Shown here piece by piece: positions 1-64,000 of a DNA stretch of 64,000 bases. The notes beneath the pieces are model-generated. The model was given only the letters and a program-made list of their open reading frames with translations, was not told the origin of the DNA and did not search any database. Each line of letters opens with the position of its first letter. Position 1 is the first letter of the stretch. Position numbers and translations under genes: made by a program. Location: the sequence record NC_021531.1; one strand, 5' to 3'.

Positions 1-68
1 AAAACGTATGATCCGTTCAGTAAAACAGCACCGGTTAACTGGTACCCACCGTATGCTTGAGGTGAATC

Positions 69-2237
69 ATGGCATTTGAACCTGATTTAGTAACGGCCGT
101 TATACGGTCGCTAAACCGGAAAAATTTAGTCCCCTCCGCTAGGGCCGCTAATCCGAATGATGTGCGGCTGGTATCGGTTGTTGTCCGTGATGAACGTACA
201 CTCGATGTTACGGTGGAAGGCAAGTCAAATAAACCCACTTACGGCCGAATTACGGCACAAGTGTTTCGCCAAAACATTGCCGACTATTTTGCGAAGATAA
301 CGCTAACGGCCATCCCGACAGTTACGAGCGTGCATAAACTGCTGCCCGAGTTGGCGACGTTGGTGGGGTTGAGTTTTTTGCCTGAGGACTTTGAAGACTT
401 GCCAATCGTTTGGGTCGACAACAAAGCCAAAGTAACTTTCCAGTCAAAGCCGGGGAGTTATTTTTGGTACGGGTCTATAACACTGGATGTGGAAAACGGC
501 GATGTGGATATCAACACCGTGTACACGTACAGCAACTATAACCCGACGGCAAAAACCCTGAACAAACAGCAGTGGGTTGATAACTACTCCGCGTTATGCA
601 AACGAACACTCGATCTCAACAAAGTGGAAGTGAGTTTACCGCAGAAGCCGTCAGACCTCGGCATCAGTTCGGCGTATAACACCATTGTGACGTTAACTGC
701 GAAACCGAACTCCGGACTGTTTGGTGTAAAATACGTACATTTCACCCGTATCAACCTTGCCAGCTTTGAAGGCCAAACAACCGCGGTTCCTGATGATTTC
801 ACAGGTGACCTGTACGATGCATTAGCGACCGAAAATATTGGCTTTCGAACGTATCTTGATGTTAACGAGGTTGAGCGGTGCCCACTGGATACCAGTAGCT
901 GGCCTATTGACGTTCAGTTGAAAGCGAAACCCGACTCTTACAGAGCGGTCGGTGTCGCGAATATCAAAGTCGGGCGTTATGCGGACGATACAAAATCTAT
1001 CACGATAGACTTCAATAGCAACAACATCGCAATGACGGCAACAACCATTGCTGACATTTGTAGGGCACGGGTAGCTAAGGCCGCGCAAGTTAATTTAACG
1101 ATTAACGTCGCGGCGGGTGTTTACCTGGTTGGTGCAAAAGTCACCGATTACGCGTTAACTATCCCGTATATGTCCCAGTATGCCAACGTAAATGTTGTGC
1201 TCAACAACCGAGGTTTCATTACAGGACGCGGTGCGCAGGGTTCGGATACGGGCTGGCCAAACGCCGCAGGTAACGGATTATTTATCGATCCTAAATTTAA
1301 AGGCAGTGTGGCCATCAATAATCTCGGGACAATCGCCGGTGGTGGTGGCGGTGGTGGGATGTCGTCGGCATTGAATTACGTCGGTGGTGGTGGCGGACAA
1401 CCTTTAGGGGCAGCCAGCAATACTAAAGATTCTGGTAACTTCTATGCTGGTCCTGCGGCGACCCTGACTGCCCCAGGCGCGAGTCGTGAAGTCTGGAGGT
1501 CAGATACACTCTACTATTTCGGTGGGGCAGGCGGTGGGCTTGGGCAGCCCGGTAAGATTCCCGGGCAGCGTAACGGAAACCCGCCTTATTACGCCGTGAA
1601 TCAAACCACAGCGCCCGGCGACCCTGGGAAGTCAGTTGTCGATACGGCAAATATCGCGACTTGGATTACGGCCGGCATCGTTATGCCGCCTGTGGTTGAT
1701 CAGCAGGAGTTGCTTAATCAGTGGTTGGATGTTCAAGATGCGAGGGTCGTTAGCGACACCACGGAATTGGATTTACTCGAAGCTGACGGTAAATTTATTG
1801 TTCAGTTAGATAGTAAAACCAATTTCTATACCGATCGCGACGGTTGGACTTTAGCGTCTAAGTTGCAGTGTTACGGACAAGTGTGGGGTCAACCGGTCGG
1901 TAGAGTATTCTACTCGCGTATTCCGGGCATGCTTCAGCTCGGTATGGAAAATGAAAACGTTTTCTATTACAACTACCGAAAAAACAACCGGGTGTATTTC
2001 GAGTTTGAATCAACTCCTACACGGGTCGCGACTACGGGCATTTATCGTAACTTCACCCAAGGTCAGGCGTTGACTACTGCGCAAGAGCAAGTGCGGTTAA
2101 AACGCATTGTATATTACGACCCATGGCGCGGTTATGTGGTTGATGTAAACCCATATCTGAAAACCATAGAACGCTTCACTGGGTTCGTGTCCGATCTGTC
2201 GAAAGCCCAAGATACACTAGACGGGTTTAAAAAGTAA
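69..2237 (+). CDS. Virion tail-associated protein with an internal T-even gp38-like glycine-rich adhesin domain
   Basis: 722-aa ORF, SD GAGG upstream. Region ~990-1690 has LTINVAAGVYLVG, LNNRGFITGRG, INNLGTIAGGGGGGG, GGGGGQPLG and GGAGGGLGQPG, as in gp38 adhesins. N-terminal repeats of the type G.....Y/F.R..L are seen in jumbo-phage structural proteins. Confidence 0.7.
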   Translation: MAFEPDLVTAVIRSLNRKNLVPSARAANPNDVRLVSVVVRDERTLDVTVEGKSNKPTYGRITAQVFRQNIADYFAKITLTAIPTVTSVHKLLPELATLVGLSFLPEDFEDLPIVWVDNKAKVTFQSKPGSYFWYGSITLDVENGDVDINTVYTYSNYNPTAKTLNKQQWVDNYSALCKRTLDLNKVEVSLPQKPSDLGISSAYNTIVTLTAKPNSGLFGVKYVHFTRINLASFEGQTTAVPDDFTGDLYDALATENIGFRTYLDVNEVERCPLDTSSWPIDVQLKAKPDSYRAVGVANIKVGRYADDTKSITIDFNSNNIAMTATTIADICRARVAKAAQVNLTINVAAGVYLVGAKVTDYALTIPYMSQYANVNVVLNNRGFITGRGAQGSDTGWPNAAGNGLFIDPKFKGSVAINNLGTIAGGGGGGGMSSALNYVGGGGGQPLGAASNTKDSGNFYAGPAATLTAPGASREVWRSDTLYYFGGAGGGLGQPGKIPGQRNGNPPYYAVNQTTAPGDPGKSVVDTANIATWITAGIVMPPVVDQQELLNQWLDVQDARVVSDTTELDLLEADGKFIVQLDSKTNFYTDRDGWTLASKLQCYGQVWGQPVGRVFYSRIPGMLQLGMENENVFYYNYRKNNRVYFEFESTPTRVATTGIYRNFTQGQALTTAQEQVRLKRIVYYDPWRGYVVDVNPYLKTIERFTGFVSDLSKAQDTLDGFKK

Positions 2238-2248
2238 AGGGGTAACCA

Positions 2249-3778
2249 ATGGGTTATTACGACAAAACATCTCTCGACCTGTTAGGTCAACAGATAAACC
2301 GTGATAACCCCGTTCTTAAAGGCCAGCTGAGCGGGGCGAATATCATCGTGCTCGGCGGGCCTTATACTTCTGCTTTGGGGTCGAGCGGGCGCAATACTCG
2401 CATTGTCCTTAATGGGAAGACGGGGTCAGGCATTGTCGGTAAGAAAGAGTTTTTCTACGACCGCCTCAACATCGGTGCGCTCTTTAACGGCATCACTGTT
2501 GTCTTTGCAGCAAAAGGAGATTCTGCAACGGTCGCTGACCTATTACCGGCGCTTAATGAGCAGTACGGTTTAGGGCTAACGGCTGCAGACATCACCAACG
2601 GCGCTACAAAGCTCGGTACAGGGTATAAGCCCACACCGGTGACACTTACCATTGCTGCGACGTCACTGGCCTATACAGGCTCTCTGAACGTGATTTGGAC
2701 ACGTTCTCCAGTAGGGTACTTCCCAGACTCCGGGCCGGGTAGCAAATACCTGCTGGTTGGTTCGTTACAAGAAGGCTATTTCGGTACTGTTACCGATGCC
2801 GAACTTATCCGAACTGATATTCTGTTGTTCCGTTTGAACACTGCAGCCAAACAAAACTATGGCGCATCCACGGCGGCGAGTTCTGGCTTGTGGTATAAGT
2901 TCGCTAAAGATAATAAAATTTATTATCTGGCAGGTTCGCAGGCTTCGGTCATTCGCTGGACAGAACTGTATCAGCTAGGCGCGGTGTATGAAATAGATAC
3001 ACCGGAGCAAGACCATCGTCCGGTTGACGGAACCATTATTACGCAGGATGCGTTGGTTAACGTCACTGAAAGAGGTAAGTCATGGTACCTGTCACCGTGC
3101 TTACCGCTGTTGTCTGAAACCGACCCGTGGGATTATCTCCCTGCAAACGGCACACCTAACCCAACAGGTGACGTGGCGAGACTTTTCACCAAGATTAGTC
3201 GTAACACGCCATACGGTACGAGTGAATGGGAGTCGACTGCTTTAACAGCAGTCGCTGCAATCTTCCGTAACACGGACAAGAACGACCCGACCAAATACCC
3301 GATCTCCACGCTGTACGGAACCTCACAGTCACTGGCGGTGAAAGCAACCAGTCAGCAGTGGTGGGTACCGATGTTGGAGTTGGTTGATATTCAGGCAAAC
3401 CCGGTCAAACTCGAAGAAGTTAACTACGCCGTTATCGGCAGGCCACGTGCCCCGCTGTTAACGATTGACACGTCGCGTGACCCGAATATCCCAGTCCCTG
3501 TGACCGATATTCAGTCTACGTATAACCTGTCGATTCGTCGTCCGTTCCTGAAACCGTTCGTCACTGAACCGGTTAAGGCGGTATCCAGTGTTATTGCTAG
3601 TAGTCGTATAACGCTGCGCAGCTTTAAAACTTATAGCGTGGTGTCTAATCCACTTAAAGCAGTGCAGGACGTTCATCCAGTAAGAACACTGCGACCTATT
3701 GGTTTTACGGCAACCACAGTTGTGCGTGAAAAGATTAATCTCTCCACCACTTCCGGTGAATTAGACGGATTCATTTAA
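2249..3778 (+). CDS. Virion structural protein (jumbo-phage paralog family)
   Basis: 509 aa, SD AAGGGG. N-domain GKKEFFYDRL. Central GYFG..WYKF..YQLGAVY block shared with the next two ORFs. C-terminus LSTTSGELDGFI. Confidence 0.7.
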   Translation: MGYYDKTSLDLLGQQINRDNPVLKGQLSGANIIVLGGPYTSALGSSGRNTRIVLNGKTGSGIVGKKEFFYDRLNIGALFNGITVVFAAKGDSATVADLLPALNEQYGLGLTAADITNGATKLGTGYKPTPVTLTIAATSLAYTGSLNVIWTRSPVGYFPDSGPGSKYLLVGSLQEGYFGTVTDAELIRTDILLFRLNTAAKQNYGASTAASSGLWYKFAKDNKIYYLAGSQASVIRWTELYQLGAVYEIDTPEQDHRPVDGTIITQDALVNVTERGKSWYLSPCLPLLSETDPWDYLPANGTPNPTGDVARLFTKISRNTPYGTSEWESTALTAVAAIFRNTDKNDPTKYPISTLYGTSQSLAVKATSQQWWVPMLELVDIQANPVKLEEVNYAVIGRPRAPLLTIDTSRDPNIPVPVTDIQSTYNLSIRRPFLKPFVTEPVKAVSSVIASSRITLRSFKTYSVVSNPLKAVQDVHPVRTLRPIGFTATTVVREKINLSTTSGELDGFI

Positions 3779-3787
3779 GGAATTATC

Positions 3788-4831
3788 ATGGCTCTTAAAT
3801 TGACGTGGAAGAACAACAACGTTGTTGCTAACACAATCAAAATCTATCGTGGGGATGCTAAGCTCGACCCGGCTAACCTCCCCGCACCTTTGGTGGAACT
3901 TACTAACGGTGAAAACGAGTGGGTTGATACTACCGCAATCTACGGCAAGACGTATTTTTATATCTTAGCTGTAGTAACGGCAAACGATTTCATCCCGACT
4001 GCGAACCAGCAAATTCTGGTTGCGGATAACCGTGGTGCAGGTTCGTCAACACTGTTGTACGGTGATGACAATATGGGTTACTTCGGTCAAGTGTTGGCAG
4101 CGGACTTCCTGACCAACCTCGACATTGTGGCGGCGGCTATTACTACGGCTGGCCTGCCGTCTGCACTGGTGCAAGCACCATGGCATAAGTTCGTTCGCAA
4201 AGGCAAAATCCTGTATATGCCGTCAGCGCCGTTTGGTCAGGTGACGTACAACGCGCTGTATGCAGCAGGATTGGTTTACGGTGTGAATGCCTCAGCACCG
4301 CCGAATGCCTCAATCGGCGACCAGGCTGCGGTTAACCAGTATCGCCCTATTGAATTCAAAGGCCAGAAGTACATTCCTCGTTTGATGCGTGGTTTCAGTG
4401 ATGGTCCGCAAAACGACTGGCAGGGGTGGAACTGGGCACAGGACAGCATTCCTGACAACATCAACCCTATTGGTACTGTCAACGAGTTCAACGACCTGTT
4501 CTTCAGTACGCTGAGTTTCGTTCCGGAATGCCAACGCACTGAAAACTACGCTGAAGGCGATATTGCGACTTACGTAGGTTATGCCGGTTCAAGTTATGAC
4601 GACGTTAACGTATATCACCGTCCTAGCCGCATTATCTGCCAGGAGCGTAATACTGCAAACGTTAATGTGTTGGCTCGTGCACGACGCAGTTGGAACTACG
4701 GAAGTAACTCTGTTGGCTACAACAAAAACTATTTGCAGTTTATGTCTCCGCAATCGCCAACTCAGTCGTCAACGTGGGTGCCGGTGCTTGAACTTGAACC
4801 ACAAACCGCAACTGTCGCACTGAAGGGGTAA
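3788..4831 (+). CDS. Virion structural protein (paralog family, Fn3/Ig-like N-terminus)
   Basis: 347 aa, SD AAGGA. LTW..IKIYRG..YFYILAVV N-domain, then GYFGQV..WHKFVRKGKILYMP..LYAAGLVYG. Confidence 0.7.
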   Translation: MALKLTWKNNNVVANTIKIYRGDAKLDPANLPAPLVELTNGENEWVDTTAIYGKTYFYILAVVTANDFIPTANQQILVADNRGAGSSTLLYGDDNMGYFGQVLAADFLTNLDIVAAAITTAGLPSALVQAPWHKFVRKGKILYMPSAPFGQVTYNALYAAGLVYGVNASAPPNASIGDQAAVNQYRPIEFKGQKYIPRLMRGFSDGPQNDWQGWNWAQDSIPDNINPIGTVNEFNDLFFSTLSFVPECQRTENYAEGDIATYVGYAGSSYDDVNVYHRPSRIICQERNTANVNVLARARRSWNYGSNSVGYNKNYLQFMSPQSPTQSSTWVPVLELEPQTATVALKG

Positions 4832-4834
4832 TCC

Positions 4835-5722
4835 ATGGGTGTTAAATTAAATTGGGATGACCAGTCAGACCAGGGTCTTGATAAAATCGAGATATATCGC
4901 GCTGCCGCAAAAGCCGATACGCAGAAACCGGAGAATCTCCTGACCACTCTCTCAGGTTCAGCGACCAGTTACGAAGACATGACGGTCAAAAACAAAAACC
5001 TCTACTACTACCGTATTGCCGCTGTTAAAGGTGACGAGTACGCGTGGGGTGAACCGCAGTTAGCGGGGTATTTCTCAGAAACTGGGCCGGGTCGTGCGGT
5101 ACCGATACGCGGCGACTGGAATGCGGGCTTCATGGACCGTATCCCTGTGGCTAACTTTATTACCGGGCCTGACCTGCGTACCAAGGTTCCGGAAATGAAC
5201 AGCATGGGTGGTCTCTGGAACCCGAACAACTGGTACAAACTCGTCCATAAAGGCAAGATTATTTTCATGCCTGACTCTAACCTTGTGTCCGCCTCGTGGA
5301 ATGAACTGTACGCTGCGGGACTGGTGTTTGGCGTAGACGGGTTTGGACAACTGCCTACAGGTGTCGCGGGATCGAAAAACCAGAAGTATGTGATTAATAT
5401 CAACGGTCTGGAATATATCGTTCGTCTTCCTCGCCTGTCACCGTTACCGACCACGCAGTATATCACCACCACCGACCAACTGGTTGGGAGTGAGTGGAAA
5501 GACTGTATCAGTCGTCTGGTGTCTGCCAGCACTAACAATGATGCGACTGCGCGCACCCGCCTTTACGACCAATCAACCTCGTGGCCATCAGGTGGTCCGC
5601 ATCTTGCGAATGCGACACAGTGCGCTGTTGTGGTTGCGGCTAATAGCGAGAAAATCGGCACTCCGGTTAATATCGGTACCCGAATGACGACGCCGCTCGT
5701 GCTTGAGTTGATTATGCCGTAA
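4835..5722 (+). CDS. Virion structural protein (paralog of the preceding gene)
   Basis: 295 aa. LNW..IEIYRA..YYYRIAAV and WYKLVHKGKIIFMP..LYAAGLVFG align by eye with 3788..4831. Confidence 0.7.
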   Translation: MGVKLNWDDQSDQGLDKIEIYRAAAKADTQKPENLLTTLSGSATSYEDMTVKNKNLYYYRIAAVKGDEYAWGEPQLAGYFSETGPGRAVPIRGDWNAGFMDRIPVANFITGPDLRTKVPEMNSMGGLWNPNNWYKLVHKGKIIFMPDSNLVSASWNELYAAGLVFGVDGFGQLPTGVAGSKNQKYVININGLEYIVRLPRLSPLPTTQYITTTDQLVGSEWKDCISRLVSASTNNDATARTRLYDQSTSWPSGGPHLANATQCAVVVAANSEKIGTPVNIGTRMTTPLVLELIMP

Positions 5723-5778
5723 AAAGAAAAAAAGAACTACTCTCCCCAACGGGAGAGTAGTTACTTTATTTTTTTTTA
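5721..5778. terminator. Bidirectional intrinsic terminator between convergent genes
   Basis: AACTACTCTCCC-caac-GGGAGAGTAGTT stem with an A-tract on the left and a T-tract on the right. Confidence 0.85.
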
Positions 5779-6318
5779 CACGACAGCTGACCCCACTACT
5801 CCTTTAAAGCCGTCGAGCTCACCGTCGGTTGTGCTGAGGTCGGTTTTAACGATCTCCTGCGTAACCATATACGTTGCCAGTACACCCGGAAGGTATTTGA
5901 TGTTGCCATCTTTGACGCTGACAGTGATAACCTTCACACCGTCTTCACCGTCAGTGCGGTCGATAGTCAGCTCGCTCAGCGCAAACGCATCTTGCGTTCT
6001 ATCGGCGGCTATGACTTCGGCGTTAACGAATGCCAATACCTCTTCGTCGGTGTCCCAGTCTGCCAGGTCATCCGTTACTGGTTTATCGACAACGAAAGTG
6101 GGGGCCAGACGGGTGTAGTGCAGTTCTAGCGCACCGGTGAAGTGGACACTTTCTGCTTTCGCGGTGATGGTCAGTTTGCTGTTACGGCCAGCACTGCCAC
6201 CTTCCAGAGTTGCAACTGCACCAAAGTCAACATCAGCAACAGTCAATGCCTGCGCCAGAGAAGAGTTTTTAGTGTTAAACAGTGCAACCAACTGCTCTTT
6301 AAAAGATTTAATTGCCAT
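5776..6318 (-). CDS. Virion structural protein
   Basis: 180 aa, SD-like GAGGGA. HFTGALELHYTRL domain shared with ORFs 69 and 2249. C-terminal DLSTTDGELDGF. Confidence 0.7.
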   Translation of the reverse strand: MAIKSFKEQLVALFNTKNSSLAQALTVADVDFGAVATLEGGSAGRNSKLTITAKAESVHFTGALELHYTRLAPTFVVDKPVTDDLADWDTDEEVLAFVNAEVIAADRTQDAFALSELTIDRTDGEDGVKVITVSVKDGNIKYLPGVLATYMVTQEIVKTDLSTTDGELDGFKGVVGSAVV

Positions 6319-6363
6319 GATGCAAATCCCTCAGTTAACTGGTGGGTTGACGTACCTCGTCAT

Positions 6364-6403
6364 AAGAAATTAAAGAACCGCTATCCCCGTAAAGAGATAG
6401 CGG
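6364..6403 (-). terminator. Probable intrinsic terminator after the peptidase gene
   Basis: CCGCTATC/GATAGCGG stem followed on the minus strand by TTCTTTAATTTCTT. Confidence 0.6.
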
Positions 6404-6408
6404 CGCGA

Positions 6409-6933
6409 CTACAGGTGCTGAACCAATTTATTCCACTCAATCGGCTTCTGCTTAATCACCGTAACCACCCCACGGGTGGGCGACCACACAGTTAAGTCCG
6501 GCTGATTACGCACATCGAAATGGAACCAACTGATGTCGGTTTCAAGGAAGTGAATGAACGGGAACTCATTCGGGTTTTGTTGGATATACGCACGAACAGC
6601 TTGCGGGGTATAGTGCTGGAAGGTTAAGTCCATCGCACCGCCGTATTTGTGCATGCTGTCAGAGCTCGCGTAAAGCTCCAGGGCGCGTTCACGGTAATTG
6701 CCGCCCTTCGGTTGCTCTTGATTGATAAAGAACTGTAGCGTGCGTAAGGAGCGCTGTGTCATGCCTTTAGAAGGCGAGTTCACAATAATCGGTCCGAACT
6801 TGTTACGTAATTGCTGTAACGTAACCATTACCAGTGGGTTGATAATGTACGCAGCGTTAGCACCACGACGTTTAATGACATCGGGCGGCATCAGCTCTTC
6901 GAGTTTAAACTGGTTGGGGTTTGGCTGAAACAT
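6409..6933 (-). CDS. Peptidase M15-like zinc peptidoglycan peptidase
   Basis: SMHKYGGAMD (HxxxxxxD) and WFHFDVR motifs, plus TLQQLRNKFGPIIVNS. Start reassigned to MFQPN (6933), which has an AGGAG SD. Confidence 0.75.
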   Translation of the reverse strand: MFQPNPNQFKLEELMPPDVIKRRGANAAYIINPLVMVTLQQLRNKFGPIIVNSPSKGMTQRSLRTLQFFINQEQPKGGNYRERALELYASSDSMHKYGGAMDLTFQHYTPQAVRAYIQQNPNEFPFIHFLETDISWFHFDVRNQPDLTVWSPTRGVVTVIKQKPIEWNKLVQHL

Positions 6934-7597
6934 TCGTCTCTCCTGCGACTGGAATCGGGTACGTGAGGAACGCACGTTTAATGTTTAGGTAATGCACGTG
7001 AGCTTGCTGGTTGGTACGCACCATGGTCATATCTTGCGCGGGGATACCAACTGTTGGGAACTCACGAACAAACTCGTAATTGGCGTTCATGTTAAACGTG
7101 TACGCATTCGGCTTAAAGTAAATACATCCTTTGTTGTCATCAATAAACGACGTCAACCCAAAATGCTTTACTGCCAAATAAAAGGACTGTCGCGTAATCC
7201 AGTTCACGCCTAGTGCTTTCATGGCATACAAGAACATCCGGTCAGCAAAGTTCTTGTCAATCATGGCGTTCAATTTACCCGCCCCGTCGTTGTGGTAGTA
7301 ACCAATGATAGGGATTTTCTGATACAGCAAATCGTGCAACGCGGCAGCCGGGCCGTAATCACCTTCCGGTTTAAACAGAAACTGTAGCTGTGTGGGAATA
7401 GACGCTAAATCGGTTACAAACCCTTTCGGGGCAACCAAATATAAAGGCTTGTCGGCGCTCAGACCGGTTTCCTTTAAAATGACCTCGAGACGTGTCGGGT
7501 CGTCCTCATACAGACCAGCCAATGTAAAACCGAAGGTGTAGTCTTTCGTTAAGATAAACCACTGCTTATCCAAACGACAATACTCAAACTTGTCCAT
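6905..7597 (-). CDS. DUF1353 family protein
   Basis: PKGFVTDLASIP, AAALHDLLY and ADRMFLYAMKALGV motifs. Start MDKFEY (7597) with an AAGGA SD. Confidence 0.8.
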   Translation of the reverse strand: MDKFEYCRLDKQWFILTKDYTFGFTLAGLYEDDPTRLEVILKETGLSADKPLYLVAPKGFVTDLASIPTQLQFLFKPEGDYGPAAALHDLLYQKIPIIGYYHNDGAGKLNAMIDKNFADRMFLYAMKALGVNWITRQSFYLAVKHFGLTSFIDDNKGCIYFKPNAYTFNMNANYEFVREFPTVGIPAQDMTMVRTNQQAHVHYLNIKRAFLTYPIPVAGETNVSAKPQPV

Positions 7598-7629
7598 TAT
7601 GGTTATCCTTCGATTATTAAGGGGGGTCA

Positions 7630-7665
7630 TAAAAAAAGAACAAAGGTGTGCCCCGAAGGGCACAC
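7630..7665 (-). terminator. Intrinsic terminator closing the radical-SAM cassette
   Basis: On the minus strand: GTGTGCCC-TTCG-GGGCACAC then CTTTGTTCTTTTTTT (C-UUCG-G tetraloop). Confidence 0.9.
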
Positions 7666-7668
7666 ACT

Positions 7669-8325
7669 TTACAGCTCAGTTACAAACGTTGCTTTTAAAC
7701 CTTTGAGAGCGGTGTAGTCTCCGTTCTCAGCAGCAATCCGCGCAGTCTGTTTAAAGTCCGTCAGCTTTTCATGCAATGCGTTGGTGCGTGCAACGATAGC
7801 TTCATTCAACGCTTTCAATTCATCCAGCGTGAAATCGAACTTCGCGTTGTTAGCATCCACCCAGTAACCCGGGCTTTGTTCAGTGCTCAGGTAACGCTGA
7901 ATAGCTGCCAGCGCCTTTTCGTCAGTTTGGTAATTGCGCCCTTTAAACTCAAGAGGAGCAACCACCGCTTCACTGTACGCCTGATTTACCCAGCTGATTA
8001 ACTCAGTCAGTAAGCCATAGCACTTGCCGCGCGTAGAAGAACGCTCTGCCTTATGCTCGGCCAAATCAACGCCCAGCACTTCAGAGACGAACTTGTGCGC
8101 CGCTTTAATGGTGAACTTCACTTCTAACGGAGAAAGACCCTGAGTTGTCAAACCTGCGCTTAACTCTTCATCAGTCATCCCGTCCAGCAGGCGGTAGTGT
8201 GCCAGGCGCGCGAGCGTAGGGTTCCACGTCGCATCACTCAGTTCACCATCGACAAACTGTCCATGACGGTCCACCAGTTTACCGCTGTTATAGAAGCGGT
8301 CCTTTATTTCGCTATTACTAAGCAT
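7669..8325 (-). CDS. DUF4376-domain protein (tail-fibre assembly chaperone-like)
   Basis: C-half EFKGRNYQTDEKA..YWVDANNAKFDFTLDELKALNEAI matches the DUF4376 pattern. Overlaps the upstream gene by 22 nt. Confidence 0.7.
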   Translation of the reverse strand: MLSNSEIKDRFYNSGKLVDRHGQFVDGELSDATWNPTLARLAHYRLLDGMTDEELSAGLTTQGLSPLEVKFTIKAAHKFVSEVLGVDLAEHKAERSSTRGKCYGLLTELISWVNQAYSEAVVAPLEFKGRNYQTDEKALAAIQRYLSTEQSPGYWVDANNAKFDFTLDELKALNEAIVARTNALHEKLTDFKQTARIAAENGDYTALKGLKATFVTEL

Positions 8326-8867
8326 TCAGTTTTCCCCACGATGCCAATGTCTCTCAGCAGACCGTAGTCGAGGAATTGGTAGTCCCGGGCCAAGTCATAC
8401 TGCCAGACAAGATTGTTAACCTTTTTGTCGTCTGGGGTTTCAGTGGCCTCATTGAAGACACCAACCAAATCCCAGCACTCGAAATAGTTACACTGTTCCT
8501 GAGCATGACGAACAATCTTAATTTTGTTGTTCGGGAACGACTGCGCCAGAGCCACCAGAGAACCGATGCCCTTACCGTGTTTGGTACGATAAAGGATGGT
8601 CATCTTGGTCGCAGGCGTATCGAGGATACGCTGCTCCAGACCGGTGTTGCGCAGCTCAGCGTTAGCCAGTGAGTTATGGCCTTCTTCCACGCAGTCCAGC
8701 TCAACCATCACGTTCAGAGAATGACGGATCACCAGCTTCTTCACTGTTTCCGTGTAGTTCTCTGCTTTACACAGCAAAGACACGTCAAACAGTTTGTGCT
8801 TAGACAGGAACGCGTCAAGCAGCGTGGTATCAAGCCTCGTAAAATTGTGAATTAGCAATGACTTCAT
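8304..8867 (-). CDS. Hypothetical protein, probable accessory factor of the CXXX/radical-SAM cassette
   Basis: 187-aa ORF overlapping both neighbours. No recognised motif. Confidence 0.6.
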   Translation of the reverse strand: MKSLLIHNFTRLDTTLLDAFLSKHKLFDVSLLCKAENYTETVKKLVIRHSLNVMVELDCVEEGHNSLANAELRNTGLEQRILDTPATKMTILYRTKHGKGIGSLVALAQSFPNNKIKIVRHAQEQCNYFECWDLVGVFNEATETPDDKKVNNLVWQYDLARDYQFLDYGLLRDIGIVGKTECLVIAK

Positions 8868-10188
8868 TGGTCTTTTCCTGAGATTTGTGTGCGTGAGGTT
8901 GTTCGTGCGTTACTGGTTCTGCAATTGCAGGCTTGGCCAGCTTAGGCAGTTTGTTTTCCTGCGAGGCGCGAACACGGCAGTCATAGCAGTTACAGGTCAG
9001 CTCTTTGAACTGATTACCGTAAGAACCAAAACGACGTTCCCACCACTGTGCAGTTAACAGTTTAGCCGTAGTCCAACCGCACTGACGACGTTCGCCGTGA
9101 TACTGCTTACGTGCTTCTTCTTCACCGTCGCCATTTTCATACGCGGCAGCTACGCAAGATGCACAGATGTGTTTCGCTGGGCAGCCCATACAAGCGTCTG
9201 GGTAAGACTTCCACTGAGTCTTAACTTCTTCCAGCAGTTTGCCGCCGTCGGTGTTAACGATTTCACGACCAACAAGCTTAGCAATTGCCTGACGGGTGGT
9301 TACCGTAGACATGAAGCGGTTACAGCCGTAGATGTTACGGTCGAAGCCGAGACAGGTCATGTGAACGGTCGTACCGCAGTGTGGGCGCAGACGGTCTGGG
9401 TTATAACGTACCTGATCGTCGTGCAACAGTTTTTCACGCCAGTCTGGGTTCCACAGGTCATCGACGTTCATACCGTTTGGAGTGATGTGCCCCATTTCAG
9501 CAGTCGGGTCTAAGTGCAGCCCTTTACCAATCCAGTATTCCAACACTTCAATCATCTGGTTAGAAATACCCAGCGCCATGTCACGAGGAATGATATCTTC
9601 AAATACCATGTTCCCGTAGATGGTACCACCGCCCGATTGGTCGATTAACGACTTCATGGATGCAGCGTAATGCTTGAGCGTGTCGTGGGTAAAGGTCGCT
9701 TTGATACCGAGGTCGTTAATCTTCATCGACTTCAGATAGTGATACCCTTCCAGCGCTTTCTCGTACGAGCCTTTGCGCGAGGTAGTGAAGATACGGTGTT
9801 TGTCATGCGTCTCCGGCAGACCATCAATCGATACGCCGATAGAGAGACGCTTATACCAGCGCTCGATAATAGAACGGTTCAGCGGCTTATCAAACAGCGT
9901 GCCGTTGGTGGAGATAGAGAACATGTACGGGCGGTTATCCCGCGCCGCCAGCTCTTCTGCAGTTTCGAACGCTGCAATCAGCAGCTTCGGCTGCAGGAAC
10001 GGCTCACCACCGATGATATCGATGATAGCACCATCCACACCCGGCTTACCTTTATCGCGGTCAAAGCAGGCATGGATAAAGTCAACCACGTCTTCAACGC
10101 GGTTGTTACGCGGGAACTTGCGCTCGTAGCAGTAATCGCAATCGAGGTTGCAAGACAGGTTGGTAACTATTTGGTACGTTACGTCCAT
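8830..10188 (-). CDS. Radical SAM/SPASM peptide maturase (CXXX-repeat target type)
   Basis: CNLDCDYC triad, IIGGEPFL, ISTNGT, VSIDG. SPASM cysteines CGTTVHMTC..YGC and CMGC..HICASC..RQC. Extra CNCYDC near the C-terminus. Confidence 0.92.
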   Translation of the reverse strand: MDVTYQIVTNLSCNLDCDYCYERKFPRNNRVEDVVDFIHACFDRDKGKPGVDGAIIDIIGGEPFLQPKLLIAAFETAEELAARDNRPYMFSISTNGTLFDKPLNRSIIERWYKRLSIGVSIDGLPETHDKHRIFTTSRKGSYEKALEGYHYLKSMKINDLGIKATFTHDTLKHYAASMKSLIDQSGGGTIYGNMVFEDIIPRDMALGISNQMIEVLEYWIGKGLHLDPTAEMGHITPNGMNVDDLWNPDWREKLLHDDQVRYNPDRLRPHCGTTVHMTCLGFDRNIYGCNRFMSTVTTRQAIAKLVGREIVNTDGGKLLEEVKTQWKSYPDACMGCPAKHICASCVAAAYENGDGEEEARKQYHGERRQCGWTTAKLLTAQWWERRFGSYGNQFKELTCNCYDCRVRASQENKLPKLAKPAIAEPVTHEQPHAHKSQEKTNEVIANSQFYEA

Positions 10189-10198
10189 AATGGCCGCC

Positions 10199-11074
10199 TT
10201 ATGCTTGTGGCAAATTCAGGTAGTTATGCAGATACTTGTAAGCATCCACGCCGATGATAGAGGCTATTTTATTACAGCCTGAGTCCACTAACCATTCCGT
10301 GTTCTCACGCAGCCCAATATCCCCATTCGGTTCAACCATCTTCAGCTGACCACATGCGTTACAGTTCATGTTATCGAAGAACTTCTCTAAACGCAGTACC
10401 GTCGAGTAACCGTTCGCCGCGTTCATCTCAAACATCTGGGCTTCGAGCCGTTTCCATCCGTAGATGAAGTTCAGCACGTGGTCCTGATTGAGAGGTTTCG
10501 GCATTAACTTGTCGAACGTCAGCGATAACGCCGCCAAGTTAAGATGATGCAGAGAACTGTGCAGTTGAAGGATGTCTTCGTACCAGCGAGGTTTACTCAC
10601 CATCTCACGCGTCAATACGCCCCACACAGTAACCTTTTCCAGCTCATTGATTACTTCAAAAGCCTCTTGAGCACCTTCGTCAATGAATGCACGCAGGCTA
10701 CGCTCACCACCTTCGTACGCATCGATAGACACGACGATATGGTCAAACGTTTTCAAGAACTCAAGTTGCGACAACTTGAGTTTACGACCGTTGGTGAATA
10801 GCAGGTGTTTTGCGGAAGGAGCGCCACGCCGTGCTTCTTCAACGAAGTCAACCAACTTCGAATAGGAGAGCAGCGGTTCGCCACCAGTCCACAGGAATTC
10901 CTCTACCAGAGGATTTTCTTTTATAATGTCCACCATTGCCTCTTTATGTTTTGTTTTAGAGACATCGCCCTTAGCCATGTGAGCTGCCCCTCCACAGAAG
11001 GAGCAGTTTAAGTTACACTTAGCCGTTATTGCAACGTCAATCATCGTTGCGGATGATTTAGGGGTATCGTGCAT
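10199..11074 (-). CDS. Second radical SAM enzyme (short, Twitch-like C-terminus)
   Basis: CNLNCSFC triad, TGGEPLL, LFTNG, VSIDA. C-terminal CNACGQLKMVEPNGD..GC. Confidence 0.88.
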   Translation of the reverse strand: MHDTPKSSATMIDVAITAKCNLNCSFCGGAAHMAKGDVSKTKHKEAMVDIIKENPLVEEFLWTGGEPLLSYSKLVDFVEEARRGAPSAKHLLFTNGRKLKLSQLEFLKTFDHIVVSIDAYEGGERSLRAFIDEGAQEAFEVINELEKVTVWGVLTREMVSKPRWYEDILQLHSSLHHLNLAALSLTFDKLMPKPLNQDHVLNFIYGWKRLEAQMFEMNAANGYSTVLRLEKFFDNMNCNACGQLKMVEPNGDIGLRENTEWLVDSGCNKIASIIGVDAYKYLHNYLNLPQA

Positions 11075-11999
11075 CCGGATTTTTTCCCCATTGCTTGCTC
11101 ATAAACGAGAAGAGCGGGTCATCTTTACGAACATCTTCGCCGGGAACAATGAGTTTCGGGTCATTATACGCCTGCAGGATGGCGTCTAAGATTTTATTCC
11201 GGCTATTGATTCCGTTAAGTTCTTTCAAACTTACTTCACGGCGGATGAACGAGTCCATTACATGCTGCTCTTCGTCCGAAAGGAGACCGGCCTCGTTGAC
11301 TTTACCCACCAAGAAGGTCATTACTCGGTGCAAGTCAGCTGTGGTATTCGGTTGCTCCCCGTACTCGCTTTGAATCAGGTAGTTCGTCCACGGTTTGCGC
11401 AGTCGCTTGGTAATCTCGTGTGCATCCGTAATCGCTTCCCATCTCATACTACGATGGTTCCACGTAATTTTATACGAATACGCCATGAGGTCAGCCAGCG
11501 TATCGATGCCGAGTTCTTCGTAACCATCGACCGCATAGTAGCGTTCGGTATTGAAGTAATCGTCATCTGGCACTTCATCGCAGTCAACAACGGTGTAGTA
11601 GAACGGGAAGGCTGATGGGTATTCCCAGTTCCAGCCGCGTTGAATCATCGGCTTCATGTTGTTTTCTTTAAACGATGCAAACAGCAGCTCCAGCGGTGGA
11701 GCGTAGTTAAGTACCGCATCGGTAAAGTAGTATTTGTCGTTCACTAATTTACCGACGTAGTCTGTCGTCGCACCGGTACACTTGATGATTTTCACATTCA
11801 GTGTGTCAGAGATGTTGAACTCTTCCAGTACCGTTGACTTATACAGAATGTCGCGAGGACGCAGACGTGGGAACTCAACCGGGTTCATTGCCAGCAAACG
11901 CAGACGGTCATTGACGTGGTCATTAACCGCGTCAGGTAGCCCGATGTGAATCGGGTAGTTGAATGTAGTTCGGAATGCGTAATGCGCATTACTCTTCAT
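11058..11999 (-). CDS. Hypothetical protein in the radical-SAM cassette
   Basis: 313 aa, strong SD AAGGAG, overlaps the rSAM gene by 17 nt. Confidence 0.7.
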   Translation of the reverse strand: MKSNAHYAFRTTFNYPIHIGLPDAVNDHVNDRLRLLAMNPVEFPRLRPRDILYKSTVLEEFNISDTLNVKIIKCTGATTDYVGKLVNDKYYFTDAVLNYAPPLELLFASFKENNMKPMIQRGWNWEYPSAFPFYYTVVDCDEVPDDDYFNTERYYAVDGYEELGIDTLADLMAYSYKITWNHRSMRWEAITDAHEITKRLRKPWTNYLIQSEYGEQPNTTADLHRVMTFLVGKVNEAGLLSDEEQHVMDSFIRREVSLKELNGINSRNKILDAILQAYNDPKLIVPGEDVRKDDPLFSFMSKQWGKNPDARYP

Positions 12000-12010
12000 G
12001 AAAGAACTCC

Positions 12011-12220
12011 TTACGAAGGCCAGGTCACAGCTTTCGCGCCACCTGAAGACGTCCAGCTACAACTACCATTACAACGATAGCTGCCTGCTGCAATATTGTT
12101 TAAACGATTGGAGTTATTAACGGTACCGCGGGTAGCAATGTAGTTAATCGCACTAGCGGTGGTGATATAACCCTCAATCCTCGCGAGTTGCTGTCCAACC
12201 TCGTTTAATGAAACAGCCAT
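12011..12220 (-). CDS. MAVSLN-leader peptide C (short core CNGSCSW)
   Basis: 69 aa, SD GGAGG. Leader homologous to peptides A and B. Confidence 0.8.
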   Translation of the reverse strand: MAVSLNEVGQQLARIEGYITTASAINYIATRGTVNNSNRLNNIAAGSYRCNGSCSWTSSGGAKAVTWPS

Positions 12221-12232
12221 GTGACCTCCCTA

Positions 12233-12634
12233 CTACGGTCCAGAACAGCCGGAACAACCCCCAGAACATGACCCGGAACAGTTACCAGAGCATCTGCCTG
12301 AACACGTACCAGTACACGTACCAGAACACGTACCAGAACACGTGCCTGTGCAACCACCGGAACAACCACCCGCGCAACCACCTGAACAGCTCGACGAACA
12401 GCTAGAGCCACAGGTTGCACTACAGGTTCCGGTACAGCCGCCAGAACAGCCTGCGGAGCAAGTCCAGCTACACGTACCTCCGCAGTGGTAATAGTTCGCG
12501 TCATGACCTGCTAAGCGGTCTACGTTATTGGTAGTCTTGCCCGCAATGTACGATTGGACACCGGCTTCGGTTTTCAGAGCAGCGGCTTCAATGTTGTCCA
12601 GTTGGCCTTTTACAGCGTTTAATGAGACTGCCAT
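12233..12634 (-). CDS. MAVSLN-leader CXXX-repeat peptide B (putative rSAM substrate)
   Basis: 133 aa from MAVSLN (SD GAGGGG), 21 Cys in CXXX repeats, ends CSGP. Confidence 0.88.
   Translation of the reverse strand: MAVSLNAVKGQLDNIEAAALKTEAGVQSYIAGKTTNNVDRLAGHDANYYHCGGTCSWTCSAGCSGGCTGTCSATCGSSCSSSCSGGCAGGCSGGCTGTCSGTCSGTCTGTCSGRCSGNCSGSCSGGCSGCSGP
12301..12348. repeat. Four near-perfect tandem 12-bp units (AACACGTACCAG) inside peptide B
   Basis: aacacgtaccag / tacacgtaccag / aacacgtaccag / aacacgtgcctg. Confidence 0.85.
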
Positions 12635-12645
12635 GGTAATCCCCT

Positions 12646-13038
12646 CTATTGTGGCCCCGAACATCCGCCTGAGCAACTTCCTGAGCAGTTACCTGAACAC
12701 GCCCCACCACAACTCCTGCCACAAGCACCAGAACATGATGAAGAACACGCGCCGCCGCACGTACCCGTACAGCTACCTGAGCAACCTCCCGAGCAAGAAC
12801 TAGTACACGTGCCAGAACATGACCCGGAGCAGTTACCGGAGCAGCTGGAACAACCGTGGGAACAACCTGAAGAACAAGACCAACTACAACTACCGTTGCA
12901 GCGGATTTCTCCGGGGGACATCCCGCCTAAATTATTTGCGTTATACGCTTTTGTGGCCACCTGTCCATCAACCGAAGCGCCAGTTGCAATAGACAGTCTG
13001 GCCATACGCGCATTAACGTCATTGAGTGAAACGGCCAT
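12646..13038 (-). CDS. MAVSLN-leader CXXX-repeat peptide A (putative rSAM substrate)
   Basis: 130 aa, SD AAGGA, 21 Cys in CXXX repeats, ends CSGPQ. Confidence 0.88.
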   Translation of the reverse strand: MAVSLNDVNARMARLSIATGASVDGQVATKAYNANNLGGMSPGEIRCNGSCSWSCSSGCSHGCSSCSGNCSGSCSGTCTSSCSGGCSGSCTGTCGGACSSSCSGACGRSCGGACSGNCSGSCSGGCSGPQ

Positions 13039-13051
13039 ATGCTTCCTTTAA

Positions 13052-13079
13052 CGGGCGAACTTGACATAAAGTATCGCCC
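13052..13079 (-). promoter_or_regulatory. Inverted repeat enclosing a TATG late-promoter-like motif upstream of the peptide genes
   Basis: GGGCGA...TCGCCC arms around CTTTATGTCAAG (minus strand; TATG at 13068-13065). Confidence 0.4.
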
Positions 13080-13093
13080 TGACGTTATAAGAG

Positions 13094-14293
13094 TTACTTG
13101 GTGCCGGCAGCAGACTGAACGTCGCCGCGGGTAGTCAAGTTGGCGTTGACGTGTACGTTGGCTTGTACGACACCACCCGTGTTCTTGTTCAGATACTGGT
13201 CGTGCGGGTTCGCCGCCGATTTGTGGGCTGCGAGGTCAGCGTTGGTTTTCGCCAATGCCTGTTCCAAGGCCGCGATGCGATTTTCGAGACCTTGGTTCGC
13301 TGTGCCCATATCCGCAATCTGCTGCTTCAGGTTATTGGTTTCCTGATTAGCGGCTGCGAGTCCAGCACGCAGGTCATTGAGCTGCTGAGTCAGCAGACCG
13401 ACTTGCGTTTCCAGAATGAGAATCTCATCCATCAGTTCCGCAATCTGTAACTGCGTTTTCTGATAGTTCTGGTCAACCGTGTTGAGCTGGGTATTCCATG
13501 TGCCGATAGAACTGACCAGCGCTGCGATTTTCTGCGCCAAGTCGGTATCGGTCGCATTGAGCGTACCGATATCTTGCAACACGGAGTTGATGCTGCTTTG
13601 CACGTTCTGAATCAACGTACGGACTTCTGACGTGGAGTACACGTCAAGTTGGCCACGCGTCACTTTGTGAACGTTGCCTTCCGCATTACGGTGCTCATCT
13701 AACGCCGCCAGCATCTCTTGACGATACGCTTTGAGCATGTTCTGAATCTGCACCATTTCCGCAGACGCGCCCAAACGAATCGCTTCGTTGAGTTTCGCCA
13801 GCAGGGTAACGATGTATTCAAAACCAAAGAAGTCGCCCACGTCACGGAACGCAGGCGCACCTGCAAACTCATCCGGCACGTTACGGAGTTCATAGAAGTC
13901 GATAGTTGGGTCATCGAGTTCCAGTGATTCAATACACTGGACGATGTTATCGACGTTCGCTGCGTACGGACCACCGACAATGTGGGCGCTGGCGGTGATG
14001 TCGGACGGTACAGCCGAGCGAGTAACAACAATAGCAGTTGCCACTTCGCGGCCACCGGTCATTTTAGTCAATGACGGATGGAGGAGAATTACTTCGTAGT
14101 CGGTACCGCGAACGAGTGGTTTATTCGGCGCGTTCACCGGAGCTAATCGAAGCGTATCAACAAAGAAAGGACCTGTTGGGAATGCAAACGCCCGGTTAAT
14201 CGTTCCTGTGCCGAGTTTAATCGGGTGAGAAACGTTGTTACCGAGGATGGTTCCGAACAGGTCCAACGGGTACTGCATTACTGCCTTACTCAT
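13094..14293 (-). CDS. Virion/tail-fibre-associated protein with coiled-coil C-half
   Basis: 399 aa. N-domain homologous to the N-termini of the three giant fibres (LVRGTDYEVI). Heptad repeats. H..NPH motifs. Confidence 0.7.
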   Translation of the reverse strand: MSKAVMQYPLDLFGTILGNNVSHPIKLGTGTINRAFAFPTGPFFVDTLRLAPVNAPNKPLVRGTDYEVILLHPSLTKMTGGREVATAIVVTRSAVPSDITASAHIVGGPYAANVDNIVQCIESLELDDPTIDFYELRNVPDEFAGAPAFRDVGDFFGFEYIVTLLAKLNEAIRLGASAEMVQIQNMLKAYRQEMLAALDEHRNAEGNVHKVTRGQLDVYSTSEVRTLIQNVQSSINSVLQDIGTLNATDTDLAQKIAALVSSIGTWNTQLNTVDQNYQKTQLQIAELMDEILILETQVGLLTQQLNDLRAGLAAANQETNNLKQQIADMGTANQGLENRIAALEQALAKTNADLAAHKSAANPHDQYLNKNTGGVVQANVHVNANLTTRGDVQSAAGTK

Positions 14294-14317
14294 CGGAAAA
14301 CTCCTTGTGGTGAGTAA

Positions 14318-14345
14318 AGAGTGGGGAGCCGAAACTCCCCACTTT
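14318..14345 (-). terminator. Hairpin / weak terminator between the giant fibre and the 399-aa gene
   Basis: GTGGGGAG/CTCCCCAC stem with a short T-rich tail. Confidence 0.55.
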
Positions 14346-14347
14346 GT

Positions 14348-17300
14348 TTACGCGCTCAGGGTGGAATCATGAATCATAACATCAAGGACAACCGCGGTAG
14401 TCGCATCGTAGTAGATGTCGATATACCGGCCTCCTGCGAAGCTACGTTCCTCCGTCCAGAACATCACTGGGGCTTTGGTAATGGCTGCAGACTGACGCAG
14501 GGCCAGCATGTAGTCTTTACCCGTAGGCACGGTCAACGTGTACAGGCCGATAGCAGCACTGCCCGGAATAGAAGCAGGGGAAGCCGGGTTGGGTAACTTA
14601 ATCGCACCTAATGACGTACTTGAGGTAGCGAGTTTCGTTGTCCCATCCTGCACTAATTCAAACGCCACATACGTCGGTGAATTACCTGGATTTTCTCTTA
14701 CGACAAGCGCCAACGAGTTGGCTTGATTCAGCAACGCCCCGGTCAGTGTAACCGTTTGCGTAGCTGATGCGTTGTACGTAGTAGTCCCCTGCAACACACC
14801 GTTCAGGTATACACTACAACCGTCGTCGCTATTCACATTCAACATTAAAGAGTTGCTTGTTGGTGTGAAAGTTGTTTTTACAGCGAACACCTCGCCCGCT
14901 GCCAACAACTGAGCATATGGGCGAATCGCTGGCGATGCTAACGGACTGCTATACGCGTTGGTCGTCTGCATTGCAGGTGGCCACAGCTTTTCAGCATTGT
15001 TAGCTAGCAACATCCACGACGCGGTTATCGCAGGCAGGCTCACACGAGTGATGTTATCGAAGTTACCGGCGAGCTGGTTCGCTGTTTCCAGCGCCGCAGC
15101 AGTGCCGTAAGTCTTCGACAAATCCGCCCCCGGACGGGTGATGTTCCAGAATCGTGCCGCGTTTTGAGATGTAGCCCCGTAGCCAAAACGACAAGTGCGG
15201 GCAAATGTCGGGGCTGCAGTGGCCAAGTCAATCTCAACGTATTTGTACGTTGCAGAGTTACGCACCTGGCTCATCGACAACGTTTTCTTCGCCGCCACGA
15301 TTTGTCGGATGTTCGTGTCACGATCACCGGTTGTTGGCAATTGTGCATGTTCAACCGCAATATACAGCATGTTACCGCGCCGTTCAGCGTAGACATGCGC
15401 ATACCACTTATTCCACCCCAGTAAATCGGTGGTCGAAGTGTCTAAGGTGGCGATCGCCCGAGAAGATGACTGTCGGTAGTTTTCCTTAACCTGTATCCGA
15501 GACTGTAAATCAAGGTGCCCCTCGATTGAGTTACCGATAGCTAAGCAAAGCGTTTGTTCGCGCCCTACCGACGAATCTTCCTTCTTCAACGCAGCCAGCA
15601 CAATCGCGATGGCATCATTATCAGTGTCGTTAGAAGTGATAACCGTGTTAAACGTGTAATCACCAACCAGTTCATCCGAAATAAACCCAACGAACGTCAC
15701 TGTGTTCAACGTACATTCAACCACATCATCCGCGTCGATATATTTCCATGCTACGAGTTCAGACTCGTTTGCAGGCTGGGCCGACGTCGAGTTGTTGTGA
15801 CTGAAACGGTACCAGCTGTTGTAGATATCCTGGAACGACGGGAATGAGAACGTGTCGATGGTACCCATGTTCTCCATGTTCGAGTAGATAGACTCGGTCA
15901 AGGTCCCGCCTGCCAGATATCCGTGCGCGTACGGGTTGTCCGCGTGCGCCAACAGAGAACCAACTCGACCCAAACGTTTCACACGGTTGATGTTGACTTC
16001 AACGATAGCGTTAGTCGACGTCACCACGTACCCGATATAGAGGCGCGTAGCAGTGTCGCTAAGCAACGTTTTGGAAACGCTGTACTCTGCCTTACCTTGT
16101 GCGTTTAACTGCACGTAGAAGTACAGTGTGGCGTTCTGGTAGTCGCTTGGGAACAACGCTTTGAAGTCAAATTGCGAGGCTGGCGTATTGTGCTCTTCCA
16201 TGTTCGCAAAGAACGGAATGTCCTGCGTAATGTAAAGAATCATCCCCTCGGCCAGCTGTGGTCCGAACAGGATCACGTTACGTGCACTGCCAGTGTTGTA
16301 ATTACGACTGTTGTTGCTAAATGCTTGACCGCCGTAATACATCCCACCAGACAAGAACGTACCAACCAGAATCTCGTTCGTTTCAGGCAGATGGACAACG
16401 TCGCTTTCGCCATAGGACGGGTTAACCATTTCTCGGTTAAACGTCCAGTTTGCCATGTTCGCATCGCATGTCAACGTGAAGGTCATGTGACCCCCGCCAC
16501 CGACAGTCGCACAATGACATTGCGCATGAGGACGGATAATCCATCCGTCACTGCGTTTAATTAAACGCAGCTGCCAGTAATCCCCTGCATTGCTGATACC
16601 CGTCCACGCGAAATCGATACGGTCTTCGTTACCAATGTGCACCGCGTTGCTGTAATCCAGCGCCAGTACGTTGTTAACGAAGGTCATTGGGATGCGGAAA
16701 TAGTAGACGTACGCATACGTGACACCGTCCGCTTCTTTCTGACCAAACATCGCCGTAGCGATACACATGTTTGTACCGCCCAAATCAAACAGGTTTAACC
16801 AGCTTGTTTTGAAGATACTCGCCGCTTGTCCCCACTTCGCCACACGGGTCGTCAGCATCGACTGGAAATCATTCCACATCGCAGCATTAACAGTCACTGT
16901 GTCGTTGTGCAGCACTGCAGAACCGTTAATGTTTTTGTAATTACTGCTCCCAGCGGAGTTAAAAGCGGCCCCGTTGAGGTAATTACTGTTGCCGTTGAAG
17001 ATGTAGGCACAGCGGGTTAACACGTTGTACGTTGACTCGTTAAACGCGGTACGGTCATTCGAAGGACCCCAACCACCATAGCCCGGGAAGTTGTAAGAGC
17101 CTGCGGTGTCGTAAGCTATCTGGGCGCAATCGCTGGTACCCAGACGGCGCATCAGCACCTTTTTAACCGTGTTACCCAGCTGCACTAAACCACGCATGCG
17201 ATGTTGGTACACTGAGCCGTACGCCCCGTTTACTGCCATCTGGACACCCATCCGCCCGGTCAGCGGATTATCCCAACGCAGCGCATCGTACAACGACTTG

Positions 17301-20050
17301 CCGTTAAGACTGATACGCACACACTGGTTGTCACTGTTACTGTTGTCGTTACCGATACAGTCAATGTAACCAGCGCGGGGTGCGGTGGAGATGATCATAT
17401 TCCCGTAGAGGAAACCGTCAGAGTTGTCGGTGTGGTAATTCCCACCATTATCGGTGACACCGTTCTCGTCGAGTTTCATCGGCAGGTAATCGTTATCCAG
17501 TACCGCAGTCTTCGCATCGAGGTCGATAACGAAAGAAATCTGCCAGCGGGTACCGAAAGCAGTTGCGGAGTTCGAAACGTGTGTACTACAGTTTCCACGC
17601 ACACGAATCTTACGACCATTACGTCCAAGCATCCAGTTGCGACGTGCAGAGTGCACCACGTTGCGCGCACCTGTCCACTTCGCAGCACCCGCATCGGTGA
17701 TGTAGTAGAGGCTGGTCGTGGCCGGGTCTTTCGTATTCAGCGCATAGGTCGCAAAACGACCCACGTTACCATCGGCGTGTTTACCGGTCAGTTTGACAGA
17801 CTGGAACTGTACGTCTGTCTTACTGAGATCGTCTTTGCTGATAGACCACAGGCACGTAAAGAACTCCGTGTTGGTCAACGTGCTCTTAATGACATAGATG
17901 TCGTTATCGATAACCATCAGATAATCATCACTCGGTGTCGGAGCGAAGTTATACTGATTGGTTGCCCGAGGGGTCGGGGAATATGTCACACGAACGATGT
18001 CGGTATGCTTCGCAGCATCCGCACTACCGTTAAACATCACCAGATAGTAACGGTCGTCTGTGCCTAAGAAGATAGCACAGTCGTCGCCACAAACCACCAC
18101 GCGTTTAAGCTCAATACCCGGATACTTCTTCGCCATCCCCGCAGGAACGTACTGTACTGCTGTGGCCACATAATTCGAGGATAGGTTATTGGAACCCGCT
18201 TCGAACTCACGGTACCAATAGAACACGCGCTGCGAATCAGCATAACCGTCCCAACCGTTACGCAGAATGTAGAGACGGTTGTCTTGTTCAATCTGCATCG
18301 CGTTAAAGTTAGCATCGATCACAGACGCTGTCCCTTCATACTGCCCCATTGTTGGGATAGGCAGGAACCCGGAATCACCGTAGTAGGTGCTGTTCGCCAC
18401 CCAGCTCGGTAGCAGGTTCAGTGCTTTGTCTTCCGCAGCATCGATATCCAGTTTTAACTGGTAACCGAGTTTGGAGACCGCCGCTTTATTAGTCGTGGCA
18501 TCCAGCACCGTATACAGATACGTTAAGCCGGAAACCGTCGGCGAGGCAGTGGGTACGTTTTGCAAATCACTGGCAGTATGCGTGTGAACCTTCAGCGCTT
18601 TGTTGGTCAGCGCATCACGGAACGGCTGATGTACAGGCTTATCGGCGGGGGCGGTGTTGTTGACTTTATCCAGACCGAAAGACGCTGCGGTCAAGTTAAT
18701 CGTCTGCGTTGCACCGAAAGACGCTCCGTTGATTTTGAACGTCTCATCAACGTAGTTATTCAGTTTCAGCAACAGGTTGTTCACCCCTTTCTGCGAGAGC
18801 GCATAATTCGGAGCAATAACCTCAACACTGTCCGTCAGACGGAACAGGCCCTCAGTCGTCAGGGTCGCTGCCGGAGGGTTAGCCGTCATGTTTAACGGAG
18901 AGGCCTGTGAACCGTTACCACCCATACGCACCGTGTCAGTCGACTTAAAGGTCGGCTGCGCGTTGGAGTTCAGAGGGGCATACAAGTACAACCCTACTGA
19001 GTCAGGAGTAATCAAGAACGCACCGTTATAAATCGGACGGACGTCTTTGGCACCGGTTGCATTACCTTTGGACGGAACGAACAGCTCATCGTAACCCGCA
19101 CGTGAGGAAACCCCAATACCGCGCTGGTTATTATCGCTGTCAGCAGCCAGTTCAATCACCGCTTCTGTTCCGGTCAGGAGAATCTTACCCGCACTAAAGC
19201 GCAGGGCGGATTTCCCGTCTTGGGTCGCGTACACCACTTCGTCATTGTTAATCGCTTTGAAACGACCGAACACCTGACCCATGGTGTCATCAATCAACGT
19301 ATCGACGATACGCTGAGAGATTTTATTCTCGACCATAATCGCTACTAACTGCGCCAGCGTCTTACTGAACGCTTTGATGGCATTCGTAGCAGCATCACCT
19401 ACACCTAACGCCCCAATTTGGGCAGGGGTGTATTTGTGCTGATGTGGCGTTTTGTGGTGCTGTAACAGTTTGTCTGCATACAGTTTGTTCGCTGCGCGAG
19501 AGAGCGCCTTAATAGCCGTATCGATTTCAGTATCAAGCTGGCCGGCTTTCTCTTCGAGCTTTAAACGGATGTTGTTGATGGCTGCCGCAACCTCATCACG
19601 CGCAATGGCCTCGTCGATATTCGTCGGCGGGTCAATAGGCTCGATGGGAATTTGGTAGCGCATCAATGCTGACCAATCGATGTTGCGTGGTTCGGTCAGG
19701 TCGGGGTTAACGAGGAACTTGCCGATATCCGATTCAGGAACGGAATAAGACGAGCCGAGCACCTGCAGCTTATAGGTAATCTCGGTTTTCGTCAGCAGCA
19801 TTATCCCGCCGAAAAGCTGGGCATTCGCGGCGTGTGCACCGGCAGAGTAATACAACGCGAGGTAATAGTCGATACCTTCAAATAACAGATTCCCCGCCGT
19901 ATCTTTAATCTCTAATCCGTTACGAAAGAAGGGTGCCTCGAAAGGCACCACTAAGTTGAAACGGTTAGGATAAGTCGACGTACTGAGGGAACCTTCCGCG
20001 ATGTTATCGGGGCTTGTACCCGTCAAATCTTCGGGATAATGTTTTCTCAT
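14348..20050 (-). CDS. Giant tail-fibre-like virion protein (1900 aa)
   Basis: Fibre-type motifs HHKTPHQH, GLDKVNNT..DKPV, HTH, AT.T..G...L. Beta-rich distal domains, including SDDGCSVYLNG (jelly-roll/carbohydrate-binding type). Confidence 0.75.
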   Translation of the reverse strand: MRKHYPEDLTGTSPDNIAEGSLSTSTYPNRFNLVVPFEAPFFRNGLEIKDTAGNLLFEGIDYYLALYYSAGAHAANAQLFGGIMLLTKTEITYKLQVLGSSYSVPESDIGKFLVNPDLTEPRNIDWSALMRYQIPIEPIDPPTNIDEAIARDEVAAAINNIRLKLEEKAGQLDTEIDTAIKALSRAANKLYADKLLQHHKTPHQHKYTPAQIGALGVGDAATNAIKAFSKTLAQLVAIMVENKISQRIVDTLIDDTMGQVFGRFKAINNDEVVYATQDGKSALRFSAGKILLTGTEAVIELAADSDNNQRGIGVSSRAGYDELFVPSKGNATGAKDVRPIYNGAFLITPDSVGLYLYAPLNSNAQPTFKSTDTVRMGGNGSQASPLNMTANPPAATLTTEGLFRLTDSVEVIAPNYALSQKGVNNLLLKLNNYVDETFKINGASFGATQTINLTAASFGLDKVNNTAPADKPVHQPFRDALTNKALKVHTHTASDLQNVPTASPTVSGLTYLYTVLDATTNKAAVSKLGYQLKLDIDAAEDKALNLLPSWVANSTYYGDSGFLPIPTMGQYEGTASVIDANFNAMQIEQDNRLYILRNGWDGYADSQRVFYWYREFEAGSNNLSSNYVATAVQYVPAGMAKKYPGIELKRVVVCGDDCAIFLGTDDRYYLVMFNGSADAAKHTDIVRVTYSPTPRATNQYNFAPTPSDDYLMVIDNDIYVIKSTLTNTEFFTCLWSISKDDLSKTDVQFQSVKLTGKHADGNVGRFATYALNTKDPATTSLYYITDAGAAKWTGARNVVHSARRNWMLGRNGRKIRVRGNCSTHVSNSATAFGTRWQISFVIDLDAKTAVLDNDYLPMKLDENGVTDNGGNYHTDNSDGFLYGNMIISTAPRAGYIDCIGNDNSNSDNQCVRISLNGKSLYDALRWDNPLTGRMGVQMAVNGAYGSVYQHRMRGLVQLGNTVKKVLMRRLGTSDCAQIAYDTAGSYNFPGYGGWGPSNDRTAFNESTYNVLTRCAYIFNGNSNYLNGAAFNSAGSSNYKNINGSAVLHNDTVTVNAAMWNDFQSMLTTRVAKWGQAASIFKTSWLNLFDLGGTNMCIATAMFGQKEADGVTYAYVYYFRIPMTFVNNVLALDYSNAVHIGNEDRIDFAWTGISNAGDYWQLRLIKRSDGWIIRPHAQCHCATVGGGGHMTFTLTCDANMANWTFNREMVNPSYGESDVVHLPETNEILVGTFLSGGMYYGGQAFSNNSRNYNTGSARNVILFGPQLAEGMILYITQDIPFFANMEEHNTPASQFDFKALFPSDYQNATLYFYVQLNAQGKAEYSVSKTLLSDTATRLYIGYVVTSTNAIVEVNINRVKRLGRVGSLLAHADNPYAHGYLAGGTLTESIYSNMENMGTIDTFSFPSFQDIYNSWYRFSHNNSTSAQPANESELVAWKYIDADDVVECTLNTVTFVGFISDELVGDYTFNTVITSNDTDNDAIAIVLAALKKEDSSVGREQTLCLAIGNSIEGHLDLQSRIQVKENYRQSSSRAIATLDTSTTDLLGWNKWYAHVYAERRGNMLYIAVEHAQLPTTGDRDTNIRQIVAAKKTLSMSQVRNSATYKYVEIDLATAAPTFARTCRFGYGATSQNAARFWNITRPGADLSKTYGTAAALETANQLAGNFDNITRVSLPAITASWMLLANNAEKLWPPAMQTTNAYSSPLASPAIRPYAQLLAAGEVFAVKTTFTPTSNSLMLNVNSDDGCSVYLNGVLQGTTTYNASATQTVTLTGALLNQANSLALVVRENPGNSPTYVAFELVQDGTTKLATSSTSLGAIKLPNPASPASIPGSAAIGLYTLTVPTGKDYMLALRQSAAITKAPVMFWTEERSFAGGRYIDIYYDATTAVVLDVMIHDSTLSA

Positions 20051-20054
20051 TTAC

Positions 20055-23000
20055 TTATTCCTTTTCGAGCGCCACCTGTTGAATAGCAAACTCCCAGTTG
20101 CGCTGGGTGAGGTTCCACGGGTTTTGCATGGCAATAGTCGGGATATCACCGTATTCGGTAACGAACCAATCGGTATTGTTCGTCACAAACGTTTTGGTGC
20201 TATTGTCGTTGTACGTGATGGTAAACCGCGCTTTGACAAACGGTGTCGGCGCATTCGCAGTCGGACGACAGATAATGCTGAACACCCCTTTAGTGTCGGC
20301 GTTAGCTACAATATTGGCATTTGCCGTAAGTGTACCTGCGTTCCCCACCAAATCCGCGGCGAATACGTTCGCACCGTCAATAAGAGCCCCAATCGAACCT
20401 TGACCGGAAATCGCGACCGCTACTGACTTCGCATTCGTCAACAGGTCAGGTTTGTATGCAACCATTACAAACCCGCGACGTGAGATATAACCCAGACTGT
20501 AGGAGGACAACGACGTATCTCCAACATTGAGCATCTCATAAGCGACTTGCGGTACACGACCCTGCGTTAACAGACGCGAGGACTTCGGCCACATCGCATG
20601 CGGGACGGCATACGTGGCGCACTCATGTACAATGCCGTTAGCCTGCTCAGTAGTGATGACCTGTGTCGCCAACTCCATCGCCGCAAAGTCATTTGCACCG
20701 TAGTGCGCAGCCTTACCACGATGTAGCCCGTTCTGTTTTGCAGCATAGGCCGCTAACTCCGAACCACGGATATAGGACTGAATCAGCCCCGTATGGTAGT
20801 TCAAACGGTTCAGGTACTGTGGTGCGATAGAATGGTCGAAGAGAGACCCCATCAGACGGTAACCGGTTTTCGCTGAAGATGAATAGCCCACGAATGGACC
20901 TTCAAAGAAGCGGGACAGGTCTTGCTCGAACACCAGTGAGCAGAAACGATGTACCTCAGTACGCGTCGCATCACCCACTGCACCAATCAAGATGTTCAGT
21001 CGCTTCTCTGCCGGAATATAGCGATAACGAATCGCCAGCACCCGCGGCTTCTTCACACTAACCCCGTTGACGTGAGGTGGGAAGTTAAAGCTTGCAGCCA
21101 CATCGGTCTGTTCCTCGCGGACAAACGAAATCAAGTTCGTCCGTGGGATATCGGTAAACGGTAACGCAACCGGTTGCGGTGTGACTTCATTAACGAACGC
21201 AATCGAGGCTTGTCCGTCTGCGGGAACATCAATCGCGTACAGAGACAACACTTCATGACGACCGTTAATCGCAGTAGCTACGAACTCCAACACGCCTGAC
21301 TCGTTCGCCATGAATGAACCATCGTAGGTGACACGATTATTCGCCTGAGGGTTTGCCATGTTCTTCCAGCGATACGGAGACTGACCATCAACCCCAACCC
21401 AAACCCGTAACGGGGCAGCGGCGGCCGCGCCTTCTGCAACAACCAGCGTTCCCTGTGTACGTAATGTCATCCCTGCTGCGTCCGAGAACATGGCCACATC
21501 TGGCGCAGACGTCACTGACTTATCAGCAACACCATACGCTTCTGTGTTCTCCAGTCCAATCACTTTAACGTTAGCCGGGCTGTACTCTGGGCTGTTGATG
21601 TCCACGGTGTCGTGAGCATCCGGGTCTTCCATGTGGGTCTGCAGCTCTTTGAACTGGCCAAAGTCGATAATCTGACCGAACTGGATTGGGCCTCCCGAAG
21701 TGATAACTCCAGCATCGTTAGTATCAACGTGGCCTAAGTAAATCATCTCGGTATTAACTGCCCCTCCCGGTAGTGGAGAGCCTAACGCTTGGAAGCGTCC
21801 GCGCAGCACGTTACCGTAGATAAAGAAGCGGTTATTCTGCGCAGGTAGGTATGCACCAATTTCACCTACTGGGGTATTCGCGCTAGAGTTATAGATTAAC
21901 GAACCGCCATCCTGCACGTCGAATGCAACTGACGCGGGTTTGCTCGTGTCTTCACACAACGCACTGACCGCAATGACGTGGGTACCCGGTTCTAACCAGA
22001 ATTCTACTTCTGGGTTGTCCTGAGCATCCGCCATTAAGTTCTCGTCAATCCAGATAGAGACCTTCCCACTGGAACGAGCACGTACCTTAATCGCTTCGTC
22101 CGCGAACTTCATACGGACTTTGGCAGCAACAATCAGACCCGCCGTGCCCACTTTACCTACAGCAGTAGAGACTGCCTTTGCCTGAGGTAACGGGTTAGTC
22201 GGTTGAGTGGTATGTACAAAGCCGAGTTTCCAGCTTTTCTCTACGCCACAACCGATAGCATACCACAGGTTGGCAGGGACTTGGGTCAAATCGACCGCAC
22301 CGTCAAAAGTCCCTTCTGCTGAGTCCAGTGCGCGGGCTACGAAATAACGATACGTGGTAGTCGGGTTCAGTGTCCAACCGCTGACGTTAAACGTAGTCGC
22401 TTCTACCGTGGTGAATTCCAGCGTATCGCGGAACATTACCCCGAAGAAACGTTTGTTCAACTCAAGCAGTCGGTCGTTCAGTCCTTTCAACACTGCAGGG
22501 GCAACAGCCTGACCATCTTTCACCTCACTGTACGTGGACGCAATCTGAACAGTACCATACGCTTGACGCGTGGCCTGTCCAATTCGCAGCATTGGCCAGT
22601 CGTGTTTGTGGTTCTTTGCCACCAACGCATCAGTACGGGTTTTCTGCGGCGTAGAGAGCGGCTTGTTCAAGTCAGCCGTGTTGTCGACGGAGGCCAGATC
22701 TAAATCTGACTTATCGAGAACAATCTCTGTGCCAGACATCGGGTTGTTGTTAATGAGCACGTTCTTAGGAACCATGTCATTAAAGCCGTCATTATACGGC
22801 TTACCCGAATCCGGCGTCGCGGCCACGCCGTCAGCAACAGCGCCTGTACCAGAAACCAGTTTAACTTTACCCGGCACGGTTTTGGTGGCTTTCGGGATAT
22901 TCAACGCGCCTTCTAACGGAGAAGATGGCGTACCCTTGCCTTTGAACGTGATGTTCGTTGACTGGGCATTAAGCTGGACGTTTTCCGGGTCGCCGTTAAC

Positions 23001-24077
23001 ATCTTCAGACTGGTACTGTTTAACCGTACGACCAGTCAGCAGCGCTACCCCGTTCAGGGTGAGCTTATCAACACCGAGACTGTTCCCGTTCGTCGTAACA
23101 CGCAAGGTGTTCGTACCACAGACATATTCAACGTATTTGCTTCCCGATAAGTCCGTACCGGCTGCCGCCACAATCCCGCCCTGTGTGATGAGCTGAATCT
23201 TCGCAGCAGACAGTATCAGCTTGGTGTTACCCGTACTGTCCGAGATTACCGTTGATCCGTTCGCAAACTGGAACGTGCCTTTGACGTTCTTAGACAGATA
23301 GCGATGGATATACAGTTGAATGTCATTATCCGACAGTCCCTGTGAACGGATGTTCTCGATGAGCTGACGCAAGGTCAGCCCGTAAGTCAGGAAAGTATCC
23401 GGCACTTCTAACCCGACAGGGTGCGCGTTCAGCTGAGCTGTCGTCACGTCGTGCGGGTCAGTGTCGGCGATGTGCCCCGGATAGTTAAAGGTTTCAATGT
23501 CGGTGAACAGCTGGTTAGATAACCGCGTCAGTTCTTCCAACTCACCTTTTAAATCCTGCATGTCATCTTCAACGGCAGCATTAACATCATCTACCGCAGA
23601 AGCAACGTACTGTTTGTTTTTCGCATCTGACCAACTGCTATAGCTGGGCTTTTGCGGGAACAGTGCAGGAACCCCGTTAAGCGAACGGTAATCCGCGCTA
23701 CGAGGGTTATTGATGTACTTGATGAGATAGTCAAGGATTTCTGTCAGTGGGTCGTAGAAGTCCCCACCGAGCAGATTTCCATTGAATACCAGATTGCCGC
23801 TGATTTCAGGATTAATGAACTGGACACCGCAGTAGACCGGCGGAGCATCTGCTGCCAAAGCAGCTTTCAACGCTGACAGCTCATAGACGTATTCAAAGTC
23901 CACCCCTTCTTCAAGGGGCGTGGTGCTATTCCCGTTGAAGATTTCTAAAGCCCCGAAGAACGGGGCGTGGCTTAACATGACAACGCGGTCGCTGTTGTCA
24001 TTAGACTCGAGAATACGCTCCTCAGTGAAGGCATTCGTTGCAGCCTTCCCTGTAGGGTCGTACGGATATCTAGTCAT
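20055..24077 (-). CDS. Tail-fibre-like virion protein (1340 aa)
   Basis: Paralogous N-terminus YPYDPTG, H...DPH, LASVDNTADLNKPLS, ATRQAYGTVQ. Jelly-roll-like distal segments. Confidence 0.75.
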   Translation of the reverse strand: MTRYPYDPTGKAATNAFTEERILESNDNSDRVVMLSHAPFFGALEIFNGNSTTPLEEGVDFEYVYELSALKAALAADAPPVYCGVQFINPEISGNLVFNGNLLGGDFYDPLTEILDYLIKYINNPRSADYRSLNGVPALFPQKPSYSSWSDAKNKQYVASAVDDVNAAVEDDMQDLKGELEELTRLSNQLFTDIETFNYPGHIADTDPHDVTTAQLNAHPVGLEVPDTFLTYGLTLRQLIENIRSQGLSDNDIQLYIHRYLSKNVKGTFQFANGSTVISDSTGNTKLILSAAKIQLITQGGIVAAAGTDLSGSKYVEYVCGTNTLRVTTNGNSLGVDKLTLNGVALLTGRTVKQYQSEDVNGDPENVQLNAQSTNITFKGKGTPSSPLEGALNIPKATKTVPGKVKLVSGTGAVADGVAATPDSGKPYNDGFNDMVPKNVLINNNPMSGTEIVLDKSDLDLASVDNTADLNKPLSTPQKTRTDALVAKNHKHDWPMLRIGQATRQAYGTVQIASTYSEVKDGQAVAPAVLKGLNDRLLELNKRFFGVMFRDTLEFTTVEATTFNVSGWTLNPTTTYRYFVARALDSAEGTFDGAVDLTQVPANLWYAIGCGVEKSWKLGFVHTTQPTNPLPQAKAVSTAVGKVGTAGLIVAAKVRMKFADEAIKVRARSSGKVSIWIDENLMADAQDNPEVEFWLEPGTHVIAVSALCEDTSKPASVAFDVQDGGSLIYNSSANTPVGEIGAYLPAQNNRFFIYGNVLRGRFQALGSPLPGGAVNTEMIYLGHVDTNDAGVITSGGPIQFGQIIDFGQFKELQTHMEDPDAHDTVDINSPEYSPANVKVIGLENTEAYGVADKSVTSAPDVAMFSDAAGMTLRTQGTLVVAEGAAAAAPLRVWVGVDGQSPYRWKNMANPQANNRVTYDGSFMANESGVLEFVATAINGRHEVLSLYAIDVPADGQASIAFVNEVTPQPVALPFTDIPRTNLISFVREEQTDVAASFNFPPHVNGVSVKKPRVLAIRYRYIPAEKRLNILIGAVGDATRTEVHRFCSLVFEQDLSRFFEGPFVGYSSSAKTGYRLMGSLFDHSIAPQYLNRLNYHTGLIQSYIRGSELAAYAAKQNGLHRGKAAHYGANDFAAMELATQVITTEQANGIVHECATYAVPHAMWPKSSRLLTQGRVPQVAYEMLNVGDTSLSSYSLGYISRRGFVMVAYKPDLLTNAKSVAVAISGQGSIGALIDGANVFAADLVGNAGTLTANANIVANADTKGVFSIICRPTANAPTPFVKARFTITYNDNSTKTFVTNNTDWFVTEYGDIPTIAMQNPWNLTQRNWEFAIQQVALEKE

Positions 24078-24088
24078 TGCTGAATCCT

Positions 24089-27000
24089 TTATTTCGTCGA
24101 GCGCACCATCAGCATGGTGTACGCGGTATTAAGTGAGTAATAAGAACAGTTAATAGCGGAATACTTGATACCCCGCCCATCCAAAGTTGGAAGAACCGGT
24201 GTACCCACTTGTGCCTCAAGAGCTGACTGCGCAAGCGTAGCAGAGGTCAGTGTGCCTTTCGCCACACGAACCTTACCTAACGGCGAAACGTTGTCCACAA
24301 GACTTCCCAGCGTGCTGTACAGCTTAGTGTTGTCAACCGCAGGATGTAACTGGAACGTATAGGTGCTTTTCGACTTATACAGGCCCAATACACCTGTCAG
24401 CACACTACCGTGGAAGAAATCGGTAGCGATGCCTTTGGAGCGCAACAACGGCCCCAGCTGAGTCATTTTACTTTGACCGTTGCTGTTACTTGCAGTGACA
24501 GTTAACGCATCAAGGTCGATGACGAACGTATCCGAAATCGCATCCAAGCTACTGACCGCACCGAGCTGAACCGTGAACACATTACCCACACGAGTAATTG
24601 TTGCAGGTTTGACAACCAACTGAGAGAGCTTCTGGGTGGTTGAGCGACCAGTGACACCGGGAACAACAATCTGCGTACCTTTCCCCGCATCGATAACGAC
24701 GGCATGGATAACCGGCTGCCCAGAGTCGTTTGCCCAACCCCCAACGTCCGGGTTTGCAATGACCGAAAGGGTATGCTCCTCGGTCTTCACTTTCCGGTAA
24801 GCCAACAGCCAACCTAACCATCCGCCATTGTCGGCAGTGCTATCGGTGGAGATTGTACCACGCATGGTGTAATCGGCCTGCTTCTGGGAGTGGGCCAAAC
24901 CGATGACCGCGTTCTGCCCAGTACCGTAGCTGGCAAACATCAACTGCTGCCCGGTCTGTGTCCACGACGCATTACCGAAGATACCCTGCCAGTCACGAAT
25001 ACCGTTGGTGAACCCAACTTTATAGTTACTGATAGATGCAGGGATATTCCGAACGCTGGAAAGGCCCAGACTGTTTTTGTCTGCCACTTTCTCAATGTGC
25101 GCACTCGGGTTCTCTACGTGTTCTTCGAACTCGCGGAAATTACCCAGACGTGTGACGTTGTAGACGTTAGCACGGTAAATGGTGTCACCGTCCGTTGTCA
25201 CTTCGCCAATCTCGGTTAACGTGTCGTTCTCCTGACGGCGTGTCGCACTGATAGAGTGCACTGCCGTACCGGTTGAAGTCACATCAACGTAGAGATAGAA
25301 AGTTTTGTTTGTGTACGCCCCAGGGAACAGGTCAATCAGGTTGTACGACACTGCAGGTACAGCACGACGGTCACCGCAGTAGTAGAAGTTCGCAGGGATA
25401 GAGACCATGAAGTCTTCGAATTCCACGCCTTCGACAAACCCTGCGCCGGACGTGCCGTAACGTAGGATGTTGATTACGGCAGGTGTCATCGTATCCGAAG
25501 ATAACGTGTCGACTTGGTCCAAACGTGCTTTCTGCTCCAGCACCTCACGACCATCAAGAACAACGGTGTTGTCGTTCTCAATACCGCCGAGTTTAACCGT
25601 ACCTTTGACCGTGGTAGTTGCGGTAGTAATACCGAACATACTCGCCGGGTGGGTGTGGTTTGGATTGTCCTCGTAGTCGGCGATTAACGCTTCCATCGCA
25701 TCTGACATCGGCATCAGGATGTCCGAAATATCAACAACCTCAGACAGCCCGTACATTGACTTCGACAGCGTAATAGAACCGGCCAGTTTAATGCCGTTAA
25801 TGTTCGCTTTGTCTTTGAGAAGCTTACCTGTGAAGTTCGCAGCCAGCTTCGCAATCAACGCAGGTGTAGCCGCCAGCGCAGAGCTGGTTCCGAAGTCATC
25901 TGTCACCAGACGCATCGCTAACGTGTTGACATCCGCAGCGCTTGGCGCTTGCCAAGTCGCAACAAACGGGTTAGACCCGATACCTTTACCCGTTAAGGTA
26001 ATGGTTGCTGTGCTCACGCCCACGAAACCAAGTGCTGCAGCGCCCCCTTGAGGGATATACGGCCCGATGGTGTCGTGAGTGAGTAGTTTAGCATTGTTCC
26101 ACGTTAAACCGCGTGCGTCGTTATACAGACGCAACACGCCCGTACCGGATTTGATATCGATGTACTGCGCAGCCGTTACTGAGACGTTGTCGTTCCGTGC
26201 AATTAACCAAGACTGCAGCTTATCGAACTTCGCCAGAATACGAATGTTGTTTGCATCCGACCCTTGCGTGAACTGCGTTAAGCCTTCGACGCCAACGATA
26301 GTCCCTTTCAGTAAACGGCTAGAGACTTCACGACGCACTTTAGACAACAGGGAGTTCTGCGTCGGCGCTAAGCTGTTAACGTAGGTTGTCAGCTGTGGCA
26401 GCGTTCGTCCGTAAGCACGGACAGCGTCAGCAGAGATACCGTTACGAACCAGCGCACCAATCCAACCAGCTTCTTCGTCATGCGGGTTGTCTTTACGCAA
26501 AATGTGGTCGTGTGCAGGGGCTTGGTCGAAGCTTGCCCGCAGCAGGTTATACCACGTCTTTAGAAGACCCAATGTGTCTTCGGAAATATCCGCTTCGAAC
26601 CCGGGACAGTCGATGATCTGCATGTACCCGTTGAGTTTAACGCCAACCGAAGTGCGGATATCGGTGGCCCCTGCTAAGCGCGCAGCAATACCGTAATTGG
26701 TGTACACATTCAACAGAGAAGCAGGCGGGTTATTGTGGTTATACACAAGTTTACCGATGATGCCATCCGCATTACTAATGTACAACTCAAACCCGTTCTG
26801 CGCACGGTTGCGCGAGATACGCACTTTAAACGCTTTGGCAAACTTTGCTTTTGGGAAAGCAAAAGAGGCAATTTCCCACGATGTATACGCGCTATTCTCA
26901 CGACGGTTCAAAGTCACTTTGAACTTCTGAGTGGCATAATCGTAAATCAGGCGGCAATCAACGAAGTTAGAAGACCAACTGTTATTGAAGAAGATGCTGA

Positions 27001-27715
27001 AGTTGGCAGCGGTCGCCGTTTGCATACCCGGTAAATAGAACTCGCAAGTATACAGGTAGTCGGACACTGCAAAGCCTGAGTAACTACCAAAGTCGAAACG
27101 ATAATCACTGTTGTTAGTAAAGGCGTGTCTGCCGGTAGGGGCATCAAAACGCACACCGCCGTGTGAATAATCCTGCACGTAACCTTGCGCAGTAGTGACG
27201 GTTAACGGGTCTTTCTTAGGCGGCTTATATTTCAGCCCTTCGGCCAGCACACCTAAGGCGTCCATCAGCTCACGTTCACCGCACCAGTTATCCCAATCAA
27301 ACTGGATATCTACCGGTGGAAAATACGGGTCACCGACGACGTCTTCCCAATATTTATCAGTGAAGACGGTATTCCCGGCAATAAAAGCAGTTTTTTGTGC
27401 TGCCGTAGCAGCATTAATACCTACTGGATGGTAGGTCACTGTCAATGCACGGGAAACTGAGTCGTCAATAACCAAAATAGCGCCGTGAATACGGCGAGCT
27501 GTACGCAGCACCCCGGTGGCGTACGGCAACACTTTATAATAGTGCACCTGCTCTTGGAGTTCTTTTGTACCATCGAAAAGCTTAAACTCGAGGTCGGTAT
27601 AATACGGACCGTGAGTCGGGAAAATAAGTCGCGGGCCGGTAGCAGGCAGAGTTTGTGCTTCTTTTGTCTGCACGTTTTCCGCTACTGTCCCATGTGGATC
27701 AAACACGACAGACAT
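24089..27715 (-). CDS. Tail-fibre-like virion protein (1208 aa)
   Basis: FDPHGT N-terminus, H...DNPH, ATTTVKGTVKL, LGLSSVRN. Paralogous to the two downstream fibres. Confidence 0.75.
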   Translation of the reverse strand: MSVVFDPHGTVAENVQTKEAQTLPATGPRLIFPTHGPYYTDLEFKLFDGTKELQEQVHYYKVLPYATGVLRTARRIHGAILVIDDSVSRALTVTYHPVGINAATAAQKTAFIAGNTVFTDKYWEDVVGDPYFPPVDIQFDWDNWCGERELMDALGVLAEGLKYKPPKKDPLTVTTAQGYVQDYSHGGVRFDAPTGRHAFTNNSDYRFDFGSYSGFAVSDYLYTCEFYLPGMQTATAANFSIFFNNSWSSNFVDCRLIYDYATQKFKVTLNRRENSAYTSWEIASFAFPKAKFAKAFKVRISRNRAQNGFELYISNADGIIGKLVYNHNNPPASLLNVYTNYGIAARLAGATDIRTSVGVKLNGYMQIIDCPGFEADISEDTLGLLKTWYNLLRASFDQAPAHDHILRKDNPHDEEAGWIGALVRNGISADAVRAYGRTLPQLTTYVNSLAPTQNSLLSKVRREVSSRLLKGTIVGVEGLTQFTQGSDANNIRILAKFDKLQSWLIARNDNVSVTAAQYIDIKSGTGVLRLYNDARGLTWNNAKLLTHDTIGPYIPQGGAAALGFVGVSTATITLTGKGIGSNPFVATWQAPSAADVNTLAMRLVTDDFGTSSALAATPALIAKLAANFTGKLLKDKANINGIKLAGSITLSKSMYGLSEVVDISDILMPMSDAMEALIADYEDNPNHTHPASMFGITTATTTVKGTVKLGGIENDNTVVLDGREVLEQKARLDQVDTLSSDTMTPAVINILRYGTSGAGFVEGVEFEDFMVSIPANFYYCGDRRAVPAVSYNLIDLFPGAYTNKTFYLYVDVTSTGTAVHSISATRRQENDTLTEIGEVTTDGDTIYRANVYNVTRLGNFREFEEHVENPSAHIEKVADKNSLGLSSVRNIPASISNYKVGFTNGIRDWQGIFGNASWTQTGQQLMFASYGTGQNAVIGLAHSQKQADYTMRGTISTDSTADNGGWLGWLLAYRKVKTEEHTLSVIANPDVGGWANDSGQPVIHAVVIDAGKGTQIVVPGVTGRSTTQKLSQLVVKPATITRVGNVFTVQLGAVSSLDAISDTFVIDLDALTVTASNSNGQSKMTQLGPLLRSKGIATDFFHGSVLTGVLGLYKSKSTYTFQLHPAVDNTKLYSTLGSLVDNVSPLGKVRVAKGTLTSATLAQSALEAQVGTPVLPTLDGRGIKYSAINCSYYSLNTAYTMLMVRSTK

Positions 27716-27746
27716 GGATTACTCCTTTGTAAACTGGGCCACCGAG

Positions 27747-27761
27747 GGTCATATTATGACC
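27747..27761. promoter_or_regulatory. Palindromic back-to-back TATG motifs between divergent structural genes (putative bidirectional late promoter)
   Basis: GGTCATA-T-TATGACC in a 69-bp divergent gap. Confidence 0.55.
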
Positions 27762-27784
27762 TTTCTTCTAACGAGGAACCCCTA

Positions 27785-29032
27785 ATGGAAGCGATTTATC
27801 AAGTGCGGTCAGACAACGCTTTCGGCTATAATCGCAGTACCCGCATTTGGGAAAATGTTGATATCACGCTGCCGATTAAGACGTTGCTCGACCAGTATCA
27901 CGAAATTGAAGTCGGTGTTGATGACTTTAATAGCAAACCCTTTACTTTTTTTACCCGGTTGCATCTGTCCGACCTGAGCAACTTCACGGGCAATCTTCAG
28001 GCGTGGTTCACCTCGAAAGCCGGGGTAGCAATTACTACGTTGAAAGAAGGTTATCCGGTTCTGGAGTTCAATAAGGCATACTACCAGTCATTGTTCTGGG
28101 ACATCGGTATCAAAACCCATATCTGTCCTCCGGGTACACACTTCACGCAGGATTTCGCTATTGATGACGCGACAGACATTGTCGTTGAAATTGAGAAAGA
28201 GAACTCTGCACTTTACAACAATTACGCGTTGTATAATGTTGACGGGTACTGGGTACCGCATGTCTACGACGATGCTGGTATTCGCCTAACTGCGGCCGGT
28301 AAAATCGTTAAGCGTAGTGGCCGTGTCTCGGTTGGTTGTCTTGTGATGAAACATATCGCCAAGGTGAAGACCATACCGATTACTGACGATATGTTATTTC
28401 GCGTCGACACTTCGATGGACTGGACTTCGAATCTGCTGCTGAAAGTGGGTACGGGGCTAACCGGGAAAACGGTTGGGTTAGTAATTGGTGGGGTGTTGCG
28501 TTGGCTTAAACCGTCACAGATAATCTCTGACACCACCGCAACGGTTTCACTCTCTAACCTGAACCTGCTCAAGCAACTGCTGATGTCAGAAACGCATTAT
28601 GACTGGGATGCCCTCGGTCTAGGTGATTTCGCATCGCCTTCTGCAGTGGCTAAGCTGCGCAATACCGAAACGCTCCGTGCTTTGCTGAAACACGAATCCT
28701 CGTTCTTGGTGACCATTGATACCCCGTATCTGGAAATCAGTAACGACTACGTGAACCACACGGCTAACCCGGGCATCTTCTATTACGCCGACAAAAACGG
28801 TGACAAAACACTCGGTATCCTGACTAACGACTTGGGCAAGTGCATTGACTACTGGCCTATTTGGGAAGAAGGAGAGTGGACACTTAACACCAACGAGTTG
28901 TCTAACCCGAGTTATGTTGCCTTCACGTCAAAGTGGCAGAACCACCATGTAGTGAACGATGCGTTTACCCATCTGGACCGTTACCGTAAACCAATGGCGG
29001 TGATGCAGCAGTTCCGAGCCAGAAAAAATTAA
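27785..29032 (+). CDS. Virion structural protein (hypothetical)
   Basis: Start reassigned to MEAIYQV at 27785 (SD GAGGA), giving 415 aa. The upstream extension in the ORF track overlaps a divergent gene. Confidence 0.7.
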   Translation: MEAIYQVRSDNAFGYNRSTRIWENVDITLPIKTLLDQYHEIEVGVDDFNSKPFTFFTRLHLSDLSNFTGNLQAWFTSKAGVAITTLKEGYPVLEFNKAYYQSLFWDIGIKTHICPPGTHFTQDFAIDDATDIVVEIEKENSALYNNYALYNVDGYWVPHVYDDAGIRLTAAGKIVKRSGRVSVGCLVMKHIAKVKTIPITDDMLFRVDTSMDWTSNLLLKVGTGLTGKTVGLVIGGVLRWLKPSQIISDTTATVSLSNLNLLKQLLMSETHYDWDALGLGDFASPSAVAKLRNTETLRALLKHESSFLVTIDTPYLEISNDYVNHTANPGIFYYADKNGDKTLGILTNDLGKCIDYWPIWEEGEWTLNTNELSNPSYVAFTSKWQNHHVVNDAFTHLDRYRKPMAVMQQFRARKN

Positions 29033-29035
29033 AGA

Positions 29036-29077
29036 TAACTACTCTCCCATCGGGAGAGTAGCCTTTTACTTTTTTTA
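29036..29077. terminator. Intrinsic terminator (same stem sequence as at 5735)
   Basis: CTACTCTCCC-atc-GGGAGAGTAG then CCTTTTACTTTTTTT. Confidence 0.85.
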
Positions 29078-29281
29078 CGCGTCTGCTTTGTACACAATCG
29101 CGTTGCCGTGCATTTTGTTGTCACCGCCGGCAGCAGTGATAACGATAGCGTCGCCGCCCAGCTCTGCCGCTTTCGCTTCCAGTGCTTTTTCGACGTCGTT
29201 CAGAGTGGCCTGGCCAGAAACAGAAACATGACCGATTTCAGAATAGCCTGCCGGTACAGAACCTTTTGCGAACTGTTGCAT
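29075..29281 (-). CDS. DUF1471 (YdgH/BhsA/McbA-like) domain protein lacking a signal peptide
   Basis: IGHVSVSG..LEAKAAELGGDAIVITAAGGDNKMHGNAIVYK. SD GAGGA. Confidence 0.8.
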   Translation of the reverse strand: MQQFAKGSVPAGYSEIGHVSVSGQATLNDVEKALEAKAAELGGDAIVITAAGGDNKMHGNAIVYKADA

Positions 29282-29591
29282 AACTTCATCCTCAGTTGTG
29301 TTGCGAGTAACAAGACCCCATGTCTTTTACCCCATGTGCATACTAAGGCAAACAAATTAGAATTCCCCCTAGACGAGGTTGGCGCGAATCATTTATCGGC
29401 CGAAACAAGTCGTAGGGGGTATTCCGTTTTTTGGTCCGCTTCAGCAATCGCAATCGCTTATCGAATCCACAGGCGCGCACGCCAGTAATGGGCTAATGAA
29501 AGCCTCTTTCAGTTCCAAATTGTGGGCACTACTGTTGCTACCGATTAAACAGTGCATGTTGCATATAATAGCAACAACTGTTGTTATTGAA

Positions 29592-30500
29592 TTATTTCGG
29601 TTTAGATACGTCTTTACCGTCGCCCTGTTCAGTGTGGACGTGCAGACTAAAGGTGATACCCTTAATGACCGCTTCGGTAACGGTGAACGTACCTTTACCG
29701 GTTCCTTTCCCGTTGTAAGTGAAATCTTTACCAACGAGGAAGTTGCCGGTCGTTTCATGCTCAGGCGTATCGTGCGTTACTTTACTTGACGCTTTGACAG
29801 TTGCCGTTTCACACTCAACCAACCACTCTTTCGTCTTCCAGTGAATCTTATCCTTCGCTGTCCCGAATATCTCATCACGCACCATATGCATCTTGGTACC
29901 GAAAGAGTTCTCCGCGCCGATATCGCCTTCTTCAGAAGCCAGCCAGATTTTGTTACCGACGTCGTCCATGATGACAAACTTCGATTCTTCAGTGTCGAGC
30001 TGAATATCGTAACCAAACTTCTCACCGTTCATCTTCGACGTGTGGAGTGTGATATGTTTGTCTTCTGGAGAGAAGGCCATCCAGTAGGCGTTGGCAAGGT
30101 TATTAACGGTGCCGTTCTTCGGGTCAGCGCCAAAGGCAAACACGACATGCTCTAAACGCTTGGCGTTCATGCAATTCATGTCTTCCCAGTAATAGATATC
30201 CGTTTCACCCAAACGGTTAATGCGAACTTGGTCGCCTTTCTTCACGTCCGGGGAAGTTACACGGTTGCTGTTGAGATGCATCCACGTTGCGTCAATGGTT
30301 TTACCCATTGTGAGCTTCAGGTTGTCCTGTGCCCCCTTCGCGTTCTTGTAGGACATCTCAACTTCTTGTTCCTGAGCATCGATAGTCGTTGCGTTGGCGA
30401 AGTTCACCTCGATGGGGATGACTTTAATGACGTCCGTACCTCGGGGCTTGTCTTCCGCAACGATACCATAGCTGTAGGCTTTTAGTTGTGAAATTTCCAT
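29592..30500 (-). CDS. Baseplate central spike / tail-tip protein (gpV / phiKZ gp164-like)
   Basis: OB-fold-like N-terminus, PDVKKGDQV, beta-helix-type segment, C-terminal HVHTEQGDG (HxH metal-binding apex). Confidence 0.75.
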   Translation of the reverse strand: MEISQLKAYSYGIVAEDKPRGTDVIKVIPIEVNFANATTIDAQEQEVEMSYKNAKGAQDNLKLTMGKTIDATWMHLNSNRVTSPDVKKGDQVRINRLGETDIYYWEDMNCMNAKRLEHVVFAFGADPKNGTVNNLANAYWMAFSPEDKHITLHTSKMNGEKFGYDIQLDTEESKFVIMDDVGNKIWLASEEGDIGAENSFGTKMHMVRDEIFGTAKDKIHWKTKEWLVECETATVKASSKVTHDTPEHETTGNFLVGKDFTYNGKGTGKGTFTVTEAVIKGITFSLHVHTEQGDGKDVSKPK

Positions 30501-30696
30501 TAGTCACCTCGTTGTACGTTACATACTATCCCGCTACTCTCTTTTTTTACGTTACACCCCTAGTTTATAGAAGGATACGTGAGAACGGATTCTGGGGAGA
30601 GGGGGCTTTTAATACACGGAGCGTAGCGACATCCTTATTCTTGTTTTGATCCCTTTAACATAGCCTTCCTCCTTTTTTCTAGTGAATTTATTTTCA

Positions 30697-30715
30697 GATA
30701 TATATTACCTAAGTG
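30697..30715 (+). promoter_or_regulatory. Early promoter motif (contains TATATTAC)
   Basis: GATATATATTACCTAAGTG upstream of a run of small plus-strand genes. Matches the phiKZ early consensus as I recall it. Confidence 0.65.
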
Positions 30716-30797
30716 AATAGAACCATGTGTTCTTCAACTCCCCACTTTCCTTTAGTGAATTGATTGGGGTTAACTGAGACTACTAGAGGTTTTAGAA

Positions 30798-31892
30798 ATG
30801 AGTAATGAAAAACTGGTACGTGGTATTGAAACTCTGCTGAACGATATTGCAGATAAAAAAGATACTTTCGATAACTTTGCGCCGCGCCTGACAACTCTTC
30901 TAAGAAAAGAGGAAAACGCCAGCTGGGATTGCTTCTCAGTACCGACGGCTATTGGCCTATCGAATTTAGAAGAATGGCTGATTAAAGAGCATCAGCTTGA
31001 CTTAGATTACCTGTGTCCGACCAAAGAAGGTCTGCAGAAAATTCTACAAGGCGTTTCTGATGCCATTTACAAGCCTTATGGCGACAGCAAACCAACTTGG
31101 GAAGTTTACGAGGGTGGGACGTATAAACTCCTTATTCAGCGTATGCGCAACATTCCGTTGTACGCGGCTGTAATCAAGAGAGACAAATCGGCTGTATATG
31201 ACGAAACGGGGACACGACTGCAGACGACGCAAGACTTCGTTAACAAAATTAAGAGTCAGGTTATTGAGCTTTACGAACGACGTGTTAACCAGTCAGACGT
31301 TGTCAAGGATATTGCAGCGTTCATCGCACATGAAACAAAATCTCCTTGGAAGCCAACCTCGCTAAAACACCATGATTTTGAAACGCAGTCTCCACGGTTG
31401 TTTCCAGAAGACCAGCGGGATAAACCGTTTTTAATAGAAGCATGGAACGCGACAGCGCCGTCGGGTGCTTTGATGAGCGAGATTGCAGACGCCATTACTG
31501 CCGGCACTCAACACTATTACGACTTCCCCCTCAAAACCCGCTTCAGCGGTTGGTTGGGTAAGTCGGGCGAATCACGTTGTATACATTTGAGATTCTGCAC
31601 CGCGCCTGCTACGGGTGGGTGTCAAGATGTCTTGCAAACAAACATGATTCTTTCTCTGGACGAGGTGGAATCGAACATGGGGTCTCGGGAAGCACGCTAT
31701 GCGGCATTCCTTCCAGATTCCGGCGACCGGAGCCGTAATGAGCCGGTTTATTTGATGTCGGCGAAAGCCACACGCTCCCTAACTAACGGGCGACCGTTAA
31801 CTGCAGCCCTTGACGACATTCGCCATGTCGCAAAGCAACAGGGGTGGAGTGATGTGCAGGCTTTTGGACAGCAACTGCTGTTCATTAGCTAA
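30798..31892 (+). CDS. Hypothetical protein
   Basis: 364-aa ORF, SD GAGG, followed by a terminator. Confidence 0.75.
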   Translation: MSNEKLVRGIETLLNDIADKKDTFDNFAPRLTTLLRKEENASWDCFSVPTAIGLSNLEEWLIKEHQLDLDYLCPTKEGLQKILQGVSDAIYKPYGDSKPTWEVYEGGTYKLLIQRMRNIPLYAAVIKRDKSAVYDETGTRLQTTQDFVNKIKSQVIELYERRVNQSDVVKDIAAFIAHETKSPWKPTSLKHHDFETQSPRLFPEDQRDKPFLIEAWNATAPSGALMSEIADAITAGTQHYYDFPLKTRFSGWLGKSGESRCIHLRFCTAPATGGCQDVLQTNMILSLDEVESNMGSREARYAAFLPDSGDRSRNEPVYLMSAKATRSLTNGRPLTAALDDIRHVAKQQGWSDVQAFGQQLLFIS

Positions 31893-31904
31893 AACTATAA
31901 AACT

Positions 31905-31930
31905 GGAGGGGCGTAGACCCCTCCCTTTAG
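31905..31930 (+). terminator. Intrinsic terminator
   Basis: GGAGGGG/CCCCTCC stem followed by CTTT. Confidence 0.6.
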
Positions 31931-31961
31931 CATTATTCGTTGCAATAAAGAGGTATCCACT

Positions 31962-32249
31962 ATGTTTGACTTTATTAATAAACTGATTATCGCCGCTTCT
32001 CTTTCCAACAAGGAATCCGCAGCTTACCTCCGTGCTAACACAGAACTCGGACGTTGGTTGTTCCGCCGCGATAACCGTATCGATTTAGATAAAGTTCAAC
32101 GTTTAGTCAATGAAGACTACGACGTTCGGTTTATCACCCGCCACCCTGACTCACATGTGGCTAAGCGTGATGCTAATACTAAAACCGGCGACGTGGTTGT
32201 AATCAAACATAACGGGGCGGAGTTCGAATACGAATATCGCCTCGAATAA
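31962..32249 (+). CDS. Hypothetical protein
   Basis: 95 aa, SD GAGG. Confidence 0.7.
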   Translation: MFDFINKLIIAASLSNKESAAYLRANTELGRWLFRRDNRIDLDKVQRLVNEDYDVRFITRHPDSHVAKRDANTKTGDVVVIKHNGAEFEYEYRLE

Positions 32250-32264
32250 AATTTAAAATTCGGA

Positions 32265-32840
32265 GTGTACAAAATGAAAAAGATGTCCTTTAGTCGTTCT
32301 CTGTACGTTCGTGAAACTGTAGAGAATTATTCTGCAACAGAGCTGTGTGCTTTGATGAAGTCTATTGAAGTAAGTCGCGATGCAAGAGTAGTAGCGCTCA
32401 ACGGTACCCGTGAGATGCTGGAGGCCATCCTCAACACTCCGCAATTAAATTATTACCTGCGATGCAACTACAAGTCGGTTATCGATGCCGTCGAAATGGG
32501 GAAATGCAGTTTTAGAAAGTGGGGCGCTCCTGCACGTGCTACTGTCGTGGTAACTGACCACCACGAAGGGGTACGCGTAAGCATTCTGGGCACCGAGATG
32601 TCGGTGGTGGTACCAGATGGTTTCGTGGAGAAATATGATGTCGCTCAGAGCAGTGTGGACGGTGTGCTGTTAGACGCTGACCGCTTTGACTTTGTCTTCA
32701 CCTTCCCAGCCGCTATCTCTTGCTACTACCCGCTTATCAAAATGCTGCGCGAAGCATCACAGCACCTTGAGTGTATTGATGTCTTCCGCTTACAAGATGC
32801 GTCAGGACAAACGGAGAGCGCTCTGCGCCTTTTTGCCTGA
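32265..32840 (+). CDS. Hypothetical protein
   Basis: 191 aa from GTG (alternative ATG at 32274), SD GGAG. Confidence 0.7.
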   Translation: MYKMKKMSFSRSLYVRETVENYSATELCALMKSIEVSRDARVVALNGTREMLEAILNTPQLNYYLRCNYKSVIDAVEMGKCSFRKWGAPARATVVVTDHHEGVRVSILGTEMSVVVPDGFVEKYDVAQSSVDGVLLDADRFDFVFTFPAAISCYYPLIKMLREASQHLECIDVFRLQDASGQTESALRLFA

Positions 32841-32865
32841 CCCTAGCACCGAATGAGGAGTAATC

Positions 32866-33375
32866 ATGTTTACCTTTACCCGTATGAACAAATTTTCCCC
32901 TGCACAGTTAATGGCAATGGCTTCTACCATGTGTCAAATGCAGGATTTAGAGCAGCGTATCTTAAACGGTACAGGCAGCATTGAGAAGGCTGCGCGCCAA
33001 ATCAATATTCGTCTGTACACCGCTGCGCAACGTAGTGGAGCTTTCCACAAATCGTTGTTTGCATTGCCGATGGTTACTGCCTATCGGGACAACCACGGCC
33101 TGCCGTTCAATCGGGACTTCCCACTTCACCTTAGCACCTGCTTATACATTGCGTATAAGCCTGTTTTCGGTGACATCCGTATACGCAATATATTGACGGG
33201 TGAGGAGTTTCGCAGTACCGAACGCGGCACTCCAGTCATGGAGAAGTCGGAAGGGGTATTCGTGTTTAACGGCGCTAGGGTGCTGAACAATACGCCGTAC
33301 GAAGATATCAGTGGGGTCTACAGACCTGTGCTCGAAGTCGTAGAAGAGGACGATGACGAGCTGGTCATGAGTTAA
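32866..33375 (+). CDS. Hypothetical protein
   Basis: 169 aa, SD GAGGAG. Confidence 0.7.
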   Translation: MFTFTRMNKFSPAQLMAMASTMCQMQDLEQRILNGTGSIEKAARQINIRLYTAAQRSGAFHKSLFALPMVTAYRDNHGLPFNRDFPLHLSTCLYIAYKPVFGDIRIRNILTGEEFRSTERGTPVMEKSEGVFVFNGARVLNNTPYEDISGVYRPVLEVVEEDDDELVMS

Positions 33376-33407
33376 TGTGCCAACGTTTAGGTTCACGTTT
33401 GAACCGG

Positions 33408-33438
33408 GAGGACAGGGAATCTGTCCTCTTCTTTTTTT
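33408..33438 (+). terminator. Intrinsic terminator
   Basis: GAGGACAG/CTGTCCTC stem followed by a T-tract. Confidence 0.85.
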
Positions 33439-33465
33439 CTATCCAAATAATCACGTGGAGTTATC

Positions 33466-34278
33466 ATGCAAAATATAGACCGATTCTTTCCGAACCACTC
33501 TGAACTCGAACAGCGTGGAATCGTAGATGCTAGGGAGGAGATACTCACCATTAACAATATGCTGGTTTCCATGCTGGCCGACCCTGAAGTTCCAGATATG
33601 GTGAAACCGCTAATCTGGGGCGAGGTGAGAAAAGACACCCTTAGTCAAGATCAGTTCCAAAGCTTTCTGAATAATAAAACGGGCGCAGCAGATTGGTTAC
33701 GTAACAGTTTCCCGGAGATGGTAAAGGTTACGTTTCTTAATGACGATCGAAAAGCGAAGACCCCAGGCTTATCTAAAATAGGCGTTTACTTTGAAGTGAA
33801 AAACGGGCACATCATCGTGTACCCTATCGGCTTCAACCTCCCCGGTGGGAACGTGTTCAAATGCGCCGAACGTGGGGATTTGAATGGTTGTCGTGAACTG
33901 ACCAAAACCTTTGTGTTCTTCGGGCCGGATGCGCAGTTTGCGTGCGCGATGCCGCAAGATGTATTACAAGCGCTTCAGGGATTACGGGCAGAACTCTGGG
34001 AATTCATAAACCCTCGCATGCCGTATTTGAATGAAACGATTCACGCTCTTCGTGACGAGATAGATGCGCGACTTCGCTATCAGGCCGAGACTAGCGTGTT
34101 GGCACCGGTGTTGAGTTTGGCCGTATCTGCTTTAAACGACCCGACCAAAAGAAAAGACATGGGCCGCTGGCTGCGTAGTGAATATCTGAAAGACGAAATG
34201 GTTTTTAATCATGCCTGTAAACTGCTCGATATTGCAATTAACACGGGTAACGATGGTGTGACTGTACGCTATTTATAA
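33466..34278 (+). CDS. Hypothetical protein
   Basis: 270 aa, SD GGAG. Confidence 0.7.
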   Translation: MQNIDRFFPNHSELEQRGIVDAREEILTINNMLVSMLADPEVPDMVKPLIWGEVRKDTLSQDQFQSFLNNKTGAADWLRNSFPEMVKVTFLNDDRKAKTPGLSKIGVYFEVKNGHIIVYPIGFNLPGGNVFKCAERGDLNGCRELTKTFVFFGPDAQFACAMPQDVLQALQGLRAELWEFINPRMPYLNETIHALRDEIDARLRYQAETSVLAPVLSLAVSALNDPTKRKDMGRWLRSEYLKDEMVFNHACKLLDIAINTGNDGVTVRYL

Positions 34279-34284
34279 AAGAGC

Positions 34285-34309
34285 GGGACTTCGGTCCCTT
34301 CTTTTTTTT
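34285..34309 (+). terminator. Intrinsic terminator
   Basis: GGGAC-TTCG-GTCCC followed by a T-tract. Confidence 0.85.
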
Positions 34310-34351
34310 GTTTTTTACGGTACATGCCTAGAGTATAAGAAAAGAAAAGGT

Positions 34352-36871
34352 GTGAATATCATGTTCAAAGTAGACCGTATTGTTCTTAAGCGTTTCACAG
34401 GGATGTCGCTACATGAGATTGCTGAGTTCGACTTTACCATCAAAACGCCCATCACAATTATTCTCGGCGGTAACGGTTCCGGCAAAACCAGTCTCTTGTC
34501 AGTTTATTTCCCGGTCTGTCCACCGAAAGAAGATTTGATGGACGGTGGTTCGTACACCAACTACTGTCAGAAGGACGACACCAAATATAAGTGCCACGTC
34601 AAACGTACGGGCGGGACACTGCACTGCACCATCGTTAACTTGACCACCAATGAAGAAGTGGTATCTAAAGTTAACCCGAAAGTTTACAACGCGAATATCG
34701 AAGACCTGTTTGGTTTGAACCGTGAACGTAAAGAGCTGCTGAACGGTGAGAACATTCTGACCCGTGCAGGTACCGCACAGCGTCGTCAGTGGTTCACCAT
34801 GCTGTCTACCTCTAACCTGACCTACGCGCTGGGCTTTTATGCGCGTCTGCGTAAGCACCTGACTGCGCTCGGCAACCAAGCCGACTACGTCCGTGGTAAG
34901 ATTGCCGAAACCAAAGTCCGTGTGGTTGAAGACGAGTCTGAACGTCTACAGTTAGAAACCCGTTTACAGCAACTCGAGAAGGAAATCAATCAGCTGGCCG
35001 CATCATTAGCCAACACGCCTGCTACCGACCCGAATGTGGATGAGGATTATATTCGCCATCTCTTGGCGCAGTGTGGTGAAGTCAGCAAGTTCGTGGTGGG
35101 TAGTGAGTCCATTCCGGTGCAGGAAGACATTGACGCTGCGCAACTGACTATTCAAAACCTGAATGGACAGATTCAAACGTGGGGTGCTGTTTACAGTGAG
35201 CGTAATAAGGCGCTGTCACAGCTGATGGATGAGGAAGCTCGTCAGCAGTATCTGATGCGTAACCACACCGGATTAAAAGAACAGATGGAGAAGCTCACCG
35301 AAACTGTTCAAGGTTACGAAAACCGTCAGTACATGTTCCCCGGGCTGTTCGATACGCAACTGACTATCGGTGAATTAATTTCGGCTACTACTGTTGCGCA
35401 GGAGTTTACGCCTTTACTGCAATCGAATTTGGACGGACTAACAACTCGTGAAACCATTCGTGCGATTCAAGAGCGTCTCTTGCCCATTGAAAACCGCGTT
35501 TCTGAGCTGGCAGGTAAACGCATCAACTTAGAGCGCTTGCTTGGCGAAGACCGTTCCATGTTGCAGCACATTCGTGACACTGACGAGGTAAGTTGTCCGA
35601 ATTGCACACACACCTTTAAACCGGGCGTGGGTAAACTCACGGAAGGGGATTTACTGCAACGCATTCAGACCGGTGAAAACCACATCGTAATCGTCGCAAC
35701 AGAAATTGAGCAGCTGACTCGCGAACAAACGAGCTTAATTGAAGAGATGAAACGCCTGCAAGCTATCCGTGAGATTGTCATGACTTTCTCCCGCGACCGC
35801 GTATTAGGTATCCTCTTTAAGAAACTCACCGAGGAAGAAGCTTTCCGTCAGCATCGGTACAAATTCGGCGGTATCATGACCGTCTTCTTTGATGAGCTGG
35901 CAGAAGCGACTCATTACCTGCGAGCCTGCAAAGATTTGGACAAAACCAAATCAGAGTGGGCTGAGTTGGCGCGGGCGCAAGGCAATGTTGATACCACGCT
36001 GGAAGCACGTATCAAAATTCAGCAAGAAGCGGTTAATGAAGCATTGCAAGCGAAGTACGACGTTGAGGGAACGCTTAAGCAAGCGCAGGCGCATTTGTCT
36101 AGTCTGCAGCGTACCAAAACTGCGGTTGAGAACTTCAAGGTCTTAGAGGGGCGTTTAGAGTCTGCTCTGCGTCTTTACTCGAACAACCTTGCTGTAAAAG
36201 AAGTCGAATCATTGAGGGATTCTCGCTGGGACCAATTCTCGATTGCTCGTGAACGTTATCGTTTAATGCAGCAGGAGTTGGATAAACTCGCGGAACTCGA
36301 AAAAGAGCTGGAGCGTTTGTTAAAGCATCAGCACACGACCAAACTGATGGTGCAGAGTTTCTCTCCGGAGAAAGGTGTTCTGCGTCGTCACTTCTTTAAC
36401 TCAATTGCACGTGTAACCGAGATGATGTCCAGCTACATCGAACATATCTGGGCGTACCCAATGCAAGTCTTGCCGTGTGATATGTCTGAGGGTGACTTGG
36501 ACTACCGTTTTCCGTACCGTTTAAAAGACAACGCGGAACCGGTGTTCGATATCTGCAAAGGTTCAGCCGCACAACGCGATATCTTCGACTTGACTTTCCG
36601 CTTAACGGCGTATCGTTGCTTAGGGTTGAAGCAATATCCGCTACTGTTGGATGAGCCGGGCGCAACATTCGACGAAGCTCACCGTAACGAACTGGTAGAC
36701 TTCTTGAAAATGCTGCTGCACTCAGACGAGTTCTCACAAATCATCGTAATCTCGCATAACTCCGAGGTTCACTCGAAGTTAGTCGGTGCAGATTACTGCG
36801 TGCTGGAATCCGAAGGGATTACCCCGCCGCCTGTCTATAACCAAAACGTGAAGATAACGTACAATGACTAA
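34352..36871 (+). CDS. sbcC: SbcC/Rad50-like SMC-family ATPase
   Basis: Walker A GGNGSGKT, coiled coils with a CPNC zinc hook, signature KGSAAQR, Walker B LLLDEP, H-loop ISH. Confidence 0.9.
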   Translation: MNIMFKVDRIVLKRFTGMSLHEIAEFDFTIKTPITIILGGNGSGKTSLLSVYFPVCPPKEDLMDGGSYTNYCQKDDTKYKCHVKRTGGTLHCTIVNLTTNEEVVSKVNPKVYNANIEDLFGLNRERKELLNGENILTRAGTAQRRQWFTMLSTSNLTYALGFYARLRKHLTALGNQADYVRGKIAETKVRVVEDESERLQLETRLQQLEKEINQLAASLANTPATDPNVDEDYIRHLLAQCGEVSKFVVGSESIPVQEDIDAAQLTIQNLNGQIQTWGAVYSERNKALSQLMDEEARQQYLMRNHTGLKEQMEKLTETVQGYENRQYMFPGLFDTQLTIGELISATTVAQEFTPLLQSNLDGLTTRETIRAIQERLLPIENRVSELAGKRINLERLLGEDRSMLQHIRDTDEVSCPNCTHTFKPGVGKLTEGDLLQRIQTGENHIVIVATEIEQLTREQTSLIEEMKRLQAIREIVMTFSRDRVLGILFKKLTEEEAFRQHRYKFGGIMTVFFDELAEATHYLRACKDLDKTKSEWAELARAQGNVDTTLEARIKIQQEAVNEALQAKYDVEGTLKQAQAHLSSLQRTKTAVENFKVLEGRLESALRLYSNNLAVKEVESLRDSRWDQFSIARERYRLMQQELDKLAELEKELERLLKHQHTTKLMVQSFSPEKGVLRRHFFNSIARVTEMMSSYIEHIWAYPMQVLPCDMSEGDLDYRFPYRLKDNAEPVFDICKGSAAQRDIFDLTFRLTAYRCLGLKQYPLLLDEPGATFDEAHRNELVDFLKMLLHSDEFSQIIVISHNSEVHSKLVGADYCVLESEGITPPPVYNQNVKITYND

Positions 36872-36880
36872 GGAGGTAAA

Positions 36881-37222
36881 ATGGGCGGAACAGCTGTAGT
36901 AGTTGTCACAGCAGCAGCGGCTAATGCGGCCGCTAGTGCATCGTTAGCTGCGAGTAATGCGGCCCTAGCCGCCAATAGCTTGAACCATTCAGGTGGGGAC
37001 ATTGGTGAAGGTGGCGAGATTGCGCTTGCGATAATTCTGATTATTGCAGTGTTGCTTATTGGCGTGTCGCAGATACGAGATTATAAATGGGAGCGTGACT
37101 TTTACAGCGGATACGACTCCCGTAAGTCCGAGGTGGCTAGCCGTCGAATGACGGCAACGGCGGCGGTAATGTGTTTCGTGTTAGCGGCGATTTTAATTCT
37201 GGTTATAATGGCGGTGGCATAA
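36881..37222 (+). CDS. Membrane protein, Ala-rich N-terminus, two transmembrane segments
   Basis: 113 aa, SD AAGGAGG, two hydrophobic stretches. Confidence 0.7.
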   Translation: MGGTAVVVVTAAAANAAASASLAASNAALAANSLNHSGGDIGEGGEIALAIILIIAVLLIGVSQIRDYKWERDFYSGYDSRKSEVASRRMTATAAVMCFVLAAILILVIMAVA

Positions 37223-37314
37223 TGAACATCATGACTTTGATTGGCCGGGTTATTAAGGCGATCATACGTGCTATGTTTTCAAGGAAGAAAAATGAAGAAC
37301 GCAAAGAAAATTAA
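37222..37314 (+). CDS. Small hypothetical protein (30 aa)
   Basis: ATG overlaps the upstream TAA (TAATG). Sequence MNIMTLIGRVIKAIIRAMFSRKKNEERKEN. Below the ORF-track length cutoff. Confidence 0.4.
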   Translation: MNIMTLIGRVIKAIIRAMFSRKKNEERKEN

Positions 37315-37420
37315 AAAGCTTACCTCGTCTCTCCCTCGCTTCATTGAAGAAGTCGGGGGTAAGAAACTCAGTAAGTGGCAGCGAGATTTGATTAAACGCT
37401 TCAAACGGAAAGAAAAATAA
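37292..37420 (+). CDS. Small basic hypothetical protein (42 aa)
   Basis: MKNAKKIKKLTSSLPRFIEEVGGKKLSKWQRDLIKRFKRKEK, SD AAGGA. Confidence 0.5.
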   Translation: MKNAKKIKKLTSSLPRFIEEVGGKKLSKWQRDLIKRFKRKEK

Positions 37421-37424
37421 CTCA

Positions 37425-37443
37425 GATATATATCATCTTAGTG
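37425..37443 (+). promoter_or_regulatory. Early promoter-like motif
   Basis: GATATATATCATCTTAGTG, a near copy of the 30697 motif. Confidence 0.6.
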
Positions 37444-37468
37444 ACTATCAATCCTTTTGGAGCTAATC

Positions 37469-38164
37469 ATGTCTTATCCGTTTTTACTTGAACTAGAACA
37501 AGAACTGTTCCCTAATTTGTCTGTGAAGAAAATGTGGGAGAGTGACTACGCACAGTTCTTTTCTATTGCTGCACACGGCGGGCCTGAACGTTCGTGGGGG
37601 TTTTCTGCGGTTGATATTAAGATTCGTCTACGTGCTTTTGATGCGCTGTCAAAGTGGTGGAAACAATTCGGTTTAAGGGAGTGCTCTGCGGACCGTTGGG
37701 TTGCTACGTGGGACGAACACCGCTTTAAAGAAGCGTATGAAGAACAGCGAATGCATCAGCCGTTCGACATGCTCAGCTTCCTCACCGCGATGGACAGATT
37801 AACCGGCAACGATTTAATTCGCTTCCAAGGTGCGATTCTTCCGGAGTGGGTGCTGTCGCCGTCGTACAATTATGTCGATGAGCCGACTAAGCTGTACCGA
37901 GCGATGCGTGACATCTGGTATGGCCCGCGTCCGAAAAGGGAATACTTGGACTTCGGTGACGCCGCTATTCGTTACGCATGGCATCAACACCACTATTTCC
38001 CGTATCAGCCTGAGCCTGAACTCTGGATGTACGTGGCAATGAATGGTAAACCATCCTACGTTAAAGGCCGTTTGTATGCGTACAACAAGTATCGCGACGT
38101 AACGGTTCTCGAAGAAAAGTTCCTGAAAACTTTGGTGAACCTGAACATCACTAAACGAAAGTAA
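37469..38164 (+). CDS. Hypothetical protein
   Basis: Start MSYP with a GGAG SD. Aromatic-rich. Confidence 0.7.
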   Translation: MSYPFLLELEQELFPNLSVKKMWESDYAQFFSIAAHGGPERSWGFSAVDIKIRLRAFDALSKWWKQFGLRECSADRWVATWDEHRFKEAYEEQRMHQPFDMLSFLTAMDRLTGNDLIRFQGAILPEWVLSPSYNYVDEPTKLYRAMRDIWYGPRPKREYLDFGDAAIRYAWHQHHYFPYQPEPELWMYVAMNGKPSYVKGRLYAYNKYRDVTVLEEKFLKTLVNLNITKRK

Positions 38165-38282
38165 GGGTTTTACATGGACGGCTGGAGTGCTGAATTAATT
38201 GGGAGCGGGATATTTCTCGCTCTCTCTTTTCTCTTTCTTTACATTATACACAGACGAGATAAGAAATCTCGAAGGGGTGCGA

Positions 38283-38432
38283 ATGACAAACCGTAAAGCT
38301 ATTTTCGCTATCGTTATTATCGTGGCGCTGCTAATGAAACAGTGGTGGCTTGTAATGCCGATGTTGGGCTTCGCGTTGGGTTATATTGCCCGTTCAGAAG
38401 TAGAACGTCAGCGTAAAGGTAAGCGGGTATGA
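38283..38432 (+). CDS. Small membrane protein
   Basis: MTNRKAIFAIVIIVALL..., SD AAGGGG, hydrophobic core and basic tail. Confidence 0.6.
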   Translation: MTNRKAIFAIVIIVALLMKQWWLVMPMLGFALGYIARSEVERQRKGKRV

Positions 38433-38731
38433 ACCCGCTTTTCACACCGGTGAAAGACCCGGCACTATTACCCGTCGTCGTTGAACGTCCGCAGCTGCTT
38501 TCTGCGGACTTTGACGGCGATACACCTTCCATGTCTCTGCGAAGTCCGTACGGTACTACGGGTGTCCGTCTTGCAGAGTTATTAGCTTCTACCATCCGTA
38601 GTGTCGCAGGTGCGTGGCGGAAAATGGTAACCAGTCCTGAATTTATTCGTGCAGTAAATATTGAACGGAAGCAACGCCGTTTGAAAAACCAAAGACGTCG
38701 TCGCAAGTCTAAAGCGAACCGTAAAAAATAA
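38429..38731 (+). CDS. Hypothetical protein with basic KNQRRRR tail
   Basis: 100 aa, ATGA overlap with the upstream gene. Confidence 0.65.
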   Translation: MNPLFTPVKDPALLPVVVERPQLLSADFDGDTPSMSLRSPYGTTGVRLAELLASTIRSVAGAWRKMVTSPEFIRAVNIERKQRRLKNQRRRRKSKANRKK

Positions 38732-38774
38732 TACCGTAAAGACATATCTATCACTATACCGTGGAGCATTCAAA

Positions 38775-39662
38775 ATGAACGAACAAAAGAAAGTCACTTT
38801 GCCGGGTAGCATCTCTAACATCCCAACCACTAACTACGCCCGTGCTTACTCTATCGTCAGTACGTGGGCACATCACTACACACCTGATGAAATGAAACGC
38901 CTACTCATCGGCCGGGGTGTTGACATTAGCGATATCGATGTTGAGGCGATGCACAAAGTCTGCAGCGCTTCTCTGGAAGGTTTAACTGCACCTGCAGGTG
39001 GCCTTGAAATCACCTACGAAGACGGCACGAAGGAATCACGTTCCGCATCGGCCTCGTTGATGCAACCTAAGACGCCGGAAGAACAGGAGAACGCGTGGAT
39101 TGAACGTAAGCGTGGTTTGATTGTTGCGGCATTGGCACGCCATCAAGGGGATGTTGATAAACTTGCCGCTATTGATAAGTTAACCCAGCGTCTGTTTAGC
39201 AAAGATCGTACGGCTTCTGAGCACATGCGGGATATGCAAGAACTTGCGGATTTGTTGGGTGTTAACACGTTGAATGAAGACTCTGCGTGGGATGCTTTTA
39301 AATCAGAAGCACTGAAGGCGGTGCCCGGAATGCATCGTAACCCAACGCCTATTCGTTTGACTGGTGAAAGCGAATTCAGCCGCATCGGGGATTATGGAAA
39401 TCGTGGTCAAGGTTTCCTGAATCCTTGGAACTTGCAAGAGAGGAGTGGTCCGGGTGATGAACGCTTTTCAATTCACATGAGCAACCCGCAGCTTGGGGAT
39501 ATTTTCGGCATCCCTAAACCAGCGCCTGCTCATGAGAGCCCGTATGGACATGTGTTCCGTACCTACAGCGATGACTACCTGCGTGAAGCGTCCATCAAAC
39601 GTAAGGCGAAACGTATTAAGAATCAGCGTCGTCGTCGCAATGCGAAAGCACGGAGAAAATAA
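38775..39662 (+). CDS. Hypothetical protein with basic KNQRRRR tail
   Basis: 295 aa, SD GGAG. Confidence 0.75.
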   Translation: MNEQKKVTLPGSISNIPTTNYARAYSIVSTWAHHYTPDEMKRLLIGRGVDISDIDVEAMHKVCSASLEGLTAPAGGLEITYEDGTKESRSASASLMQPKTPEEQENAWIERKRGLIVAALARHQGDVDKLAAIDKLTQRLFSKDRTASEHMRDMQELADLLGVNTLNEDSAWDAFKSEALKAVPGMHRNPTPIRLTGESEFSRIGDYGNRGQGFLNPWNLQERSGPGDERFSIHMSNPQLGDIFGIPKPAPAHESPYGHVFRTYSDDYLREASIKRKAKRIKNQRRRRNAKARRK

Positions 39663-39844
39663 TGGAACAGGTATTTCAGTTACAACCGGTGCCGTTTATC
39701 GTACGCCCTCCTGAAGAACCAGAGCAGACGGTATTACGATACCGTACAAAAACGACCATTGCCGGTAAAGACTATCTCTTATACACCCCGGGTCCGCAAG
39801 ACGAGACTTCCGAGCTGGTGAAGGTGAATCTAAATGACTGTTGA
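39662..39844 (+). CDS. Small hypothetical protein
   Basis: 60 aa, TAATG coupling, SD GGAG. Confidence 0.55.
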   Translation: MEQVFQLQPVPFIVRPPEEPEQTVLRYRTKTTIAGKDYLLYTPGPQDETSELVKVNLNDC

Positions 39845-40022
39845 CGACATTCTGCTGTTTCAGAAGTTCCTCGGTGCGTTATGCATCGGGGTTGTTTTAG
39901 TTGTTGTTGCGTTAGCCGTTGCGGTTCTCGTCGACAAATACCGTAACCCTATTGTAGAGGAGGAATCCGATGAGTCAGCTGACGTGGCACACGAAGCACG
40001 AGCATTACCACACTCTGAATAA
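39834..40022 (+). CDS. Small single-pass membrane protein
   Basis: 62 aa with one long hydrophobic segment. Confidence 0.55.
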   Translation: MTVDDILLFQKFLGALCIGVVLVVVALAVAVLVDKYRNPIVEEESDESADVAHEARALPHSE

Positions 40023-40290
40023 CGAAATCGGCGAGTGGGCGAAAGTTAACGTGGGTCCGAACTGGGACTTAGAAACCACGTACACTTTTATTTGGTTTGA
40101 CGGTGAAGAGCATCTGTTCCGTGAAGATGTTCGTGAGAAGGTGATGAAAAAGATGGAAGGGCATCCGCCTATTCCTGAGAATCATCGCCGTCTCTATAAC
40201 CTCTACCAGAACTACAATCACAATCCGGTGAAGACGTACTTCACGTACATCGACGTACCGGCCGAAGACTGTTATCAGAAAGAGCGTTAA
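39970..40290 (+). CDS. Hypothetical protein
   Basis: 106 aa, SD GAGGAGG. Confidence 0.65.
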   Translation: MSQLTWHTKHEHYHTLNNEIGEWAKVNVGPNWDLETTYTFIWFDGEEHLFREDVREKVMKKMEGHPPIPENHRRLYNLYQNYNHNPVKTYFTYIDVPAEDCYQKER

Positions 40291-40292
40291 TC

Positions 40293-40790
40293 ATGCCATC
40301 ATTAAAGTTTCTCCGAGAGTCTGAAATCGGCGGGGATTTGTTCAACGCGCCTGAGACGTATAAAGTCGTTACGGTGAATCAGGTCGGTGCTATGGGTCGG
40401 GGCATAGCACTGGCGTGTAAAGAACGTTATCCCATTGTCTATCGGGAGTACCGTTGGGCATGTCGTGAGAAACTTTATTTCCCCGACGATGTCATGGTGT
40501 TTGACGAGGAGAAGGTGATTCTCCTCGCGACCAAGCACGACTGGAAGGACCCATCTACCGTTGAAATAATTACGAGAGGGTTATATGGTTTGAGTCGCCA
40601 GTTGCCCACGTTAAACGCATCCGTTGCCCTTCCGCCATTAGGAATGGTTAATGGGTGGTTGAAGAAATCTCAGCGTGCTGAGGTTTTTTCTTTGCTGGTT
40701 GAACTTTTCTACAAACAGGATTGTACAGTGAGAATGTACCTTCCAGATGTTTTGTATGAGGAGGTACATGCAATGTACCATTCCAAATAG
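40293..40790 (+). CDS. DarG/Poa1p-type macrodomain ADP-ribosylhydrolase-like protein
   Basis: GDLF, VNQVGAMGRGIALACKERYP, ATKHDWK and VALPPLGMVNGWL parallel the DarG macrodomain motifs. Confidence 0.85.
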   Translation: MPSLKFLRESEIGGDLFNAPETYKVVTVNQVGAMGRGIALACKERYPIVYREYRWACREKLYFPDDVMVFDEEKVILLATKHDWKDPSTVEIITRGLYGLSRQLPTLNASVALPPLGMVNGWLKKSQRAEVFSLLVELFYKQDCTVRMYLPDVLYEEVHAMYHSK

Positions 40791-40795
40791 GGATG

Positions 40796-40814
40796 GATAT
40801 ATATTCTCATTGTG
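40796..40814 (+). promoter_or_regulatory. Early promoter-like motif
   Basis: GATATATATTCTCATTGTG. Confidence 0.5.
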
Positions 40815-40944
40815 GCTAATAGGTTAGCCCGAGAACGTCTAATAATTAATCTCCGCAGGAGGCAGACTTAAGAACACCACGCCATTGGGGTAGTTGCATT
40901 GGCTACAAACCAGCGTTCAACAATTCGCACGAGGATAACCTTAA

Positions 40945-41799
40945 ATGAAACGTTTATTTTTAGGCTTAGCAATCCTGCTTACAAGCCTGCATGCAATGTC
41001 GTCGACGTCCACCGGCTCCCACTGGGACCGTCATAAGCAGACTGTCGTTAAAGCCGCCAAGAAAGTTGGCGTATCTCCAAAGCTCGCTACCGCTATCGCC
41101 AGTCGCGAATCAAACGGTAAAGCGAATGCTAAAAATCAATACTCGTCAGCATCCGGGCTGATGCAAGTTACGCGTCCTACTGGTAGAACAATGTTGCGTA
41201 AGTACGGTAAAGAGTTAGGACTCCCGTCTAACGCAGACATCATGAACCCAAAGGTGAACGCGCTGTTAGGGACTGTCTATTTAAGAGAAGTCCGTCAGGA
41301 AATGAATCAACGCTTGGGCCGCCCAGCTCGGGACCACGAAGTGTATCTTGCATATCACTTCTCACCCTCAAAAGCTGAGCGAATTATTAAAGCGCGTCCT
41401 TCTAAACGTATGGTTGATATTTACCCCGCTGCCGCCCGTGGCAATAAAGCGTGGTATTATCACAAAGGTGGAAAAGCAAAATCCGCAGCCGATGTTATCA
41501 ACATGGCGCGGGCAAAAGTCGGCAAAGAGTCGAAGTATGGTCACGAAGCTGTGTCAGTTGCCAAAGCACCGAAGGCAAAACCCGCGCCAACCGCTACCGC
41601 GAGCATGGGTACTACCACACCTGTCTGTTTTGCAGATTTGCAATCAGAGTCGTCAGAGCCTCGTGAACACCCTTTAACGGCAAAAGGTAAGTTAGGCAGT
41701 AGCGTCATATCGCGCTGCCGCGATACCGCTGCCATGGACCCGGAGTTTGATACTGCCATGGTGCAGTTTTCCTTGAAAGATAATTATTTGCGCTATTAA
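40945..41799 (+). CDS. Lytic transglycosylase (SLT) with N-terminal signal peptide
   Basis: IASRES (catalytic Glu), SASGLMQV, AYH motif. MKRLFLGLAILLTSLHA looks like a Sec signal. Confidence 0.85.
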   Translation: MKRLFLGLAILLTSLHAMSSTSTGSHWDRHKQTVVKAAKKVGVSPKLATAIASRESNGKANAKNQYSSASGLMQVTRPTGRTMLRKYGKELGLPSNADIMNPKVNALLGTVYLREVRQEMNQRLGRPARDHEVYLAYHFSPSKAERIIKARPSKRMVDIYPAAARGNKAWYYHKGGKAKSAADVINMARAKVGKESKYGHEAVSVAKAPKAKPAPTATASMGTTTPVCFADLQSESSEPREHPLTAKGKLGSSVISRCRDTAAMDPEFDTAMVQFSLKDNYLRY

Positions 41800-41812
41800 C
41801 TAGGAGCAGACG

Positions 41813-42286
41813 GTGAGAACGAAACAGCCAGCCTTTGTACGGCCAACGGGCGAGGCACTACGCCTGACCGCGAACCAGGCAGTAAGTCAGACATTGAAAA
41901 GTAACTTTGGCGTGAAGAGTACCTTCTATCGTGTGCACGATTGTCAGCACACCTTAGAGCGGGCATTAGAACGCCGTAACTTTGACTTTGACACAGCGTA
42001 CGGATTACTCTATTTGATGGGTCACCGTCCACAGCTATTAGAAACAGCCGATGGTTTTGCGCTGCTTCTCCTCCCGTCTGCAAGTTATAACCGCACCATC
42101 ACTCTTGACGTCGCGATTCAGGAGGCTAAAGTGTATCTGGCCAGAACGCTGAAGCTCGAAGATGAAACGAAGTCGGTGGTGAAAATGTTGAGTGTGTTCG
42201 GTAACGGTATGACGATACTGCGTGACCCGAATCTCCCTCGTGAGAAATTCCTGCTTGAGTTTAAACGCAATGAAATCGCTGCTTGA
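41813..42286 (+). CDS. Hypothetical protein
   Basis: 157 aa, GTG start with an AGGAG SD. Confidence 0.65.
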   Translation: MRTKQPAFVRPTGEALRLTANQAVSQTLKSNFGVKSTFYRVHDCQHTLERALERRNFDFDTAYGLLYLMGHRPQLLETADGFALLLLPSASYNRTITLDVAIQEAKVYLARTLKLEDETKSVVKMLSVFGNGMTILRDPNLPREKFLLEFKRNEIAA

Positions 42287-42317
42287 GTTACCCCGTTTTT
42301 ACAATCAACCGGATAGC

Positions 42318-42782
42318 ATGGAAATCCTAACCGTGACCATGCCGGTGATTGTAGAGGCGTGTCGTTTAGATGTGTCAATTGAACAGACCGGTGAGATGGC
42401 TCCAACAGTTGCCACCGCGTTTGACATTGATGCCTATCTTGATTCGCCTCACTTGGTTAAGCCGTACGAGATGCGAGTAGTGGTTGCACCTGAACACGGG
42501 GCGATTTATCAGGTTCCTCAACCTGCGCCATTGTTCGGCGATGCGTTATCGTTTGATGTCATGCGTGCAACATGGTTCCGTCCAGGTGTTGGGATGAGTT
42601 ATCGCAAGTGGGCTCTTGCGACGTGGGATGACAATGCAGACACAATCACTGTGTTAGCATCACTCATTGACTCACCACTCACGCCGGTAGACGTTGTGGT
42701 CAGCGATGTCGAAGGTCGAACTAACGCATGCATTATCACCCCTGATATTTGCTACGTACGCATCGACCCAAGCAAACAATAA
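42318..42782 (+). CDS. Hypothetical protein
   Basis: Start MEILTV (alternative 42270), ends at a bidirectional terminator. Confidence 0.6.
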   Translation: MEILTVTMPVIVEACRLDVSIEQTGEMAPTVATAFDIDAYLDSPHLVKPYEMRVVVAPEHGAIYQVPQPAPLFGDALSFDVMRATWFRPGVGMSYRKWALATWDDNADTITVLASLIDSPLTPVDVVVSDVEGRTNACIITPDICYVRIDPSKQ

Positions 42783-42842
42783 AAAAGAAACACCTCCGTA
42801 CCCTTTTGGGGTACGGGGTGCTCTTTTATTTCTTTTTATTTT
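42781..42842. terminator. Bidirectional terminator
   Basis: CTCCGTACCC/GGGTACGGGG stem flanked by A- and T-tracts between convergent genes. Confidence 0.8.
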
Positions 42843-43447
42843 TTGTCGCCGACGATTGCCAACAACTGTTCATTCAGCGCCGTGAGTTCGTCGTTGCGTT
42901 TCTTCGCTGACGCTAACTGCTCTTCGAGCGGGACGGCATCGCGAATATTCTTCTTACGCTTACTCTCCATTTCGATATGCTGGTCATTATTAACCTGACC
43001 TTCATAGCGCATGGTGGAGATATACGGGACAGGTTTAATCCCTAACTTCGATTGGACGAAGTTTGAGAAGTCCCCGGTGAAGGCACCGACATCAACATAG
43101 TCCGGCAGCAACGCCAAGTCTATCACCAACACATTACGGTTATACTTTAACCCGGTTAAACCCGGATACGAAGACAGATACGTATTGGGTACGTAACGTA
43201 CTTCGCCGTCATTGGCCTTGAACACCAGTATCGAAGCATTTAACGCGGCATCTGCCTTGTAGTCTGCCTGAGTGATGTTATGGGGCGCGTAGTACGTCGA
43301 ATAGACCGGCTTATTGTTGCGTTCAAGTTCCGGGAAGGTGCGTATCGCATCTAAGCGATAGATAACACCCTGCGGGAGCTCGAACGGTGAAAGGCAGACA
43401 AAGCTGCCCTCACAGTTGATAGGGGGCGTAAGTGGAGTACGCGCCAT
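42836..43447 (-). CDS. Probable virion structural protein
   Basis: 203 aa, SD GGAGG, coiled-coil C-terminus, co-transcribed with the 445-aa gene. Confidence 0.6.
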   Translation of the reverse strand: MARTPLTPPINCEGSFVCLSPFELPQGVIYRLDAIRTFPELERNNKPVYSTYYAPHNITQADYKADAALNASILVFKANDGEVRYVPNTYLSSYPGLTGLKYNRNVLVIDLALLPDYVDVGAFTGDFSNFVQSKLGIKPVPYISTMRYEGQVNNDQHIEMESKRKKNIRDAVPLEEQLASAKKRNDELTALNEQLLAIVGDKK

Positions 43448-43456
43448 TTATCCTCC

Positions 43457-44794
43457 TTAGACGACTTCCGGCCAGACCGAAGTACGGCTGAGTACACGGT
43501 ATTCCACATTTTCATGTTCGAAGATGTAGAACGCCAAGTCTTTGTTACTTTCATCAATGACCTTCACCACATCAGTGGTGCCGGCATACGGATGGTACTC
43601 TTCAGCCGCAATCAAAGCCTGGATGTACAGACGAATCCACTCGGTGGTGGGTTTCGACACACGTGAGATTTCACTGGACGACGTAGAGATTAACGCGTAG
43701 TCCGGAATGGTTTCATGCAGTGTCTTTTTATTGTCTGCGTTTTCAGGCCCACTGATACAGACCGCGCTAAGCGATTTGTACTGCGCAGGGATAATGCACA
43801 CATCAGTGGCTGGCACTTTATGCGGAATAGTTGTGTCTGATTCAGTCGCAGACCATTCGCCGAAAGTGTCAATGGATTTCAGGATGAAATCGTATGGAAG
43901 CATCGGGGAGTAGAGTGACGCAATATCTTCCATGTTGGGGATACCGCGAACCTGCCAACCCGGAATAAAAGTAAAGCGTGTAGTCGAGAAAAGATCGGGA
44001 AACACTTTCGCCCAATCCGCACGACTATATCCTGACTGCGACAGAACGGCGTTTTGATACGCCTCTTTGACGTATGTCGGGTTACGTCCCTGAGGGCCGT
44101 AAATGATACAGGTAAAGACGATATTCGGGATAGTGGATTCACTGTTCTCGCGGTCATGCCACGTGTAGTAATTCGTGTGGATGGCCGTATAAGGGAATTT
44201 ATTTGCCATTTCATTCACTTTATCGTGATGGTCTGGCAGATTCCATTCTTCTAATGCTTTTTCGACCACCGTCTTAACCGACTGGAATGTGTCGATAGGA
44301 TTCAGCATCAAAATGACTTCGATGTCAAAGCCACGATAATCCTTGGCAAAGTCGGCATCGGAGAACCAGAGACGGATTTCGTTCTCTTCCTGCCCTTCGA
44401 GCGTGTAGGCAATCCAACGTGGGAACCAGTTCCCCTTGCCTTCAATCATCGCGCCGGTAGACACTTTAGAGATTTTGGATGAAAACTGTCCGACCAGCAG
44501 ACGCTGGAATTCGACTTCGTCGTTTTTCAGCACGCCGTTAATCGCTTGTGAATAAATCCACTGCGTGACTGTTAATACGTTATCGGAGAACGACGACGGA
44601 ACAGTAATGGCTACCTTATCTCGTTTCGAGGTGAAGGCAACCAGTTCCACCTGCATGTTTGCTTTACTAAACCATTGTTTATCTTTAGCAAAGCTGGTAG
44701 CATACTCTGAGAGCTCCCCTACAGGAGCTGTAACACCGCCGGGTGTATTGTCTTTCAGCGGTCCAATATTGATGAACCCTTGTAAATCGTACAT
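43457..44794 (-). CDS. Probable virion structural protein (phiKZ-like conserved)
   Basis: 445 aa. The N-terminus (GFINIGPLKDNTPG.TAPVGELS) resembles conserved jumbo-phage structural proteins, from recall. Confidence 0.6.
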   Translation of the reverse strand: MYDLQGFINIGPLKDNTPGGVTAPVGELSEYATSFAKDKQWFSKANMQVELVAFTSKRDKVAITVPSSFSDNVLTVTQWIYSQAINGVLKNDEVEFQRLLVGQFSSKISKVSTGAMIEGKGNWFPRWIAYTLEGQEENEIRLWFSDADFAKDYRGFDIEVILMLNPIDTFQSVKTVVEKALEEWNLPDHHDKVNEMANKFPYTAIHTNYYTWHDRENSESTIPNIVFTCIIYGPQGRNPTYVKEAYQNAVLSQSGYSRADWAKVFPDLFSTTRFTFIPGWQVRGIPNMEDIASLYSPMLPYDFILKSIDTFGEWSATESDTTIPHKVPATDVCIIPAQYKSLSAVCISGPENADNKKTLHETIPDYALISTSSSEISRVSKPTTEWIRLYIQALIAAEEYHPYAGTTDVVKVIDESNKDLAFYIFEHENVEYRVLSRTSVWPEVV

Positions 44795-44814
44795 ATAACT
44801 ACTCCGAGGTAAAT

Positions 44815-45330
44815 ATGGTAGCGGGTATAATTAAGCTCCTACCACTATTGACGTTTCTGCTGGAAGTATTCAAATCTGATGATGGCAAATTCACGGCGAA
44901 AGCTAAAGCAGTTTTCCTCGCGTTTCTGGCAATTCTCAGCTTCTCTGCTTACGTTTCGTACGCATACGTTCAGCAGTTTCACGCTTTAGTGGAACTGAAA
45001 GCTCATCAGCAGTACCTGATAAAGTCCGAAGGCGACGCCAACGGGCGGGCACTCCGGTTAGAAAACCGGGTTACCGAGTTGGAAAACAAACTCGATGTCT
45101 GCCGCAACCGGCCGCCATATGATGGCGTGTCGGTGCGAACTCCAAAACCAACTCAGCCAGATATTATCTCTACGCCAGCCGCCGTAATTAAAACTCCAAC
45201 CCCTCCCAAACATCCAGTGCCGTATAAGCCAGATGTAATTCTGCCGACTACGGCTATTGTTTCACGGGAGGATAAGGAGAAAGGGCTTGCTGACCGTATG
45301 GATAAAATCACGCGACACATAAATAATTAA
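44815..45330 (+). CDS. Membrane-anchored coiled-coil protein, putative i-spanin
   Basis: N-terminal hydrophobic segments, coiled coil, Pro-rich linker. Followed by a lipoprotein gene. Confidence 0.5.
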   Translation: MVAGIIKLLPLLTFLLEVFKSDDGKFTAKAKAVFLAFLAILSFSAYVSYAYVQQFHALVELKAHQQYLIKSEGDANGRALRLENRVTELENKLDVCRNRPPYDGVSVRTPKPTQPDIISTPAAVIKTPTPPKHPVPYKPDVILPTTAIVSREDKEKGLADRMDKITRHINN

Positions 45331-45339
45331 GAGGTCGTT

Positions 45340-45786
45340 ATGCCGTGGGTAATATGGTTCTTAGTAATAATGCTAACCGGCTGTTCATCTTTCAGTGGGT
45401 ATCGTGACGGTGCGGTGTCGCAACTGAAGGATGGGCCGGACGTTACTGATTACCGTAACGCCGAATCCAGCGATGCCGTATTACGCGATTACGTGACAGA
45501 GGTCAATCTGTACGCGTTTTATGTATTTAACTACACGAAAGCACTGAACGAGTACGCAATGAAACACGGCTGGCATCCGTTACCGATACCGCCGGTTTGC
45601 GAACAGTACACGATGCCGGGATTAATGGACATTCCCGATTTTGTGTTCCGTCGCGGAATCAAATCCGATGACGAAGTTGACATGGCCTTAGCAAGTTATA
45701 TCCGCGCACTACGGGCAAGGATGAACGAAAATGCACTGCGCGTAAATAGAGCTTTTGCTAAGCACCGTGAGGCGTGTATTTACTAA
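45340..45786 (+). CDS. Lipoprotein, putative o-spanin
   Basis: Lipobox LTGC after a hydrophobic leader. Confidence 0.55.
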   Translation: MPWVIWFLVIMLTGCSSFSGYRDGAVSQLKDGPDVTDYRNAESSDAVLRDYVTEVNLYAFYVFNYTKALNEYAMKHGWHPLPIPPVCEQYTMPGLMDIPDFVFRRGIKSDDEVDMALASYIRALRARMNENALRVNRAFAKHREACIY

Positions 45787-45792
45787 TAAGAC

Positions 45793-45827
45793 GGCTGTCC
45801 TTCGGGACAGCCCCTTCTTACTTTTTT
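45793..45827 (+). terminator. Intrinsic terminator
   Basis: GGCTGTCC-TTCG-GGACAGCC followed by a T-rich tail. Confidence 0.85.
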
Positions 45828-45869
45828 ACGCTATACCGTATTACTGTGTATACATTAAGGAGACCCCCA

Positions 45870-46598
45870 ATGGCACATTACATTCCAAAGCTTCCGGCTA
45901 TCGTCCATGCTATCGATACCGAAACCAAGGCGTTACGACCGAATGCGTATATTCTTAGCATGGGTGGCTCGACCTTTGATATTGCTACCTTATCACTGCT
46001 GGGTTGTACTTACGTGGCAGTTGACCCTAATGACCCCGAAGCAGATAAAATCTTCGACACCGACTCGAGCACCGTGGCGTGGTGGAACGGTGAAGGTGAC
46101 CCGGCCTTTGCACCAACACCAGAAGCGAAAAAGGCAGCATGGTCGGGCACCACTAAAATCGATGTGGCGCTGAAAATCGTGGTCGAATACTTCGAACAGT
46201 TTAAAAAGTTCGACTCTGTACTGGTTAGTCGCGGCCCAGAATTCGATATGCCGATTATGTGTAATGCGTTAGTTGCATGCAACGTGTTCCAAGGTATCTT
46301 CCGTAAGTTCTCAGCCTGCGAATCAGACCGTACTGTCGAACGTCTGATGTTGGCGTTCGGGTTGGATATGAATCAGGCGGTGGAAGAGCACAACTGGGTC
46401 GGTAAAGGTCAGTGGGTTGAACATCACCCGAGCTTTGACTCTGCACGCAGTGCTTATCGTACGGCACGTGCCTATCATCTGGCGCATATTGCCAAGAACT
46501 ACGGGTTTGAGAAGATGCTGATTGCACATAAGGCGCTGTGTGAAGGCACTTATAACCCGGCTCTGGGATACAAAGGGGAATTCAATGGAGCAGGCTGA
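45870..46598 (+). CDS. DEDDh 3'-5' exonuclease
   Basis: IDTET (Exo I), RGPEFD (Exo II), HHPSFD (Exo III). Start MAHY with an AAGGAG SD. Confidence 0.85.
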   Translation: MAHYIPKLPAIVHAIDTETKALRPNAYILSMGGSTFDIATLSLLGCTYVAVDPNDPEADKIFDTDSSTVAWWNGEGDPAFAPTPEAKKAAWSGTTKIDVALKIVVEYFEQFKKFDSVLVSRGPEFDMPIMCNALVACNVFQGIFRKFSACESDRTVERLMLAFGLDMNQAVEEHNWVGKGQWVEHHPSFDSARSAYRTARAYHLAHIAKNYGFEKMLIAHKALCEGTYNPALGYKGEFNGAG

Positions 46599-48126
46599 TG
46601 TAGCGGTGTTGTATACGGACGGTAGCCATTTCCCTGACCCGCATGGGTCAGGTGCAGGCATCTTCGCGTACACCATCGACAAACTGGATGAAGGGTTTGC
46701 TGAGGGTTACAGTTTCCCGGGCATCCCTGAGGCTATCACGTCGGAAGGCTTTAAGCCAATGACCGTCTCTGACCCGAAACCTCTGTTGCCTGAAGGTCGG
46801 GTGAAGTTTTACGAGGCGGTAATTCCGGTGCGTCCCTCTTCTGCGCAGGTGGGTGAACTCGTTGCCTTCATTGCCGCGTTCGACGTTACCCCCTTCAAGG
46901 CGAAGAAATACATTATCTACGCCGATTCCAATTACATGATTAACACGGTCACGGATTGGATTTGGGGCTGGGAACGTAAAGGCTGGATGCGAGCGGACGG
47001 TACGCCGTGTGCAAACCTCGATTTACTCAAACGCATGATTACGATTCTGCGGGCGATTAAAGAGCAGGGTATCACGTTGATAGTGAGAAAAATCAAAGCG
47101 CACAACGGGCACTTTGGTAATGAAGCTGCGGATAAGTTGGCGAAGCAAGGTGCTGCTGCATCTGCATTAACCAACGAACACAACTTCACTCCGTTCTGGC
47201 GTGAGATTTATAACGAAGCGCCGGAAGACGAGGAAACGCCGGAGGTCTTCCAGAAACCGGAACTCCCGGGCGGCGGTATGGATATCACGTCACTGCCATC
47301 GATAATGTCGCACAAGTGGCATTACCTGCTGTCGGATGAAGAAATCCCGAGCATGACGCTCGCTAACGGCGAACGTTGGGAGTACGTTCTGTCTGGCCAC
47401 CACGCGAAAGACAAGAACGACTTGGTTCTGGTCGGTAAGTTCTTGCCGGACGCGATGTTCTCCGTGACGATGCACCGTGAAGCGCCGCGTAACTTGAAGT
47501 TCATCGTTGATGAGCATGCAAGACGTGCGTGGGAAGGTGTGCCGATGCTGAAACAGTATCGTGCCGTCACCATGATTAACGGCGATTACCTCAAACGTAA
47601 GAAGTTCGTTGAGGCAGCTAAGGACGGATTGCCGGTTGACCAGATGACGTTTAAGTCTGACGGTAACGCGTGGATGTTTGAAGACACCTGTATCAGTTAC
47701 ATGTTACGACCGGCTCTGCTTTCTTATCGGGCGCTGGAGATTCGCGATGAGCTGGCACAGATGTTGAAGGATGTTGTCGAAGGACATTCGAGTGTGGTCT
47801 TTAATGACATCACCGATAAGTTCTTCGATGAGGAACACAAACCGAGAAAGGACTACTACCGTAACGTAGACCGCAGCATTAAGATTGCGGTTAACTACCC
47901 GGGTAGCGAAAAGCCTATTGACGTGATTCTTTCACGTAGCATAGACATACCTTCTCGTACCGAGCTTAATCGCATTTATGAACCGGGCGGACGATTCGGT
48001 GTTGCGACGTGGCGACGGGACACACATTTAACTGTCTATGCTCTGGTGTATTTGGGCAAAGACGCACACGGCTTATGGATGGGATACTACAGCGCTAAAC
48101 GTATCCTGACGTTAGAACAAATTTAA
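46585..48126 (+). CDS. rnhA: Ribonuclease HI with long C-terminal extension
   Basis: YTDGS, QVGELVA, YADSNY, KAHNGHFGNEAADKLA. Confidence 0.9.
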   Translation: MEQADVAVLYTDGSHFPDPHGSGAGIFAYTIDKLDEGFAEGYSFPGIPEAITSEGFKPMTVSDPKPLLPEGRVKFYEAVIPVRPSSAQVGELVAFIAAFDVTPFKAKKYIIYADSNYMINTVTDWIWGWERKGWMRADGTPCANLDLLKRMITILRAIKEQGITLIVRKIKAHNGHFGNEAADKLAKQGAAASALTNEHNFTPFWREIYNEAPEDEETPEVFQKPELPGGGMDITSLPSIMSHKWHYLLSDEEIPSMTLANGERWEYVLSGHHAKDKNDLVLVGKFLPDAMFSVTMHREAPRNLKFIVDEHARRAWEGVPMLKQYRAVTMINGDYLKRKKFVEAAKDGLPVDQMTFKSDGNAWMFEDTCISYMLRPALLSYRALEIRDELAQMLKDVVEGHSSVVFNDITDKFFDEEHKPRKDYYRNVDRSIKIAVNYPGSEKPIDVILSRSIDIPSRTELNRIYEPGGRFGVATWRRDTHLTVYALVYLGKDAHGLWMGYYSAKRILTLEQI

Positions 48127-48144
48127 AATATATGTTATCGCGTG
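48127..48144 (+). promoter_or_regulatory. Early promoter-like motif
   Basis: AATATATGTTATCGCGTG followed by a GAGGAG SD. Confidence 0.5.
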
Positions 48145-48168
48145 ATACCAAAATGAGGAGTATTTGCA

Positions 48169-48945
48169 ATGCAAGTAGTAATGAGTTATGAATTGTCGAA
48201 ACTGAATGTTGAGTTTCGCAGCCTTTTAATGAAACACCTCATCACGCGATACTTTGAGGAGAACAAAATCCCGGACGTTTGGGCCGAGGAAAGCGAAGTC
48301 ATTATTGAAGAGCTGGACATTCCGGCTCAGTTGGTTATCAGTCGTCTGTTTGGCGGTTGGTTGGACGCAGTGGTCAACCACGTCAATCAGGGTACGCCGC
48401 TTAGCGCAGAAGAGCTGGTCGAGTACCCCCACCAGATGGACGACCTCTACGACTCGTACAGTTTCGAGTCTGAGAAAGAATACCACCGGGACTTCTCCGG
48501 TTACATGGACCAGACCGCGTGGGAATTCATGGCCAAAGCTGCCGAGTATCTGACCGAGGATGAGATGCTCGCGACGATTCACGAGTTGCTTTCAAGCATC
48601 GGTGCAGAAATCTACGGCACCTTCAAAGCGCTATCGTTGGGAAAAGTTGTCGGTCTGTGGCACTCAATGGAAAATTACGAGCAGCTTATCTGGCAAGGTA
48701 AGCCGGTGCTGTTCGCCATTGAAGCCGATGACTACGAGGTTCTGTATACAGGGCCGAAATCTGAGGAGTTCGCAGGTTCAGAAGAATCTAAGGTCACCAC
48801 GGGGCCGGGAGAATATTTCTATCTGTGGAACGGCAAACTCATCACGTACGGTAACCGCATCGTGAAAATCCCAGCTGGCGATACCATTCAAGTCTGCGAA
48901 CTGAAAGACGATGTGGTATCCAAAATCGAAAGGGCTTCTGAATGA
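48169..48945 (+). CDS. Acidic hypothetical protein (paralog of the next gene)
   Basis: 258 aa, D/E-rich. Confidence 0.75.
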   Translation: MQVVMSYELSKLNVEFRSLLMKHLITRYFEENKIPDVWAEESEVIIEELDIPAQLVISRLFGGWLDAVVNHVNQGTPLSAEELVEYPHQMDDLYDSYSFESEKEYHRDFSGYMDQTAWEFMAKAAEYLTEDEMLATIHELLSSIGAEIYGTFKALSLGKVVGLWHSMENYEQLIWQGKPVLFAIEADDYEVLYTGPKSEEFAGSEESKVTTGPGEYFYLWNGKLITYGNRIVKIPAGDTIQVCELKDDVVSKIERASE

Positions 48946-49748
48946 AGAAAGTCATCAGTGGCGTAATCACTTCCCTCAAAACTTCCATTCGTAATGAGTG
49001 GGATACGTGGTGGGAAAGTGAATTCAGCGTGGCAACACCTGAGCATTATCGACCGTACGTTGAGGGTATCAACATCTCCGGCCAGTTAAGTATCGAGCAG
49101 GTGAAGTCCCTGCCGTACTGGACGATGGCGAACGACGCGGTGCAGGAGTTCCAGAAACGTCTGTTCGAAGCGCTGTTCAAAGAGTATAACTTGCGGGACA
49201 CCTACGACCATTCGCATTTCATGCATGTGCTGTTGGATGTGTTCGGTGAAACGTGGGATAACGACCTGCAAGTGCTGCTCGACAAAGTGGATACCCACGA
49301 GTGGGAACACCGTGATGCGTGTGACGTGTTCGTTAAGAACATGATTACCACGTTCATGGACCAGCTTGTGGAAATCATGACGTCAGAGTGGTCTGAGGCG
49401 TTCTACTTCGGCTTCTTTGAAGAGATGGATGGGATTGAGGAAAGTCTGCCAGCGTTGGGTATCACACCACTGGTCGACCTGGCCGATTTCTCTGCTGACC
49501 CACAAAGTCGTATCTGCATCATTGAGAGCGACGATGTGTCTTACGAAGCCATTAAGACGTGGGACGGTTCACAAGACGTAATCGAATGGTTACGTCAGGG
49601 GCTGGAGAACGCGCATTTGCAACGCATCATCTGGCTGGTTAATGGGCAAGTCGAACTCGACATGGCTCACCGTACGCTGAACACTGGCGACATTATTAAG
49701 AAGTGCCTGTTAAAATTAGGAGCAAACCCAAGTGCAGTTAATCATTGA
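48942..49748 (+). CDS. Acidic hypothetical protein
   Basis: 268 aa, D/E-rich, ATGA coupling. Confidence 0.75.
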   Translation: MKKVISGVITSLKTSIRNEWDTWWESEFSVATPEHYRPYVEGINISGQLSIEQVKSLPYWTMANDAVQEFQKRLFEALFKEYNLRDTYDHSHFMHVLLDVFGETWDNDLQVLLDKVDTHEWEHRDACDVFVKNMITTFMDQLVEIMTSEWSEAFYFGFFEEMDGIEESLPALGITPLVDLADFSADPQSRICIIESDDVSYEAIKTWDGSQDVIEWLRQGLENAHLQRIIWLVNGQVELDMAHRTLNTGDIIKKCLLKLGANPSAVNH

Positions 49749-50265
49749 TTTTCGTAATAGTGACGTATCCGACGCGCTCCGCAATCTGAGCAACGGCATG
49801 AAAACCAATGTTATGCTTCTTATCGAAGAGGCATTGGGCATGACGGAAATCAAGTTGTCGGTTGACACGGGTAACGATCATGTGTTTATCAACAACGCTA
49901 ATTTGGCTGATATCGTGGAAGATGTCATCACCCGCGAACTGCAACGCATCTTCGGGCAAGCGGTAACGATTAACACCGGTAATTTCAACGACGTGTCTGA
50001 GTTCCTCGAACTATGCTCACAACGTTTCGGTGAAATCTTTAACCGACTGGTTACCGAAGCACAGGCCACCGAACTGACAGCCAAAATGTTGGTCGACGGT
50101 CAGGCGGCAGGCGACTTCAAAGATACCTTGACCAATCTGGTGCCAGCGGAAACGTGGGCGGGGATTGAGAAAGAATTCGATGAAGGCCGTCAGCAAGCTC
50201 TCCGTATAATGCGTACATCGCTGGAAAGTTTGATGGCATCACTCGAACCGGGGTCAGTCATGTAA
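49732..50265 (+). CDS. Hypothetical protein
   Basis: 177 aa, GTG start with an AGGAG SD. Confidence 0.7.
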   Translation: MQLIIDFRNSDVSDALRNLSNGMKTNVMLLIEEALGMTEIKLSVDTGNDHVFINNANLADIVEDVITRELQRIFGQAVTINTGNFNDVSEFLELCSQRFGEIFNRLVTEAQATELTAKMLVDGQAAGDFKDTLTNLVPAETWAGIEKEFDEGRQQALRIMRTSLESLMASLEPGSVM

Positions 50266-50275
50266 GGAGTGGCGT

Positions 50276-51103
50276 ATGCAATACGTCTTCTCGTTAGATT
50301 ACAACCAGCTCTCTATTCCCAACCGTCGTCATCTTCGCAATGCAGTGGCTCGCTTACGGCGAGCTGTTGCTTCGGGGATTGTGCTCAGTCATGGGAAAGG
50401 TCAGTGGAAAGGATGCAGTAAAGCAGTTGCTTGTCAAATGGCCGGTGAGGTTAAACCTCACTTAACAAAAACTCACACCGTTGAAATTAAACGCGTGGGG
50501 ACAGCGGAAGCGGTCTTTAAAATCCTGCGCGACGCTGCTAACCTTGAAGTCGTATTGCCTGACAATATCCAATTAGATGAAAAGACTGTACACGGTCTCT
50601 CGCCCGAAGCGAAAGGTCGTATGCAGGGTGCTTGGCACTACTTTCGTGATACCGTGAAATGGATTACGGAAGATGAGCTGCATGAGCAAGCTGAACGGAT
50701 ATACGGTCAGTTGATTGCCAAGAAAAATAAGAAACTGCCTACTACCCTCACGGGTAGTAGGTCGGTTTTATGCTTTATCTTTTTTTGCCAGCGTTTTGAT
50801 TTGGTCAGTAGTGGCGTTGATGCAGTTAGTCATCTCGTCAATCTGACGCATGAACAGGCCGAGCAGCTGAACCCACGCATCACACATGTCAACCAGTTTA
50901 ACCAGCTCTTTCGACACGTTCGGGTTCACATCCGCTTCACTGATAATCTCGCACGAGCCAGAGATAGACTCGACCAGACCCAGAGTGTCTTTACGCATCG
51001 ACTTAGAGATGGAGTCACGCAGTGCCTTAGCGCGGTGGAACGTGGATTCCAGTTCGCTGGCCGAGCGGTAAGTTTTCTCGAAGGCGCGTTGGTCAATTGC
51101 TGA
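50276..51103 (+). CDS. Hypothetical protein; probable true end near 50730 (in-frame stop absent)
   Basis: SD AAGGAG. The first ~150 aa look genuine; the frame then runs through a terminator and 336 nt into an antisense gene. Confidence 0.5.
   Translation: MQYVFSLDYNQLSIPNRRHLRNAVARLRRAVASGIVLSHGKGQWKGCSKAVACQMAGEVKPHLTKTHTVEIKRVGTAEAVFKILRDAANLEVVLPDNIQLDEKTVHGLSPEAKGRMQGAWHYFRDTVKWITEDELHEQAERIYGQLIAKKNKKLPTTLTGSRSVLCFIFFCQRFDLVSSGVDAVSHLVNLTHEQAEQLNPRITHVNQFNQLFRHVRVHIRFTDNLARARDRLDQTQSVFTHRLRDGVTQCLSAVERGFQFAGRAVSFLEGALVNC
50721..50785. terminator. Bidirectional terminator
   Basis: Perfect 10-bp stem CCTACTACCC-tcac-GGGTAGTAGG (50738-50761) with flanking A- and T-rich tracts. Confidence 0.8.
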
Positions 51104-51529
51104 CGCAATATAGTTCTTCGAGAGTTTGCTAACGAGATCGTCAGGGTTAACATTAGACAGTGGGTATTTGAAACCTGACATGCGAAACGCTACGGGAACC
51201 GTTAACATAGCCGGTGCATTAGCCAGACCTGCCAGTTCGTTGTTAACGGGTTTCAACACACCGTCAACCACACCTTCCAGCACTTTCCACACATCTTCGA
51301 GTTGTTTGATGTGGTCAAACACAAACGCGTTAAAGCCCGGCGGTACCGGAACCTGCATACCAAGGAAGTTGGCGTACTGCTCGCGTTTAATCCATTTGCT
51401 GACTTCGTCGACATCGCTGTAAGTGGCCAGAACGACGTCGTCTTTGGTACCACTAAAAAAGCGTGGGACGATAGTGGTCACGTTACTGACCATGGTGGCC
51501 ATAGCTGGCCCGATGTCACGGATATTCAT
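50768..51529 (-). CDS. Hypothetical protein (possible late/virion protein)
   Basis: 253 aa, SD AAGGA, AGTATG motif upstream. Confidence 0.7.
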   Translation of the reverse strand: MNIRDIGPAMATMVSNVTTIVPRFFSGTKDDVVLATYSDVDEVSKWIKREQYANFLGMQVPVPPGFNAFVFDHIKQLEDVWKVLEGVVDGVLKPVNNELAGLANAPAMLTVPVAFRMSGFKYPLSNVNPDDLVSKLSKNYIASAIDQRAFEKTYRSASELESTFHRAKALRDSISKSMRKDTLGLVESISGSCEIISEADVNPNVSKELVKLVDMCDAWVQLLGLFMRQIDEMTNCINATTDQIKTLAKKDKA

Positions 51530-51631
51530 TGGTAATCCTTCGGTTAAGGGTCGGAATCATACTAAAGACACTTTTTACAACTTGACGATAAGATATGTAT
51601 AACTAACCCCAATAATTAATGGAGCACTACG

Positions 51632-53110
51632 ATGGCTGGTCCGAAGAAGGCTACTCAAGGTGAGGCTATTCGCCCACGTTTTAACATCTGGACTATTTTT
51701 GACCATGCGCTGGGCGAGTATGTGAAAGGCGAAGACGGCCTTTGGTACCTCAACGGCGGCTTTGGACACATCATGGGTTTCGCAGGTCGTGGTAACACTT
51801 TTAAATCCTTCCTGCTCGACTACTGCATCATGACCATTCTGCTCCGCTACCGCGCAGAGTGGGCATCGAAGTACGACACCGAAGTTTCTGCACAGCTTTC
51901 TCGTATGCAAACCGTGGTACGTTGTATCTGTAATGCCAACGGCTGGGAATATGACTACGCGGAACATGCCGTAGAAGTCCTGATGGAAAAAGGCTGCTTC
52001 AACATGCAGTCTTCCGACCTCGTGCCGGGCGAGCAGTGGTGGGCCGACTACATCCGTGATGAAGTTGAAGACCGCTACAAACAGTACATGGGTAAAAAGA
52101 ACCTGCGCGAAACGCCGTTCCCTGACCCGATTCGTAAAGAAAACAAAAAGATGCTCAACCCATGGGCATACGGTTGCGACTCGCTTTCCGAATGGAAAAC
52201 GTCCAAGATGGAAGATGCGCGTGACGACTCTAACGTGGGTGACTCTGAACAGAACGCCTTGGCTGCACAAGACGCTAAGCAGAAGTCAGACATGATGGGT
52301 CGTTGGCCAAACGCACTGGCGCGTGGACACTTCTACATGGGCTTCGTGGTTCACATCACGGATAACATGCAGATGGGTCGTATTGAACCGGGCAAAAAGC
52401 TCGATGAGTTCAAAGGCAACATCAAGTTTGCTAACGTGCCGGGTCGTGCTGTAACCTTCCTCACTAACTCCCTGCTGGTTGCCACTCACTCTGGTGACTG
52501 TAAACAGCCTAGCAGCTTCAACTCCAAAACCGGTGTTGAAGAGCCGATGTTCCCTTCTGCGAAACAGAAAGGGAAAAGCAGTTCCGTTAACGATTTGAAA
52601 ATCATCCGCTATACCCAGTTCCGTGCCAAGTCCGGCCCGACGGGTGTGAAGATGGACATGATCTACTCTCAGGAACTCGGATTCATGCCGCACCTGTCTC
52701 TGTGGTATTACTTGAAAGAAACCTTAACCGGTGATTTCGGGTTTACACGTTCGGGGCATTTCTATGAGCTTAGCCTGCTGCCGGGTGTGAAGTTTGGTCG
52801 TACGACTATCTTCGACATGGCGCTTGAGAACCGTCGTTTACAGCGTGCTTTGGAAATTACTGCGGGTCTGGCGTATATCCAGAATAACTGGTTCCGCTTA
52901 GAGCCTGAGTACCATATCACGCCGCAGGAGCTTTACGATAAGGTGAAGGAAGCCGGGTTTGACTGGGATGAAATCTTAGACAACACCGTAGAATATTGGC
53001 AGTTCAAAGACCAAGAGACCAAAACCTCAAAACGTTGCGTCACGGTAAAAACCTTGCTGGACATGGCGTTAAAAGGTCTGAAGCCAAAGTTCCTCACAGT
53101 GAAAAAATAA
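51632..53110 (+). CDS. uvsX: UvsX/RecA-like recombinase (jumbo-phage type)
   Basis: Walker A GRGNTFKS, Walker B-like YGCDSL, RAKSGPTG. Syntenic with RNase H and the RNAP fragment, as I recall for phiKZ-like phages. Confidence 0.75.
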   Translation: MAGPKKATQGEAIRPRFNIWTIFDHALGEYVKGEDGLWYLNGGFGHIMGFAGRGNTFKSFLLDYCIMTILLRYRAEWASKYDTEVSAQLSRMQTVVRCICNANGWEYDYAEHAVEVLMEKGCFNMQSSDLVPGEQWWADYIRDEVEDRYKQYMGKKNLRETPFPDPIRKENKKMLNPWAYGCDSLSEWKTSKMEDARDDSNVGDSEQNALAAQDAKQKSDMMGRWPNALARGHFYMGFVVHITDNMQMGRIEPGKKLDEFKGNIKFANVPGRAVTFLTNSLLVATHSGDCKQPSSFNSKTGVEEPMFPSAKQKGKSSSVNDLKIIRYTQFRAKSGPTGVKMDMIYSQELGFMPHLSLWYYLKETLTGDFGFTRSGHFYELSLLPGVKFGRTTIFDMALENRRLQRALEITAGLAYIQNNWFRLEPEYHITPQELYDKVKEAGFDWDEILDNTVEYWQFKDQETKTSKRCVTVKTLLDMALKGLKPKFLTVKK

Positions 53111-53119
53111 CTTTTGGTT

Positions 53120-53141
53120 GGGTAGGGGGAAACCCCTACCC
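53120..53141 (+). other. GAAA-tetraloop hairpin without U-tract
   Basis: GGGTAGGGG-GAAA-CCCCTACCC directly before the next SD. Confidence 0.6.
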
Positions 53142-53156
53142 TAAAGGACTTTAAAA

Positions 53157-53468
53157 ATGCGTTATCAAGATGTGGTAATTGAGCGCCTGCGTCAAGGTCT
53201 GGCTAGCGTTGACCACGGCATCGCGCAAACTTTTGTTGACGAGTGTAGCTCACCGGCGAGTTCTCTGTACGAGTTCTCCGACCGCGTTAATCGTCACTTC
53301 GCTGGGCTGTTACAAACGTGCGGGGTTAAACCTCAGCCACGTGACTTCGAAGTACCGGAAGACAATGACGCAATCCCGTACTGGATTGAGGATTTGGAAA
53401 ACCGGGTTCATCCTGTCCTGAAATCAACCCGAGGTAAGAAAGATGGCACTGAATCAACAGCTGCGTAG
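53157..53468 (+). CDS. Hypothetical protein
   Basis: 103 aa, SD AAAGGA. Confidence 0.7.
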   Translation: MRYQDVVIERLRQGLASVDHGIAQTFVDECSSPASSLYEFSDRVNRHFAGLLQTCGVKPQPRDFEVPEDNDAIPYWIEDLENRVHPVLKSTRGKKDGTESTAA

Positions 53469-54114
53469 AAAGGCAGAAGCCTACATCTATTCTATCCTCG
53501 ACGCAGTAGACCCGTCAGGCATTAACACAAAAGTGGCCAAGGAATGTATCCCGGCAATGTCTGACGAGAAATTCGTCGAGATGGCGAAGATGGGTATTCC
53601 GATTTACCAACCGGTTGGCGGGAAAACCAAAATCGACTACAAGAATAACATCAAAGTAGCCGAGAAGATGGGTATTCCTCTGTCAGAGAAACTCTGGCTG
53701 ACGGAACCGAAGACCGGGTTAACTCACCTTACCCGTCACCCTCATCTGGTACTGCTGTTGCCGATTCGTCGACAAACGCAGATGCTGGAAAAGAAAATGT
53801 CTGTGGCCAAACACGATAAGATTCGTGATAAGCTTACAGGTCAGGTGACCGGCCCGTCAAAAGCGTCGGGGATTTCCTTCCCGGAAGCGTACATCATTTA
53901 CTCGGATAAACTCGATGAGTCACTGCAGGAGTTCTTGCATGCTCGTGGGGGTAACGAGGCGGTGAACCGTGCCTTCTATCAGGCGCTGCGCATGACAGGT
54001 AAAGGTCGTATTCACATTCCGGGTGCAGAACGCACGTCAGCGAAGTCTACCCGTACGTGGGGTGCTTTCTATACGGCGATGCACATCGGTAACAACTTAG
54101 GACGTCCGCAATGA
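53443..54114 (+). CDS. Virion RNA polymerase beta subunit, C-terminal split fragment (phiKZ gp149-like)
   Basis: LPIRRQTQMLEKKMSV..DKLTGQVTGPSKASGISFPE..LQEFLHARGG parallels RpoB LKLNHLVDDK.HAR..LVTQQP.GGKA..GQR.GEME..LQEML.VKSD. Confidence 0.8.
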   Translation: MALNQQLRRKAEAYIYSILDAVDPSGINTKVAKECIPAMSDEKFVEMAKMGIPIYQPVGGKTKIDYKNNIKVAEKMGIPLSEKLWLTEPKTGLTHLTRHPHLVLLLPIRRQTQMLEKKMSVAKHDKIRDKLTGQVTGPSKASGISFPEAYIIYSDKLDESLQEFLHARGGNEAVNRAFYQALRMTGKGRIHIPGAERTSAKSTRTWGAFYTAMHIGNNLGRPQ

Positions 54115-54833
54115 TTTTTACGCGTCGGTGTTTAGTTGATGTTAGTTGTTTTTTAGATGACCGCATTGCGCTGGTCGCTGTACGCCATCCTGAACTGATG
54201 GAAAAGCTCGACTACGATGCGTACCGGTTACGCATTACGGAAGTATGGGCCAAAATTATTGGTATCGATAACTTCTTAGCGGAATACAAAACGCGGGATG
54301 TGTCGGTACTGAAAGCTGCGCTACCGACGCAATTTATCAAAGCGTTCCGTGAGCGTCTCGAGGAAGACCTGTTAGCGATTAAGCTGTCAGCGCCAATCGA
54401 ACGACCCACGTTAACAGTCAACCTCTATCCTTACAGCCACTTAAGCGTCCCCGAACGTAATGCGTTCAGAGAGGTGTTCAGTGAGCTGTTCCCGATGGTT
54501 CAGGTCAACGTGGTGTGTATCTCGTTAGATGACTTAACACCCGAATACCTTCGCTCGAACTGGGATAGTTGGTTCACGTACGATTTTTATCCGTGGCTTG
54601 AGATAAACGCTAAGCGGTTATCCACACGCATTCCACGGTTTGTGATTCATCGTCCGGGTATCCTTACCGATGAGCTTACCCCAGAGACGATTGAAGCGAT
54701 TAAGCGAGATAAGGCCGATCCGTTTGCAGAGTCAAAAAAATTCCTTGCCGAGTACGTAGCTGTTGAAACGCTCAAAGCTGAGCTTTTCTGCCACGTACCC
54801 GGTTTGGACATTATGCCGAAACGTCAGATTTAA
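54111..54833 (+). CDS. Hypothetical protein (conserved next to the RNAP fragment)
   Basis: 240 aa, ATGA coupling. Confidence 0.7.
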   Translation: MIFTRRCLVDVSCFLDDRIALVAVRHPELMEKLDYDAYRLRITEVWAKIIGIDNFLAEYKTRDVSVLKAALPTQFIKAFRERLEEDLLAIKLSAPIERPTLTVNLYPYSHLSVPERNAFREVFSELFPMVQVNVVCISLDDLTPEYLRSNWDSWFTYDFYPWLEINAKRLSTRIPRFVIHRPGILTDELTPETIEAIKRDKADPFAESKKFLAEYVAVETLKAELFCHVPGLDIMPKRQI

Positions 54834-55278
54834 TCTTACTGAATTCGTTGTTCATGATTTCTTCAACGTCAATCGTTTCACCCACGGAGGAGAGTTCCCC
54901 GTCGATGTGATTGGCGGCAGGGATATCAGGAATTTCTGGGTGGTAATCAGCGTTGTTTTCTGGCGGTTCATCATGCCGTGCAATCTTCGCGCCCAGTCGT
55001 TCAGTGAGTACCTGATTAATTGCGTTAGCCAAGTCGCCCATTTTCTCGGACGATTTTTCTTGAGCAGCAATACGGCGGCGGTTTGTCACCTGTGTGTCAA
55101 TACCAGACAGCATTTTGTTCAGGCTATTGATTTCGTCTTTGTCCAGATTTGCAGCTGGCTTAGACATAATGGCATCAGCCACGGTGACACGTATCCGCTG
55201 GGTATGGCGCTCTAGCGCAACATCGTCGGCAATATCACCATCAAAGCTCTGATGCGACAGCTTTACATCCTCGCTCAT
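54811..55278 (-). CDS. Hypothetical protein
   Basis: Start MSEDV (55278) with a GAGG SD. Confidence 0.7.
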   Translation of the reverse strand: MSEDVKLSHQSFDGDIADDVALERHTQRIRVTVADAIMSKPAANLDKDEINSLNKMLSGIDTQVTNRRRIAAQEKSSEKMGDLANAINQVLTERLGAKIARHDEPPENNADYHPEIPDIPAANHIDGELSSVGETIDVEEIMNNEFSKIKSDVSA

Positions 55279-55302
55279 ACAGTACCTCTCTAAAAGGAAA
55301 CG

Positions 55303-55321
55303 GATATATGTTATCAATGTG
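55303..55321 (+). promoter_or_regulatory. Early promoter-like motif overlapping the annotated start
   Basis: GATATATGTTATCAATGTG. Confidence 0.4.
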
Positions 55322-55829
55322 CATGGGGTGGTTTAAAAAGCGTCTCTATAAACGTCGTAGAGAGCAGCTGTTAGCCACGTTTCATAAGAACAGTAACAAT
55401 CTATACCTGCACGTGATTACTGGCTTAGAACTGCTTACAGAGCCGTTAGAATTTGAATCGGAAAACTACATTCCCTTGTCGCTATTCGGCAACGTCGATA
55501 GTAGCGTTCCGCAATTCGACATTCTGCGTCAACGGCTCGAATGGCATTTAGAAAACTTTGAAAGGGTTATACGAGGAGGCGAATACCGGAACCTGCCTGA
55601 AGCGCTGTCGCGCAAAAACGATATGCCCCTGCCACGGTGGAAGGACCAGTTCTTCCTGACCACCAATTCCGATAATGTCCGTCGGCAACTGGCAGTTATT
55701 AGAGAACTTCTCGTCACGTACGAAGCTGTCTATGTACAGCGTCAGACGCGTCAGGAAGAAGATGTGTTGTGGCGACAAACCCAACCCGTCTTACGCGAGT
55801 TAGAGATCATAGTGGAGCACTTTCTCTAA
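55308..55829 (+). CDS. Hypothetical protein
   Basis: 173 aa (alternative start MGWFKK at 55323). Confidence 0.7.
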   Translation: MLSMCMGWFKKRLYKRRREQLLATFHKNSNNLYLHVITGLELLTEPLEFESENYIPLSLFGNVDSSVPQFDILRQRLEWHLENFERVIRGGEYRNLPEALSRKNDMPLPRWKDQFFLTTNSDNVRRQLAVIRELLVTYEAVYVQRQTRQEEDVLWRQTQPVLRELEIIVEHFL

Positions 55830-55861
55830 CATCACCGCCAACCTTGGAGCAAGGATGGAAA

Positions 55862-56683
55862 ATGGACGATATTCAAGACTCGATAGTTACCGGGACGCCG
55901 CAAGACCCGCCTACTGGTAAGTATCTACAGAAGTGTTTCTGGGAATTGTACGACCAATTAAATCCCGACCCGCGAATGTGGAAGCGATTGGTACGCGAGT
56001 ATGTAGAAGACGAACGCTTTATCGGCAAGTCGACTGCTTCACCCGAAGAACGTATCTCTCGACTGACCACCGCCCTGAGTCGTGGTAACATTAAGCATCT
56101 GCAACCCGATTTAACGTGGAAGCGTTTTATCGAGGGCTTGGTGTTCCTCAAGATTCAATCTCTACGCGTCACGGCAACTGCCTTTCGTGGCAACTGGAAA
56201 ACGAAGAGGACGGTATCCGCTGTCACTCGTCCTGAGACTGACCATCTCCGGGCTGTGAATAAAGAGGATGAAGAAGTGTTTGCTGAATCAGTCGGCCGAA
56301 CACTCAACCGTTACTTCGATAACCCAGAGAAAACCGCGACACGGGTTATGGAACACATCTTACTGAAATTATTTTGGCAGGCCATCGCCCAGTACAAGAT
56401 TGATAGCCGCATGTGGAAGGAACTGTTAATCGTTTACGTTAACAATCCGAAGAACTGTCCGCAAATCAAATCGCGTCGTAACGATGCCCGTCATAATCTC
56501 CAACAATCTATTCGTCGAACCAAAAAGTTAACATGGCGCTTCTTCCTTAAAGCAATGCAGGCGATTGACGTCCGCGAGCTTCGGATGGCGTTTCTCTTTA
56601 CAACCGAGAGCGGTAAAGAGGTGGAGTGTTACTTTGTTGTTGATTTGACGAAGCATACGTTTAAGAGCGGTAAAGATGAGTAA
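55862..56683 (+). CDS. Hypothetical protein with internal domain duplication
   Basis: Two copies of L.K.FW......D.RMWK.L...YV ... LTW..F. Confidence 0.7.
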   Translation: MDDIQDSIVTGTPQDPPTGKYLQKCFWELYDQLNPDPRMWKRLVREYVEDERFIGKSTASPEERISRLTTALSRGNIKHLQPDLTWKRFIEGLVFLKIQSLRVTATAFRGNWKTKRTVSAVTRPETDHLRAVNKEDEEVFAESVGRTLNRYFDNPEKTATRVMEHILLKLFWQAIAQYKIDSRMWKELLIVYVNNPKNCPQIKSRRNDARHNLQQSIRRTKKLTWRFFLKAMQAIDVRELRMAFLFTTESGKEVECYFVVDLTKHTFKSGKDE

Positions 56684-57926
56684 CCTACTTGATAGCGCAT
56701 TGGCAGGCGCAAAAGCAGGCTGGGGTGCCGTATCCGGTAGCGGAACATCGGCAGACCAGCTTACTAAAGCCGTGGGTGGTCTTTATGACCAAATCGCAAA
56801 GAAAGATGCAGTACAGCAGGCTGCGTCTGTAAGGGGGAGTGGTAGCGGGACAGGCCCGACTACTCGCCCGACTATCTTTGAAACCGACCCGACCGGGATG
56901 CTTCCGGAACTCGACCCGATTCTTCGTAAGGTAGCAGTGCCTTTCGAAGGGCTCGACAAGATGGGCAAACAGGTATTGGATTACCTTGACCCGTCGGGTA
57001 AGTTAACTAACCTCGCGAAGAAAGCCGCTGACGCTTTACCGGGGGAATTAAAAGAAGCGGGTACTAAACTCGCTCGAGGCGACATCGTCGACGCCGCAAA
57101 AGGAATTACGGGGCTAAACAGCTTCAAGGATGTGAACCAGTTAATCACCACAAAGGATGGGAAGTTCGGTTTGGACTTTGCGTCGGTGAAAGGTCGCATC
57201 GAAAAATCGTTCGGTATTAACGGCGGGTTGAACGGGCTATCACCGCAAATCCAAAACCTCATCGGTAAAGCCTCAACAGAAATGTACGGCGATGAGATGG
57301 GTGGGATATTCAACAGCGTTGTTGGTGCTGTTGTCAATGCGGACTTCGATTCGGTTTCTGGCGTTACTGATGTCATCAACCGTATCACGGGTCAGTCTAA
57401 ACTCTGGGATGTGTTCGATTTAGGTGCTGCGTCTGCGCTTATCTACGGGTTGACGGACAAGCTCATTGAGTGGGACACGCCAAGCCTCATTGATGGGGTG
57501 CTCGATAAAATCACTGATGTTAAAGCGCAGAAGGCCATGCTCGATGAGCTGGCAATTCGTGCCAGTGCATCAGGTTCACTGAAGTCCACCGAGTATTACG
57601 TGGCGAAACTCAGTGAGGAGCGCAAGAACGCGATTGCGGATTTGGTCATCAGTAACATGATGCGCAGTCTGAGCTTCTGGGCCTCAAGCGGTGACGAGGT
57701 TTCTTACGGTGATTACGGTCGTCGTCTGATAAGTCTGTTTGGCAGCCTGAATCCGAAGTGGGACCGTGACCCCTACGACCCCACTACCCCGAGCTGCTAT
57801 TATTTCACCCTCATGAACGAAACTGCTTACAAGTCATTATTGACCACGGATAAGCGTCCGTTCTGCGCCGTCTTCGGCATCGTTACGCGAGATGATGTGG
57901 ATACGATCATCTCCGATAGCTTTTAG
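56676..57926 (+). CDS. Probable virion structural protein
   Basis: 416 aa, Gly/Ala/Ser-rich N-terminus. Confidence 0.6.
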   Translation: MSNLLDSALAGAKAGWGAVSGSGTSADQLTKAVGGLYDQIAKKDAVQQAASVRGSGSGTGPTTRPTIFETDPTGMLPELDPILRKVAVPFEGLDKMGKQVLDYLDPSGKLTNLAKKAADALPGELKEAGTKLARGDIVDAAKGITGLNSFKDVNQLITTKDGKFGLDFASVKGRIEKSFGINGGLNGLSPQIQNLIGKASTEMYGDEMGGIFNSVVGAVVNADFDSVSGVTDVINRITGQSKLWDVFDLGAASALIYGLTDKLIEWDTPSLIDGVLDKITDVKAQKAMLDELAIRASASGSLKSTEYYVAKLSEERKNAIADLVISNMMRSLSFWASSGDEVSYGDYGRRLISLFGSLNPKWDRDPYDPTTPSCYYFTLMNETAYKSLLTTDKRPFCAVFGIVTRDDVDTIISDSF

Positions 57927-57937
57927 TGGGAGAAGTT

Positions 57938-58954
57938 ATGATTACCATTAACCCGAAAGTAGTACCGTTAACACGTCTGGCAGGGTTGCTGAGGGTGTTA
58001 ACGCTGGGTACGCGCTACGACCATTCTTGCCAAGGAGAAGGTAAAGAGAAAGTCATTGCCCGTATCAGACACGACATGTTGTTAGAGCAGGTGTTTCCAT
58101 CGAAGTTCGAAGAGGGGATGTCTGAGCTGGCGCTGCTCGAGATTTATAAAACGGGGAAATACGATGCGAAGTACGGCATAGCCATGGCACAGCGGAACGG
58201 CTTAAACCTGCCGAAAGCGAATGCCCACGACTACGATGTGACCAAATGCAGTTTGAGGTCGCTGAGCGTACATCCCGGACCGCTGCGTCATGACCGCGAT
58301 ACCGAACTGTTCGTGCATATGCGTCGTATTGGTGCGGTGTCGATTGTGGGTGAGCAGGAAGATGGTACTGACGGGGTTAACCATGTCAATATCTATTCGG
58401 ATGGGCGCACCATGGTAGGTCGTCTCGCCAGTAATTTTAGCGAAGGTCCATTCGAGACAATAGACGGTACGTTCTTCACGCTTGAAGGCTACTATCACTG
58501 GTTGCGCATTCGTGACTGGACACAGGCTACCAAATACGCTTTTAACATGGCGGCGATGGAAGACATGTATCCGGGCCTACGGAAACTGCGGACTGTGACC
58601 GGTACGGAAGCCATTCGCTTAGGGCGCACACTCAAGTCCAACATCTACGGCGGTACGAAATACCGTACAGGGCCTTTCTCGAAAGAGTCGTTGGAGCGTT
58701 TTCGTTGGGCGTTAGCCGGGAAGTTACACAAGCTGCGTTACAATAATGTGACACTGGGTAACTATTTGTCGATGATGGTGTATTGCGGTTTTCCGTTAAC
58801 GCATTACTACGTGTATAACGGTAAAGTGAAATACCCGGACTTCCGCGAGTGGTTGCCTAACTTATTGTCTGGCTTGTTGGAACATATAGACCCCAACGAT
58901 TCGGACTTCGATTTAGCTGCGCTACAAGCGAAAATAACAGAGGGTTCGATATGA
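57938..58954 (+). CDS. Protein with C-terminal NADAR / T4 gp30.3-like domain
   Basis: VNIYS..GRLASNFSEGPFETIDGTFFTLEGYYHW..GTEAIRLGR resembles T4 gp30.3 LSNFAQWPF.MDG..F..LEGF..GLAAQQAGR (from recall). Confidence 0.6.
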   Translation: MITINPKVVPLTRLAGLLRVLTLGTRYDHSCQGEGKEKVIARIRHDMLLEQVFPSKFEEGMSELALLEIYKTGKYDAKYGIAMAQRNGLNLPKANAHDYDVTKCSLRSLSVHPGPLRHDRDTELFVHMRRIGAVSIVGEQEDGTDGVNHVNIYSDGRTMVGRLASNFSEGPFETIDGTFFTLEGYYHWLRIRDWTQATKYAFNMAAMEDMYPGLRKLRTVTGTEAIRLGRTLKSNIYGGTKYRTGPFSKESLERFRWALAGKLHKLRYNNVTLGNYLSMMVYCGFPLTHYYVYNGKVKYPDFREWLPNLLSGLLEHIDPNDSDFDLAALQAKITEGSI

Positions 58955-59616
58955 CTTTTAGTCTGACTGCCATGCTCGAAGGGCTGGACAAAGACAAGGA
59001 GTGGGGTCATCAACAGGCTGCTCAGGAATCTATCTCGGTTGAGAAAGAGAAAGAGTATTGCCTGTGGGTGAAGCCAACGTCTGCAGGGTGGCAGTGGCTG
59101 GGTGAGCAACAGAGTACGCCGACACTGGATATTCTGATGCCTATCGAAGGGGCACGTCGTCGCTGCCGCATTCGTCCGGATGGGGCGAAGTTAACGTTGA
59201 AGCAACGTATCAACAATGAGACGGTGGAAGAGAACAGCGATATCGGTTTCGGTATGGCGTTGTCGTTCTACGCAGATGGGTTTAATGCTCACCTGTTCCG
59301 CCGTATTCATCTGGAAGCCGCTCCGGAATTAATGGAGCAGGGCGCGAAACACTGGGACATCGATATTTTCCATATCGTGCCACAGCATCCGCAACTGCCG
59401 GACATTCAGGCGCTGAACGATTTATCAGACACGCTTCGCCAGACCACCGCTTACGGTGATTTGGTAAAAGTGGAACTGGAGGTGGGGACGTTCTTCACTG
59501 ACAGCATCCGTGACCTACTGCCGTTTGAAGTCGAGGAGATTTATCCTTCTCGTCCGAAAGACGAAGAAACGCAGGTTATGTTGGCTGATTACTGGGATAA
59601 CATTACCAGTATTTGA
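58951..59616 (+). CDS. CYTH-like triphosphate-tunnel metalloenzyme
   Basis: EKEKEY (ExExK-like), CRIR..LTLK, EEN, WDIDIF, VELEV. Confidence 0.65.
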   Translation: MTFSLTAMLEGLDKDKEWGHQQAAQESISVEKEKEYCLWVKPTSAGWQWLGEQQSTPTLDILMPIEGARRRCRIRPDGAKLTLKQRINNETVEENSDIGFGMALSFYADGFNAHLFRRIHLEAAPELMEQGAKHWDIDIFHIVPQHPQLPDIQALNDLSDTLRQTTAYGDLVKVELEVGTFFTDSIRDLLPFEVEEIYPSRPKDEETQVMLADYWDNITSI

Positions 59617-59622
59617 TATACA

Positions 59623-59655
59623 CCCAGCCCCGGTGGGCTGGGTTTCTTTCTTTTC
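59623..59655 (+). terminator. Intrinsic terminator
   Basis: CCCAGCCC-cggt-GGGCTGGG followed by a T-rich tail. Confidence 0.85.
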
Positions 59656-59672
59656 TTCCTCAGGAGTATTCC

Positions 59673-60056
59673 ATGTTTCAGGTTAAAATCAGCAAAGAAA
59701 ATGTCTTGACCGTTAACGGTATTGAGGTTCCCGGTGGTTCCCAGCCGCGTTTCCTGTCTTTGTTCTCGCACATCACCCCGAATGCCAAAGTGGTTATTGG
59801 GACACCAAAAGGCCACAGTGTTGAACATCCGGATGCGGGTACGCACTACATCGCGTTTATCCGCGCTGACCAAGCAGCATTCGATATGCTGAAGCAGTTT
59901 GTCTCAACCGAGCCGGTTGACATGGAAAACGAAGAGACGGTTATCATTCGCGACGATGGTGATTTCCATGGCAAGCGCTATGCGGAAATCTATCACGTTA
60001 TCCGCCGCCCGAAAGCAGAAGTGGTTACCGACACCGCTGATTACGACGACGAGTAA
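59673..60056 (+). CDS. Hypothetical protein
   Basis: Start MFQVK, SD AGGAG. Confidence 0.7.
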   Translation: MFQVKISKENVLTVNGIEVPGGSQPRFLSLFSHITPNAKVVIGTPKGHSVEHPDAGTHYIAFIRADQAAFDMLKQFVSTEPVDMENEETVIIRDDGDFHGKRYAEIYHVIRRPKAEVVTDTADYDDE

Positions 60057-60253
60057 TTTTTAACATCACGGCAGTTAGTTATGTAAATACTGCTTTGTCG
60101 AGGCATAAGCTTAAATGCGCAAAAAGTTCTGGCGTTCGATTCTAACCATTTTAGTCATACTGTCCATCGCAGGTTACGTAAGCGCAACCCTGCAAGCACT
60201 AATCTGGTCCGGTGTATTACGAACGTCGACGTATCACACATCTCGAGGTTACA

Positions 60254-60709
60254 ATGAATAAATTCGACTTGACAGACGACTGGCGTATGACCCTAAACGG
60301 GATGACGTCAGAGCCTATCACGGAAGAGCACCGTGAGCTGTTCGCTCGCCTGAGAAAGGTGGTGAAGGGGCATGAGTTTAAAATCATCCTGACCACCAAT
60401 CCGTTAGCGCCGAACCCGAAAGCGATCGATGGCATTATCTATATGCCGGTTATCGCTGAAATCGCACCGAAAGAAGCTGACTTCATCCTGACCATGGGTA
60501 AGCTCACCAACGACGTGGACGGCGACTACGGTATGCACTGTCTGAAAGCCCGCACACCCGTCGTCAAAGACTGGGAAGTGCGTGGGGACGGTCGTGAAGT
60601 GCTGACCGGTCGTGACGTGGTACTGGCGTTCATTCCGGGTGAAGACGTTCAGGGTCGTACTTTCATTAACTTCTGGGACGACTTCGATGCCGAACAAACT
60701 GAGAATTGA
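60254..60709 (+). CDS. Hypothetical protein
   Basis: Start MNKFD, SD GAGG. Confidence 0.7.
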   Translation: MNKFDLTDDWRMTLNGMTSEPITEEHRELFARLRKVVKGHEFKIILTTNPLAPNPKAIDGIIYMPVIAEIAPKEADFILTMGKLTNDVDGDYGMHCLKARTPVVKDWEVRGDGREVLTGRDVVLAFIPGEDVQGRTFINFWDDFDAEQTEN

Positions 60710-61088
60710 AAACGACGAGATTGTCATCAATGACAAACCAATCGGCAATCTCAATCTGGCACGCTGGGTACTTGACGAGCTGGAAAACAAGTTCGGGCAA
60801 GATGAGTTCTACCTGACGGTCATCGGCGTGCCGCCGAACAATGACGCATGGAAAAACCGCATGCCGGTCATGCGCGAACTCAGTGAAGAAGGGTTCGTTA
60901 CGCTTTACAAAGCGGCAACCATCCGCGGGTGGATTAGCGACCCTGAAGTGGCGGCCCACCTTGCTATGGTAGCAAACAAAGCTGTCCCGTTTGCGAACGG
61001 TCACGTCCCTGCGGATGCGAACGACCTGCTGTTGTGGGCGAACCACGACATTGAAAATAAAACCACAACCTATCATCTCGTTTATTAA
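60687..61088 (+). CDS. Hypothetical protein
   Basis: Start MPNKL overlapping the upstream gene by 23 nt. Confidence 0.6.
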   Translation: MPNKLRIENDEIVINDKPIGNLNLARWVLDELENKFGQDEFYLTVIGVPPNNDAWKNRMPVMRELSEEGFVTLYKAATIRGWISDPEVAAHLAMVANKAVPFANGHVPADANDLLLWANHDIENKTTTYHLVY

Positions 61089-61097
61089 GGAAACCTC

Positions 61098-61529
61098 ATG
61101 GAGCAGTCAATGCTAAACACACTGGAGTACAGTGACGAAGACCTGTACGTTAATAACCTGACCATTGTGTTGGACAAGCTCGACCCTGAGTATCTCACTG
61201 GTCTGGTAAAGCGTTTCCCAGAGCCGGTTGCTATCGTACACCTGTCGCGCTTGGCGCAGATTCCTGAAAACTATGAGCTGGCCAATCTCATGGTGAAAGA
61301 AATCGCGTCTTACGAAGCGTCCGGCATTGTGAACTCATCCAGTGCTTATTCTTTGGTTGATGACCCGTCAATCAAGAAGGCCGTCTGCAAAGAGCTTATC
61401 GGTTCGCCGCATGATATGGTGATGGCCGCGCCACAGCCGTCTGCAGACTTCGATTACAAGAATGCGTTGTACATTGTCTTTACGGCAACCGACGCCGGTA
61501 TCGAATACGCATTAGCGTATTTTAAATAA
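61098..61529 (+). CDS. Hypothetical protein
   Basis: 143 aa, SD AAGGA. Confidence 0.7.
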   Translation: MEQSMLNTLEYSDEDLYVNNLTIVLDKLDPEYLTGLVKRFPEPVAIVHLSRLAQIPENYELANLMVKEIASYEASGIVNSSSAYSLVDDPSIKKAVCKELIGSPHDMVMAAPQPSADFDYKNALYIVFTATDAGIEYALAYFK

Positions 61530-61535
61530 CACAGG

Positions 61536-61565
61536 GGTGTCTCTTCGGGGACACCTAAATTTAAT
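61536..61565 (+). terminator. Probable terminator hairpin
   Basis: GGTGTCTC-TTCG-GGGACACC followed by an AT-rich tail. Confidence 0.6.
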
Positions 61566-61587
61566 TATTTTTCGTGAGGTATTCATC

Positions 61588-61971
61588 ATGTTAAAGAAAT
61601 GGTTAATTGCAATCTGCTGGTCAATGCTGTATTTCTCAAGCCACGCGTATGCGCTCTCTTTCAAAGAGGTCGCGAAATGGCCTGAACCGATACGACCATC
61701 GTTTAGTACGGTCGTTGGGATGAACGATAACAAAGTGGCAATACAGGCAGGCGCGTATATCCTGATTCGTGCGTATGCAGGCGACGCTTGTCCTGCCGGC
61801 CAGTATTTCTTGGCTAACACTGAACTGCGCACCGTTACGTCTGTTGAAATCGGGACCTGCGACGAAGATGAACTGAGCTTCGGGGTCAACAAAGCAAAAG
61901 GCACAGGCAATAACAAATCGATAGACGTATACAGTCACGGCGATTTAGCCGCCCGTATACCGGTCTATTGA
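61588..61971 (+). CDS. Secreted/periplasmic hypothetical protein
   Basis: Signal peptide MLKKWLIAICWSMLYFSSHAYA, two Cys in the mature part, SD GAGG. Confidence 0.7.
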   Translation: MLKKWLIAICWSMLYFSSHAYALSFKEVAKWPEPIRPSFSTVVGMNDNKVAIQAGAYILIRAYAGDACPAGQYFLANTELRTVTSVEIGTCDEDELSFGVNKAKGTGNNKSIDVYSHGDLAARIPVY

Positions 61972-62018
61972 TAAAAAAATAAAAGGTACACCCCCGGTTG
62001 GGGGTGTATTCTTTTTTT
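61972..62018. terminator. Bidirectional terminator
   Basis: TACACCCCC-ggtt-GGGGGTGTA with A- and T-tracts. Confidence 0.85.
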
Positions 62019-62023
62019 GTTTC

Positions 62024-64000
62024 TTACAGACGAGATGGGCCACCCATGAAGGCTGCCACCACACGAGCAGGCGGAGTATCCATTACCGAGTTGACAATGT
62101 TACTCACAGAAGCAGCAGACTTCCAACTCATCAGCCACTTGTTCCAGTTCATGTTAAACATCTCAATACCTTTAGTGCGCTGATGCAGAGAAGCCCCGCC
62201 CAGTACAGCCATAAAGTCTGAGAATTTGTTATCGTCATCGAACACACCCGGGTCAGTAACGAGCGGCATATGCATCACACGGGACAAATCTTTGATGGTG
62301 ACACTGATGTCAACACTCAATGGAATCCCGTCTTTACGCCAGCCTAAGTTACCCACACCGAACGTCATGCTCACGTTGGTTACCATTGCATTACGGAACG
62401 CAAAGCGACCGCGGGAGTAACATTCGAGATAGAACGGGTGGATATACGTTTGCTTACCGGTCGACAGTGGGCACACCGCCGCAATCCAGAACGCAATAGG
62501 CACGATGATTTCTTGGAACACGTCCAAGTCATTACCAGACCACGCGCGAAGTGGAATGTTCAGTGTGAAGTCGTCACCTGAGGTGTCAGATGAATCCCAC
62601 ACTTCCGGGAAGTCAACCACCGACTGACTGTACAGTGCAGCCAGCCCCGTTAAGTGGAGCGTATCCAGTGCACCACCCAACGCAGACTTAACGCCTTCGA
62701 TAGCACCATCCACAAAGTCCGCACCCGTTTTCCCGCCTGATGTGTTTACATCAAGACTACGGGCAGCAGAGGTCATACTGTTCACCTTGCCAGAAATCTC
62801 CGGCTCTTTGGTGGAGTTTGACCAGCTACGTTGTGTGGTATCACGTCCGTCTATACGCCATGTAACCCACTGTGCGCCGTCTTGTAACTCAGACAATGCC
62901 TGAGTAGAGATTTTAGTGGCGAGCGTCTTCACGGCCTTCTCAGCCCCGTCTACGAACTCACCCATCAAATCCCCGAATGACTTACCGCCGGTTTCGTCGT
63001 TAAACTTCTGAATCTCTTCATCCGTTAACCCACCGGTTGCCAGCTTCTCGACGCCAGACGTCGTCATAGTCGGTTCAGGGGCGGTACCGTTCTCAACGTT
63101 CTGAGCGGTCTGGTCCTGGTTGTAGTTCGAACGCAGCTGGTTAAGGGTAGCCGTCGCCTCCTCTTCCTTCGCGTCCTCAATCCCGATATACCCGGCGTTC
63201 TCTTTGTGATACAGCTCGAGGTCAGCCAGAGAGATTTCATACTTCTGTGCCGCTTCACGGACCTGCTGGGTATAACGGGCGTTACGATAGAAACGCTCAA
63301 GCTTCGCCTGCACGTCTTCGATACTGCTACCGTCATTGTAAATCTGCTCCAGCATAGTCGCCTGATAGTTGGCGAGAGTCTGGTAACGGTTAATCATCTT
63401 GTAGACGTCAAACTCACCGTTAGACTTCCAGATGCCCGGCAGCATGTTATACAGGTCTTTGCGGTCACCGTAGTATTTGTTCTCCGGCTGGTCAATCCCT
63501 TTCATCTGCGCTTGCTGACGTTTGTCGTCGTAGATGTTCCACTGGCCGAGTGACTGAATAGGAACCAGTTTACGGTACAGCAGCTGGGTGTTGATGATGT
63601 TCTGCACAGCACGTAGATACAGGTGCATCGTCGGCTTGACGTAGTAATACTTCGACGTCTGTTTGTTCAGCACCATTTTGATGATGCGCGGGATAATAAG
63701 AATCGAAGCAAAGGCCACGGTTCCCACTGCAGCCCAGATTGCGGCTCCCGTTACCCACGATGCCACGGTACGAATGATACGGGTGTAATCACCGGTACGG
63801 GCCAGATACGCAAGGTTCGAGTCGTACATGTTCGCAAAGAAGGCGACCACGCCCAAGTATTTCGGTTTCCCGTAACGACAGTGGACATAGAAGGCGTTCT
63901 CTTCGATAGACTCTTGGTAGTACGTCCCTAAGGTGTACGAGCCGGCTTCTGCTTGTGCTTGTATCTTCTCCTGTTGGTCCCCGCGGCTGTAGTTAAGCGG
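62024..64000 (-). CDS. Large virion structural protein (baseplate/tail-tube-like C-domain); 5' end outside the window
   Basis: The frame stays open to position 64000. C-terminal FPEVWDSS..PFYLECYSRG..MVTNVSMTFG..LSVDISVTIKDL resembles tube/baseplate-type folds. Confidence 0.65.
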   Translation of the reverse strand, partial: PLNYSRGDQQEKIQAQAEAGSYTLGTYYQESIEENAFYVHCRYGKPKYLGVVAFFANMYDSNLAYLARTGDYTRIIRTVASWVTGAAIWAAVGTVAFASILIIPRIIKMVLNKQTSKYYYVKPTMHLYLRAVQNIINTQLLYRKLVPIQSLGQWNIYDDKRQQAQMKGIDQPENKYYGDRKDLYNMLPGIWKSNGEFDVYKMINRYQTLANYQATMLEQIYNDGSSIEDVQAKLERFYRNARYTQQVREAAQKYEISLADLELYHKENAGYIGIEDAKEEEATATLNQLRSNYNQDQTAQNVENGTAPEPTMTTSGVEKLATGGLTDEEIQKFNDETGGKSFGDLMGEFVDGAEKAVKTLATKISTQALSELQDGAQWVTWRIDGRDTTQRSWSNSTKEPEISGKVNSMTSAARSLDVNTSGGKTGADFVDGAIEGVKSALGGALDTLHLTGLAALYSQSVVDFPEVWDSSDTSGDDFTLNIPLRAWSGNDLDVFQEIIVPIAFWIAAVCPLSTGKQTYIHPFYLECYSRGRFAFRNAMVTNVSMTFGVGNLGWRKDGIPLSVDISVTIKDLSRVMHMPLVTDPGVFDDDNKFSDFMAVLGGASLHQRTKGIEMFNMNWNKWLMSWKSAASVSNIVNSVMDTPPARVVAAFMGGPSRL

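Follow-up and report, generated by a model that had tools for sequence, protein, structure and literature searches.

Cysteine-repeat proteins encoded next to radical-SAM genes in the tail-fibre operon of jumbo phage CR5 are candidate cross-linked tail-fibril proteins

Why would the tail-fibre operon of a giant phage encode small proteins in which every fourth residue is a cysteine, close to radical-SAM enzymes? The question is raised by a 64,000-nucleotide stretch of sequence record NC_021531.1 (hereafter "the window"), which originates from the jumbo Cronobacter phage CR5. Here pepA, pepB and pepC are followed by the gene of a 313-aa protein and then by two radical-SAM genes, all within the tail-fibre operon (Table 1). 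Our leading reading, held with evenly balanced confidence, is that the three small proteins are radical-SAM-crosslinked tail-fibril proteins and not a secreted peptide.

Table 1. Features of the cysteine-repeat locus and its surroundings (positions in the window)
Feature	Position	Strand	Description
pepA	12646..13038	minus	130 aa; ~46-aa helical N-terminal domain, then 21-Cys (CXXX)n tract ending CSGPQ
pepB	12233..12634	minus	133 aa; ~50-aa N-terminal domain, then 21-Cys (CXXX)n tract ending CSGCSGP
pepC	12011..12220	minus	69-aa short paralog; 2 Cys; CNGSCSW start
313-aa partner protein	11058..11999	minus	phrog_8030; directly follows the CXXX genes
rSAM2	10199..11074	minus	291-aa radical-SAM enzyme; PF04055, 46 bits (Pfam)
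rSAM1	8830..10188	minus	452-aa radical-SAM/SPASM-type peptide maturase; PF04055 (Pfam)
Coiled-coil virion structural protein	13094..14293	minus	399 aa; phrog_2163 'virion structural protein', E 6e-100
Fibre/baseplate-periphery protein	14348..20050	minus	1900 aa; position of SPN3US gp168 (synteny with SPN3US_0168)
Conserved phrog_7988 protein	8304..8867	minus	187 aa; overlaps rSAM1 3' end; syntenic in all relatives
DUF4376 protein	7669..8325	minus	218 aa; PF14301, 45.8 bits

Neither pepA nor pepB is annotated in the CR5 records, an antisense ORF (CR5_157) is annotated at the position of pepB, and the RefSeq start of CR5_154 (rSAM2) falls downstream of its cluster motif. With the database placing a gene on the opposite strand, one could argue that pepA and pepB are not genes and that their Cys periodicity arises as a side effect of a DNA repeat or of CR5_157. 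We consider the probability of this negligible, as more than 30 loci share the reading frame, the start codon, the Shine-Dalgarno sequence and the Cys register, at least half of the conserved residues are encoded by different codons, both proteins match TIGR04114 and phrog_6085, and the period-12 units of the repeat DNA are only 60–76% identical, which also bears out the divergence reported in a preliminary description of this locus. Shine-Dalgarno-like sequences (AAGGA, GAGGGG and GGGAGG) lie 5–8 nt upstream of the ATG of all three genes, and pepA, pepB and pepC are conserved across all related phages examined while differing at many synonymous sites, which indicates that they are real genes. 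A word-indexed search with the pepB N-terminal domain (database of 5.8 billion protein clusters) returned one relative only, because such ORFs are rarely called; CXXX genes of this kind are systematically overlooked or called on the wrong strand. A promoter and terminator scan gave a signal no higher than background.

The minus-strand translation agrees with the preliminary description in giving pepA and pepB 21 Cys each, with 19 of the 20 Cys intervals a CXXX spacing of four and one CXX slip. In pepA the spacings run 4,4,4,4,3 and then fifteen 4s (slip CSSC after Cys5, tail CSGPQ), and in pepB nineteen 4s are followed by a single 3 (slip CSGC after Cys20, tail CSGP). Cys makes up ~25% of the core (21 of 84–85 residues), and nearly all of the remainder is S, G, T, A or N, with one W and one R per core, one H in pepA, and no Asp or Glu in either core. 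None of 200,000 shuffles of the pepA core kept all Cys spacings at 3–4, and the pattern is therefore non-random. The "two paralogs" of the preliminary description hold for pepA and pepB, and its coordinates leave out a third, pepC, which has the N-terminal domain and the CxGSCSW start in common with them (BLASTP E 3e-13 against pepA, 9e-12 against pepB), carries 4–5 Cys in other genera against two in CR5, and sits at the same place in each locus searched for it. All three proteins match phrog_6085 (pepC with E 1.6e-23); a Pfam search of the three and of the 313-aa protein gave no match, and their N-terminal domains have no similarity to the 399-aa, the 1900-aa or other window ORFs of at least 100 aa. 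For pepB, AlphaFold2 (29-sequence alignment, pLDDT 47) predicted only two N-terminal helices and left the Cys tract unmodelled, so that it does not inform on a PPII or solenoid fold; the want of a confident model of the tract counts against a stapled fibril.

Both pepA (31.5 bits) and pepB (33.7 bits) score above the NCBIfam cutoff of TIGR04114 (20 bits), pepC has no match to it, and PF27846, the Pfam counterpart of this family, is precomputed on the CXXX genes of two other loci (L035 and L036). Since the two proteins pass this threshold and two radical-SAM genes lie immediately downstream (rSAM2 and rSAM1, 0.9–1.8 kb away on the same strand, an arrangement kept in all loci examined), the sequences support pepA and pepB as radical-SAM target peptides. 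The top NCBIfam match of rSAM1 is PapB (NF047865, 117.6 bits, cutoff 340), with 112.9 bits against TIGR04115 (cutoff 350; other phage homologs 110–154); both scores lie below the membership cutoffs, an observation that speaks against the stapled-fibril reading. Its best PDB sequence match is 5wgg/5why, which we take to be CteB, and lesser matches include TIGR03906 (58.9 bits; compare QhpD below) and RumMC (44.7 bits, cutoff 720). The cluster motif CX3CX2C (C13/C17/C20) is invariant in 12 diverse homologs, as are seven further Cys (271, 289, 333, 336, 342, 345 and 370) that form a seven-Cys SPASM pattern; their middle block reads CX2CX5CX2C, the canonical one being CX2CX5CX3C. In rSAM2, a CX3CX2C motif at residues 20–27 is accompanied by a C-terminal CX2C...C, and the best NCBIfam matches, PapB (49.6 bits, cutoff 340) and HxsC, are far below cutoffs.

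The nearest bacterial relatives of rSAM1 are true TIGR04115 members (383–513 bits), and of the 11 best bacterial loci with rSAM1 relatives, 10 also carry a gene for a CXXX-run protein. The second bacterial maturase domain, TIGR04119, is fused to a radical-SAM domain in three loci (L047, L050 and L053) and gave no match in the seven CR5 proteins scanned (E up to 0.1), which is a further point against stapling in CR5. Across 36 distinct phage cores (~3000 residues) Asp and Glu are absent, so that the PapB-type Cys-X3-Asp/Glu acceptor motif does not occur in them; these are the acceptors used by PapB and QhpD, and their absence from the core also weighs against a stapled fibril. At position +1, 77% of the four-residue units and 98% of the three-residue units carry Ser or Thr.

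Among relatives, pepA has 21 Cys in 24 of 24 SPN3US-like crown-group loci (18 distinct cores, 7 spacing patterns, five phage genera), and this count is constant across spans of 75–80 residues. The orthologs of pepB carry 21 Cys, 23 Cys, or 20 Cys and a slot where Cys is replaced by Ala; A/B numbers in other lineages are 19/21, 16/19 and 31/33–35, and single-copy relatives have 8–13 Cys. A universal "21" is ruled out by loci L039/L040, L123 and L125/L126. These counts support a constraint on Cys number, and the fixed quantity is the number of Cys units and not the length of the core, with 21 a clade-level value and not a universal one. Of the selection on core length proposed in the preliminary description, the fixed unit number thus stands and the fixed length does not, and the ortholog count that it suggested returned 21 throughout the crown-group pepA proteins and 19, 16 and 31 in distant lineages. 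Its proposal that offset slips at opposite ends set the register of a hetero-oligomer is not supported: the pepA slip after Cys5 is ancient and present in every pepA (CX3CX2C at units 4–6 is universally conserved), whereas the terminal pepB slip is specific to CR5, pepB of other genera having slips elsewhere in the tract.

The co-variation between A and B that the preliminary description had made its own test is seen in their spans, which correlate over 15 lineages with a Spearman coefficient of 0.93 (no phylogenetic correction, perhaps 3–5 independent co-changes). B exceeds A by 0–2 residues in 12 of the 15 lineages and by 9–10 in the other three, and the latter difference is a point against the stapled-fibril reading. 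The C-terminal tails of A and B from one genome resemble each other more closely (0.70) than those from different genomes do (0.55), a comparison that is likewise not phylogenetically corrected. Recent gene conversion as the source of this likeness is ruled out, as 65–87% of the identical A/B tail residues have different codons, at or above the level of orthologs (53% for CR5 vs. EarlPhillipIV). Matched lengths and co-varying tails suggest that A and B probably lie side by side in one assembly, and a fixed pepA Cys number, correlated spans and co-varying tails are what would be expected of a structural element.

The genomic context is that of a tail module. Every locus with enough context (24 SPN3US-like loci and L034, L035/36, L037, L039/40, L042, L123, L125/126 and L128) has the same constant set, in which one or more CXXX proteins are joined by a phrog_8030-like partner and by two or more radical-SAM genes. 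The 313-aa partner is present in every CXXX locus examined (homologs in L034, L035, L037, L039–L042 and L128) and belongs to only 86 clusters among 1.84 billion representatives; its AlphaFold2 model (pLDDT 84.7, pTM 0.82) retrieved only its own ortholog in Foldseek searches against PDB and BFVD, with no assignment as an RRE, protease or chaperone. In CR5 the module is flanked on one side by the 1900-aa tail protein and the 399-aa protein, which lies immediately upstream of pepA and is labelled virion structural in the annotation of CR5 and relatives, and on the other by DUF4376/DUF1353 'tail assembly chaperone' genes, with every gene on the same strand. Neighbours in other phages are a baseplate wedge gene, a GpJ-like tail protein or a 2257-aa fibre, and DUF4376 genes adjoin the CXXX gene in four loci of unrelated phages (L035, L036, L037 and L041). 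SPN3US gp168 is a tail protein resembling phiKZ gp131 at the baseplate periphery, with a CR5 match listed at 31% identity (PMC5105663). The SPN3US proteome papers searched never mention gp163–gp167, which is weak evidence either way because these ORFs are mostly unannotated and contain few Lys and Arg.

In two relatives the Cys tract terminates a longer protein. The L034 protein (258 aa) carries HxH...Y(Y/F)TE.E(I/V)N repeats ahead of a 13-Cys tract, matches phrog_6085 and has a weak, below-cutoff Pfam match to 'phage tail repeat'; its junction 'ASKLAGQTSGYYRCSGCSWTC' aligns with 'VDRLAGHDANYYHCGGTCSWTC' of pepB. Beyond phrog_6085, homology to fibres extends only to a 75-residue BLASTP match with this fibre-like protein (E 5e-10, pairwise), and a tblastn search of phage records with its N-terminus returned one irrelevant match. 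The L042 counterpart is a 275-aa coiled-coil protein with the tract at its C-terminus; it has only its coiled-coil character in common with the 399-aa protein and is not its homolog. In both relatives, long fibre-like domains take the place of the N-terminal part. The N-terminal part of pepA and pepB thus resembles a fibre domain and not a disposable leader, and the word "precursor" used for them so far is doubtful.

On the stapled-fibril reading, pepA, pepB and pepC would be small structural proteins of the tail-fibre/baseplate module, with a short helical N-terminal domain that is probably homologous to the shaft of fibre-like proteins and would be retained in the mature product. Disulfides cannot form in the reducing cytoplasm; late in infection, rSAM1, probably assisted by rSAM2 and the 313-aa partner, would turn the Cys thiols into thioether (S–C) cross-links. 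The acceptors may be neighbouring Ser, Thr, Gly, Asn or Ala, within or between chains, and the product would be a covalently stapled rod, resistant to proteases and redox changes and with a set number of rungs, that is presumably carried on the virion. There, A and B might co-assemble, with pepC as a short third chain bearing the common N-terminal domain. One may speculate further about a virion part built by radical-SAM chemistry from thioether-laddered rods, in which A and B pair chain-to-chain with matched rungs and co-evolving ends, pepC adds a short third strand and the number of rungs serves as a ruler of fibre length (21 rungs for SPN3US-like crown-group phages; in one other clade, 31 for pepA); we hold this elaborate version to be rather doubtful.

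Several other products of the same genes have to be considered. In a classical RiPP, the N-terminal 46–50 residues would be a leader that guides the radical-SAM enzymes and is then cleaved, and the cross-linked core would diffuse at lysis as a bacteriocin, signal or anti-defence peptide. A leader-like region, a repetitive core and an adjacent radical-SAM/SPASM enzyme are indeed the architecture of ranthipeptide and sactipeptide clusters, the neighbours of bacterial TIGR04115 genes include 52–88-aa peptides that resemble ordinary precursors, and the 313-aa partner could serve as a recognition protein. We nevertheless judge a RiPP unlikely: no protease, transporter, exporter or immunity gene was found among the called genes and family matches of any cluster (CR5 and related), the genes are co-directional inside a tail operon, the tract forms the C-terminus of the fibre-like and coiled-coil proteins of L034 and L042, the supposed 'leader' can be aligned with a repeat of a fibre, and the three paralogs keep a fixed order and matching lengths. 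Fusion of the tract to fibre-like proteins points to a lasting component of the fibre, and this also argues against a role of the modified Cys-ladder proteins as an intracellular scaffold, ruler or chaperone for large fibres that is absent from the mature particle. Such an assembly factor would suit the nearby DUF4376, DUF1353 and 'tail assembly chaperone' genes, and the fixed unit number and matched A/B lengths as for a ruler, but covalent stapling would be costly for a transient role, and we hold it to be fairly improbable.

The remaining alternatives concern the chemistry. Free Cys could ligate metals or Fe-S clusters, for example as Cys layers in a trimer, with the radical-SAM enzymes acting otherwise or at few positions. 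The high Cys content, the universal CX3CX2C of pepA and the HxH repeats upstream of the tract in L034 are compatible with this, as HxH repeats bind iron in the fibre tip of T4 gp37. However, CXXX-repeat proteins co-occur with a dedicated radical-SAM/SPASM maturase from bacteria to phages, enzymes of the related PapB, CteB and QhpD families consume Cys thiols for thioethers, and we know of no metal site with strict i,i+4 Cys spacing and Gly/Ser in between, which makes a metal chain improbable in our view. Still more so, to the point of being highly improbable, is a modification that forms no cross-links, such as formylglycine formation by oxidation of Cys or Ser (the anSME reaction), epimerisation or methylation, yielding a reactive or protease-proof tract. 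It could draw on the match of rSAM1 to anaerobic sulfatase maturase (50.7 bits; PDB 4k36–4k39), on the weak match of rSAM2 to the epimerase YydG and on the frequent Ser/Thr at position +1, and with two or more radical-SAM genes in each cluster there is room for different chemistries. PapB and TIGR04115 score considerably higher than these matches, though, and the anSME target motif (C/S-x-P/A-x-R) is absent from the pepA and pepB cores.

A role in the virus particle would be new, because the pairing of CXXX repeats with radical-SAM enzymes is known only from bioinformatics in bacteria, and we found no literature linking CXXX repeats, radical-SAM enzymes and phage fibres. If true, a viral structural protein stapled by radical-SAM chemistry would be on record for the first time, and the orphan bacterial CXXX-repeat family would receive a function. 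If the tracts are stapled and on the virion, phages would borrow RiPP enzymes to make covalent cross-links in a reducing cytoplasm, and protein engineers would gain a thioether ladder of defined length that evolved in nature. In that case there would also be an explanation for the radical-SAM gene clusters, with as many as eight members and called "highly unusual", that lie in the structural regions of further giant phages (PMC12390700). Tail-fibre structure, adsorption and particle stability are the phenotypes at stake, in a genetically tractable setting, as the related phage SPN3US has amber mutants and virion proteomes.

Among known systems, metal-stabilised phage fibre tips such as the needle of T4 gp37 with its HxH repeats offer a likeness that is a lead only: a periodic ligand-type residue in a thin fibre, echoed by the HxH repeats of L034. 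Unlike that tip, the phage tract has Cys instead of His and comes with dedicated radical-SAM enzymes. A close counterpart is the bacterial CXXX-repeat system (targets TIGR04114/TIGR04117, maturase TIGR04115, second maturase domain TIGR04119, and PF27846), a bioinformatically defined family that was reportedly described by Haft and Basu and on whose chemistry or function we found no paper. Both have a Cys at every fourth residue, a low-complexity tract and an adjoining radical-SAM/SPASM gene. They differ in that phage rSAM1 reaches 110–154 bits against the TIGR04115 cutoff of 350, and in that TIGR04119 is not detectable, its place being taken in the phage module by another free-standing radical-SAM enzyme and by the 313-aa partner, which is specific to phages. 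Moreover, bacterial cores are rich in Asp and Glu whereas phage cores lack both, and the phage tract sits on a fibre-type N-terminal domain, as an A/B/C triplet, in a tail operon.

Ranthipeptides likewise combine a radical-SAM/SPASM enzyme with repeated, regularly spaced Cys, and PapB is the top match of rSAM1. Known linkages are S–C-beta Cys–Asp in PapB/freyrasin (six CX3D motifs), S–C-gamma Cys–Thr in CteB/thermocellin (SCIFF) and S–C-beta Cys–Asn in NxxC peptides (PMC11002830). The CR5 cores lack the Asp/Glu acceptor of PapB and have only Thr, Asn, Ser, Gly and Ala available; they are also far longer than those of ranthipeptides (21 Cys vs. 6), have no RiPP-style protease or exporter and stand in a structural context. 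Sactipeptides (AlbA, ThnB, RumMC; S–C-alpha) also use Cys donors and a radical-SAM/SPASM maturase, and chemistry of this type would fit a core free of Asp and Glu because nearly every kind of residue, Gly, Ala, Ser and Thr among them, can act as acceptor. Family matches to them are weak (see RumMC above), and sactipeptides form hairpins whose Cys gather at one end, not periodic ladders. In an enzyme subunit that undergoes no leader cleavage, QhpD introduces thioethers within the protein (PMC11002830). The likeness to its substrate QhpC, the small subunit of quinohemoprotein amine dehydrogenase, is distant, the cross-links of QhpC being few, directed to Asp/Glu and located in an enzyme subunit and not in a virion part; QhpD/QhpC is nonetheless a precedent for a SPASM enzyme that staples a protein retained in a larger assembly.

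Bases 8800-14400 of the window match Cronobacter phage CR5 at 100% identity; CR5 is a jumbo phage (224 kb, genus Derbicusvirus) and kin of Salmonella phage SPN3US. Translation of the minus strand yields three tandem paralogs, pepA, pepB and pepC (see table). Cys spacings in pepA run 4,4,4,4,3 and then fifteen more fours, with a three-residue "slip" (CSSC) after Cys5, and those in pepB are nineteen fours and then one three (CSGC, after Cys20). The inter-Cys residues of both are nearly all Ser, Gly, Thr, Ala or Asn, and the regular spacing of the A core was reproduced in 0 of 200,000 shuffles. These counts, spacings and slip sites are exactly those of the preliminary description, whose claim of diverged repeat DNA is also borne out (12-nt units share only 60-76% identity). 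One 36-nt patch reaches 92% between the pepB tail (CSGN-CSGS-CSG) and pepA units 6-8, above the other units, and may reflect an old exchange at non-equivalent positions.

Features of the CR5 locus, in order along the minus strand (numbers give gene order)
Feature	Coordinates	Strand	Remarks
1, 1900-aa protein		minus	position of SPN3US gp168
2, 399-aa protein	13094-14293	minus	coiled-coil "virion structural protein"
3, pepA	12646-13038	minus	130 aa, 21 Cys
pepA units 4-6	12841-12867	minus	residues 59-66
3, pepB	12233-12634	minus	133 aa, 21 Cys
pepB/pepA patch	12261-12296 vs. 12812-12847	minus	36 nt
CR5_157	12591-12803	plus	annotated antisense ORF
3, pepC	12011-12220	minus	69 aa, 2 Cys
4, 313-aa protein		minus	phrog_8030
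5, rSAM2 (CR5_154)	10199-11074	minus	291-aa radical-SAM protein; RefSeq start 10978
6, rSAM1		minus	452-aa radical-SAM protein
rSAM1 extension	8830-9075	minus	residues 371-452
7, 187-aa protein, DUF4376 protein, DUF1353 "tail assembly chaperone"		minus	

Both pepA and pepB are absent from the GenBank and RefSeq annotations of CR5, in which CR5_157, spanning the pepA/pepB junction, is called instead; comparable calls, antisense or in the wrong frame, were seen in Phobos, Caitlin, Asesino, pSal-SNUABM-04 and one metagenome locus (L128). The RefSeq start of rSAM2 lies downstream of its CX3CX2C radical-SAM motif, which is kept by the 291-aa ORF or by a Met11 start, as annotated in EarlPhillipIV.

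Peptides were collected from 14 sequenced phages (Derbicusvirus, Wellingtonvirus, Machinavirus, Erskinevirus and Seoulvirus) and from IMG/VR contigs. Among SPN3US-like phages (the crown group), pepA has exactly 21 Cys in 24/24 loci. Their cores fall into 18 distinct sequences with 7 spacing patterns; a core contains one to six 3-spacings and spans 75-80 residues. This conservation is deep, since genera share only about 43% identity in the 313-aa neighbour, and because the Cys number is constant while spans vary, it is the number of Cys units that is conserved and not length. The preliminary description, which had placed core length under selection, was thus right about Cys number and wrong about length. 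pepB is looser than pepA, with 21 Cys in Derbicusvirus, 23 in Wellingtonvirus, and 20 plus one Cys-to-Ala slot (e.g., CSGS-ASGT) in Machinavirus, Erskinevirus and Seoulvirus. Beyond the crown group, pepA and pepB have 19 and 21 Cys in L125/L126, 16 and 19 in L123, and 31 with 33 and 35 in L039/L040, and single-copy relatives in other phages have 8-13. The ortholog count therefore holds at 21 for pepA throughout the crown group and gives way to other numbers in distant lineages: 21 Cys is a clade-level constant, and a universal 21 is ruled out.

All pepA sequences found, the distant ones of L039, L040, L123 and L125 among them, carry the A slip (C[ST]S-C after Cys5), which creates a conserved CX3CX2C. 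The terminal B slip occurs in CR5 only; in other genera, pepB slips at unit 3 and at C-terminal sites that vary, so that slips at opposite ends are not a conserved design feature. The CR5 version of the pepA motif, CSHGCSSC in units 4-6, formally has radical-SAM cluster-binding spacing, and may mark a metal site, serve in recognition or be coincidental.

The anticipated co-variation of A and B was observed. In statistics that ignore phylogeny and have a handful of independent events behind them, A and B spans are correlated (Spearman 0.93 over 15 lineages, 0.90 over 11 crown lineages), and their last ~22 residues are more alike within genomes than between them (0.70 vs. 0.55), a likeness reached by 0 of 20,000 label shuffles. 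The span of B exceeds that of A by 0-2 residues in 12 of the 15 lineages and by 9-10 in three (Wellingtonvirus-like, L123 and L040), as if quantised. Tail likeness exists at the protein level only, because identical residues mostly use different codons (13/20 in CR5, 16/23 in EarlPhillipIV, 20/23 in Phobos, 17/23 in L031). Recent gene conversion is ruled out by this divergence, which is at least that of CR5 and EarlPhillipIV orthologs (53% codon difference); the tails of these two phages differ from each other in both genes. The likeness stems either from selection driving parallel changes in both tails or from a conversion that happened long ago.

Distant phage loci (L034-L037, L042), reached through rSAM1 homologs, gave the strongest new evidence on whether the N-terminal part is a leader or a structural domain. 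In L034, a tract of 13 Cys forms the C-terminus of a 258-aa protein with repeats of HxH...Y(Y/F)TE.E(I/V)N..L and a weak "phage tail repeat" Pfam match; this protein matches phrog_6085, the family of pepA/B/C, and its junction aligns to that of pepB (...ASKLAGQTSGYYRCSGCSWTC vs. ...VDRLAGHDANYYHCGGTCSWTC). The L042 tract is the end of a 275-aa coiled-coil protein, with a baseplate wedge gene two genes upstream. DUF4376 genes lie close to the CXXX gene in L035/L036 and L037, and in L035 a 2257-aa fibre adjoins it too. Every distant phage case has a 313-aa homolog and at least two radical-SAM genes downstream of the CXXX gene. Going by these fusions and the junction match, the N-terminal ~50 residues of pepA/B/C, previously described as belonging to precursors, look like part of a fibre (a remnant shaft or oligomerisation domain) and not a disposable RiPP leader.

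In CR5, the 1900-aa protein takes the place that gp168 has in SPN3US; gp168 is a tail protein that has been likened to gp131, found at the baseplate periphery of phiKZ (PMC5105663). The 399-aa virion protein contains a coiled coil of ~190 residues and, C-terminally, a HKSAANPHDQYL motif; homology between it and the N-terminal domains of pepA/B/C was not detectable. The 313-aa partner gave a confident AlphaFold2 model (pLDDT 84.7) for which no structural relatives were found, and just 86 clusters among 1.84 billion representatives belong to its family.

Both pepA (31.5 bits) and pepB (33.7 bits) pass the cutoff of 20 for TIGR04114, the NCBIfam "Cys-rich repeat" radical-SAM target. rSAM1 carries CX3CX2C and, in a SPASM-like pattern, seven more Cys that do not vary across 12 diverse homologs; its top families are PapB (ranthipeptide synthase, 117.6 bits) and TIGR04115 (CXXX-repeat maturase, 112.9 bits), far under their cutoffs of 340 and 350. 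A search with the rSAM1 alignment covered prokaryotes at one genome per species; among its 11 best bacterial loci, 10 encoded a CXXX-run protein, from 52 aa with 7 Cys to ~660 aa with 112-122 Cys (Margulisbacteria). Of six enzymes scanned from the best loci, four belong to TIGR04115 proper (383-513 bits), three of them fused to TIGR04119, a second "CXXX maturase" domain. By its sub-cutoff rSAM1 scores, TIGR04114 matches and bacterial links, the phage system is a divergent branch of the bioinformatically defined CXXX-repeat family.

The largest proteins (L044-L046, Candidatus Termititenax / Margulisiibacteriota) keep mostly CXXX register, and the adjoining L044 enzyme scores 275 bits on TIGR04115, under the 350-bit cutoff. 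In CR5, rSAM1 extends ~80 variable residues beyond the last SPASM Cys; the end motif, NEV..(D/N)SQFY(E/S)A, is found in 2/3 aligned SPN3US-like homologs, degenerate in the third and missing from more distant ones. Three radical-SAM genes occur in L034, L039 and L040 each show four, and metagenomic L028 and L029 have an additional 307-aa rSAM2-like gene between pepA and pepB (4380-5300).

By homology, rSAM1 is most likely a thioether-forming SPASM enzyme. Such cross-links join Cys to Asp (PapB), Thr (CteB) or Asn (NxxC enzyme), and QhpD staples an uncleaved protein subunit (all PMC11002830). Unlike PapB targets, phage cores have no Asp/Glu, which excludes a PapB-type acceptor and leaves Ser, Thr, Asn, Gly or Ala for that role; Ser/Thr occupies position +1 in 77% of four-residue and 98% of three-residue units. 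We propose that the tracts become covalently laddered rods, formed in the reducing cytoplasm, within small tail fibrils, where A and B would lie side by side with pepC as a short third chain. Of this picture, the sequences show the genes, the link between enzymes and targets, the tail setting and the fusions, whereas thioether chemistry, a place in the virion and joint assembly of A with B are inferred. To the composite we give roughly an even chance.

Four rival readings are each less likely. The tracts could yield a released RiPP product, as the CXXX peptide and radical-SAM pairing might suggest; the N-terminal parts look fibre-like, and neither a protease nor a transporter nor an immunity gene turned up in the CR5 cluster. 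They could act as an assembly ruler, which a fixed Cys number would fit, or as a metal-binding chain, for which the pepA CX3CX2C may be relevant and the SPASM-like features of rSAM1 point elsewhere. Finally, the enzymes could introduce a non-crosslinking modification.

The pairing of a CXXX peptide with radical-SAM enzymes is of an already known, curated, uncharacterised kind, and our literature search found no paper on the chemistry of the family, nor any description of the tail-operon context, phage-specific partner, A/B/C triplet, fixed Cys number or A/B co-variation. The sole related remark found concerns the Aeromonas giant phage 332-Vera, whose structural cluster includes eight radical-SAM genes, described there as "highly unusual" (PMC12390700). 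Compared with the bacterial CXXX system (TIGR04115/TIGR04119), the phage cluster lacks TIGR04119 and has rSAM2 and the 313-aa protein in its place.
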